64,000 nt of DNA, taken from positions 39,866,001 through 39,930,000 of the forward strand of contig OZ024747.1 of assembly GCA_964016885.1 (NCBI GenBank), read 5' to 3'. The translations under genes and the position numbers were made by a program. Every line of letters begins with the position of its first letter. Positions within the stretch are counted from its first letter, which is position 1. This document shows positions 1 to 64,000 of the stretch, piece after piece. The notes under the pieces are model-generated. The model saw nothing but the letters and a program-made list of their open reading frames with translations. It ran no database searches and was not told the DNA's origin. The DNA comes from Eledone cirrhosa (taxonomy: Eukaryota).

Positions 1-161
1 TCCACGTCTCTTTCTACGCCTCCTCTTACATCCTCATTACAACCTGATTCTGTTACCCAGAGATTTACCCATCTGCATTGTTGAGGCTTCCAAAACCACC
101 ATTTTTATTATTCTACAATGCTTCAAGCAAACCGCAGCACTACATATATATATATATATAT

Positions 162-352
162 AGGAACGAGTAGGACCCCGACGGCTGAGCTCAAGCCGTT
201 TCGACAGCTAATTCTGGACTAGAATTAGCCGTCGAAACGGCTTGAGCTCAGCTGTGGGGGTCCTACTCGTTCCTATTACCCACTCTACAACACTAAGTAT
301 TGAGTACTTTGGTGCGTTATAGTCCACCTGGTTCCTTACCACATTTCCTTCG

Positions 353-354
<2 letters not shown>
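162..354 (+). mobile_element. Short fold-back derivative of the Neptune-like element at 53103-57084 (family A), inserted in (TA)n
   Basis: Inverted arms AGGAACGAGTAGGACCCCGAC.../...GGTCCTACTCGTTCCT plus a one-sided ~80-nt extension; same termini as 53103-57084; TA tracts on both sides. Confidence 0.85.
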
Positions 355-390
<36 letters not shown>

Positions 391-391
<1 letters not shown>

Positions 392-710
392 CGTTAACCA
401 TGGTCTTCCTCTTCCAGTGTGTCCATGCAGGGACTCGTACAGGAGCACTGAATGCAATGTCAACTCTGGATGTCGGTGAGCATATCCAGCCAACTTCATT
501 CTCCTCTGTGTCACTTTTGAGCTGACTTTTGGGAGGCTCCCGTACAGCTCTGAGTTTTTCATCCTCAGTGTATACCAAGGTTAAGGTATGTTGATGCCCC
601 AAGGACAGACACTGGTCTGTTGGAGACGCAGGACGTGGCAGCGATAATGAGGGACAGAGACCGCTGGAGAGTACTCGTCCATGGATCTCGGGAATTTTAC
701 TCGCCCTAGA
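391..710. mobile_element. RTE/RTEX-clade LINE 3' fragment with 5' inversion
   Basis: 391-577 (-) encodes SKVTQRRMKLAGYAHRHPEL...GRGRPWLTY; 578-710 (+) carries the downstream 3' end. Matches copies at 10031 and 25475. Confidence 0.75.
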
Positions 711-713
711 GAG

Positions 714-764
<51 letters not shown>

Positions 765-769
<5 letters not shown>

Positions 770-1607
770 GACGTAAAATAAGAAAATTATAATAGTTAAC
801 TTACTAAAATTTCACTCCAACTAATTAGTTTCTGAAAGGGAATAAACATGGTTTCCAAATGGAAAGCATGGAGAAGCCGTTTCATCATCAGGAAGTCTGT
901 TCTTAGCTAAGTTACCAGGCGATGCGTGGACACAGGGAACTTATACAAAAATAATTCAGTGGATGGAAAAAAGCAAGCGTGGACTAAATTCCAAGACATT
1001 GAAAAAATCACTGCCTACCTGGTCGGTGGCAAATTCAAAAGAATCAATCACGTGACATCGAGGTTAATCAGTGAGGAGTGGGGTGTTAAAAAGACACTAG
1101 CCGAGCCATTACTATGAACTATAGTAGCAGTTTTGGCAAATTTTGGCTCAACAAAATAATTTTGAGATAATTATAAAGAATTAGTATATCATTAGTATAT
1201 CGTGATTGATTCTTTTGAATTTGCCACCGACCAAGTAGGCAGTGATTTTTTCAATGTCTTGGAATTTAGTCCACGCTTGCTTTTTTCCATCCACTGAATT
1301 ATTTTTGTATAAGTTCCCTGTGTCCACGCATCGCCTGGTAACTTAGCTGAGAACAGACTTCTTGATGACGAAACGCCTCCTCCATGCTTTCCATTTGGAA
1401 ACCATGTTTATTCCCTTTCAGAAACTAATTAGTTGGAGTGAAATTTTAGTAAGTAAGTTAATTTTTATAATTTTCTTATTTTACGTCTTTCATATAATTG
1501 TTCTGCATCCCCTTGCATTGAACCACAAAGTTACTAAGACAAAACCTATATATTTGCTAGCATAGGTATGCATCTGTATATATATGTTGGTAGATATACT
1601 AATTCTT
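765..1607 (+). mobile_element. Fold-back non-autonomous element (family B) with HHR, in (TA)n
   Basis: 766-~1070 is inverted against ~1200-1492, followed by a ~115-nt extension; second copy at 36170-36590. Confidence 0.8.
814..896 (-). ncRNA. Type I hammerhead ribozyme (family B)
   Basis: Minus strand: ACUUC-CUGAUGA-UGAAA...UUUCA-GAAA-CUAAUUAG-UU-GGAGU; palindromic stem III. Mirror copy 1357-1439 (+) has C3>U. Confidence 0.65.
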
Positions 1608-1633
1608 TATATATATATATATATATATATATA

Positions 1634-2625
1634 GGCTACGGAAAAAAACATTAGGAAATCTTTTAGCGAACTGGTCTGAAAATAACGTACGAATATCTTC
1701 TAGACGTAAATCTTGAATACAGGACTGATACGACTCTTCCACAAAATAAACGAGAAGCTTATCTATATTAATTTTAACTCGAGTCACCCACTTTCTATGA
1801 TCAAATCGGGTCCTCGCAGTATTTCTCTCAGAATTTCTCGCCTATCGTCTAACTCTGAGATTTTCAGTGAACATGCGGAATACTATAATAACGCGTTAAA
1901 GAATGCAAACCACCGGGATAAAATAGAATACATTGATAAGAATCTCCATAGCACACATAGCAACACACAAAATCAGAGAATATGTAACCGGGGTACAGAA
2001 ATACAAGCGTACACACGGAGTACCACCAGACATACTACTAATAATAGAAAATCATCAACAAACTCAAATAAATTACGTTGCAGAAAATATATCTTGTATA
2101 ATCCCATTTTTAATGCTTCGATTAGTACGAAACTATCTCTTTCATTCTTTAAGTTAATTAACAAGCATTTCCCTAATTCCCATAAATACAGTAAAATTCT
2201 AAATTCTAAGACTATTAAGCTATCATACTCCACTGCACCAAACCTTGAAGCATACATAAACAAACTTAACTTAAAGCAATTATTAAACAACACTACAAAA
2301 CAAAATATTTTAGAAACAGATGGGCATAACATAATATCAGCCTCCCAACCACCAAAATAGGAGACGGGTATTACACAACCCACCTGAACTGTTATCCCAA
2401 CCTATCCATGGTACAGCTGTTACCCATAACAAAAACTGCAACTGCTACCTACCCGAAAGATGCCCATCGAAGAATAAATGCCTAGAGTCCAACATTGTTT
2501 ATCAATGCACTGTCGAATCAAACGATCAGAAATGGTATTACATCGGGTCTACATTACCTCTTTTAAATCTCGCTGGTATCGTCATCGATTTTTGATTAAA
2601 CATCCTGAACACCGTTTTGTAACCA
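1634..2625 (+). pseudogene. Penelope-like (Neptune-type) RT C-terminus/GIY-YIG fragment, frameshifted
   Basis: ORF 1713-2360 has YINFNSSHP, LSSNSEIF, YNPIFN, KTIKLSYST; downstream frames give NCNC..CP..CLESNIVYQCTV...YIGST..FKSRWYRH. Confidence 0.85.
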
Positions 2626-2683
2626 CGGAACTGGGGGTTTATCGGAGAGGGACAACACATGGCCTCCACTGTTTACCGTGTGC

Positions 2684-2741
<58 letters not shown>

Positions 2742-2748
<7 letters not shown>

Positions 2749-2927
2749 TAACAGATTAAAGTTTAAGCAAAGAACCGCTGCTTTAAGGTTAAGGGTGAAA
2801 GCAGCGATTCTTTGCTTAAACTTTAATCTGTTATTTTAATAAATATTTGCTCTACGGCTCTTATATTTGATATATATTTATCCTTATCGAGCCCTCTTTG
2901 GATTTTAGTCTTTAATTTATTATTACT
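2742..2927 (+). mobile_element. Short fold-back element (family C) in (TA)n
   Basis: TTAAAATAACAGATTAAAGTTTAAGCAAAGAA inverted pair plus ~90-nt extension; remnants at 10894-10980, 44184-44278, ~4422-4450. Confidence 0.75.
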
Positions 2928-2949
2928 ATATATATATATATACATATAT

Positions 2950-3141
2950 AACGGAAGAAATGTGGTAAGGAACCAGGTGGACCATAACGCACCAAAGTAC
3001 TCAATACTTAGGGTAGTACAGTGGGTAATAGGAACGAGTAGGACTCCGACGGCTGAGCTCAAGCCGTTTCGACGGCTAATTCTGGTCCAGAATTAGCCGT
3101 CGAAACGGCTTGAGCTCAGCCGTCGGGGTCCTACTCGTTCC

Positions 3142-3142
<1 letters not shown>
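2950..3142 (-). mobile_element. Family A short fold-back copy
   Basis: Reverse-complement counterpart of 162-354. Confidence 0.85.
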
Positions 3143-3179
<37 letters not shown>

Positions 3180-3967
3180 TCATATAAAAGGATGTAAAAT
3201 AAATATTATTATATTTCTCTAATGGTATCTATATAATTTTGAATTAGCTGCTTATTGATACCCATGGTCTCTTAAAAGTCGAAAAACATATTAAGTACCA
3301 AAACACCGATTGCGTCATTTTTTTGTAATCTTACGTATATAATTTTTGTGTTAATATACATATATGGAAAGATGTTGCCTGTTTCTATGTTTGCGTCTGG
3401 ACCTCTCAGTGAGTGTGAATGTGTCTATTTTCTCAATTAATCTATCAAATCCTTTTTTCATATTTATATATTTTGTAATGAATCGTAATATTGAGGTTGT
3501 GAACATTTGATATAAGTATAAATAACCAATATCTTATTTGTGCGGTATATTTACATATTTCCTTCAATAAGTTATCTACAAACACAGAAATACCTCAAAT
3601 GCTTACAACGAACAATAAATAGATAATATAGTGAAAAAGCAATTATGGTCCTATAAAAAGTCAAAAACTACTGGGAAATCTTACGCTTCGATTAAATACA
3701 ATGTCTCTCGTGTTAACACCAATAAAGAGCACAGAGGTTTCGTGTTTTATTTATTTCTGGAAATGGGAAAACGAAGTACATAAATACATTTTTCTAATTA
3801 TATTAAATTTAGATCCATTGAAATTTGTTTTCCTGGATTTATTTTGGATAGAGAGATATAGAATTGAAATTACATTTGCCCCGAAAAAAAAACGACATTC
3901 TATATCATTTTTAGTTTCTTGGCGGACCATTCTTCTACACTGTACACCCCACCCACCATATATATAT

Positions 3968-4372
3968 AAGGGCAATCCCAAAAGTAAGGTTTCCTTCCGA
4001 TATTGAAGCTGCCAATATTGCAACTTTTCCGTTAAAATCCTGTGGATGGTGCTTCGGGAAACCTCAGGAACGAAAATGCATAGAGCATCCAGAGTGATCC
4101 GCCGATCTTTACGCATGTTTTCCTCGGAAGGAGACGTTACTTTGGGGATTGCCCCCTATATAATAATTGCGCGAAATTCGCACTTGGCGGTAGCGTTCAA
4201 CGGAAGCTCCATTCTCAACGGCTACCAATCAAGATTGAGCATCCCAGTGAAGCGCGCGAATGCTTGTTTGGGAGTGAAGGAAGCACCAATTACAACAGTG
4301 TTGCCAACAGCCGTACGAACAGTTTCTCTGCGTCCTCATCGCTTTGGAGACCTTACTTTTGGGATTACCCTC

Positions 4373-4373
<1 letters not shown>
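3968..4373 (-). mobile_element. Mariner-type DNA transposon deletion derivative
   Basis: TIRs related to CGAGGGTAATCCCAAAAGTAAGGTCTCC at both ends with flanking TA, third TIR copy ~4130-4157; minus-strand peptides [17 protein letters not shown] and DRRITLDAL...[14 protein letters not shown] resemble a mariner transposase N-terminus/HTH. Confidence 0.75.
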
Positions 4374-4423
<50 letters not shown>

Positions 4424-4450
4424 GTAATAATAATAAATTTGAAGACTAAA

Positions 4451-4512
<62 letters not shown>

Positions 4513-4534
4513 TCATATATATATACATATTCAT

Positions 4535-4676
4535 TTAAGGTTAAATAGTGAGTCTTGTTACTCTGCAGTTTCGCCCGTTTATCACAGTAACAAGACTCAC
4601 TATTTAGCCTTAATAAATGAATATTAAAACACTACTTCGGTATTGAGTACTCGTTTCTCTCAGGCGTCAACCACAT

Positions 4677-4680
<4 letters not shown>
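4535..4680 (+). mobile_element. Short fold-back element (family M) in (TA)n
   Basis: TAAATAGTGAGTCTTGTTACT.../AGTAACAAGACTCACTATTTA inverted pair plus extension with TATTGAGTACT; relatives at ~5220-5370, 15745-15915, 58448-58500. Confidence 0.7.
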
Positions 4681-4738
<58 letters not shown>

Positions 4739-5233
4739 CAATTATATGTGGGAAGGGCACACAGTCAAAAATATACTTAATTGTTTCTTCAAAGTCCCGA
4801 CTCGATAGTTTCGTTGATTGATATGCAGTCAGAGTGCAACTAAAGTGCACTGGGGCCGTGAAGCTATCGGCTTTTCAAGAGACCTCTCAATGAAAGGATA
4901 AATTCCTGAACCGACCGCTACCAGGGAAAACAATTCGGTACGGTGAATCATCAGAATAGTAGTGAAGGGTGGACGGTTGGCGAGTAGCATATTTGCCAGA
5001 AGAAGGCAGTTAGTCTCCGCCTAATTTTTACTCAACCGTAAGGGAGCTAGGTCAAATTAATAATATATATGTATATACATATAGATAGCTAAGTATAAAC
5101 ACATATATATAAGGTGTCTCTCTTTTAACAGTTTTGCTCAATGCCTGAGAGAAATAAATAAATAATTAATTAATCAAAGCTATATAACAATTATAAGGGT
5201 GAAAAGCAAAGAGATACCTAATTGTCTGAGAGA

Positions 5234-5282
5234 CTTGACTGGTGATCCTGTGAGTACACAGGTGAAACATCAAAGTAACAAG
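5234..5282 (+). ncRNA. Degenerate type I HHR (family M relative)
   Basis: CUUG-A-CUGGUGA-UCCUGUG agua CACAGGU-GAAA-CAUCAAAG-UA-ACAAG; core has A6>G. Confidence 0.5.
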
Positions 5283-7685
5283 ACTCACCACATATTCATA
5301 ATAAAGAATAATATATTCTACTTTTGATTTGTGTACTCATTTTCACGTCCGTCTATATCATGTGGATATATATTTGAATGGCCTTTCCTAAAATGGCTGC
5401 CTTTTAATTACTTTAGTAGCCGTCGATAAATATATTCCGTGAAGATACTGCAACAATAAAGATGGCCTACATATGGAAACTTTTCATAACAAACAATATA
5501 GTTCTCCTGTAAACATATCAATAACAAACAAGAAAGCAAGCAGTTGAACACGTCGATAACAAACATTGAACCTAGATATATTTTAGCAATTGCTTTCGTC
5601 GTCGACATTTTCTTTCGTCTCAATTTTAGTCAGTAAAGTGACACTCGAAAGATATGAAAGGCATCGATTCAATTTATCTCGAAATTGAAACCTCTAACTG
5701 CATTCTGATGAAATGATAACAGAAGTTTCGGTGTATGTGTTCTCCAGATTAATTGGAGAGAGCTTTAAAAGCAATAAACTATCTCATACATCATTACATC
5801 AAATTCTCAATTGCCTTCTTTCCTACAGCATAAACATCATTTATATCGGACATCGTAGAATTTCACCTTTTACACATCATACAGTAGCAACATAATTCAG
5901 CTAATGCGGTAAAATGATACAGTGGGATTTACTGTCAATTTATTTTTAAAGCTAGTCAGCGTATCTACACCTATATAAATTTAGAATATGATAAATAGTG
6001 AAACCCTGGAAAAGAATTCATATGTGAATTGCTTTTATAATTATTTTCATTTCATAGTAAACTAATCAAGCAATCCGCGATTGATAAAATGATTTTAGCT
6101 TCGCTTCTCATTTTGTTGTAGTAACTATAAAATGAACTGATATGTAGCTGCTAACACTCAAATAACATTTATCGACAAAGTAATAGAAAGCATATAAGAC
6201 ATTGAACTAGCACAATACATTGGATTGTTATAGTTCTTACTTTTATTGTTTCTAAATTGGTTCAATTTGAAACGGTGATTAGGACAGGCTTCTACAAGTA
6301 ATTTAGAGTACATGTGAAACGAAGAAAAATACTATATAGGTACTCATATGAATCTCAATTAATCATTATTTCTATCTCTTTTTATGTTCCTTTGCCATGC
6401 TACTTTCATTAATAATATATAATTAGGAACATGCAATAGCATTCATGTTTAGCGTAAGGAACGTCTCTAGAATTCATACCATTTACAAAGAAAAGTAAAC
6501 ATGTGAGTGAAGGTTTAAATGGATTCAATTTGAGTAATATTGGATACTAAAATAATAGGTCCAGTAGCTTATACTCTGCAAGACTCATTGTTATTATCAT
6601 TAAAAACAATGGAGACGTATATTCCGGTTCGTATTTCTCATGAAAAGTGTTATGACTCAACTTAAAGTACTGCATACATGCAAGTAATTAACATCGGTTA
6701 CCTTAAACTTTTTGTGAAAGTTGTAAACAACTCGCAGATATTCTGAATTACGAATTAATTTTCAAGGCAAGTCAAAATTACACACGATTTTCATTGTCCA
6801 GTGTGCGTAATTTCCTTTCTGGTATAATACGACATTGCATGAAAATAGATAAGGTACACACTTTTCTTTATATATCCGTGTCTTTATAGAGAAATCCAAG
6901 CAGCAGAAGCAGAAGTATCATGAACATAAACATTATCAACATCTACCTCCCTATCCTCACCATTATCATTATCATGATAGAAGTTATTGTTGTTAGCTTT
7001 GTCTCATTACTACTACCACTACAGATATTATTTTCATCTTCGTCAATATTTGATATGCCATAGAATGCGGTTGTGCAAGCAGTCGCATGTCTCCACAATG
7101 TTTATATTTGTGTTGCCCGTCACTGATAGCAAACGAGTGCTCTCAAAGACCACGATTAGACAACCAATCAATCAACGAATACATCGAGCAATTTCCATCA
7201 TGTAATTTATGAAGTGGTTCGATTCGATTAAACAGTCCTTTTAAGAGTACAAGTCATTTTGATATTAAAGACCTAACCATATGATGTGAACTGCCTGGCT
7301 GTCAACAATCTAATATTGCCTCTAAAATAGATTATGAACAGCATTATTACTGTTTTTATTATCAGTATGCTTACCTCTATTAACTGTTTCAGAAATGGAT
7401 ATTCTGACGCCATCATTACAGCTACAGAGAAAGGAAATCACTGCTTTCGGTAAATTCTAATTTAGAGAGTAAAAAATTTGCAGAAAGTAGAAAACCTTCG
7501 ACTTTTCATAGAGGTGATAAAGAAGCAAGGGTTATCAGGATTTGGCACCGTCTATATTATATATATATATATATACATATACATGTGCGCGTGTTTTCGT
7601 TTGTATGCATACAAACGAAAACACACACATATACACATTATACACACAGACATATTTACGTAATATATAATATATATATATATAT

Positions 7686-7961
7686 GGTGGCTGTCAACTC
7701 GTTTTCGAGTACGGCCACTACTTTATATGTAGGAGAACCCCTACCGATCCTCTGAACGAGTGTGAATTTTTAGTCCAGCCAGCGACTTGAAAACTCTGGT
7801 AGGTACAAACGCTACACTTGTGACAATTATTGACACATAGTGCTGGGCCCATGGTACCATGTGATGACAAGTGCAGAGATATCTCCAGATATAAAGCAAT
7901 GCCTGTGCCGTGAAGCTTTTATAGTGAGCAAAGGCACTGCACAAAGCCAGTCCCACTCTCT
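7686..7961 (-). mobile_element. 3' portion of non-autonomous retroelement (same family as 8484-9037)
   Basis: Near-identical direct repeat of 8484-8760, bounded by TA tracts. Confidence 0.7.
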
Positions 7962-7970
7962 TATATATAT

Positions 7971-8075
<105 letters not shown>

Positions 8076-8284
8076 TATATAAATATATATATACATATGT
8101 ATATATATATGTATGTATGTGTGTATATAGATATATTTATATATATATATACACATATAACTTCAATTAAAAAAATCCAAATATATATATATACATAATC
8201 GCTGACTCAAAACGCATGTGTTTTTCCCCTTCTTTTCTCATTTTCCCCGTTCCTTCGTCTTCTCAGTCTTTATCTTTCTATTTA

Positions 8285-8320
8285 TCTTCTAATGTAGGAC
8301 GAGTGTCCGAAACGTTAAGA
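8285..8320 (+). ncRNA. Degenerate minimal HHR
   Basis: UCUU-CUAAUGUA(damaged core)-GGAC gagu GUCC-GAAA-CG-UU-AAGA. Confidence 0.45.
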
Positions 8321-8401
8321 ATTTTTTCCCTGTTATTCAAGCGTTGAACTAATATATTTCTTCAATGCACTTTGTCATTTGTTGTTTTATTTCTGATTAC
8401 C

Positions 8402-8433
<32 letters not shown>

Positions 8434-8483
8434 CATACATACATACATACATACATACATACATACATACATACATACATACA

Positions 8484-9037
8484 TGGTGGCTGCCAACTAG
8501 TTTTCGAGTACGGCCACTACTTTATATTCATGTAGGAGAACTCCTATTGATGCGCTGAACGAGTGTGACTTTTTAGTCCAGCCAGCGACTTGAAAACTCT
8601 GGTACAAACACTACACTTGTGACAATTATTGACACATAGTGCTGGGCCCATGGTACCATGTGACGACAAGTGCAGAGAGATCTCCAGATATAAAGCAATG
8701 CCTGTGCCGTGAAGCTTTTATAGTGAGCAAAGGCACTGCACAAAGCCAGTCCCACTCTCTTAACCAAGATGATATTTACCAAAAAGAAGGACAAGTCAAC
8801 ATTATTGGATACCATCAGGGTTGCAGGTGTTATATCAGAGTTTTCCTTCTCCTAGAATTCTGCCTTGACAAAGGCTAAGGGGTCATCTCTCCCGGTGATT
8901 TTGGATGGCCATTGACTCTTAAGAGCTCCTTTGCCCTTTGACAGGTTTTGTTTTTAGTCCTGCAGGATGTCCAAAGTCACCCTCATCACCAAGAAACCTT
9001 GGTGGGGTTGCCAGTTTAGTCGCCAACGACTCGACCA
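8484..9037 (-). mobile_element. Non-autonomous, probably RTE/RTEX-derived element in (TACA)n
   Basis: Flanked by (CATA)n on both sides; minus strand contains CTAGGAGAAGGAAAACTCTGATATAA, reminiscent of RTE 5' UTRs; diverged relative at 35399-36012. Confidence 0.55.
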
Positions 9038-9083
9038 TATACATACATACATACATACATACATACATACATACATACATACA

Positions 9084-9119
<36 letters not shown>

Positions 9120-9574
9120 TTATAAAACTGTGAATTAACATGTTTAATTTCGCGAGGCTGTTGTGTTTCTTTGATATTTTTTATTGGTAAATGTAACACA
9201 TTCTTCATATTTTCAATAATAGCTACTTTGATTTTACAATGTTACGGTTAATTGAATGCACCGAATAGGATTTTTAAGCATCGAACGGTTATGGTGTTTC
9301 AGCAGATTAAAATAGTACTAAAGAGGTCCATAAGTAAAAAGAAGTTTTAGAACCCCTGTTTGTAGACTAACAGTAGGGGTCAGTCATATCTCACAATAGA
9401 AAAGCCATCACAACGTATATTGACTTAAAAAACGCTTTTGAATTAATGCAGCTAACAATAATGAAAACTCCTTCATTAGAATTTCATTCTCAAACTGGAT
9501 TTTACCCGGACTGTATTTGAAATTCTTTCGGGATATCACTTCAAATTCAAGGACTTTTCTCACTGTGTTCTGGT

Positions 9575-9805
9575 GTATATCAAATTCTCACGTCTCACTA
9601 CCACTTTCTGTTTTCACTATTACTGGCTCAACTGCAAACCTGTCGAATAGCGACCGATATTTGGAGTGTTTACCTTCCTAGACCCGAAGTGCAGCAGATC
9701 CTGGATTAGTTGCAGTCTGCATCAGCTTGCCGCTGTAGAAGGTGTCGCTGAATGTGGCATCCCAGATGAGCGGTTAACCAACGCTAAATGGAAAGATGGT
9801 CATTC
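9575..9805 (-). pseudogene. CRE/R2-group restriction-like endonuclease fragment
   Basis: Manual translation: MTIFPFSVG*PLIWDATFSDTFYSGKLMQTATNPGSAALRV*EGKHSKYRSLFDRFAVEPVIVKT, fitting the WDAT..DT...G.AA...E..K..KY pattern; two stops. Confidence 0.65.
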
Positions 9806-9847
9806 AGTGTGTGTGTGTGTGTGTGTCTGTGTGTGTGTGGGTCTGCA

Positions 9848-9878
<31 letters not shown>

Positions 9879-10030
9879 ACCATGTATTTAATACAATATA
9901 TTATCAAATTTCTTCCAATGGACATGAAAGGCTTTCACAGATGATTGTCGTTAAGTTACGGTTAATTTTTCACACAATCTTTTGTGTCAAGCTAATATTT
10001 TACTGACCGAATTTGCGGAATAATATATAT

Positions 10031-10557
10031 ATAGGGCGGGTAAAATTCCCGAGATCCATGGAAGATTTCTCTCCAGAGGTCTCTGTCCCTTATTATCACT
10101 GCCATGCCTTGCGTCTCCAACAGACCAGTGTCTGTCCTTACGGCATCAACATACGTTAACCTTGGTCTTCCTCTTCCAGTGTCTCCATCTGGGGACTCCC
10201 ACAGGAGCACTGAGTGCGATGTCAACTCAGGATGTCGGTGAGCATGTCCAGCTAATCTCAGTCTCCTCTGTGTCACTTTTGAGCTGACTTTTGGGAGGCT
10301 CCCATACAGCTCTGAGTTTTTCATCCTCAGTGTATACTGATTAATGTTCAGAGCCATCCTCAGCATTCTCGTGTAGCACCCATCCTTCGTAAAGAAGGTC
10401 CGACTCCCACACCGATCTCAAGCTGTGGCACGCCGCCCAGGCTTTGCTCTTCCTCTCAACAACTTCATCTTCCGTATTCCCAATCTTTGCTCCCAAATAC
10501 AGGAAGTCCTCAACCAATTCTAGCGGCTTCCTGCCTACACTAGTGATCCCCTCTGGC
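10031..10557 (-). mobile_element. RTE/RTEX LINE 3' fragment with internal deletion
   Basis: LELVEDFLYLGAKI...KAWAACHSLRSVW upstream, then MLRMALNINQY...RRLRLAGHAHRH...RGRPRLTYVD. Confidence 0.8.
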
Positions 10558-10580
10558 TATATATATATATATATATATAT

Positions 10581-10782
10581 AGGAACGAGTAGGACCCCGA
10601 CGGCTGAGCTCAAGCCGTTTCGACGGCTAATTCTGGACTAAATTTAGTCCAGAATTAGCCGTCGAAACGGCTTGAGCTCAGCCGTCAGGGTGCTACTCGT
10701 TCCTATTACCCACTCTACTAACCTAGTATTGAGTACTTTGGTGCGTTATGGTCCATCTGTTTCTTTACCACATTTCCTTCGT

Positions 10783-10783
<1 letters not shown>
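10581..10783 (+). mobile_element. Family A short fold-back copy
   Basis: Same termini as 162-354 with a slightly deeper palindrome centre (CTAAATTTAG). Confidence 0.85.
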
Positions 10784-10855
<72 letters not shown>

Positions 10856-10988
10856 TTATATATATATATATTTATATATATATATATATATATTTGCTCT
10901 ACGGTTCTTATATATTTGATATATATTTATCCTTATCGAGCCCTCTTTGGATTTTAGTCTTCAAATTTATTATTATTACTATATATAA

Positions 10989-11078
<90 letters not shown>

Positions 11079-11364
11079 TTATATATATATATATATATAT
11101 ACTTATTCTAATGACAAAATGTATTTAAAATACAGAAAATGTCTCAAAGAATTAAAATAACCCTCAATGTATTAGGAATGGGTAACTATGCTACAAAGTA
11201 CAATTAAACACGTTCTTATGTTATGTGACCCGATGACACACACTGCTCCATTACGTATCATTAAGTCCACGCATGCTGATACTTACTTCTCTAACATTGT
11301 GGTAGGTGTCGTCCATATAAATCTAGAACTACTATCAATGTTCAACACACTGATAATATGTATC

Positions 11365-11398
<34 letters not shown>

Positions 11399-11474
11399 TG
11401 TATGTATGTATGTATGTATATTATTATTGTTGTTGTCGTTATTATTATTGTTGTTATTACTATTATTATTGTTA

Positions 11475-11546
<72 letters not shown>

Positions 11547-12222
11547 CTTTTTTTCTCGTGCAATGGCCATACTCGATAACGAAGGGGCACCCATCATCGT
11601 GTATGTATGTATGCATGCATGCATATAAGTTTGTACATATATATGTATGTACGTATACATATACGTGCGTATATGAAAGAATGGACGGAGGGATGGAGCG
11701 GTGGAGGGGTGGATATACGGATGGATGAATGGATATCCTGTACTGCACTGTGCTGGCATTTATTTACAATGCTGTGACATGAAATGTACTAGATTGTAAG
11801 ATATGAAAGCTAATGCCTTTACTTTGATTATGTGTGTCCATTTCTGTGTGCATTGCAGGTATCTATGTCTATATACTGATATATTCTATCTTTTGTATAC
11901 ATTTGTGACTTAATCCTGGTGAACTCATCATATGTTGTCCGAGTAAAGCAGGCTCAATCAACGGTAACTAACATTTCATTGCAGTACCAGCATACTGAGT
12001 CATTAGAACATAGGATAGAATAATTTACTCTATTCGTTCCGGCACTTTGATCTCTCAACTCAAATCCCACAGAGGTGAACTTTGCCTTTCATCAACTTAA
12101 GGTCGATAGGAAAAGCAACAGTCTAGTACTGGGGTCGATTCTTCATTTATATATCTCGCCAGGTTTTTAAAATGGCATAGAAACGCCACATGGCAATACG
12201 GTGACCCAACGACTCTCCCATG

Positions 12223-12256
<34 letters not shown>

Positions 12257-12439
12257 CTTTGTGTGTGTGGTGTGTGTGTGTGTGTTACTTTACTGCATCT
12301 TCCAGTCGACCCTCTGAGGCCATGCTGGGGAATCACCATTGATGCCTTTTCATCTCCAACTTTACCTTCCTTCCATTCCAGGTTGTTAGATATATACCAA
12401 TCAAGTAGTCGTTATTCTTCTATAACTCTTTCTAGATTC

Positions 12440-12540
<101 letters not shown>

Positions 12541-12564
12541 TCTCATATATATATATATATATAT

Positions 12565-12748
12565 AGAAAAGTTTCTACAGGACTAGTACTGTTTCATTCG
12601 TGAGAAATCATCAGGAAGCTTCCTGATGACTTCTTACGAATTAAACAGTTCTAGTCCTGTAGAAGCTTTTCTATATTAAACATTTATACTCTGCTTTGTA
12701 TTGAGTACCTTACTTACTGTGGTTACCTCCGAGTGAACTCGAGATAAA

Positions 12749-12750
<2 letters not shown>
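12565..12750 (+). mobile_element. Fold-back element (family D) made of two opposed HHRs
   Basis: Palindrome centred at 12618/12619; consensus GCUUC-CUGAUGA-stem II-GAAA-CAG uACUAGUc CUG-UA-GAAGC; extension with TATTGAGTACC; TA flanks. Confidence 0.75.
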
Positions 12751-12807
<57 letters not shown>

Positions 12808-13134
12808 ATACTTTGGGAGGGTCATGTTGCCAATAAGAAACACACGCACCAGTTGCTTTCACTTCAATTTATTATAATAAATTTATAATAAATTTACAAA
12901 TTTATAAATTTCTGGTTGGTTGGTTGGTTCCACAACCAGATAGTTGTTTATATATTGTCATAGTTCTTTCGTCACACACTCTGTGTCCTCTTCAGTGACT
13001 GGGGATTCCTTTCTTTGTTTCTGTGCCTCTCCTTTGTTCTGTCCTACGCCATTTTGTTTCTGTGACACACACAGAAACAAAATGGCGTAGGACAGAACAA
13101 AGGAGAGGCACAGAAACAAAGAAAGGAATCCCCA

Positions 13135-13177
13135 GTCACTGAAGAGGACACAGAGTGTGTGACGAAAGAACTATGAC
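13135..13177 (+). ncRNA. Minimal type I HHR (mirror copy 12957-12999, -)
   Basis: GUCA-CUGAAGA-GGACACAGAGUGUGUGAC-GAAA-GAAC-UA-UGAC. Confidence 0.65.
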
Positions 13178-13370
13178 AATATATAAACAACTATCTGGTT
13201 GTGGAACCAACCAACCAAGCAGAAATTTATAAATTTATAAATTTATTATAAATTTATTATAATAAATTGAAGTGAAAGCAACTGGTACGTGTGTTTCTTA
13301 TTGGCAACGTGACCCTCCCAAAGTATAACAATATATGTGAGAAAAACCACAGACCCTCCATCTCAACTCA

Positions 13371-13408
13371 CCTTTTGAAAAGCAGAAGAACTGCGAAACC
13401 GGTAAAGG
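13371..13408 (+). ncRNA. Minimal type I HHR, U3-A8 core variant
   Basis: CCUU-UUGAAAA-GCAG aagaa CUGC-GAAA-CCGG-UA-AAGG; stems I and II pair perfectly; palindromic stem III. Confidence 0.7.
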
Positions 13409-13539
13409 AACCAAATAAATATATATATTTAAAAAAAAAATAAGACGTCAGTTGCATTTTCGATTTCATCTCTTTTTCTTTATACTTTCACTCGTGTAGG
13501 ACACCTCGGTTATTTTTCATTTTGTAAAAAAAACCTCAC

Positions 13540-13598
<59 letters not shown>

Positions 13599-14942
13599 CA
13601 AATAATGAAACGAAATTAAATTTCGTTTCGTTTGTAACTCAATTTTGTATGACTGACGCTTAAACAATTAAGTTAAGAATGTACATCCACATATGTATAC
13701 TGAAATACTAGTATGCATATGAATACACACACGTATACATATGTAGATGTACCGAGTTTTTCACTGGTCACTTTACTGTGAGTGTCCAGCTATTCCGTAT
13801 GTAAACACACAGACAAACCGGTTTTTAGAGTCATACTGGTTTTTGAGGAAACACCTTTCCTCTATTCTCCAGAAAGCCAGACAAGGAATGTTGAACTAGT
13901 TTCGATGTTGTTACATCTCATCAGCAATATTTACCTATCTTCCGGCCTTTCTAGAGAATCGTAAAAGCACATATCGTTATATGCTTTTTCTATGAAAATT
14001 AGTAGTGGGCAGACTAATTTGCATAGAGCGTGAGTACGTACCGGTTCAACGGAGACGATAAAAACAAATAACGAAACGAAATTTAATTTCGTTTCGTTAT
14101 TTGTTTTTATCCTCTCCGTTGAACCGGTACGTACTCACGCTCTATGCAAATTAGTCTGCCCACTACTAATTTTCATAGAAAATGCATATAACGATATGTG
14201 CTTTTACGATTCTCTAGAAAGGCCGGAAGATAGGTAAATATTGCTGATGAGATGTAACAACATCGAAACTAGTTCAACATTCCTTGTCTGGCTTTCTGGA
14301 GAATAGAGGAAAGGTGTTTCCTCAAAAACCAGTATGACTCTAAAAACCGGTTTGTCTGTGTGTTTACATACGGAATAGCTGGACACTCACAGTAAAGTGA
14401 CCAGTGAAAAACTCGGTACATCTACATATGTATACGTGTGTGTATTCATATGCATACTAGTATTTCAGTATACATATGTGGATGTACATTTTTAACTTAA
14501 TTGTTTAAGCGTCAGTCATACAAAAGTGAGTTACAAACGAAACGAAATTTAATTTCGTTTCGTTATTTGTTTTTATCGTCTCCGTTGAACCGGTACGTAC
14601 TCACGCTCTATGCAAATTAGTCTGCCCACTACTAATTTTCATAGAAAAAGCATATAACGATATGTGCTTTTACGATTCTCTAGAAAGGCCGGAAGATAGG
14701 TAAATATTGCTGATGAGATGTAACAACATCGAAACTAGTCCAGTATTCCTTGTCTGGCTTTCTGGAGAATAGAGGAAAGGTGTTTCCTCAAAAACCAGTA
14801 TGACTCTAAAAACCGGTTTGTCTGTGTGTTTACATACAGAATAGCTGGACACTCACAGTAAAGTGACCAGTGAAAAACTCGGTACATCTACATATGTATA
14901 CGTGTGTGTATTCATATGCATACTAGTATTTCAGTATACATA

Positions 14943-15127
14943 GGGCGGTGGATTGGCACTATCGGTAGAGGGTCGGACGCCATGCTTTCAAGCATAGTTA
15001 CGTCCCTTTACGATCTGAGTTCAAATCCCGCCGAGGTTGACTTTGCCTTTCATCCTTACGGGGTCGATAAAATAAAGAACCAGTAATGTACTGGGTAATT
15101 GCTGGCCTTGTGCCTAAAGTAGAAACA
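14943..15127 (+). mobile_element. Full-length tRNA-derived SINE with 18-bp TSD
   Basis: A-box-like TGGCACTATCGG, B box GAGTTCAAATCCC; TSD AGTATTTCAGTATACATA at 14925-14942 and 15128-15145. Confidence 0.9.
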
Positions 15128-15371
15128 AGTATTTCAGTATACATATGTGGATGTACATTTTTAACTTAATTGTTTAAGCGTCAGTCATACAAAAGTGAGT
15201 TACAAACGAAACGAAATTTAATTTCGTTTCGTTATTTGTTTTTATCCTCTCCGTTGAACCGGTACGTACTCACGCTCTATGCAAATTAGTCTGCCCACTA
15301 CTAATGTTCATAGAAAAAGCATATAACGATATGTGCTTTTACGATTCTCTAGAAAGGCCGGAAGATAGGTA

Positions 15372-15416
15372 AATATTGCTGATGAGATGTAACAACATCG
15401 AAACTAGTTCAATATT
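15372..15416 (+). ncRNA. Type I HHR of family F (best copy)
   Basis: AAUAUUG-CUGAUGA-GAUG uaacaa CAUC-GAAA-CUAG-UU-CAAUAUU; 7-bp stem I. Confidence 0.9.
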
Positions 15417-15637
15417 CCTTGTCTGGCTTTCTGGAGAATAGAGGAAAGGTGTTTCCTCAAAAACCAGTATGACTCTAAAAACCGGTTTGTCTGTGTGTTT
15501 ACATACAGAATAGCTGGACACTCACAGTAAAGTGACCAGTGAAAAACTCGGTACATCTACATATGTATACGTGTGTGTATTCATATGCATACTAGTATTT
15601 CAGTATACATATATGGATGTACATTTTTAACTTAATT

Positions 15638-15718
<81 letters not shown>

Positions 15719-15823
15719 TTTATCCCGTTGTATATATATATATATCCGTATGTAGTGGCGATAGAAAAGAGTACTCAGTACCGAAGTAGAGTTTGAAAGT
15801 TCATTTACTATGGCTAAATAGTG

Positions 15824-15878
15824 AGTCTTGTTACTCTGGTGTTTCACCTGCGCTCACACATGATCATCAGACAAGACT
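15824..15878 (-). ncRNA. Type I HHR (family M element 15745-15915)
   Basis: AGUCUUGU-CUGAUGA-UCAUGUGUGAGCGCAGGU-GAAA-CACCAGAG-UA-ACAAGACU. Confidence 0.6.
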
Positions 15879-17167
15879 GTCTCTACTATTTAGCTTAATA
15901 AATGTAAATATTCTATACACAGGGTGCAAGAGAGGCGCAAGTTGCTGAATATATTGTTTTAATATATATCCTTATATAAGAACGGCAAATATTTTAGCGA
16001 CTTATTTCAGACGAACGCATTAACATATTACCGGAAAGTGTGCGTTTCATTTCACAATGCCTTATCTTTCTCTTTTCCCTAGTCACCATATCCTTTAATA
16101 CTCTGTTATGGTGTAGAGATGAGAGATATTATGAATTGTCTCAGGCAAACGCAATCGTAGAGAATAATGACATTTTATGGTATATTTAATTATTTATCAA
16201 TTTTAGTTTACTTAATTGAATTTAACTATTTTAATTTTCAAAAATCAGCTATCATTTCATTACTTTGTATGAGAACCATGGACTTAACCTCTGTAACATT
16301 ACCTAAATCTCACCAAAACTGACAAAAGTATACTTCCAAAATTACTCTTAACATGACAAGAAAAACTGAATAGATGCCAGAAATTGTGTAGACGCTAGGT
16401 GATCATTTCCTGCAGCGATTTGATTTTGAAATATGTCAAATTTCATGCTTTTCAATTTGAATACATTTTCATTTGTCGATTTAGATGGCCAAATACAGAT
16501 GTAACAATATACACACCTAATTAGAATGTAATGATCTGATTCTGACCCGCTTCGTAGAAACAATAGGTGTTAATATATATGTAGCATGACAAATAAACAT
16601 GGATGCTAAATCTTAATTTTTGCCGGCTAAAGGTCTCAATATCCCAAATATATCATGCTTAATATAGACTTTGTATAATTTTATATTTATCCCGTTATAA
16701 TATGACAGTGTAGAAGACATTATCATCATCAAATATATGTTCATTGTTACCAACACCACCAGGGTGGTGATTGCTATAATGGCTACCGCCTTGGACAGCA
16801 TAACATATAGCATTTGCTATTGTTCTTTAAGTACAACCTCCACCCAGGAAAACTTAGCTTTTCATCCTTATGTAATCGATAAACTAAAATGCCAGTTAGG
16901 ATATGGGATCGATGAAATGAATTTTCACCTCACCCATATAGCTGGCCTTATGTCTAAATTAGAAACTATTATGAAATACATCACCACCACTGACATTATC
17001 ACCCTCAAACACTGTCACCGTCACATCCATCATTATCAACCTCATTGTGATAATCATCATCATGTAACAAACACGTACAACAAATTATCCCATCATCATT
17101 ATTGTTATATTCATCATTATCTCTAACCTTTAACTAACCTAACTCAAACATGCCAGTCTTTAAAAAC

Positions 17168-17355
17168 ATCACCATCCAACACCACCATCTAACACCACCA
17201 TCGAACACCACCATCCAGCACCACCATCTAACACCACCATCCAACACCACCATCCAGCACCACCTCGTACACCACCATCCAGCACCACCATCTAACACCA
17301 CCATCCAGCACCACCATCTAACACCACCATCCAACACCACCATCCAGCACCACTC
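17168..17355. repeat. 13-bp minisatellite (AACACCACCATCY)
   Basis: About 14 imperfect tandem units. Confidence 0.85.
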
Positions 17356-17926
17356 GTACACTGTTGTTATATTTATCATCACCATCATGATACTTACCAA
17401 CATTACCGCTCTAGACAATTCATTGTCATGGCCGCCTTATCCTGTACCACAACAGATTCTGACAAATACATCACCATTACTGCTATCAATAACACCACCA
17501 CCAACAACCATAACCACAAATACAACCAGCACGTTATATATCTACATATCCAACACCAACAACAATATCATTTTTATTCTACCCTCTCATCTCATCATTA
17601 TAACAACTAACTTAAACATCAATATCATCATTACTATTAAAAACATCCCAAATACCACAAGCAGCACCTACACCACCACCACCACCACCACCGCCACCAT
17701 CACCACCACCACCACTACCGGCACCACCACCACCACCACCACAACCACCACCACCACCAGAATGAACATCATCATCACGATCACCATTTAATCAAAACCT
17801 GAAAAATATGAAGAAATAAAAGAGGTGAGACATGGTTCATCGTTAGTCAGTCAGAATTCTCTACATAGAGAGCGTATGCATGTATATATATATATATATA
17901 TATATATTTGTGTGTGTTTGTAAATA

Positions 17927-18001
<75 letters not shown>

Positions 18002-18574
18002 AAATAACAAAGCAGAAATGAAAAGGAGGAACATTTATTTTAATGCGTGCAAGGCTTTGGTTTTGCCTTCCAACCTTTAAAGCTACAATCCACCTTCCGT
18101 GTTTTTGATTATATACAGTTGCCTTTCTTGAAACTTCTGTTTGGTAAGTAACAGGTAAATGTCAAAGAGTGAACTTTACATGAGAAGTAGAATTTCTCAG
18201 AGATTACACCGTTTATTTATTTTTTAACATTATGTTTGTATTCGTAATTTCTTCAGTATTTATTCTTTAATTTTCTTTTTTTTTTTGGCTTTTTTTTCAT
18301 CTTCTGTTTTTCATAAACGGCCACTCTTCTGAGATATATAATGGTTATATATACACAATTTTATGAATGCATTCATGTCCGTGTGCATGTAAGTACGCAT
18401 ATATGTATGTATATATGTAAGTATTTATTTATATATATATGTGTGTGTGTGTGTTATTATGTTACCTGACACCTGTCTGCACACTATGATTTAAGAAATG
18501 GTTTTTTATAATCGCTGTCTCTCTCTGGTGGTGGTTGTAGTAGTAGTAGTGTGAGTAGTAGTAGTAGTAAGTAA

Positions 18575-18619
<45 letters not shown>

Positions 18620-18656
18620 CAGCAGCGGTGGTGGTGGTGGGTAGTAATAGTAGTAC

Positions 18657-18688
<32 letters not shown>

Positions 18689-18689
18689 A

Positions 18690-18741
<52 letters not shown>

Positions 18742-19639
18742 TAGTTCGTTGTGTAAGTTTAATTTCACGAACTGAAACTTTCTTTATTTTACGTAAATCT
18801 ATCTACTACCTTTGAGCCAATGAATGTATATATTTTGTCGACAGCGTCTGAATAAATGTATGTCAATAGAGTGACATGAGAAGTAAGTGATTCCCGAGGT
18901 AAGGCAATGAAGATATACTGTGATAATTGGATGCTCTTGGCTTAGTGAATTACTTTATTTGACAAAGTAATCATGCTCTTTATATGTTCAACTAAATAAG
19001 ACATTGTGTGCCTGAGATGAACTGCATGCAAAAATTTAGTTTTATCGATCTTAAATAAAAACATTCCATAATGAGCCGATTCAGATATTTTCTTTTTTTT
19101 TAGTTCGGTAAATTTTCGTTACATGCGCTCTCGCTAAGAATATGGAATATTTTGTGGAACACGTTGAATCAGTGGCTGTCATTTCCTGAAAAACGCTAAA
19201 TCAATGACTTCATGTATTTATATCTATTCGTAGATTTCAATCCAATGATAGCACCAATCACCCCCTACTATTAACACAAGAGCCGCATATTGTATTTCTC
19301 TTTGAGACAAAAAATACTCGTCTTTTCTCTCTGGGCCATATTTTAGTTTAATCTTATGGCATTTTATTATACAATAATTGAAAAGAAAAGCAGATATATT
19401 CAATAAACAAAATCTCACAATGTCGTCAAAAAACATTCACATTATATGGAAATAATTGAGCGGTATCTTGTAAAAACAAAACAAGGAACAAAAAGGGAAG
19501 AAAATGTGGGCAATAAAAAGAAGAAAAAGGGGATCAAGGAAAAGGAAAAGAGGAGGGTCACACACTACACCCAAGTATGAGCGGTACATCAGCCGCACTC
19601 TGTGGATAAGTACAGAAAAATCATTAGAGTATTGCCAGG

Positions 19640-20085
19640 GTGTGTACACTTGTTTCGTATTGGGTTATGAGTGCGACCCAAACGACCTGTTGTTGAAGGT
19701 TGTGCAGGAATATGGGATCGGTAGACAACTTCTTTTTGCCCCATGTCTCTATACGAATGCCCTAGACTTTGTGTTCGGATAAATGGTGCTAAATTATGCA
19801 GTATGGGTGTCAGTTTCTGCCAAGGGTTCGTACTGTCACCTCTCTTATTCATAATTTTCATGGACAGGAATACCATACGCAGTCGATTTGGAAGTGATAG
19901 TAAGACTGACGAATGGAAATTGCTGGGATTTGCGGACGTTAGAAGGTGATGTTCTTTATAGGTTTGATGCCGAGTGATGCACGGCAGGAATGAAAACCAG
20001 TGCTTCAAAGACTGAGACACTCGTCCTCTCAAGGATGTCTACGCAATGCACACCTTGAATGTGAATGAAGTTCCACTGATACGTT
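19640..20085 (+). pseudogene. Decayed non-LTR reverse transcriptase fragment (RTE-like)
   Basis: VRING...QGFVLSPLLFIIFMDR...LLGFADV...MKTSASKTETLVLS. Confidence 0.7.
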
Positions 20086-20489
20086 GTTGCAGAAGAAGAA
20101 GAAGAAGAAGAAGAAGAAGAAGAAGAAGAAGAAGAAGAAGAAGAAGAAGAAGAAGAAGAAGAAGAAGAATTTTTAACAAAACTGATGAACTTGATGTAAA
20201 GAAGGTATATCATTATAGAAAAATACAAATTCCTCCGAATATTGTATCATTATTCCAAATATATTCAAGGATCTATTACTTGATTTACAGATAACATTAA
20301 AAATAGCAAGGACAATGTTAGAATATTTTGCTGGGATAATTTATTTCAATATTGTTTGGAGTGATCTCGTAAATGAATTTTAAAAAAATGAATTTTGTAT
20401 GGAACACAATTAAAATTAGCAAGTATATACTCTTTGATAAGACACACGTGCACTCACTCACATGCACAACCGTATATATTGTATATACT

Positions 20490-20596
<107 letters not shown>

Positions 20597-20649
20597 ATGT
20601 TTGTTTGTGTGCATAGAGAGAGAGAAAGAGAGAGAGGGAGAGAGAGAGA

Positions 20650-20712
<63 letters not shown>

Positions 20713-20793
20713 GTGAGAAAGATTTATTTATGAACAGATAGCAGATAGATCGATAGATAGATAGATAAATAGATTAAATAGATAGATATGGAA

Positions 20794-20902
<109 letters not shown>

Positions 20903-21307
20903 ATTAATACTAGAAAATGCGGAGCAACCAATTCCATTTTCTACATTCGAACAACAATAACTTATCTGTCATTAATGGAAATTAAAGATTAAAGCTTCGA
21001 AATGGAACTCAGCGCCGGGAAAGTATATATGCGGCAGATACAATTATAGGGGAATCTCCGCACAATTTCAGCAGATGCAGGAAAATATAGGTGTTTGGTC
21101 AGCAAATGATAAATCTTGATGGAATAACTTATGATCAATACATTTGGACGTTCAATAGATTTTGACAAATTGATATCTTCGTAAGTGTATAAATGTATCT
21201 GAAGTATATATGAGGAAGGGACGTATAACTGACACACGCCCCCACACACATACGTACATATACATAAACACACACATGTACACACACACAAACACACACA
21301 CACACAC

Positions 21308-21372
<65 letters not shown>

Positions 21373-21670
21373 CAACCCTATTTTTTACTTTTATAATTTT
21401 TATTTTTTTATTATTTTTATTATCTTTTATTATTGATGTTATTGTTTTCCTTCACTTGATTCTCCAATGTATCTATAAATACCAGTGTCATGTGTTACAC
21501 TCTCCAGTATTCCGATGATTTGATCACAGACACGCACAGTATTTAAGGTCGAGTGACGCAATTTCGAGTGCTCAGCGGCCTTTAGACTCACCTGATCAAT
21601 GAAACAATTATTAATACTGTAAATAAAACCTTTTTTGTACAGCCGACCATGTTATTCTTTACTCTTTCAC

Positions 21671-21789
<119 letters not shown>

Positions 21790-21845
21790 AAATTTGGTGG
21801 TTTACCACTCGGTAGAATTTGTAATTCTGCAAAGTTAATCATGAC

Positions 21846-21918
<73 letters not shown>

Positions 21919-21920
<2 letters not shown>

Positions 21921-24289
21921 TATGGTAGCTAGGATGCGTCCATAGGCGGTATGCCGGTTGAGCACTCTATGCTCCTTCGGAGCAGAGTATGATAAAATGG
22001 AAAACGAAGAATCAGTGAAGAATCGGAACTCAATTTATTACGTATTACAAATGTTTCTCCGGCGAACAGCTCGAGGCGCGATCTGAACCTGACTCTGGAT
22101 TCGCAAGTTCCTCAGATACGTCTAGTGATCTCGAAGCAAATTCTCTTTCTGCTGGACTCCGACCGTTCGAGTCTATATCATCTGTTTTCATCCTGTTTCC
22201 GCGGCCCTTAGATTGGTCGATGGTTCGTGACGGCATCATAGTGCTTGACCACTGAAATCTGGCCACTGGCCATCTCCATTCAGGCGTGAGCTGTCACTCA
22301 CCCCAATCCTATCGCCAATTACTGCTGTGTGTAGTCTTTATTAATTCCCATACCAATTCTTTGCTTGCCAGCCTCCCTATACATATACACCCACACACAC
22401 ATGTGCTCACACCTATATAGAGGCATTCCGAGCCGTGCACTTATCTGTGTGGACCTACACACACTCACACACACTCACTCACACACACACACACACACAT
22501 AGAGCTTGCGTGCTTGCTTTCACACATGTACATACATACACACACACATATGCGCCCCATATGCATATGCTTACATATGCATTTATTGAAGCCTACTCTA
22601 ACACACACACTCACACACACTCACACACACTCACACACAGACACACACAGACATACTCGCGCGTACTTTTATATGCGCATACACACACATACATTTATAC
22701 ATATATACCCACACACACACGCATTTATGCACTCACACCCAGACAGACACACACACACGTAGGCACATATATGAAAATAAACTGTATAAAAATATTTGGT
22801 TCTGTACATCGAAATATTACGTGGGGAGATACGTGCAAGGTATGAAAAAAGTACATATGGGGAATACGTCAGTGAACGCATACAACATCTTACATAACGG
22901 TGTATACGTATATGGAGACACAGTTTGATGCACGTGTTGACATAGTTGGCATTATGGTGCTAACGTGAACTAATCCACATATAGAAACCTTAAACAAAAT
23001 TACATATGGGAAGCTCATAGGAATAATGTAAAGGGTATATCCAAAATATATATATAAAAAATACATAAAGAATATAGAAAAAATATATTAAAAAATGTAT
23101 AAGAAATATATTTTTTTTAAATATATATATAAAAAAAATACACATTGGGTTGTACATGAAAAAATACATAAAGTGTTACATAATGGAATACGTAGTGAAA
23201 ATACACATACTACTTAAAAAATACATATGTAGGGAGTGCGGGAGAACAGCCTATAATGGAGTAGGTTATTGTGGGTGAAATAGAGTGCCTTAGTAATGTA
23301 TTATACGGGATTGATTATACCCATGGAAATTGAGCCACCGTGTCTTGGCTCCTGCAACGGCGGTGTTTAAGATGAGGTGCAGAGTCTAATGGGCAGCATT
23401 GATTGTGTCTACCAACACCACAGGGCATACATAGTCATCAAGGTATGGTGTCGGTTCCCATGGACCCGCGCCGCCACCCCGACTGACGTCCACTGCCTCG
23501 GACAGGCATAGCATGCACTTCCTCTCGCCGGCCGAATATGCACTGGCACGTTGAACGATACTCCAGTTGAGATCATTCGGGGTGCCGGTATCCTTCAAGT
23601 CCTATATTAGGTCCGCCAATCTAGTGGAGTATCTCTTGCTCCGGTCCTTGAAAGAGTTTGTGTGATTGTATATCCTCGATTTAAAGGTTGTGGATGCTGG
23701 TGCGCTTAGTGATGTGCGTGTTAACCCCACATGTATAGATAACGCCCTCATTAGGCATCTTCCCTGCAGAGGGCATTGTGTGCCTACTCTGCAGTTGCAG
23801 GTTTGGTCGTTAGGTTGCTCATTCCTTACGCTGAGTCCTGGCCTTATTACGGCATTCCCCCGATTCTCTGGGTGTCGTTCTATCGGTGTGGTGGTCTCCT
23901 TCCAGTCATTCAGTTCCACCTGGTAGTCGAGTACTGCGTCTTCCACCGGTGTGCCGTCTACTGTGGGGACCGGATCATAGTTGATAACCCTGCTTCTATG
24001 TGGTCCTCCAGCCCCCCCCCCCGGGTCGTCGGCGCCTGCCGTAGTTGGCGGTCGAGTTTCCCCAACTTCACCGCATTGGTTTGGGCCATATAGTCTGCCA
24101 TGTTAGGTGCGGTGGAGAAGGAGAACTTCACTGTATGGCGGTTGAATATCCTGTGGTATCTGTTCGATGGCGGGAAGCACTCGTCCAACGCTCTGAGGAA
24201 GAGGCCTGGCACATTGTTGCATACATGCTTCGAATACGGCACGTTAAACCACGTAAGTCTTAGACCTTGTCCTACTCTGTCGTCTGTGT

Positions 24290-24334
<45 letters not shown>

Positions 24335-25474
24335 ATGTGCGGTGGGTGAGGTATCCCCCCGGGTTGTGTCTACCCGATAGTTCATCCCCTATGTTACGGC
24401 TATTTATATATCTACCATCTGCGTCCGGATTACCGTTCGCTTATTAAAATATTCTGTTCTATATTGTCGGCCCTACTGGTCCCGTTAATGTTATCTGGTG
24501 CTATTGTCGGGGCTATGCCTATGCTATTGATCCGGGTGTTCCCTCAATCTGGTTCCACGTCCAGAGCTGCCTTTACTCTGTCACTAGTTCTAGTTCCCCC
24601 GTCTCGTAGTGTGTCTGTATTGAGAATCTGCCTGCGTGTACGATGTGGTCTATCGTCCGCGTGTGCCTTCGTCTGTCTTAGTGTCAGTTTTGTGTCCTTC
24701 CGGTAATCTATATTGCTAGCCCTATTCTTAGATGCGAGTTCCAGAGTGTTCTGCCTACCTATGGAGGTACTATTGCTATCCTCGTATGCGTTTTCCTTAC
24801 CGCTGGGCCTTTGCCTGTGTGGGATGTACACTATGGTTTCTGTGTAACCGGCCCTGCGCAGTGTCGCATTATAATAATCGGCGTGCTGGTTAAACACGTC
24901 TGCGTTGGCCGACAGGGTCGATAGGCGGTTGGACACCCCTTTTACTATGGCGTCTATTACCAACTTGGGTGGTTCGAGTGCCTGTTTACATATTGCAGGT
25001 TCTCGTTGAGCTTGTGATAAGGCCGGTGTATGCCTGTATTCAGTTCTAGAGTTACATCAAGGAAATTCATCGTCTTAGTATTAGGATCTATCAGCACGGA
25101 TAAGCCGTGCCGTTAAATAAAATGTGATATGCCCTTCCTCATACGCCCCAGCTGGTTGGGGTTTAGGGAGTGGAAAGTAAATAGTACGTCGTCTCTATAT
25201 ATTCCTCCGCCGATCCCTGGCATCTCCTCCGCTAGCCTTTGGAGGAGATATATTCCCACCATGTCCGTCACCTGCGCTGAGTCACTCGACCCCATCGTAA
25301 TATCGAAACTAGCGGTTCTGTCCCTCTTTTCCCATAATTTATTGTCGAAGCTAATTAACGTCTTTCTCGCTACTATTATGATGTTTACTTCCTCTCTAGT
25401 GAGGTTGGACTTAGCCATGGCGACCATGAGGGCCTTTTTCACGATTACTGAAGATCCGCCTCTTCGTTGCTGTA
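21919..25474 (-). mobile_element. 5'-truncated Penelope-like (Neptune-type) element, decayed RT plus GIY-YIG plus 3' UTR
   Basis: FDITMGSSDSAQVTDMVGIYLL, IYRDD, LSANADVF, NRHTVKFSFST, CNC..CPLQGRC, FKSRIYNHTNSF, CMLCLSE in broken frames; 3' end abuts (TA)n. Confidence 0.9.
22040..22121 (-). ncRNA. Type I HHR in 3' UTR of the Neptune-like element
   Basis: ACGUAU-CUGAGGA-(long stem II, GCGAA/UUCGC)-GAAA-CAUUUG-UA-AUACGU, followed by AAUAAA. Confidence 0.7.
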
Positions 25475-25892
25475 GTGGAGTCTGTGCTGCTGTACGGGTC
25501 TGAGACTTGGACACTGACCAAGAAACTCACTCAGATGGTGGATGGGTGCTACATGAGAATGCTGAGGATGGCTCTGAACATTAATCAGTATACACTGAGG
25601 ATAAAGAACTCAGAGCTGTATGGGAGCCTCCCAAAAGTAAGCTCAAAAGTGACACAGAGGAGACTGAGGTTAGCTGGACATGCTCAGCGACATCCAGAGT
25701 TGACACTGCACTCAGTGCTCCTGTGGGAACCCCTGCATGGACACACTGGAAGAGGAAGACCGAGGTTAACATATGTGATGCCCTAAGAACAGACACTAGT
25801 CTGTTGGAGACGCAGGACATGTCAGCGATAATGAGGGACAGAGACCGCTGGAGAGAACTCGTCCATGGATCTCGGGAATTTTACCCGCCCTA
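25475..25892 (+). mobile_element. RTE/RTEX LINE 3' fragment
   Basis: ESVLLYGSETWTLTKK...RMLRMALNI...RRLRLAGH...RGRPRLTY. Confidence 0.85.
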
Positions 25893-26014
25893 GATAGATA
25901 TATAGGTATATGTGTGCGTGTGTATATATATATATATGTGTGTGTGGGTGTGCAAATACACACACATACACACACACACACAGATATATATATTATATAC
26001 AGAATTTAAAATCA

Positions 26015-26900
26015 TTCCCGCCGATGTTAACTTTGCCTTTCATCTTTACGGGGTCGATAAAATAAAGTACCAGTAATGTACTGGGTAATTGCTGGCCTTG
26101 TGCCAAAACTAGAAACAATTATTATTATTAGTAGTTGAAGTAGTATTAGTATTATTAGCAACAGCTGCATCATTGAATCCTACCAGGAACAGTTTTGCCA
26201 TTTATTATACTCGGGTACATAAAATAAAGTATCAATCGACATGGCCCTTCCCCCAAAAATTGCTGTCGCGTGCCAATAGTAGAAAGAATTATTGACCACC
26301 TTCTCTGAGCGAGGTGGATTGAAGAGATCGGTAGAGCGTCTTACAAAACATTTTGTATCATTTAGCTATTGTCCTTTACGTCCTGAGTTTAAGTCCCGCT
26401 GGGATCAGCTTTGTCTGTCTTCCTTCCGAGATCGATAAACTAAAATAGCTGTAATGTACTGGGGTCGATTTTATTAACTACGATCCTAAACTCCGCCAAC
26501 CCCCACCCCAACCCAGAAGTTATTGGCCATGTTCTAGTTTTAGAAGTAATTATTACCAACATCATTCTTCCTAGAGAAGTGGACAAACAGATTCATTTGA
26601 AAGATGCTTTGCGGTATTTGTTCCAGCATATACGTTTTAAGCTTAAGTACCGCCAAGTCGAACTTTACCTTTTATCTTTCTAAAACAGCTAAAATCTGGC
26701 TCACACCTGTCAGCTCACCAGACCAGTGCCTCTCCCAGTTTCCCTGGCATGAAGCGACTGCTAGTCCATCTCAAGTTTAAACCCCGAGTTATTGCTGGTA
26801 CTCATTTTCAGCTGCATATTTTGGAGCAACGTGAAACGAAGTGTTTGACTCAATCCACGACATTATGATCGAAATTCTAACAAGTCAGGCGCCTCCACTT
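26015..26900. mobile_element. Cluster of partial and decayed SINEs
   Basis: Core ACTTTGCCTTTCATC...GGGGTCGATAAAATAAAGTACCAG at ~26030, degenerate copies to ~26680, a different SINE-like piece ~26700-26900. Confidence 0.6.
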
Positions 26901-27356
26901 TCATGTTTCTGGTGCCAATAAATTACGGTACCTCTAAAGTACAAATGTTAGTTTAATCGACGTTACCTCCCCATAACAAATTAATACCTCGTAAAAACAC
27001 ATCGAGGTATTAATTTCGTTATATTTCCTTTTTATTCATTCCGATGATTCCATTTTATTTTCTTTATCTAATTAAGTAATAATTAATTATGTATCTGCTT
27101 ATAATTTGGATGAAACGTGCGTTAATTTAGTAAAATGTAATATAATTTACTGTTTTGGTCTTGTGTATAATTGAAATATTTGCTCAATGATTTAATATTG
27201 TTACTTAAACATCCTCAAACAACTCAAATTGAATTGTATTTAGCCCACTGAATAGTTAATTGCGATAAATCTCATATTTTCAGCTGTAATAAATCTCTCT
27301 TCACCTATATTTGTCTCATCGATATTTTATGATCTATACACACACACACACACACA

Positions 27357-27398
<42 letters not shown>

Positions 27399-27592
27399 GA
27401 TAAATCTACCAAGAGTTTACGGTAGTGTCCAATCCGTATGAAGAACTCAATGTAATCCGGATATCATGGAAAGAAGAGATGCAATGAAAAATCACTTTCG
27501 GTGAAAGATAAACGGAATACAGAGTCAAGATAAAATATTAAAAAAATAATGAATAAAACAATGAAACAGTTCCTTATATTAAACAAAAAAAG

Positions 27593-27747
27593 TTCATTAT
27601 TTAACGATCGTTTCTAGGATATATATGTGTTAGAATTGGCATGCATATTCAACAGATCTATGTACAAAATTATACAAAATTATACAAACTATCAAAATTA
27701 AATATACATACCAAACACATATATATGCCGTCTTCAGAAATAATGAA
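27593..27747 (-). ncRNA. Type I HHR with long stem II (family G, left arm)
   Basis: Mirror of 35143-35297. Confidence 0.7.
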
Positions 27748-28361
27748 ATATATTTATTGATAATAACAACAATTCAAAATTACAGGTCTGTTTGGGAGCA
27801 GAGTTCAAATTGACCAATGAAAATACAAAAAGTTTATACAGTTAGGTGTGTGTATATATATGTAAGTAACTTCGTTCACAGATATGCATAAAGATATATG
27901 TTCACATGCATACGCATGCCAAAAAGATGTATGTAAATACAAAAATTCAAGGCTAATGTCTCTGTATGTTTATAATCTACAGATAAAATACGTATGCACA
28001 TATAAATATAAAATAAATATAAACACACATTCATATACTCACACATATACGTACATTCACACACACACGCGCGTATACGCATAAACATACACACAACCAC
28101 GAACATACATACACACATACACCCCCACACACATATATATGTGTGTATATACTATTATCATAAGCATATGGACATTAATGCGCGCACATAAACACTGCCA
28201 CACATATTTAGATCCAGATACAGAAAGTAAGTGGGGGGGGGAGAAGAGGTCAGTATTCACCGGTGTCAACAGACTGCCTATTTATAAATGTATCTATAAA
28301 CTTAGAAATGAAAAGAAAAGAAAAAGAAAAAAGAAATATATCAAGAAAATATATATATATT

Positions 28362-28393
<32 letters not shown>

Positions 28394-28639
28394 TATCTAT
28401 ACACATATACACATACATGCATATACATACATATACATACACATATACACAAACACATACATACACATACAAATACATACACAGACCATATAAATACACA
28501 TACACATACACACACGCATACATATAGAGACACATACATATACACATATAAATACATAGACATATACACACATATATATATATATATATATATACACATA
28601 CACGCATACATATATATATATATACATTCACAACACACG

Positions 28640-28712
<73 letters not shown>

Positions 28713-28925
28713 CTACACACACATATAAATACACTCATGTATATACACACATACACATACATACCCACACAGAAATATATATATATATATATACACACAT
28801 ACACATACATACACATATACACATATACATATATATATACACACATATATATATATACACACACACATACACACACATACACATACACATATATAAAGAT
28901 ATATATACACACACACCCACATATA

Positions 28926-28962
<37 letters not shown>

Positions 28963-29285
28963 CACACACATACATATATATACACACATACATACACACA
29001 CATACATACACATACATAGACATACATATATACACACACACACATACACACTTACATATACGCATATATACACATACATACACATCCATGTATGCGTATA
29101 TACATACAAAACAAACACCACCACACGCTCACACAACTCAGACATACATAGATAAAGGGATATACATACACGTATATACATATATAAATAGAGATACATA
29201 TACATATATAAATATATACACACATACACACACAAACACACATACATATACATACATACATACATACATACATATACACACACAT

Positions 29286-29358
<73 letters not shown>

Positions 29359-29489
29359 CATATATATATATACATATATATAAAAAAAATAAAGAAATAA
29401 GATAAATAAATAAATAAATTAATTAATACACACAGTCAGACAAATATGCACACACATACATATACATATATATATACACATACACATAC

Positions 29490-29539
<50 letters not shown>

Positions 29540-29582
29540 ATACACATACATATATATATATACACACATACATACATCAACT

Positions 29583-29640
<58 letters not shown>

Positions 29641-30572
29641 CATATATAATATATATATATATATACACACACACTCACATATACATGCGCACATACGTAC
29701 ACATATACACATACACACATATACACATAGACATATACATGTGCCTACATATACATACACACATATACCCACATAAATACATAGATACATATATATATAT
29801 ACACATATATATACACATATATATATATATACACACATATATACACACATATATATACATATATATATATATACACACAATCATACACCCTTATTTACAT
29901 GCGCACATATGTATTTTTATACTCACATACAAACACCCAAACATACATACCTACCTACATATACATACATACATCCACGCTTACAAATACAAATAATAAT
30001 AGTAGGGGGGTGGAAAAAGGGGGGGGATTATAGTAAATATAGGTTTCAAGAAACATAGAATATTAATCTGCAATTAGATCATAATATGTGTTTACATAGT
30101 TTCAGTATTAGGAAATGTAAGAAAGAAGGCAAAATTATGCATTTCAATATAAGTATACCATTAATTATAGGTTAACTAAACTAAAGATAGTTAATATATT
30201 GATTTCTAAGGTGTATACTACTTAGGTTTATAATATTTGAAGCGGAATTTTGAAGTTAAATAGTAGTAGAGTATTAATTATAGTATAACTAAATTAAAAT
30301 TATTAACGTTATGGTATCAATATTAGGAAATGAATTTAGTAATAGGGAAAAACAAATAAAGTATTACATCGGTAGTAGAATATAAATTATAGGTTAACTA
30401 AATTAAAAATTATATATTAATTTCTATAGTATATGTTAATTAGGTTTATAATAATTAAAATAGATATTGTATTTTATCTATAGTAGAATATAATTATAGG
30501 TAAACAGAAATTAAAATTAAAATTAAAATTAATACATACACATATACATATACATATATATATACATATATA

Positions 30573-30606
<34 letters not shown>

Positions 30607-31083
30607 CATACATATACATATTTTTTCAAAAATTGCAAAGAATATATTAACTTGGTATACATCCAAAACCTATCTCAGTCTATGATTACATGACACTCTG
30701 CAATCCATCTGTATTAGGATATTAATTTTAAGCCAATTAAATTAAATTTTTAGGTTGACCAAATTTAAAACCAAATTATAAATATATTTCTAAAAATGTA
30801 CATTAATTAGGTCTATAATACTAAAAATTATTTCTCTGTCATTGAATACACGATATTTTGCTATATTTTATCTGTAAAGGAATTTAAATAAAAGGTTAAA
30901 TAAATTAAAATTAATCTATAAATTAATTTACGAAGTATATATTAGTAATATTTAAAAGTTTTTCACAATTTATGATTACGCAATATTTTATAATCTCATC
31001 TGTAGTAGAATTTTAATTAAATAAAATTTATAGGTTAACTAATATTTAAATTAAATTATATATTAATTTCTAAAATAATGTTA

Positions 31084-32010
31084 TTAATTAGGTTTATAAT
31101 ATTTAAATGTTTTTCTTAGTTTATGATTACACGATATAATTAATTCCTGTCGTTTATTTAATAGGATATCCTTAGATTTCATTATTTCAAATAGTTCTTG
31201 GGAACATAATCTACATTCATTTCTATTATTTTGATAAGGGGTGGCTCTTTTGAGCACACTCCAGGTCAAATCATATTCTATATTCTTATTTTTATAACTA
31301 TTGATTTTTTCTGCTAGAGATGTTGTATTAGCCAGTGCGGCATTTTTAAAACTATGTTTGTGGGTATTAAACCTTGCCTTAAAATTGTTAGAAGTAGCTC
31401 CTATATATGAGCAAATAGAATCTTTAGTTTTAACATTACATTTATAAACTATGTTGTTAACAAGACAATTTCCTTTTAATGGGCAGTTTGCTTTGTTTCT
31501 ACAGTTACAACCTTTCGTTAATTCTGTATTTGAGGAGATATTATGGTTAGTTTGATGTATTGGTGGTATACTTATGGTATTCTTACATTTATATGCATTA
31601 TAGGCACTTATATTTTGTTTTATGTTATTTGTTGTTGAGTATGAGAATTTAACTGTAGACCTATTTAAGATTTGATGGTATTTGTGGTTTGGCGGGAAGT
31701 TTTTCTCTAGGATATAAAAAATTTTTTTAGCAATATTATCCTTAATTTGTAAATTAAATGGAGCATTATACCAAGTAACCCGTCTATTACGGTTTCTATG
31801 TTGTTTATTATTTTTATAGGTTGTATCGTGATGTTTACTAGGAGGATTAATGTTAATGATCTCACCACGCACATTTTTAGTTAGATTTGTAGATTTAGGT
31901 GTTTTATCTTGTTTATTAGGAGTTTTATTATTAACGTTTATTAGAGTTGTATGATGAGTAGTTTTTTGAGAGTTACTATACTTTATATTAGAAGAGTTGG
32001 TATTTGGGGG
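31084..32010 (-). CDS. 5'-truncated Neptune-type linker, Cys-rich finger and GIY-YIG endonuclease
   Basis: [40 protein letters not shown]...[23 protein letters not shown]; the N-terminus of ORF 31084-32061 is chimeric across the inversion junction. Confidence 0.9.
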
Positions 32011-32297
32011 TATAGGTAGATATGTATGTTTGGGTGTTTGTATGTGAGTATAAAAATACATATGTGCGCATGTAAATAAGGGTGTATGATTGAGTGTATA
32101 TATATATATATGTATATATATGTGTGTATATATGTGTGTATATATATATATATATGTGTATATATATGTGTATATATATATATGTATCTATGTATTTATG
32201 TGGGTATATGTGTGTATGTATATGTAGGCACATGTATATGTCTATGTGTATATGTGTGTATGTGTATATGTGTACGTATGTGCGCATGTATATGTGA

Positions 32298-32329
<32 letters not shown>

Positions 32330-32337
32330 TATATATG

Positions 32338-32395
<58 letters not shown>

Positions 32396-32438
32396 AGTTG
32401 ATGTATGTATGTGTGTATATACATATATGTATGTGTAT

Positions 32439-32512
<74 letters not shown>

Positions 32513-32657
32513 GTATGTGTATGTGTATATATATATGTATATGTATGTGTGTGCATATTTGTCTGACTGTGTGTATTAATTTATTTATTTATTTATTTAT
32601 CTTATTTCTTTATTTTTTTTATATATATGTATATATATATGTGTGTATATATATATG

Positions 32658-32744
<87 letters not shown>

Positions 32745-33067
32745 ATGTGTGTGTATATGTATGTATGTATGTATGTATGTATATGTATGTGTGTTTGTGT
32801 GTGTATGTGTGTATATATTTATATATGTATATGTATCTCTATTTATATATGTATATACGTGTATGTATATCCCTTTATTTATGTATGTCTGAGTTGTGTG
32901 AGCGTGTGGTGGTGTTTGTTTTGTATGTATATACGCATACATGGATGTGTATGTATGTGTATATATGCGTATATGTATGTGTGTATGTGTGTGTGTGTAT
33001 ATATGTATGTCTGTGTATGAGTATCTATGTGTGTGTATGTATGTGTGTATATATATGTATGTGTGTG

Positions 33068-33120
<53 letters not shown>

Positions 33121-33126
<6 letters not shown>

Positions 33127-33845
33127 GTTAAAAATGTACATCTACATATGCATACTGAAATACTAGTGTGTATATGAATACACACACGTATACATATGTA
33201 GGTGTACCAAGTCTTTCACTGGTCGCTTTACAGTGAGCGGCCCAGCTATTCTGTATGTAAACACACAGACAAACCGGTTTTTAGAGTCATTTTTAACTTA
33301 ATTGTTTAAGCGTCAGTCATACAAAAGTGAGTTACAAACGAAACGAAATTTAATTTCGTTTCGTTATTTGTTTTTATCGTCTCCGCTGAACCGGTGCGTA
33401 CTCACACTCTATGCAAATTAGTCTGCCCACTACTAATTTTCATAGAAAAAGCATATAACGATATGTGCTTTTACAATTCTCCAGAAAGGCCGGTAGATAG
33501 GTAAATATTGCTGATGAGTTGTAACAACAACGAAACTAGTTCAATATTCCTTGTCTGGCTTTCTGGAGAATAGGGGGAAGGTGTTCCCCCGAAAAACCAG
33601 TATGACTCTAAAAACCGGTTTGTCTGTGTGTTTACATACAGAATAGCTGGGCCGCTCACTGTAAAGCGACCAGTGAAAGACTTGGTACACCTACATATGT
33701 ATACGTGTGTGTATTCATATACACACTAGTATTTCAGTATGCATATGTAGATGTACATTTTTAACTTAATTGTTTAAGCGTCAGTCATACAAAAGTGAGT
33801 TACAAACGGAACGAAATTTAATTTCGTTTCGTTATTTGTTTTTAT
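33121..33845 (+). mobile_element. Family F retrozyme-like insertion nested in a TA tract of the family G right arm
   Basis: Short inverted arm 33121-33290, then ~1.2 units; HHR 33504-33548; absent at the mirror position in the left arm. Confidence 0.85.
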
Positions 33846-33939
33846 ATATATATATATATTTATTATATGTGGGTGTGTGTGTATATATATCTTTATATAT
33901 GTGTATGTGTATGTGTGTGTATGTGTGTGTGTATATATA

Positions 33940-33980
<41 letters not shown>

Positions 33981-34000
33981 GTGTATATGTGTATGTATGT

Positions 34001-34032
<32 letters not shown>

Positions 34033-34094
34033 TTATGTGTGGGTATGTATGTGTATGTGTGTATATACATGAGTGTATTTATATGTGTGTGTAG

Positions 34095-34147
<53 letters not shown>

Positions 34148-34369
34148 CGTGTGTTGTGAATGTATATATATATATATGTATGCGTGTATGTGTATATATA
34201 TATATATATATGTGTGCATATGTCTATGTATTTATATGTGTATATGTATGTGTCTCTATATGTATGCGTGTGTGTATGTGTATGTGTATTTATATGGTCT
34301 GTGTATGTATATGTATGTGTATGTATGTGTTTGTGTATATGTGTATGTATATGTATGTATATGCATGTA

Positions 34370-34402
<33 letters not shown>

Positions 34403-34493
34403 GTATATGTATGTATATCGATGTATATTTTATATTTTACTTGTTTATATATATGTGTATGTATATATATATGTATGTATATGTGTATATATA

Positions 34494-34532
<39 letters not shown>

Positions 34533-35142
34533 TTTCTTGATATATTTCTTTTTTCTTTTTCTTTTCTTTTCCTTTCTAAGTTTATAGATACATTTATAAA
34601 TAGGCAGTCTGTTGACACCGGTGAATACTGACCTCTTCTCCACCCCCCCCCCCCCCCCACTTACTTTCTGTATCTGGATCTAAATATGTGTGGCAGTGTT
34701 TATGTGCGCGCATTAATGTCCATATGCTTATGATAATGGTATATACACACATATATATTGTGTGGGGGTGTATGTGTGTATGTATGTTCGTGGTTGTGTG
34801 TATGTTTATGCGTATACGCGCGTGTGTGTGTGAATGTACGTATATGTGTGAGTATATGAATGTGTGTTTATATTTATTTTATATTTATATGTGCATACGT
34901 ATTTTATCTGTAGATTATAAACATACAGAGACATTAGCCTTGAATTTTTGTATTTACATACATCTTTTTGGCATGCGTATGCATGTGAACATATATCTTT
35001 ATGCATATCTGTGAACGAAGTTACTTACATATATATACACACACCTAACTGTATAAACTTTTTGTATTTTCATTGGTCAATTTGAACTCTGCTCCCAAAC
35101 AGACCTGTAATTTTGAATTGTTGTTATTATCAATAAATATAT

Positions 35143-35297
35143 TTCATTATTTCTGAAGACGGCATATATATGTGTTTGGTATGTATATTTAATTTTGATA
35201 GTTTGTATAATTTTGTATAATTTTGTACATAGATCTGTTGAATATGCATGCCAATTCTAACACATATATATCCTAGAAACGATCGTTAAATAATGAA
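35143..35297 (+). ncRNA. Type I HHR with long stem II (family G, right arm)
   Basis: UUCAUUAUUU-CUGAAGA-(AUAUAUAUGUGUU.../AACACAUAUAUAU)-GAAA-CGAUCG-UU-AAAUAAUGAA; 10-bp stem I, palindromic stem III. Confidence 0.75.
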
Positions 35298-35351
35298 CTT
35301 TTTTTGTTTAATATAAGGAACTGTTTCATTGTTTTATTCATTATTTTTTTA

Positions 35352-35398
<47 letters not shown>

Positions 35399-35400
<2 letters not shown>

Positions 35401-36012
35401 CGGCTGCCTCCTCGTTATCGAGTATGCCCATTGCACGATATACCATTATTAATAACTATTAATTAAGTCTATCGTGCAACGCCTGTGCGTGAAAATATTT
35501 TTTAAAGTGAGGAAAGACTGTGCACTGAGCCAATCGCACTCTGAGCGACAGTAGCTATAACCCGAAAAAGAAGAAAAGATCAACATCATCGGTAACTACA
35601 GAGCCCCAGGTGTTATATCGGAGTTATCCAAGATTCCTGAGTTGCCATCTCCTAGAAGAATGCCCTGACAAAGGGTAGGGGTCCTTCACTACCAGTGGTT
35701 TAACCGTGCGATCGGGTGTTCAGCCCGACTATTTCTATGTCCCCGTGCATATACATACACATTCACCCATGTATATACACATATACATATACATACATAT
35801 GTACATGTGTATATACATATTTACACACTTTTGGATGGCCGTTGACTTCTATGAGTTCTTCCGCCCTTTGTCAGGTCTTGTTTTTTGTCTTGCAGGGTGT
35901 CCAAAATCACCCTCCTCACCAAGTAAACTTGGTGGGGTTGCTGGTTGTACTGGGTGGGTTGCGACAGATTGTTCTGGGTTACATGTTACCAGTAGCACTC
36001 AAGAGTGACCCG
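35399..36012 (-). mobile_element. Diverged relative of the 8484-9037 element
   Basis: Shares CCAAAATCACCC..TCACCAAG..ACTTGGTGGGGTTGC and TTGGATGGCCRTTGACT blocks; 3' end also seen at ~11555-11600. Confidence 0.55.
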
Positions 36013-36101
36013 ACATAATATATATACATATACATATATATATATATATATATATACATATACATACACACACAAACACAGACACACACACACATAAATA
36101 A

Positions 36102-36169
<68 letters not shown>

Positions 36170-36173
<4 letters not shown>

Positions 36174-36587
36174 GACGTAAAATAAGAAAATTATAAAAAT
36201 CAACTTACTTACTAAAATTTCACTCCAACTAATTAGTTTCTGAAAGGGAATAAACATGGTTTCCAAATGGAAACCATGGAGAAGCCATTTCGTCATCAGG
36301 AAGTCGTTTTCATGTTTATTCCTTTTCAGAAACTAATTAGTTGGAATGAAATGGAAAGCATGGAGAAGCCATTTCGTCATCAGAAAATCGTTCTCATGTT
36401 TCAGAAACTAATTAGTTGGAGTGAAATTTTAGTAAGTAAGTTAATTTTTATAATTTTCTTATTTTACGTCTTTCATATAATTGTTCTGCATCCCCTTGCA
36501 TTGAACGACAAAGTTACTAAGACAAAACCTATATATTTACTAGCATAGGTATGCATCTGTATATATATGTTGGTAGATATACTAATT

Positions 36588-36590
<3 letters not shown>
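36170..36590 (+). mobile_element. Family B copy with rearranged centre; HHR 36222-36304 (-)
   Basis: Same two termini as 765-1607; centre is a patchwork of short direct and inverted pieces. Confidence 0.8.
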
Positions 36591-36657
<67 letters not shown>

Positions 36658-36659
<2 letters not shown>

Positions 36660-38385
36660 CCAAATGTTAAACAAGGTTCATTGATTATTCAATGAATAAA
36701 GTTTTACAATAGATTAAAAGCACTCAACAAAGAAGTTTTCTGGAGTTATTAATATTACTTCAAAATATTAATAAATGGATACCTTCACATAATCAAAATA
36801 TATGTTTTTTTATATATATTTCGGAGGTACTGTGCTGTTTTTTCAGTACGTCCTCATCAGATAAAATACAAAAATTGATGTATGACATACCTCAACTGTG
36901 CTGATGGTCCAATTCCAGTCATGGCAGTGATTTATTACAATAAAACTCACCTTAGGAAATGCATATCGGTTCTTTTATATAGTAAGTTAATCTCTTGATT
37001 GACTAAATACCTTTAGTTTGGTTTTGAAATCCTCATTTTATGTCTTGAATTTTCTATATTTGAGATCTGAAATACCTTCAGGCTTTCAAACCTTTTATTT
37101 AATTTAAAGGTTTAGGTACGTTGTACGGACCTTTTGTTTACATTTATCGTGTATAATTTTCGTTTGATCCAAATTGATTAATAATCTGTATTTAACTTGA
37201 CCTATAATATTGAATACAATAAGATTTGTTTGAATCGAAATAATAGTACTTTCAAGAGTAAATATAACTAATAATTAATCCTATATGTAATTGACAACTA
37301 TTGATTTAAATAGTAGTGTTTATAATATTTATAATTCTATACATTATATAAAATGCATATACAGATGCTGATATGCAATTAAGTTATGATAAATACTCTC
37401 ATACTTATTTACTATATTTATAAATATTTATAAACATCACTGGTACTTAATAATTTTTGGGGTTTCTACTTTTGGCACAAGGCCAGCAAATTATCCAGTA
37501 CATTACTGGTTCTTTATTTTATCGACCCCGTAAGGATGAAAGGCAAAGTTAACCTCGGCGGGATTTGAACTCAGACCGTAAAGGGACGTAACTATGCTGC
37601 CAATACACCGCCCTTCATTGGTACTTAATAATGTTTCAGACTTTGAATTTTATAACTAAATATTGTATATATTTATTAATTTAACTATGCTCCTGATTAT
37701 CATTGAAAATATTTTATATTGTTTAATTTTGATATAATATAATAGTATAATTTGCTCAAATATAACCAAATACAATAGATTAAAATTTCACGGTATTTAA
37801 TTGATCGCTTCTACCTGAGTTAATATTTGAAAAAAAAAAAGTCAGACATCATGTCCCTTTCTTCTTTCTTTCTTTCTTTTTATATCTCTTTTCCTTATAC
37901 AGTTATATATTCTATCATCTCTATTTCCCTCTCCCTTCTTTTTATCTTCATCTTTTTATCCTTTTCCCTTTTTTCTTCTATTTAGCACTCTCTCTCTCTC
38001 TCTTTTGTTTTATTTCTATGACACGGATATTTACACATTTAAATATTTAACATTCATATACTTATGTGTTTTTATTTATTTATTTATTTATTCTATACTT
38101 TCTCCTACTCACCCACTCCTAATACTTATTTCTCGCTACTTACCCCTCTCCATCATATTTAGTTTGTCACACTTTTACTTGTGGTATATAAATATTGAGT
38201 TTTGTTGTAATAAATCACTGCCAAGACTGAAATTAAACCATCAACACAGTTGAGGTATGTCATACATCAATTTATGTATTTCCTCTGATGAGGACGTACT
38301 GAAAAAAACAGCACAGTACCTCCGAAATATATATAATAAAACATATATTTTGATTGTGTGAATGTATCCATTTATTAATATTTTG

Positions 38386-38391
<6 letters not shown>
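36658..38391 (-). mobile_element. Fold-back element (family H) with HHRs
   Basis: ~36755-36900 is inverted against ~38245-38390; ~95-nt extension on the left; SINE at ~37455-37615 (-) with TSD CAYTGGTACTTAATAAT. Confidence 0.75.
38279..38341 (+). ncRNA. Type I HHR (family H; mirror ~36805-36866, -)
   Basis: CUGAUGA-GGAcGUACUG...CAGUACcUCC-GAAA-UAUAUA-UA-AUAAAA; consensus stem I UUUUAU/AUAAAA from the two copies. Confidence 0.75.
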
Positions 38392-38423
<32 letters not shown>

Positions 38424-38512
38424 CTGGAGCCACTTTGTTCACATAAAACAAGTAGAATTTCCAAAACTGATCAGATTAGAGCAAACATCACGGGCGCTCT
38501 ATCTGAAAATTA

Positions 38513-38549
38513 TTTTTGAAAAGCATTAGAAATGCGCAACCGGTAAAAA
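38513..38549 (+). ncRNA. Damaged U3-A8 minimal HHR related to 13371-13408
   Basis: UUU-UUGAAAA-GCAU uagaa AUGC-GCAA-CCGG-UA-AAAA. Confidence 0.55.
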
Positions 38550-38661
38550 CTTAAAACCAAAACTGAATACTAACCAATACTTATTACTAATTTTTACTTA
38601 TTCCTAATTAAACTATTTTTCACTGGGAACGATTTGTCAGCATTTTCTTTTCCTTTTACCA

Positions 38662-38790
<129 letters not shown>

Positions 38791-38931
38791 GATATATACA
38801 TATATATATATATATACATATATAAGCATATATATATATATATGTGTGTGTGTGTATATATATAATATACCACTGTGCTGGTGTATTAGTGCTTCTGTAT
38901 ATGTTGGTGCATGTGTGTGTATATATATATG

Positions 38932-39029
<98 letters not shown>

Positions 39030-39063
39030 CGTGTGTGTTCATTCTGTCATTACTACAGCAGTG

Positions 39064-39146
39064 GTCCGACGAGTTTTTCTTTCTAGATTCAGTCCTGTTC
39101 GATACAGATCGAACCTTGAGCTAATCAATAGCGAAACACGCGTCAC
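39064..39146 (+). ncRNA. Degenerate HHR in a TA-inserted element (~39040-39500)
   Basis: GU-CCGACGA-G...C-GAAA-CACGCG-UC-AC, followed by AATAAA. Confidence 0.45.
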
Positions 39147-39207
39147 AAATCAATAAACGTAATGAAGACATAACAAATCGTCCTTGTATTATTATATTTA
39201 CACTCTG

Positions 39208-39393
39208 GCCGGTGGATTGGCAGTATCGGTAGAGGGTCGGACGCCATTCTTTGACGCATAGAGTTACGTCCCTTGCCATTCTGAGTTCAAATCCCGCTGA
39301 GGTTAACTTTGCCTTTCATCCTCACGGGGTCGATGAAATAAAGTACCAGTAATGCACTGAGTAATTGCTGGCCTTGTGCCTAAAGTAGAAACA
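39208..39393 (+). mobile_element. tRNA-derived SINE with 17-bp TSD
   Basis: TSD ATTATATTTACACTCTG at 39191-39207 and 39394-39410. Confidence 0.9.
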
Positions 39394-39497
39394 ATTATAT
39401 TTACACTCTGTTTAGCTCTACACCTCGTTATATACGTGAATCTAAACATGGAGTGCTCACCTGGGTGAACCTACAGTAACTTCACCTTACACTCCCT

Positions 39498-39545
<48 letters not shown>

Positions 39546-39549
<4 letters not shown>

Positions 39550-39632
39550 TGTGTCATTATGTGGATATATATATATATAGTGTGTGTGTCATTATGTGGA
39601 TATATAAATATATATAGTGTGTGTCATTATGT

Positions 39633-39699
<67 letters not shown>

Positions 39700-39829
39700 T
39701 AGTGTGTGTCATTATGTGGATATATATATATATATATATAGTGTGTGTCATTATGTGGATATATATATATATTTATATAGTGTGTGTCATTATGTGGATA
39801 TATATATATATTTATACAGTGTGTGTCAT

Positions 39830-39872
<43 letters not shown>

Positions 39873-39882
39873 TGTGTGTCAT

Positions 39883-39936
<54 letters not shown>

Positions 39937-39955
39937 TATATAGTGTGTCATTATG
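39546..39955. repeat. Compound minisatellite AGTGTGTGTCATTATGTGGA + variable (TA)n
   Basis: About 10 fixed cores separated by TA runs of differing length. Confidence 0.85.
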
Positions 39956-40496
39956 TTTGAGTATATTTATTTAAAAGGAAATTGAAAATACGGGGGAGAT
40001 AGTATTATGAAATAGGAGATGCTTGTAATGATACTAATCTAAATATAAGTTTGGGAGGAAAAGCGATATTTTTATGAGTCGATGAGAAATTGAGAACGTT
40101 GATGTGGGAAGGAAGGGATGAGAATTAAGAGAAGGAGGTGGAGGAGAAGGAGGAGAAGGAGGAATATCATGATGAGGAGGAGGAGGAGAAGAAGAAGAAG
40201 AAGAAGATGAAGAAAAAGAAGAAGAAGAAAAAAAAAAGAAGAAGAAGAAGAAAAAGAATTTAATGAAAGAGGTAATGTTCCTGATTACGTACATGTGTTT
40301 TAATGTATGAGATTGCCCCTGAATATATAAATAATTTTATTGAAAATCGGCTGCCAAAGTGGCAGAGTTCTTCACATTACTTTAGTCTGCTTATATGTCT
40401 CTTTTTTTCTTATTAATATATAAAATATCACACACGATCAGAGAAAGGCATATCACATCCTGAAAGTGAAAAAAAAAAAAACGAAGTTATAAGTTG

Positions 40497-41533
40497 TAAT
40501 AATTGTTCCTACTTTTGGCACAAGGCCAGCAATTATCGCAGTGTATTACTGGTACTTTAATTTAATCGACCCTGTAAGGATGAAAGGCAAAGTTAACATC
40601 GGCGGGATTTGAACTCAGAATGGCAAGGGCCATAACTCTATGCGTCAAAGCATGGTGTCCGACCCTCTACCGATACTGCCAATCCACCGCCCTAGAAGTT
40701 GTAATAATTGTTTCTACGTTTGGCACAAGGCCAGCAATTACCCAGTGCATTACTGGTACTTTATTTTATCGACCCCGTAAGGATGAAAGGCAAAGTTAAC
40801 CAAAGTTGTAATAATTGTTTCTACTTTAGGCACAAGGCAAATAGTAATGTTTAAACATTTCAACGACATATACAGTTATTATATGTGAAGACGCGGAGAG
40901 AACATCGTTCTCTGTACCAAAATAAATAAATAAACAAATCACCAAATAAATGAATAAATACAACAAATATATGAACAAAAAATATCAATGACTAATTAAC
41001 TATCAAAAAACAACGTGAAAACAATGTGAACAATATTGATGGATTGGAACGAGATTCATTAATGGATTTCGTTTTCCGTAACATTTTAAATTTATGATTA
41101 GTGTTTATTTTCTTAGAACAGTTGTCTGTCTAGCTTGGGTCTATTATTTCGTTGATGCTCTTGTTTTGGGGGTTTTTTTTCCTTATTTTCGTTACCGTTG
41201 TTATTGTTATTATTAGTAATACTACTAATATTACTAGCTACCATATCTTTATTAGTAACATTTTTATCTTTCCTTCCGCTTGTATTATTTATTAACTTAG
41301 AGAAGTTGAACAAATAATTTATTAATATAACAATTCCTCCCAGACCAAACATACACATATTAATATGTAACATCATTAACGTGTGAACAATTGCAACAAC
41401 TACCAATAACGATAATAATTGTTTCTACTTTTGGCACAAGACCAGGAATTATCCCAGTGTATTACTGGTAATTTATTTTATCGACCCCGTACGGATGAAA
41501 GGCAAAGTTAACCTCGGAGGGATTTGAACGTTG

Positions 41534-41581
<48 letters not shown>

Positions 41582-43097
41582 CTTTCTTTATTAACCACAA
41601 GGGTTTACACAAAGTAGACATTAAGGACAGTACAGGACAATACAGGACGGTACAAATGGTATTTCTGCGTGTAAAAAAAACAGAGGATGTAATAAAAACA
41701 ACAATGAAAAATTCCTCAATAGGGGGAGACTTCCGAAGGCCATCGTGGAGAAAGCCCATTTAAAAAAGCCACGGTGACCCTGACCACCAGGGCAAGTGCC
41801 CTCTCCCAGTTTTCCACCTTCCATTTACAGGCATGTACTCAGAGTAGGCCCATTCACTCGGGCCATTTTTGCCTCTCTCACCCATCTTTCAACAAAAAGC
41901 TGGGAAGAGAGCACCCCCCTCTCTACCGTGATTTTCCTTTTCAAATGAAATTTGAAAAAGTTAATCATAATAATAATAATAATAATACTAATAATGGTTT
42001 CTTATTTGAGTACAAAGCCAGCAATTTTTTTTTTGTGGGGGGAAGGAGGAAAGTCGATTAATCGACCTCAGTCCGTTACTGGTACTTTATAAATTGACCC
42101 TGTAAGGATGAAAGGAAAAGCTAACCTTGGAGGGATTTGAACTCAGAACGTAAAGGGCCGTAACTCTCTGATGCGAAGCAAAGTGTTGACGCTCTACCGA
42201 TTTTGCCAATCCAATAAAAATAATAATCTGCAGAAAGTACTGTCTATCTGAGGTTACAGAACTTGATAGCGAGTCAATTAAAGGATCCAATGTGAATACA
42301 ATTAGCACTGTGTAAATGAATTTAAATAATAACAATAATAATGATAAAATAAAAATAATGATAATAAAATTAACAATAGTAGCAATAATAATGATAATGT
42401 TTTCTTTATTAACCACAAGGCTTTACATAAAGTAGACATTAAGGACAGTACAGGACAATACAGGACGGTACAAATGGGCATTTCTGCGTGTAAAAAAAAC
42501 AGAGGATGAAATAAAATAACAAAGAAAAATTCCCCAATAGGGGGAGACTTCCGAGGGACATTTGTGGAGAAAGCCCATTAAAAGACCACAGTGACCCTGA
42601 CCACCAGGTCAAGTGCCCTCTCCCAGTTTTCCACCCTTACAGACACATACTCAGAGAAGGCCCATTCATTCGGGCCATACTTGTTTCTCTCACCCATCTT
42701 TCAACAAAATGCTGGGAAGAGAGCACTTCCCTCTCTACCCTGATTTTCCTTTTCAAATGAAATTAATAATGATAATAATAATTGTTTCTACATTTGGCAC
42801 AAGGCCAGCAAATACCCAGTGCATTACTGGTACTTTATTTTATAGACCCCGTAAGGATGAAAGGCTAAGTTAACCTCGGCGGGATTTGTACTCAGAATGG
42901 AAAGGGCCGTAACTCTATGCGTCAAAGCACGACGGCCGACCCTCTACCGATACTGTAGGAATACATATCAAACAAACTATTCACTATATATTATCCTGGG
43001 AAAGTTAAGGTGGAGAGTGTGTAAAATATTTGGCTTAGCAAAAACTATATTTAAAAGCACGTACACTATCACATCAAAATCAATAAAATAACGTTAT

Positions 43098-43138
<41 letters not shown>

Positions 43139-43412
43139 GGGGGTATGTCCGATCCAAATATGTTCACAGAAAAATTGTGTTCGAGGGTGCGAGCCTACCC
43201 ACATGTGTCCGTGTGAGTGTATTCACACATGTGTGTACGTATGTGTATGTATATATATATATGTGTGTATGTCCGTGTTTTTGTATCAGTATGTATTTCG
43301 AATCCCGCCGAGGTTAACTTTGCATTTCATCCTTACGTCGTCGATAAAATAAAGTACCAGTAATGCACTGGAGAAAATTGCTGGCCTTGTGCCAAAAAGT
43401 AGAACATTATTA
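40497..43412. mobile_element. Dense SINE cluster with two Tx1/L1-like 3' pieces
   Basis: SINEs at ~40497-40693, 40700-40800, 41415-41530, 41990-42215, 42778-42955 (-) and 43298-43412 (+); duplicated segments ~41584-41945 and ~42403-42760 share blocks with 47221-47540. Confidence 0.75.
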
Positions 43413-44075
43413 TGAACATGTGTGTGAATGTAAATGCGTGTATTTTCGTATGTGTAAGTATATGTTTGTAAATATGTGTGCGTGCGCGTGCTTGTATGAA
43501 TGTGTACGTGTGTTTGTATGTATGATTGTATTAGACAGAGTTCGATAACGAGGAAGAAGACAGCAGAGGGTAGTGGGAGGAGAGTGAATTTTAGAAAAGA
43601 CTTTTGAAACTAGTAAGAAAGACGCGAAATAAGTGAAAGAGTATCTAAAGAACAAGAAAAGAAAGAAAAAATTAAAAGTAAACATAGAAAAAGAAAACTA
43701 AACGAACACTTAAAGAATTCATTGAAATAATTAGGAAACTACGAAGACACAGACATGGAATTGTTCTCTAAGATGGTAACAAAATGCAAGGATATTATTG
43801 TAAGTTTTTCTTTTGTTTGCTTTTTGTCTCGTGTGTTGTTTTTTTTTGTGATTTCTCAGTCAATACTTGACAATCATCTTACGTTCTAGGGTATTGTCTT
43901 GTGTCTTCATGTACTGCGCTTGAATAATGTGTATCAATCGTGTGTCTTTTTTAATTATTCATTGTATTCTATACTCATATTATTTAGCGGAAATTACAGG
44001 TGTTTATTATTATTATTATTATTATTTTGCGTACATACGAAGATATAAAGACACAAAGAACACGCACCTGTATAC

Positions 44076-44132
<57 letters not shown>

Positions 44133-44147
44133 TAAGTATGGATATAA

Positions 44148-44183
<36 letters not shown>

Positions 44184-44274
44184 TTAAAATAACAGATTAA
44201 AGTTTAAGCAAAAAATCGCTGCTTTCACCCTTAACGAGCCCTCTTTGGATTTTAGTCTTCAAATTTATTATTAT

Positions 44275-44325
<51 letters not shown>

Positions 44326-44333
44326 TATATATT

Positions 44334-44420
<87 letters not shown>

Positions 44421-44577
44421 CAAAAGATTAATATCAAATCTTATATTTTGTCTAATGAAAACGTACTTAAACACCAATATTTCTTTGAAATATGTATAAT
44501 AAAATGTATATTTTGATTATGAGAATATTTTTCATTTATTAACATTTTGAATAATATATATATATATACATATATAT

Positions 44578-44668
<91 letters not shown>

Positions 44669-44706
44669 ATATTAACAAATGGAAACTATATTTATAAAAC
44701 CATATT

Positions 44707-44772
44707 TATTTCATTATACATATTTCAAGGGCCACCAAGGCAAATTATGGTGCGATTTCATCAGATAAAATA
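44707..44772 (-). ncRNA. Type I HHR (family H relative)
   Basis: UAUUUUAU-CUGAUGA-AA..CACCA...UGGUG..UU-GAAA-UAUGUA-UA-AUGAAAUA; a more damaged relative at ~44445-44506 (+). Confidence 0.6.
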
Positions 44773-45127
44773 TAATATAGATTAGTTTTATAAATAAATA
44801 TTGACATACCCTGAAAAATGCAACCTTCAAACTTTTACATATATATATATATATTTCTATACTTACATGTATACATATATGTATCTATGAACATTTGTAT
44901 ATATATTCATATACTCCGCAATAACTTTTACATGATGTAGGCGGCCCTTGTTCCAAATTATGGCTGATATGTGAAGCATCATTTGAAAGACTTGTCATGA
45001 ACCGATACAGGCTAAAACCTATGAAAGTTATCGAAGCATTATATATACATATATTGATTTAGATAGTTATATTATTCATATTATATAATGCATCTTTAGA
45101 TATTAATAATTATTATATATACATATC

Positions 45128-45158
<31 letters not shown>

Positions 45159-45203
45159 TCGAGCATCGCCACACTCACACACTATATGTATATAAATACA
45201 TGT

Positions 45204-45263
<60 letters not shown>

Positions 45264-45315
45264 GGGTGTGGGCGTGTGTGTGAGAGAGAGTGTGTGTGTG
45301 AGAGAGAGAGTGTGA

Positions 45316-45429
<114 letters not shown>

Positions 45430-47220
45430 ATGTGTGTTTACATTCATACATACATAAAATGTTACATATTCTTAGACACGTGTATAGACTCTCTATCTCC
45501 AAGCTTTAATTATAATATAAGAGAGGATAAAGAAGAATCATTACAATGTTTTATTAGATATTTACAGCTATGCTTTTACATATTTATATAAGTATACTTT
45601 ATGAAATATAACATACATTGGCAAATCTGTTATTAAGTTATTTGACCTTATCAGCACCCCATCTAAACCCAGTAAACTTTCATTGTTAAAAGTTCTGCTC
45701 AGAAAAATAGAAGCACCAGTATCATCGCCACCATTGACGCAATCAACATCGTCATTATTCTCGTCCTTACCTACGCCATCATATTAATAAACATGATGAT
45801 GATGACGATGATAATGAATGCCATCATCACTAGCATCATCATCATCATCATCCTCATCATCATCATCTCAATCTTATAAGAATATATAAGAACACTATTT
45901 CATCGTTCTCAGTTTATAATCTCAAAGTTATTTCGACATTACTAGCCCAATCTTATGTGTTAAATAAAATCTACTCTGAAGAACTATGAAGTGCTCAGCA
46001 TTAAGTGTGAGTATCGATGATGAACAATCTTTTGTCTTTTTATTTCCTATTACCATCTAAAAAGGGGTAAAATATGGGCCTGATGTCCAATTTTCTGTAA
46101 ATACCCCACTATTACTCAGGCGGAACATTTGGTATTACGGGTTATTTTTTAAACATCACTCGAAAGGAACTACATCAATAAAGCTTATAAAAAGAAAGAA
46201 ATTTGTTTTGTTTATGTTATGTTCACCAACGAAGTTAAAATAAGGTCCCACTTAACAGCACTATAACACATTCTAACAATCTTCTAGTGCAACTTTTAGC
46301 TGACATCATAACACATTTCTTATAACAGGCTAGGTAGCTGTCAGTATGCTGTTGCTAAAGTTGTTGATTAAAACTGCAACAGCTGCTGCTACTGATGCTG
46401 CTGGATTTTGTTGTTGCTTTCGTTTGCCGCTGCTTTTATTAGCTACAGCAGCCGTTACGTGTAATGGGATACACAGGAATATATGAACGTTGATCGAACT
46501 TTCCAAATTCCGTCACTTTATAAAAATGTTATTATTGATATAATTATCATTACACTGTAGAAAGTGGCCATCTTAAATATTCTAAATCAGGGTTTCTCAA
46601 ACTTTTTAGACTGCCGTAATATTTTTAGAGAATATTTTCGTCAACGCCTTCGCATTGAATTTGATTAAAAAAATACAACTATATATTAAAGATTAAATTT
46701 TACTATTTTCAAAGTTTTATTTAAGCAAATATCGAATTAATAAATGTGAGTTTTACTAGCAAAAGCTATTTTGTAATTTGTGACCCATTCCGGTTTTAGC
46801 ACTCATTAACCCCTAGAACCCGCTTGCGTTTCAATGTATTTTACATCGCCCAGAACCCACAGGTACACATTCTATAATTCGCTCCGCTAAATAAACAAAT
46901 GTTTATTTGTTCTATGTCCATCTCATATATAACACATATACTGGGTCAAACATGTGGTCGTTTCTAAAAAGTTATTTCTACAAAAACCTATGATATATAT
47001 ATCCGAAAATTCAAATTCTTATCATCAACCACATGTACCAAGGCAGTGTACTTCATATATAAACAAAAGGATGGGGTGCAGTTATTAATAATTTAGTTAG
47101 GCACTGACAAACATTGAATTGTAACAATGAATGCCAGACCAAATTATTCTAACAGCCATAGAATAGAGCCATCGAATTTCGCTTCAACTCTTTGTAACTC
47201 AGGAAAGTCCTAAATGATAT

Positions 47221-48032
47221 CTTTCTTTATTTGCCACAGGGGTGTACAAAAATGGGACATTAAAAGACCTGACGGCGGGGGTATTACATAAAAATAACTT
47301 TAACATTAATAAATAATAAACTATATATAATAAAATAACAATTGAAATCCCCAATAGGGGGGAGAACGTTACTGCAGAGTTGTTTTACACCCTGTGGATA
47401 GAAAAACCCTCAACACCAGCAACACGTTTTGTAGGTGTTCCTGTCTTCCCTCTGTTTATCTTCCTCAACCTACAGATTTATATACAGAGAAGGCCCATTC
47501 ACTCAGGCCATTTTCGCCACATTCATCCACCTTTCAGCGAATTTACTGTAGCACCTCTCTCTCCACTCTCACCTTCCTTCTGAAGTGATACTTAAAGAAG
47601 GGGATAAGTTGTTGTCCGGAGAGAAAGGTGTTTGCTCTCAGTCCGTTTAACCTCGTCCACCATATTACCTCTTTCACCATAGCCACCGGACTGAGGAAAA
47701 CCGCCTCTCCTTCGTTCTTAAATGAAGGCGGCGGGGTGATCCTCACGATGGACTCGACTGACAACTGGATGCGTCCTACACGTGACAGCAGCTGTTCGAC
47801 ATAATTCCACAGGTCGGTCACCCCTAGGCACTGAACAATTGCGTGCAGAACGGTTTCGATGTCCTGCTCGCATCTTGGACAGGTTCTTTTGGCAGGATCT
47901 CTGCCAGGGCGTCCGTGCCTGTAGATATTGTCTCGAACTGGTAGATCTCCTCGGTACCACTGCCAGGCCAGAAACCTCTGGATGTTATCCATAGGCTCTA
48001 GACGGAAAGTCCTCCCGAACAGACTGGTCAGT
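47221..48032 (-). mobile_element. 5'-truncated Tx1/L1-clade LINE with 17-bp TSD
   Basis: Zinc knuckle CPRCEQDIETVLHAIVQC after FLAWQWYRGDLPV; TSD AAAGTCCTAAATGATAT at 47204-47220 and 48033-48049. Confidence 0.85.
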
Positions 48033-48374
48033 AAAGTCCTAAATGATATACCAGGAAAACAGGGTTGTGGCCATTTCCATCACATCAAAGGGAAATGTAT
48101 ACGCATGTGTATATCGGCGATGAATAGCAGCCACCAATATTTGCTCTATGCAAATGTGTCGATCGGCGGCAGTGATGTCCCAGACTACCAAATAATCGAT
48201 ACATACGGAGAACATAACATCCCCAAATCTGGATGAATGGCATCATCGCGGTTGATGGGCTCCAAGATCGACAATATGTCTGCATATGCTACAGGTTTTT
48301 TGATTACATAAATTTCGCACGGTATCAGCCCAGGCCATGTCAAACATAACAGTAATACTTGGCAATGACGTACA

Positions 48375-48778
48375 AATAATTTGTTTCTAGATTAAGCACA
48401 AGGCCAGCAATTTAAAAGGGAGGAGAAAGTCGATTAAATCGACCCCAATGTTTGACTAGTACATTATTCTATCGACCCCGTAACGATGAAAGGCAAAGTT
48501 AACCTCGGCAGGATTTGAACTCAGAACGTAAAGAGCCGTAACTGATACCACCCAGCAACTTGTCCAACGCTCTACCGATTCTGACAATCGACCGCCCTTA
48601 CAAATAATGGTTTTACTTTTGGCACAAGGCCAGCAAAATTACCCAGTGAATTATTGGTACTTTATTTTATCGACCCCGTAAGGATGAAAGGCAAAGTTAA
48701 CCTCGGTGGGATTTGAACTCAGTCCGTAAAGGGACGTAACTGTGCTGCAAAGCATGGCGTCAGACCCTCTACCGATAC
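48375..48778 (-). mobile_element. Two adjacent tRNA-derived SINEs
   Basis: Reverse-complement SINE core and B box (GGATTTGAACTC) twice. Confidence 0.85.
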
Positions 48779-49242
48779 AAATGCTACCAAATTTGTCCAG
48801 GGGCATTTGTGAATCATTTCTGTTTTGATGCATTTTGGTTATATAATGTGAGGTAAAAATTCTGTGGGTGGCTAGCTTTATAAATTAATATGAATATATT
48901 TATACCCATGCGCGTACAAACACATACACATTCACCATACACAGAAACACACACCTTCACACACACACACAAATATATATATTGAAAAGGCGTCATGAAT
49001 TCACATGGGACGATGTAATTTCAATACTGGCGCTAGTTTAAAGAAGACTAACATAATTATAACATTAAGACGATACGACGTGTTCAGGGGAATTGGCTAC
49101 AGTGAATCTAGTCTATATATTTAAAACATATATAATCATATTATAAGTATATGAATCAACCTCCATAGACCAAATATATACATGATAATTCTTATAAATT
49201 TTAACGATCCTAGAGTAGATAAATCAACAAATTATAAACATA

Positions 49243-49362
<120 letters not shown>

Positions 49363-49483
49363 GTGTGTTTGTGTGTGTGTTGGGTGTGTGTGTGTGTGTG
49401 TGTGTATGTTCCCTCTGTTTATCTTCCTCAGCCTACAGGTTTATATACAGAGAAGGCCTATTCACTCGGGCACATGTGTGTGG

Positions 49484-49529
<46 letters not shown>

Positions 49530-49534
<5 letters not shown>

Positions 49535-50509
49535 GTTTGTCCTCATCAGTGGCCTTCCAACCGTCGTAGGCATTTCGTCGCATTAAAGGCCATATACCTC
49601 AGGTTGGTGCGAGCAACGGCTAAAAAAAGTCGTTGGGACACGTAAATAAAGGGGACGCTAGGGTAAACAAACAAAATGGTTTAAGCAACAGAAAGTGATG
49701 AAGAAGAAAGAAACAAGTCCCAGATTTCTATGAATATAAATTCGGTGGAATCGTGAACGAGAGAATAAAGACCATCAAACCTGGTTGAAATGTGAGCAAG
49801 GAAGGAATTTCGCACAGGTCTAACGGGAGGAAGAATGGGTCTGGTCTGCGAATTCGGTAAACATAAGTTCTGTGAAGTCGCAGACGAGAGAGAGAGAGAA
49901 AAAAAATTCAAACCGGCTTGGCCTAGTGCGCGCCAGAAAAGGATTACGGACAGGTCAAACGGGAAGAAAGGGGAGGAGGAGAGGTAGTGACAGAGAGTGA
50001 GTGAGTGAAAGGTGAGGAAGAGGCTAACAGAGAGAGAGAGAGACTGCTAGAAGGGGTAAAGACACAAAGAACGAAACAGACTGGTGGCAGCGGAGGAAAA
50101 AATATATGTGTAAATATGATAATAAATGGAGCTGCGGCGCTGCAAATGGGTTACATATGAAAAAGTTTGTCCTCATCAGTGGCCTTCCAACCGTCGTAGG
50201 CATTTCGTCGCATTAAAGGTCAAACGGGAAGAAAGGGGAGGTCACGATTCCACCGAATTTATATTCATAGAAATCTGGGACTTGTTTCTTTCTTCTTCAT
50301 CACTTTCTGTTGCTTAAACCATTTTGTTTGTTTACCCTAGCGTCCCCTTTAATTACGTGTCCCAACGACTTTTTTTAGCCGTTGCTCGCACCAACCTGAG
50401 GTATATGGCCTTTAATGCGACGAAATGCCTACGACGGTTGGAAGGCCACTGATGAGGACAAACTTTTTCATATGTAACCCATTTGCAGCGCCGCAGCTCC
50501 ATTATTATC

Positions 50510-50511
<2 letters not shown>
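49530..50511. mobile_element. Fold-back element (family J) with 630-bp direct periodicity
   Basis: 49530 repeats at 50160; 50242-50468 inverts 49530-49755; ~45-nt extension; TA flanks. Confidence 0.75.
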
Positions 50512-50574
<63 letters not shown>

Positions 50575-50762
50575 CATACATACATACAGAGAGAAGGGTG
50601 GTAATTCGAATTAGTCGGGTCGGCTACACGTTTCTCCATCTCTATTATCATTTGAAAATCATGAAACTTGTGTAAACGGTGAAGTTATATATTATTATAA
50701 ATAAACCTTCTCAAAGACTCCAATAGCATTTTCAACTTTTGTATTACTATATATATATATAT

Positions 50763-50831
<69 letters not shown>

Positions 50832-51765
50832 CAGAGAGGAAGTGAGAAAGATATAGAGGGAGAATCTTCCCAGTACTAGACTGGTACATCTTTATCAACT
50901 TCGAATGGATGAAAGACAAAGTTGATCACTGTGGGATTTGAGCAGAGAGCCGGAACTAATATCACAAAGCATTCTATCCGATGTTCTCACGGATCTTCTG
51001 ATTTGCCGCCCTGAGCAATCTGCAGCATGCCAAATAAAGGTATTGCCCCTGATGCAGAATATAGTCTTGGAGTGAATTGTCTGTTTTTTGCCTGTATTAC
51101 ATCACTGGAATTTAGTTAGTTTCCCCTTGCTATGTAAAAGTCTGCAATAATCAATACGAATCGACTTTAAAGTTGTTCTGCAGATATAACAATCCGTGCA
51201 GCCATTCAGTAAATTGTCTGGTTGATCATATGTTTATCTAACATGTCTGTGAAACTGCGAGTCAAAATGACTCACCAACTCTTAACTTTTATGTATAAAG
51301 TTGAACAATATATTTGATGTTAATTTCTTTTGTTTATACATACGTGAGTGTGTGTGTATAAGGATGTATATAATTTTGCATCTATAGATTTGTGTATGTA
51401 TCTGTGCTTGCGAGAGATTATGTGTGTTGGGACAAGGCATGGACCCAGAAACCTGAATTTTAAAACATTAACACGTCATATTCTGATGAATGCTGAATCA
51501 AATAAAAGATTATGAATTTTAATAAATGTATTCTTTATAAAATGCTCCAATATCGTTAGAGAGACATACGTAGAAAGCCATTGACAGAACATCCCGATCT
51601 TTTGAGTTTTAGCAGGTAACTTTACCGGACATAGTTGGAGCTACGTAAACACTGAGCCGCTTTGTTCAACGTTTAAAATATTTTCGGGCTTACATCCTGA
51701 AAATAATACCATGTTGTATGACATTTCCAGATCTAAGTATATTTTTTCTAAACCAAAATCCATTG

Positions 51766-52673
51766 AATGTTACCATCTAATGTTACCACCTAATGTTATC
51801 ACTTAATGTTACCACATAATGTTACCACCTAATGTTACCACCTAATGTTACCACCTAATGTTATCACTTAATGTTACCACATAATGTTACCACCTAATGT
51901 TACCACCTAATGTTACCACCTAATGTTACCACCTAATGTTACCACCTAATGTTACCACCTAATGTTACCACCTAATGTTATCACTTAATGTTACCACCTA
52001 ATGTTACCACCTAATGTTACCACTTAATGTTACCACCTAATGTTACCACCTAATGTTATCACTTAATGTTACCACCTAATGTTACCACCTAATGTTACCA
52101 CTTAATGTTACCACCTAATGTTACCACCTAATGTTACCACCTAATGTTACCACCTAATGTTACCACCTAATGTTATCACTTAATGTTACCACCTAATGTT
52201 ACCACCTAATGTTACCACTTAATGTTACCACCTAATGTTACCACTTAATGTTACCACCTAATGTTACCACTTAATGTTACCACCTAATGTTACCACCTAA
52301 TGTTACCACCTAATGTTACCACTTAATGTTACCACCTAATGTTACCACTTAATGTTGCCACTTAATGTTACCACCTAATGTTACCACCTAATGTTACCAC
52401 TTAATGTTACCACTTAATGTTACCACCTAATGTTACCACCTAATGTTACCACCTAATGTTACCACCTAATGTTACCACCTAATGTTACCACCTAATGTTA
52501 CCACCTAATGTTACCACCTAATGTTACCACCTAATGTTACCACCTAATGTTACCACTTAATGTTACCACCTAATGTTACCACTTAATGTTACCACCTAAT
52601 GTTACCACTTAATGTTACAACCCAATGTTACTACCTAATGTTACCACTTAATGTTACCACCTAATGTTACCAC
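51766..52673. repeat. 13-bp minisatellite (AATGTTACCACCT), ~70 copies
   Basis: Direct inspection; variants ATCACTT and ACCACTT interspersed. Confidence 0.95.
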
Positions 52674-53053
52674 GTAAATTTATATAAAACAAAATCAACG
52701 AGAAAGCCACTACAGAGTCATTGGACCTGCTAGATATTTCAGCTAAATTTAATTAAATCAAATCAGATGGTCTTACAAAAGAAAATATAAACTGAACAAT
52801 GCAAGCAGTGATATATGAGTCGATGGAATGCTCATCGTTGAAGTACATTTGATTATAGGTTTCCTGGATCAGAGTTTACCTGGAGATATGTATCAACAAT
52901 TGTATCAACAAGGAATTATAACCACATATAACCTGTATCTTAAAGAATGTTCATACTGAGATAACAGGGATATCTCAAGAAAAATGTTGCACTTTATATT
53001 GGATGAGGAACTAAAATGTTGATGCAATTCGCAAATACACACGCACAAGTGCA

Positions 53054-53104
<51 letters not shown>

Positions 53105-53195
53105 CGAATGAGATGTGGTAAGGAACCAGGTGGACCATAACGCACCAAAGTACTCAATACTTGAGGTAGTAGAGTGGGTAATAGGAACCAGTAAG

Positions 53196-53289
53196 ACCCC
53201 GACAGCTGAGCTCAAGCCGTTTCGACGGCTAATTCTGGACTAAATGAAAATTTATCCTGGTATTTAAATAGCCGATCTTCTCAAGGGGT
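53196..53289 (-). ncRNA. Type I HHR, U3-A8 variant (left arm)
   Basis: Mirror of 56978-57071. Confidence 0.75.
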
Positions 53290-54376
53290 AATTCCATATA
53301 TGGTCAAAGTGATTGTCAAAAATCAGTAGTAATTCTGTGGTTGCAAATTAGTAGGGGAGATGGTGGCTAAACCTGCCAGTAGGAGAAAGAGGGGAGGGGG
53401 TGGAGTAGGCCCAATCAAGCGTTGGTAGTGCCAGCTACAGCTGGGCATGAGGTCAAAGAAGATACAGAGGAGGGGGAGGGGGAGGAAGTCGGAACGGTAG
53501 GTAGAACAATGGGGGTAGAAATAGGAAAGAAAAAATACTGAGAGTGAAGAAAAGCAAATAAGTGTAAAGAAAAAGTAAAGTAAATTAAATTCTACGACCT
53601 AGGTGTCAGGCTATTGTTAGGCTAGAATAAAAAAAGAAAGAAAGAAGTAAATAAATAAATAAATAAATAAATAACGAAATAAGTAAAAGAACTAGGTGGG
53701 ACGAAATAGGCAAGGACCCTTTTAAGAGGTATAAGTACGTAAATGATACGGTGACGGGTCAACAAAAGGGGCCAAAATACTAAAGAGACTACCACGAAAT
53801 AAACAATAAAGGTTTCCATCCCGGGCCAGCAACGACCCAGTGCAGCAAAGTGAACTTGTACGAGATAATAATTCTGAGTCCCGAGAAAAATATATACTAA
53901 TGCTAACTCTAAAAGATCTAAAACAAGCTACATGAAAGTTCGTACGAAATAAAGGTAGAATACGGAGAAATAAATTCAGAATCCACCCCGCCCAGAAGAA
54001 AAGCGAAGCAAGAAATTCTGAAACGAAAAAATAAGGCATAAGTGCCACTAAGAAATATAGAGGGCACAGAGAATAGTGGGAGCGGTCGGAAAAAGGGGGC
54101 AAGTATCCGGGGTCTAAGCCAACTGCTATAAAGGGCGGAGTCCGCCAAATCTATCATATACTAGGGGAGGGGGTGGTGGGGGTACTAAGGCTACATGGGG
54201 CCGAAGGGCAGCCTCGGGTGGGCGAGAAAAGACGCCGACAAAGGAGAAGAGCTAGGGTAGAAGGACAAAGGAGAGAGGGGGAAGGAAATAAAGGAAGCGA
54301 TAAAAGAATACAAAGAAGATCTTACGTCTTCCTTGGCAAGCAGGGGTTACCCATTGCAAAATCGGCAAGTGGGGTG

Positions 54377-55145
54377 TTATAGCCCTAGTCTACCCCCCCC
54401 CCCCCCACCCGGGTCATTATGGGGTTTGAGGGCGAGGTAAGTCCTACGCAATCTATGTTTACATGCAGTAACCAGTTCATCTTTCTTGTTTAGGAGTTGG
54501 TCCGTCGAAAACAGCATTTGTAAAGTTTCCTCCGAGCATAAATTGCACGGACGGCGTCCTCCCGTGTAAGAATTGGCTCTGGACAGTAATCTCCAAGTGA
54601 GATCATAGGTGATGTTGTTGTCCTTGAGGTCCCATATGTGGCCCGAAAGTGTAGTGGCGTGACGCCGGGCCGGGTTTCGGAAGGTATGTCTATGTTGGTA
54701 TAGCCGGGTCTTGAAGTCACATGCGGTAAGTCCTATATAGGCTTTGTTGGAGGTATCCGTCCTCACGTTGCACTGGTAGATCACATTACGGTCTCTGCAT
54801 CTATTGTCGAGTGGGCAAATAGATCTATCCGGGCAGTTACACCTCCTGGTCGGTTCTCCACTGCTATTTAGGTTATTTCTGCCATCGGGGTTGAGTTTTT
54901 TGTTGTTAGAGGAGACGATGTTTTGTGCGAAGTTTGGTGTAGTGCTGTAAGAGAGTTTAATGGTATTTTTGTTATTTATGTTGTGGTAGCGGTGTTGTAA
55001 TGGGAAGTGTTTTTCAATGAGCCTAAAGAATAGTTTCCCGATGGGAGTAGTCACCTCTGCGTTGTGGGGAGGATTGAACCATGTTATATTGCGTGAGCGG
55101 CGGTGTCTCCTGCTGGTTCCGTTAATGGGAGCTGGAGGAGACACC
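54377..55145 (-). CDS. Truncated Neptune-type GIY-YIG endonuclease region (left arm)
   Basis: NITWFNPP, CNCPDRSICPLDNRC, VIYQC...YIGLT..FKTRLYQH, CNLCSEE. Confidence 0.9.
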
Positions 55146-55147
55146 GG

Positions 55148-55876
55148 AACGGAACCAGCAGGAGACACCGCCGCTCACGCAATATAACATGGTTCAATCC
55201 TCCCCACAACGCAGAGGTGACTACTCCCATCGGGAAACTATTCTTTAGGCTCATTGAAAAACACTTCCCATTACAACACCGCTACCACAACATAATTAAC
55301 AAAAATACCATTAAACTCTCTTACAGCACTACACCAAACTTCGCACAAAACATCGTCTCCTCTAACAACAAAAAACTCAACCCCGATGGCAGAAATAACC
55401 TAAATAGCAGTGGAGAACCGACCAGGAGGTGTAACTGCCCGGATAGATCTATTTGCCCACTCGACAATAGATGCAGAGACCGTAATGTGATCTACCAGTG
55501 CAACGTGAGGACGGATACCTCCAACAAAGCCTATATAGGACTTACCGCATGTGACTTCAAGACCCGGCTATACCAACATAGACATACCTTCCGAAACCCG
55601 GCCCGGCGTCACGCCACTACACTTTCGGGCCACATATGGGACCTCAAGGACAACAACATCACCTATGATCTCACTTGGAGATTACTGTCCAGAGCCAATT
55701 CTTACACGGGAGGACGCCGTCCGTGCAATTTATGCTCGGAGGAAACTTTACAAATGCTGTTTTCGACGGACCAACTCCTAAACAAGAAAGATGAACTGGT
55801 TACTGCATGTAAACATAGATTGCGTAGGACTTACCTCGCCCTCAAACCCCATAATGACCCGGGGGGGGGGGGGTAG
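55148..55876 (+). CDS. Truncated Neptune-type GIY-YIG endonuclease region (right arm)
   Basis: Same protein as the left arm except HNIINK vs HNINNK and poly-G length; no genuine start codon. Confidence 0.9.
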   Translation, partial: NGTSRRHRRSRNITWFNPPHNAEVTTPIGKLFFRLIEKHFPLQHRYHNIINKNTIKLSYSTTPNFAQNIVSSNNKKLNPDGRNNLNSSGEPTRRCNCPDRSICPLDNRCRDRNVIYQCNVRTDTSNKAYIGLTACDFKTRLYQHRHTFRNPARRHATTLSGHIWDLKDNNITYDLTWRLLSRANSYTGGRRPCNLCSEETLQMLFSTDQLLNKKDELVTACKHRLRRTYLALKPHNDPGGGG

Positions 55877-56977
55877 ACTAGGGCTATAACACCCCACTTG
55901 CCGATTTTGCAATGGGTAACCCCTGCTTGCCAAGGAAGACGTAAGATCTTCTTTGTATTCTTTTATCGCTTCCTTTATTTCCTTCCCCCCTCTCTCCTTT
56001 GTCCTTCTACCCTAGCTCTTCTCCTTTGTCGGCGTCTTTTCTCGCCCACCCGAGGCTGCCCTTCGGCCCCATGTAGCCTTAGTACCCCCACCACCCCCTC
56101 CCCTAGTATATGATAGATTTGGCGGACTCCGCCCTTTATAGCAGTTGGCTTAGACCCCGGATACTTGCCCCCTTTTTCCGACCGCTCCCACTATTCTCTG
56201 TGCCCTCTATATTTCTTAGTGGCACTTATGCCTTATTTTTTCGTTTCAGAATTTCTTGCTTCGCTTTTCTTCTGGGCGGGGTGGATTCTGAATTTATTTC
56301 TCCGTATTCTACCTTTATTTCGTACGAACTTTCATGTAGCTTGTTTTAGATCTTTTAGAGTTAGCATTAGTATATATTTTTCTCGGGACTCAGAATTATT
56401 ATCTCGTACAAGTTCACTTTGCTGCACTGGGTCGTTGCTGGCCCGGGATGGAAACCTTTATTGTTTATTTCGTGGTAGTCTCTTTAGTATTTTGGCCCCT
56501 TTTGTTGACCCGTCACCGTATCATTTACGTACTTATACCTCTTAAAAGGGTCCTTGCCTATTTCGTCCCACCTAGTTCTTTTACTTATTTCGTTATTTAT
56601 TTATTTATTTATTTATTTACTTCTTTCTTTCTTTTTTTATTCTAGCCTAACAATAGCCTGACACCTAGGTCGTAGAATTTAATTTACTTTACTTTTTCTT
56701 TACACTTATTTGCTTTTCTTCACTCTCAGTATTTTTTCTTTCCTATTTCTACCCCCATTGTTCTACCTACCGTTCCGACTTCCTCCCCCTCCCCCTCCTC
56801 TGTATCTTCTTTGACCTCATGCCCAGCTGTAGCTGGCACTACCAACGCTTGATTGGGCCTACTCCACCCCCTCCCCTCTTTCTCCTACTGGCAGGTTTAG
56901 CCACCATCTCCCCTACTAATTTGCAACCACAGAATTACTACTGATTTTTGACAATCACTTTGACCATATATGGAATT

Positions 56978-57071
56978 ACCCCTTGAGAAGATCGGCTATT
57001 TAAATACCAGGATAAATTTTCATTTAGTCCAGAATTAGCCGTCGAAACGGCTTGAGCTCAGCTGTCGGGGT
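56978..57071 (+). ncRNA. Type I HHR, U3-A8 variant (right arm)
   Basis: ACCCC-UUGAGAA-GAuCGGCUA...UAGCCGUC-GAAA-CGGCUUGAGCUCAGCUG-UC-GGGGU. Confidence 0.75.
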
Positions 57072-57193
57072 CTTACTGGTTCCTATATATATATATATAT
57101 ATATATACATATTAGGAAAATAAGAAAAAAAGGAAGAAAATACTGTTGGGATTTTCTTATAGAATAGAGCAAGATATTTTTTTTAAGTAATTT

Positions 57194-57239
57194 ATAGTAC
57201 CTGCTTCAGCCGATAGATATTTCGGCTTCTTCATGCTAC
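57194..57239 (-). ncRNA. Degenerate HHR
   Basis: GUAG-CAUGAAGA-AGCCGA...UCGGCU-GAAG-CAGG-UA-CUAU; two core defects. Confidence 0.4.
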
Positions 57240-57446
57240 AGGAAATCTGATAAAAAGTATATACTAAAATTAAAGTGGATATTAATTAGAAGAGAACAGT
57301 TAGAGAACATAGTTTACATATACATAAAAATTCACATTTTCGTTTATCTCTTTCTCTGCCACTACCTTGGTGGTTTGGTCGTAGTAGCAGCTAAACTAGA
57401 AGTAGGTTTGTCCCCTGTTACTACCTACCGGCTGTTTACTTCAAGT

Positions 57447-57482
<36 letters not shown>

Positions 57483-57654
57483 TTAGTACTACTACTAGTA
57501 GTAGTAGTAGTAGAAGAAGAAGAAGAAGAAGAAGAAGAAGAAGAAGAAGAAGGTGTGGTAGTAAAAATAGGGGTATAGTAAAGGAGGGAGGAAAAGACTA
57601 AGGAGGAGAAAGAGAAGGAGACGATGGGCGGTGTGTTAGTAATATTATTAGGTG

Positions 57655-58000
57655 TTATATGCTTTGACGCATAAAGTCAATCTGAATTCAAATCCCGCCG
57701 AGGTCAACTTTGCCTTTCATCCTTACGGGTTCGATAAAAATAAAGTACCAGTAATGTACTGGCTAATTGTTGGCCTTGTGCCAAAAAGTAGAAACAATTA
57801 TTATTAGTAGTTGTGTGGATTGGCAGTATCGGTAGAGGGTCGGACGCCATGCTTTGACGCATAGAGTTACGGCCCTTGCCATTCTGAGTTCAAATCCCGC
57901 CGAGGTTAACTTTCATCCTTACGGGGTCGATAAAAATAAAGTACCAGTAATGTACTGGGTAATTGCTAGCCTTGTGCCAAAAGTAGAAACAATTATTAGT
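57655..58000 (+). mobile_element. Two tandem tRNA-derived SINEs
   Basis: B box TTCAAATCCCGCCGAGG, shared core and (ATT)n tails. Confidence 0.85.
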
Positions 58001-59099
58001 AGCAGTAGTAATAGAAGCTGTCCGTGGGACTGACCTTAAAATATATTTATCTTTCTTAGTATTAGAATTAATTTGTCCATTGTTGTTATAGTTGGGTTGT
58101 TGTAGCAGTTTCGTCTGTGGTGGATGCATTTAAACGGGGTTCACATTTTGTGATAAAGTATGATTATTTGCTAATGCGTTGACTGTGGGTAGCGTTGTCT
58201 TTAAATTATATATATATATATATATATATATACATGTGTGTGTGTGTGTGTGTGTGCTTGATTGTATGCATGCACATATACATGTCCGTATAAAAACACA
58301 AACCCACATGCGGTCACAAACACACACATATACACACACACAGACACACACATACACACACACACACAGGCACACACAGGCACACAGATGCACGCACACA
58401 CACACACACACACATATATATATACACACACACACATTCATTATAATAACGCTAAATAGTGAGTCTTGTTACGCTGAAGTTTTTCCTGTTTATCATAGTA
58501 TGTGTGTATGTCTGTCTGTGTGTATGTGCGTGTGTGTACGTGCACGTGCGTGTGTATGTGTATGTATTTGAGTGTATATGTATTCGTGTTTGTATGTCCA
58601 CAGAATGGAATAACACCATACATGTCATATAAACAAACAACTCTAAACTAATCCCAAAACAGTCATTTGCTGATGTCATTTAAACAAACGAGCTTCCTCA
58701 ACGTGGCAAGGGTTATCACTTATTTTTTAGATACTAGACACTTAAATATATTCTTCATGCAAATTATTTCTAGTTGATATGTCTTCTATTTTATATCATG
58801 GAATCATTATATAGTAAGATTAACATAATAGTAAAATGGCCGTCTATCTTTCATCAGATATCACACATAATTGATTAAAAGATACAATCGCAACAAGCGG
58901 CTAAAATAGATTAATGTCTCAAATTTATAACTGATGAAATAGAAAAATACTTGTGTGACATGTGTGCAGTGGAATGTACGAATATATACATTAACAGACA
59001 TACACACGCACACACACACAGTCAGTCGATCGACTTTCGTCAAATCGGACCGAGGAAACAATGCTATTACTATCTATCGTCGCAACTCCAGATAGAAGG

Positions 59100-59202
59100 A
59101 GCAGCGTGAAATAAAGTGTCTTGTTCAAGGACATAACGCATCGAACTCGCAACCTGACGATCGCGAATCCAATTCTCTTACCACTCAGCCACGCGCCTTC
59201 AC
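59100..59202 (-). mobile_element. 5' part of a second tRNA-derived SINE type
   Basis: Minus strand GAAGGCGCGTGGCTGAGTGGTAAGAG...GCGAGTTCGATGC (A and B boxes). Confidence 0.6.
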
Positions 59203-59292
<90 letters not shown>

Positions 59293-59298
<6 letters not shown>

Positions 59299-60464
59299 GG
59301 AAAAAATGAAACGATATTTCATTTCCCACTCTTAGTACGGCTGTTACTTAAATATAAGTATGTACACGTACATACATATATGTATACCGACGTACAGTAG
59401 TATGTATATATATATATACATACATGCACACATATATATATGCACGTATGGATTCACCGAACATTTATTATAATGCTCGGTGTGTTTGTAAACAAACATC
59501 CCGTATTAAGCCGTAGTGTCTAGCAACCACCGTTGCTTGTTTGTTCAACACTGACAAAGGAACGCTGTACTAGTTTCAAGCTTGTTAGCTATCGTCAGCA
59601 ACGTATACCTTCCTGCCAGATTGTTGAACGTATATACTTACCTTATGCATATTAACGGCTGAGTAGCCCAATTTGCATATCGAGTGGGTTAATCGGCCGG
59701 GTGCACCGAAAACGATAAACGGAAAAAATGAAACGATGTTTCATTTCCCACTCTTAGTACGGCTGTTACTTAAATATAAGTATGTACACGTACATACATA
59801 TATGTATACCGACGTACAGTAGTATGTATATATATATATACATGCACACATATATATATATGCACGTATGGATTAATATGGACACTACGGCTTAATACGG
59901 GATGTTTGTTTACAAACACACCGAGCATTATAATAAATGTTCGGTGAATCCATACGTGCATATATATATGTGTGCATGTATGTATATATATATATACATA
60001 CTACTGTACGTCGGTATACATATATGTATGTACGTGTACATACTTATATTTAAGTAACAGCCGTACTAAGAGTGGGAAATGAAATATCGTTTCATTTTTT
60101 CCGTTTATCGTTTTCGGTGCACCCGGCCGATTAACCCACTCGATATGCAAATTGGGCTACTCAGCCGTTAATATGCATAAGGTAAGTATATACGTTCAAC
60201 AATCTGGCAGGAAGGTATACGTTGCTGACGATAGCTAACAAGCTTGAAACTAGTACAACGTTCCTTTGTCAGTGTTGAACAAACGAGCAACGGTGGTTGC
60301 TAGACACTACGGCTTAATACGGGATGTTTGTTTACAAACACACCGAGCATTATAATAAATGTTCGGTGAATCCATACGTGCATATATATAAGTGTGCATG
60401 TATGTATATATATATATACATACTACTGTACGTCGGTATACATATATGTATGTACGTGTACATA

Positions 60465-60468
<4 letters not shown>
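59293..60468. mobile_element. Retrozyme-like array (family K), 422-bp unit, two opposed ~1.4-mers
   Basis: Period 59293>59715 and 59881>60303; HHRs at 59562-59604 (-) and 60219-60261 (+); TA flanks. Confidence 0.85.
60219..60261 (+). ncRNA. Type I HHR of family K
   Basis: ACGUUG-CUGACGA-uAGCU aaca AGCUu-GAAA-CUAG-UA-CAACGU. Confidence 0.85.
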
Positions 60469-60516
<48 letters not shown>

Positions 60517-62506
60517 TGCATAAATATATACATACGTACAAACACACATTCACACATATATACATACATATATATATGTATTGAGTTGTTTATGTATTTT
60601 CAACATTTATACATATAAATATATGTTTATGTCTTTATGTGTATGTATGTATATACACACATACAAAGACAAACACACACATATTGTAAAATGTAATAAA
60701 TTCATACACTTTATACATCTTTTATACGAGAAATATCTGATGTAAAGATCACACCACAAAAGATAGACAGTATTCATTGAAGCAGACGACAGTTGAATCG
60801 AACGGGAAAAACCCTTTTTGACATTAAAATCTCAACAAGATGCTAATGGGTTTTACATAGCTAATTGAAGGAAAAGTATTCCTGACAGCATCATTGATCC
60901 ATTTGGCTAATAATAGAATCGAAGCGACCATTTCCGGTTTTAGGAAGCTTGTTTAAATTTGACATCGGCTATTGGAGTATTTCGTGTACTGGTGATGGTG
61001 ATTGTCCTTGTTGCCAGAAGTGAAGAAATCTTATTTTATTTATATGTTAAAAGGATGACTACGCTTCACCCCAAATCCAAAGCAAATAAACAAGTCGATG
61101 TAACTGTTCATCGTTATAAATTCTCAGATATATAGTCAGTCAAAGATTGAATTTCAAAGAGAAAATCTATTGTCATCCATTCAACTACATTTGTTTGATA
61201 TACATAACATTTTTTGAGTGGGCTTGCCAGCTCTAAAGAGGAAACCTAGAATAACTTAACCTGGGTGGGTTTTCATATAATGAAAAGTATAATTTAGTCA
61301 GGATGGCTCACATATTCAATACGCATACGTTTGCTTCGGCACTTAGTTATAATAACCAAGCGTTTTCATATCGACCACACTTTTTATTCAAGATATCAGC
61401 TTCGTGAGAAAATGGGAGATGGCATTTATGTTGCAGAATGTTTGTAAATATTGCGACAGTTGATTGTTTCATTTCATTTGATCTCTCGAATTAGATGCAC
61501 GTTCACATTAAACTATAACCAAGCAATATCACATATATCTAACTGCTTTGCAATATACAACAATTTGTAGCTGGAAATAGGGCTTAGTTGGAGTTGTTTT
61601 AGAGAATCTTGTATGAAAGTAACGGAGCTAATCAAGTAGAAATAGGTCGATTCAATACTAATTGTTGGTAAACTGCGTTAGGTTAGAAAATACATGTGTT
61701 AAATGTAAAGGTGAGTATGACATTTCATTAAGTTTCATATATGTGGCAAAAATATGGCAAACAGTGGAGTTGAAATAATTCATTACTATAGTGATTTTTA
61801 TAATAATATAATTATATGCAATAAGGCTAATTATAATTTGGGGTTTACGTTGAACAAAGCTAAACTTATTTAGAAGTTACAAGGGAAACGTAAGACAATA
61901 AATAATAGTAAGGTATGGAGAAATTAATAATAATTATGATAAAAAGAATCAAAATTTTAAAGTAGTGCGTGGCAAACCTGTACATATTTAGTAAGTGTAA
62001 AGGAGAAATATATAGGGTAATTCCAAACGATATTTTAAACTACCTCGAGTTATTAAAGCCTGAAATATTAGTGGCGATAACCTGTATATTAAATATACCT
62101 TCTGTGAAAGTATTACAATACTATAACATATCAAGTAATATATATTCAAAATAGCACAAGTAGTTAGTAATAGGGGCTGTAGCAGTTAATGTTAGGATTT
62201 ATATTCTTTATACGAAATAGGACGTATGTCAGAGTAAAATATTATCAAAACTAGTGTAGTTAATATGAAACCTGGTGAAGATATCTAATAAATGATTGAT
62301 AAGTATTAATATGTATCAATAATTTATTATTAAAACTGTCGTCCCACTGCCTAAATAGATCGCAAAGTCAAATAGGCTGGTTTCGGCAAAGGTATACATT
62401 TTGTCAGTTGCTTTGACATACGTGCGCGCGGAAAGGTGTGTGTAAGAGGGTATATGTATTAGTTTGTGCACGCACGCACATAGGAGTAATTATATATATA
62501 TATATA

Positions 62507-62579
<73 letters not shown>

Positions 62580-63107
62580 CAAGCAAACACAGTCGAACAT
62601 ACACTCTGTTTCATGGAAGCATGACTCACCCATATCATTCTTATGTGCCTACCTATAGCACACGTATAATGCAATAAATATTTTGAAGCAAGTATGTACA
62701 ATGATGAACGTATTTTAAAGCAAATATATTATATTCGACTTTTAGATTTTTCCTATATTTCACTCCTTCTCCTTACTATGTATTTTCCTATACATATTTA
62801 TATTCGCGCATCAACCTGTCTATCAATTTATCCATCCTAATCTCACACATACATATGCATTTATGATAGTAATAAACCGCTTCTAGAAAAGAGTTTAACA
62901 AAATTAGTCATACATGTGTCAGTAGTAAGAAACAAAAGAAAATATATTCAAGAATAAAATGATCTGTTCTTAGATAATATCCAAACTTTTATTAAAGCAG
63001 ATTACCATTATGAAACAGAGGTGATATTTTAACGCAAGGATCCTTTTAGTACTGCTTACCGCTTCAAATCTAGTCTCACCATTTGAAAATGTTGCCTTTA
63101 TAATATA

Positions 63108-64000
63108 CTAGCAGAGCCATACGGTGTTGCCCGGAAATGAAATTGTTCCTTATATATTACAAGAAAAAAGCAAAATATGTTCTTTAGAAATTTGTTATTC
63201 TAAATTCAGTTTATTCTTCAATTAGGATACATGATGAAATCAATTCTGAATTCATAATACAAAATTAAAAAAAATAATAATATACGAAAATACAAAATAT
63301 GTGATAAATTCTGTCACATATGTTGAAGGAAATTACATAAGAGCTTCTGGGAAAACAACATTCTTTGTTTTCTGGTTTGGAGCACAGACAAATAAGTCTT
63401 GTAAACACCCACACTGGAGCAATCAATATAAAGTTGACTATGAGAATAGCAATGTTCAATTAAGTGCAAGCAAGTAGATTTCAAAGTCTGACCTCCAGCT
63501 TTATTAATAGACATTGCGAAGCAAAGTCGAAATGGGGATTGCGTTTATTTGAACTCAAATGGCATGTCTGTTGGTTTGATTGGAATTCTTGGAATGAAAA
63601 CCTCTTCCCCAGAAGCATATCCAGTGATGATGGTAGCTTCTATCACATTAGGAGATAATGTCTTCACAAACAATCTTGTCTCTTTGCATAACTTAGAATG
63701 ATCTAAATTTTTTAGAAGCATTATTGGGACTCTTACCTTCAGAAAACGTTTTTTTGTGGAGGAGTTCCAGGGCCTCAAGAGAATTAAGGAACACTGTTGG
63801 CTAGTGGACAGCTTGATTTCCATCAAGGACGGAATCAACTGTTTTGTACTCCTTATTCATGGTTAATCCTTGCTACTGACTCATCTTTTTGTGTTGTTTT
63901 GGGAGCAAGAATTGCCCTCTCACACAACCATTTATATGAATTATAAATATTACTTAAGTCTGGAAATTCAGCTGGGGAACTCACTATGGTAGCAATATGA
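63108..64000 (-). mobile_element. Helitron 3' end with decayed Pif1-like helicase
   Basis: LKVRVPIMLLKNLD..KLC.ETRL.V...VFIPRIP...PFEFK and FAMSINKAGGQTL...HSQLY; terminus CCGGGCAACACCG...CTAG followed by T. Confidence 0.85.

Follow-up and report, generated by a model that had tools for sequence, protein, structure and literature searches.

A U3-A8 hammerhead motif in a young Hydra-clade Penelope-like element of Eledone cirrhosa and the history of its 3-8 pair

Introduction

Covariation to U3-A8 at positions 3 and 8 occurs in natural hammerhead ribozymes (HHRs), which are stated to be active (Perreault et al. 2011, PMC3088659). The same pair has been described in Penelope-like elements (PLEs), with approximately 1,300 matches in Schistosoma (Cervera and De la Pena 2014, PMC4209133), and that work gives a low in vitro activity for metazoan PLE hammerheads. 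The Cercyon PLE hammerheads of Schistosoma mansoni, described there, are of type I, lie in the pseudo-LTR, and have U3-A8 in place of C3-G8, a long helix II, a short helix I, the G10.1-C11.1 pair and a palindromic helix III/loop 3; most copies are truncated, and some form close inverted pairs.

The features of the Hydra clade of PLEs were set out by Craig et al. (2021, PMC8557442; bioRxiv 2021.04.23.441226), and include a GIY-YIG endonuclease at the C terminus, the DKT, RW(R/K) and CxCX5C motifs, no CCHH, CxxC and CxH around the catalytic E and N, a (TA)n target, a hammerhead, and tandem and inverted arrangements with a tail. According to the same study, the role of hammerheads in endonuclease-bearing PLEs is unclear. 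Work on PAc, a Poseidon element from Anolis carolinensis (Frangieh et al. 2024, PMC11167929), showed that its tail is set by two internal start sites of reverse transcription, and that ribozyme cleavage needs the protein and is lost in the C3G or G8C mutants, with which insertion in vitro is unchanged. Here we describe a U3-A8 hammerhead motif in Eledone cirrhosa and trace its 3-8 pair through the family of elements that carries it.

Results

A type I hammerhead motif with a U3-A8 core

The motif occupies 56978..57071 on the + strand of the window, the 64,000-nt stretch of contig OZ024747.1 analysed here, and is assigned from its sequence, its minimum free energy (MFE) fold and a family alignment to the type I hammerheads, in the pseudo-LTR of a Hydra-clade PLE. 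Stem I is formed by ACCCC (56978-56982) and GGGGU (57067-57071), and the 5' core strand, U3 U4 G5 A6 G7 A8 A9 (UUGAGAA), lies at 56983..56989 (+). Helix II (56990..57043, +; fold and alignment) comprises the G10.1-C11.1 pair (56990 with 57043), an A-U pair, a bulged U, the 6 bp CGGCUA/UAGCCG, and a long, variable AU-rich extension. The segment 57044..57066 (+) holds GAAA (57044-57047), a 6-bp helix III (57047-57052 with 57060-57065) closed by loop III, UGAGCUC (57053-57059), with its palindrome GAGCUC, and the GUC triplet, so that C17 is at 57066 and the predicted cut follows C57066. Past a 6-nt bulge, six further pairs (56972-56977 with 57078-57083) extend helix I over 56972..57083 (+), and it is at the base of this extended helix, C17+17, that the insertion has its short end.

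The MFE fold was the three-helix hammerhead with an unpaired core and an open helix I, as in type I. The preliminary description of this DNA had read a UUGAGAA core with stems I-III and a GUC site intact, which the sequence and the fold bear out; its palindrome in stem III is only partly there, as UGAGCUCA lies mostly in loop III and includes one stem base. The pair probabilities were 0.7-0.98 for stem I, 0.65-0.76 for the inner stem II, 0.62 for G10.1-C11.1 and 0.48-0.75 for helix III, and the overall stability was ordinary (z -0.96; 32 of 200 shuffles fold as well). All of the core set (U4 G5 A6 N7, A9, G12 A13 A14 A15.1, U16.1, H17 and G10.1-C11.1) is present in the window copy and across the family; the window copy also has the Watson-Crick 3-8 pair that is absent from the 1,638 C3·A8 and 69 U3·G8 matches of the lineage. 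Rfam at its gathering thresholds gave no match across the window, which fits the earlier expectation that a CUGANGA-only search would miss the motif, and the 3' half of the ribozyme had 8 matches in the window against 0.00 expected.

For the helix III segment, the computed intermolecular duplex reached -24.1 kcal/mol, compared with -3.8 for the hairpin. On these energies hammerhead dimers via helix III are possible, though with a helix III of 6 bp they are not obviously required. The Eledone motif shares all of the Cercyon features listed above, and differs from the described Cercyon hammerheads (PMC4209133) in having a full 6-bp helix III with a 7-nt loop, no extra base between A9 and G10.1, a helix II extension of ~37 nt, and a Hydra-clade host.

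The host is a young Hydra-clade Penelope-like element

A protein search of the genome gave 150 scored matches, all 99-100% identical over 231 aa, and several ORF copies lie in arrays with 3,531-bp spacing. The family is thus very young, in agreement with the young Penelope-like host proposed before. In a full unit (locus L056), a frame of 784 codons is open, and its first ATG, 190 nt after C17, gives a single ORF of 717 aa with a reverse transcriptase plus a GIY-YIG domain at the C terminus. This ORF has DKT at 117 (DKG changed), YRDD at 348, the CxCX5C linker at 572 and VIY..YIG at 591, one Cys between GIY and YIG, and no CCHH in the endonuclease; CNLC (CxxC) and CKH (CxH), both near its end, and RWR (RWK-like) were also read in it. 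Insertions of the lineage lie in (TA)n, as for Hydra-clade PLEs. By these motifs, the host element is assigned to the Hydra clade. The Neptune type, to which the host had been ascribed, is ruled out by the 717-aa ORF, in which CX2-5CxxC had no match, DKG is replaced by DKT, and the two-Cys CCHH is absent, with one Cys between GIY and YIG. A non-LTR retrozyme, that is, a short non-coding tandem unit with a hammerhead, was likewise ruled out, since the unit is 3,531 bp long and coding. The location of the motif had been given as a 3' UTR, which is incomplete: it lies in a pseudo-LTR and, in tandem units, 190 nt upstream of the first ATG of the next ORF.

Pfam returned no family for either the ORF remnant in the window or the full 717-aa ORF. 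Among 7,996 scored database proteins, 2,049 matched at E 1e-20 or better, and the 120 listed were 38-54% identical. The element shares the Hydra-clade features given above, including the tandem and inverted arrangements with a tail; compared with the elements described in PMC8557442, its unit is 3.5 kb rather than under 3 kb, its tail 80 nt rather than 30-40, and its hammerhead U3-A8 rather than canonical. The non-coding part upstream of the ribozyme (L056:3060-4172, compared with L070-L145) is ~70-79% identical between subfamilies and ranges in length from ~640 to 1,260 nt, so its divergence is much more rapid than that of either the ORF or the ribozyme.

Fold-back insertions in the window

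The motif lies in a fold-back insertion. The right arm (55148..57083, +) is a 5'-truncated copy with the short end, followed by (TA)n, and the left arm (53104..55123, -) is an inverted 5'-truncated copy with the long end. The left arm carries a second hammerhead (53196..53289, -; C17 at 53201), identical to that at 56978-57071 and without mention in the preliminary description. Past C17, the right arm continues for 17 nt and the left arm for 97 nt, so that an 80-nt "tail" (53104..53183, -) separates the preferred ends at C17+17 and C17+97. Over their shared part the arms differ by one substitution and two homopolymer-length differences; both are truncated at about the same point and flanked by (TA)n. 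The ORF remnant (55160..55876, +) retains the CxCX5C linker and the GIY-YIG endonuclease, and the reverse transcriptase part is missing. The window copy is probably inert, because it is without a reverse transcriptase, has no ORF downstream, and would give a read-through RNA that pairs the ribozyme with its own antisense arm.

Three mini fold-back insertions of the same lineage and of one build lie in the window (163..353, 2951..3141 and 10582..10783) and contain only the ribozyme 3' half, each with one short and one long end. In these and in others genome-wide, which are placed in (TA)n, the 80-nt tail is found on one of the arms. For the 3' half alone there were 57,486 genomic matches, many of them close inverted pairs, versus 7,115 for the whole core. 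By these match counts, MITE-like 3'-half stubs are the commonest product of this Hydra-clade lineage.

Other repeats were seen in the window. A long 13-bp tandem array of a AATGTTACCACCT-like unit lies at 51770-52670, and two tandem SINE-like repeats of ~200 nt, with a 73-nt core 95% alike, lie at 57640-58010. A fragment at 47546-48079 (-) matches zf-RVT (PF13966) at E 7e-6, narrowly short of the cut-off, and is a remnant of another non-LTR retrotransposon. Further fold-back repeats in (TA)n/(CA)n at 59293-60000 and 50125-50503, with arms of 120 nt and 98 nt, are possibly stubs of other Penelope-like families.

Insertion ends do not fall at the predicted cut

Ends were scored in 235 distinct ribozyme contexts, at loci picked by pattern or ORF length and not at random. 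The 3' ends fell at +15..20 in 80 contexts and at +94..103 in another 80, 54 continued, 21 ended elsewhere, and none of the 235 was at +5 or less. The 5' starts of 20 long copies were scattered from -1913 to +313, none of them at the cut (+1), and 15 copies read through the upstream ribozyme. Cleavage as the definer of insertion ends is thus ruled out for these non-randomly picked loci, and the absence of ends at the cut, together with the read-through, indicates that the template was whole across the cut site, whether it had never been cut or had been religated.

This arrangement resembles PAc (PMC11167929), which has two start sites, an AT-rich target, a ribozyme near the ORF start and no RNA ends at the cut. 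The two differ in clade, in that the PAc ribozyme overlaps the start codon and has C3-G8, and in the evidence, as the behavior of PAc was measured in vitro whereas that of the Eledone element is deduced from genomic ends.

The 3-8 pair varies across the family

The relaxed motif search proposed in the preliminary description used the core plus GAAA, with C or U allowed at position 3 and A or G at position 8, and gave 7,115 genomic matches, compared with 2 for the reversed pattern used as a control. The matches, which count arms rather than insertions and come from exact patterns that undercount older families, divide into 5,385 U3-A8 (by subtraction), 1,638 C3·A8, 69 U3·G8 and 23 C3-G8. U3-A8, known as a tolerated but uncommon variant in hammerheads generally and described as such beforehand, is thus the majority state in this lineage, and is already published in PLEs. 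A pattern that did not constrain the core gave 5,380 matches, and among the first 100 of these U3 occurred in 74, C3 in 25 and G3 in 1; A8, U4, A6 and A9 were each found in 100/100 and G5 in 99/100. The conservation of UUGAGAA in other copies, which had been posed as a check, therefore holds for A8 and fails for U3, and since U3 varies while A8 stays, the 3-8 pair is not strictly compensatory in this lineage. With the 3'-half pattern, TCGAAA was intact in 88/100 matches.

C3 goes with its own loop II letters and arose by substitution, as the flanks align without gaps, which rules out an indel origin. G7 accompanies C3·A8 in 93 of its first 100 matches, and in the U3/G7 copies L096 and L097, N7 became G just before C3 appeared. 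C3·A7·A8 occurs in at least two copies (L121 and L220), related by their own loop II letters. A-to-I editing of A8, which would rescue C3 and feed G8, was rejected, since sporadic G8 was in no excess (~10 of 1,648 C3 versus ~23 of ~5,400 U3). The contigs of runs X1, X4 and X5 contained no intron-like joint and had no position-3 variant listed, and so give no independent show of the C3 subfamily.

An older subfamily, picked by loop II with the core free, had U3 in 29/30 and G8 in 28/30, with neither C3 nor A8. By blastn, 6 of 20 loci of this subfamily gave ORF fragments, at 80-84% identity to the young ORF. Deeper relatives are mostly CUGAYGA, and three metagenome relatives have CUGAGGA, with C3-G8. 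U3-A8 as a Hydra-wide trait is ruled out by these, since a hammerhead was found in three of eight metagenome loci and all three have C3-G8, in an identical ribozyme. As these 37%-identical relatives have C3-G8, U3-A8 is, by the sequences compared, lineage-specific.

Two observations concern more distant hammerheads. In the metagenome PLE relatives (L222:2391, L223:2233 and L224:4077; 36-37% protein identity), a compact canonical type I hammerhead with a GUA triplet lies just past the ORF. In a distant family (L184; G000:C440:38329, 64751, 91115 and 117976), four near-identical U3·G8 hammerheads share one contig at a spacing of ~26.4-26.9 kb and may belong to a large tandem repeat, with upstream ORF fragments 37-63% identical to the 717-aa protein.

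Between subfamily majorities, changes affect 2 of the 17 columns of the core (3 and 7), 4 of the 46 in stems and 12 of the 37 in loop II, the core figure being partly imposed by the pattern. The course of position 3 has a parallel in loop II, where position -65 likewise went T>C>T. In 25 chosen decayed copies, 81% of helix cells were paired, versus 24-47% in slid controls; their covariation does not exceed that of column shuffles, of which 42 of 500 reached the score and 61 of 500 the number of pairs changed on both sides (5).

C3·A8 elements lie between old and young U3-A8 elements

The ribozymes directly before an ORF start comprised 17 C3·A8/G7 (all), 20 regions from 52 matches, and the young ones. 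The identity of the associated ORFs to the young ORF was 80-87% for old U3-A8, 86-94% for C3·A8, 93-94.5% for U3-A8 with U7, and 99.7-100% for the young copies. For a tree built from the ORF only, 53 candidates were reduced by leaving out 6 that were short or partial and all young copies but 4, and one outgroup fragment was added, which gave 39 rows. This tree is a ladder in which 11 old U3-A8 rows are basal, followed by a 100/100 clade that opens with a C3·A8 grade; the young U3-A8 copies form a 100/100 clade, including one sporadic C3 copy, nested in that clade. The outgroup fills only 22% of the columns, and since the end branches shorten up the ladder, the order does not depend on it. Monophyly of the 14 C3·A8 rows was rejected by the AU test (p 7e-139; 33 rows, leaving out the outgroup, the sporadic C3 copy and four long-branch copies). 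As reconstructed from the ORF, the order is old U3-A8, then C3·A8, then young U3-A8.

The pN/pS between subfamily majorities was 0.15 on entry to the C3·A8 stage, 0.15 and 0.105 during that stage, and 0.07-0.10 on leaving it, and that of private changes in the five older groups was 0.25-0.52. From the early to the late C3·A8 stage, the ORF gained 67 synonymous and 25 replacement changes, and one C3·A8 copy (L196) keeps an open frame of 786 codons. The ladder tree, the low pN/pS and this open frame indicate that elements with C3·A8 served as working masters over a long period.

For the deepest steps (C3-G8 and U3·G8), the order comes from a midpoint-rooted tree of the short region and from ORF fragments 80-84% identical to the young ORF. 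Taken together, the sequences suggest that the 3-8 pair probably walked from C-G through U·G, U-A and C·A back to U-A, that is, through all four pyrimidine/purine states, within one autonomous master lineage, with more than 1,600 ribozyme copies made while the pair was C·A and the protein was under purifying selection. If so, PLEs either can transpose in vivo without hammerhead cleavage, or have in CUGAGAAG an active core that has not been described before, its register shifted to C3-G7.

Discussion

The reading that we favor, at slightly better than even confidence, is that the type I U3-A8 hammerhead in the pseudo-LTR of this young Hydra-clade PLE cuts slowly, or cuts only a fraction of the tandem transcripts, and that insertions are copied from RNA intact at the cut. 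The protein would nick (TA)n and start reverse transcription at two internal RNA sites, as Poseidon does in vitro, with uncut RNA as the template. Cleavage, perhaps with help from the protein or from dimerization through the loop III palindrome, would release a 5'-OH RNA in which a 190-nt leader precedes the ORF. Slow or conditional cutting with an intact template would explain where insertions end, why the core is kept and why the 3-8 pair is loose: with the cut off the insertion path, selection on this pair could have been loose enough for the walk. The many older copies with a C3·A8 mismatch indicate that the 3-8 pair was not needed for amplification; cleavage is likely weak, rescued or dispensable for spread. 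Against slow cutting, a template that was cleaved and religated into a circle would give the same ends.

The main alternative, which we consider unlikely though deserving weight, is that cleavage is essential, either because unit RNA is excised and religated to a circle or because the cut opens translation, and that the C3·A8 stage was rescued. The simplest rescue would be the pairing of C3 with G7 after a shift of register (CUGA-GA-A-G, with N7 lost and an extra base before G10.1), and others would be a protonated C·A pair or trans cleavage in a dimer with a U3-A8 transcript. The rise of G7 just before C3 and its prevalence among C3·A8 matches fit such a shift, as does the extra base before G10.1 in the published PLE consensus, CUGANGAH (PMC4209133 supplement). 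In addition, U3 came back while the other core bases stayed fixed, tandem arrays fit the circular-template model put forward in PMC4209133, and hammerhead cleavage can open cap-independent translation, as described in PMC13725137. Essential cleavage is at odds, however, with the at least two C3·A7·A8 copies that have common loop II letters (L121 and L220), with the amplification of the U3·G8 subfamily, and with the normal insertion in vitro of the ribozyme-dead Poseidon RNA described in PMC11167929.

It is rather improbable that the chemistry is irrelevant and that the fold persists as a signal, for protein binding or for the start of reverse transcription, or is a passenger. The exact match between the short end and the foot of the extended helix I, the absence of mapped ends at the cut, and the likeness of position 3 to loop II position -65 would all suit this possibility; Naiads, moreover, spread without hammerheads, and PMC8557442 raises the possibility that HHRs simply parasitize PLEs. 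Such a fold would not readily account for the single-stranded catalytic U4, G5, A6, A9 and GAAA, which are fixed over a summed synonymous divergence of ~0.4 with only a Y3/R8 swap allowed. Finally, a chance look-alike, or a decayed canonical ribozyme that gained U3 and A8 after insertion, has next to no probability and is refuted by the family data: the window fold is no more stable than shuffles and Rfam has no match, but the core is common to thousands of copies, identical young copies have it, and the canonical C3-G8 stands at the corresponding place in relatives, in the same frame.

Taken by itself, the U3-A8 core is already published. The hammerheads of PMC3088659 share it as compensated pairs, and repeat copies with core mismatches were filtered out there as cryptic mutants; neither a C3·A8 nor a U3·G8 subfamily is reported in the covered parts of PMC4209133. 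In the literature searched, there is no prior report of a C3·A8 or U3·G8 PLE subfamily, and the history of the 3-8 pair in this lineage is unreported. Searches demanding CUGANGA, as well as Rfam, miss thousands of such motifs.

The lineage offers a natural allelic series, C-G, U·G, U-A and C·A, with and without G7, on near-identical scaffolds and beside an intact, recently active ORF. It is a dated example of compensatory change in an RNA active site via both uncompensated intermediates. For the role of hammerheads in PLEs, the Eledone lineage provides genomic evidence that stands beside the in vitro insertion of ribozyme mutants described in PMC11167929.
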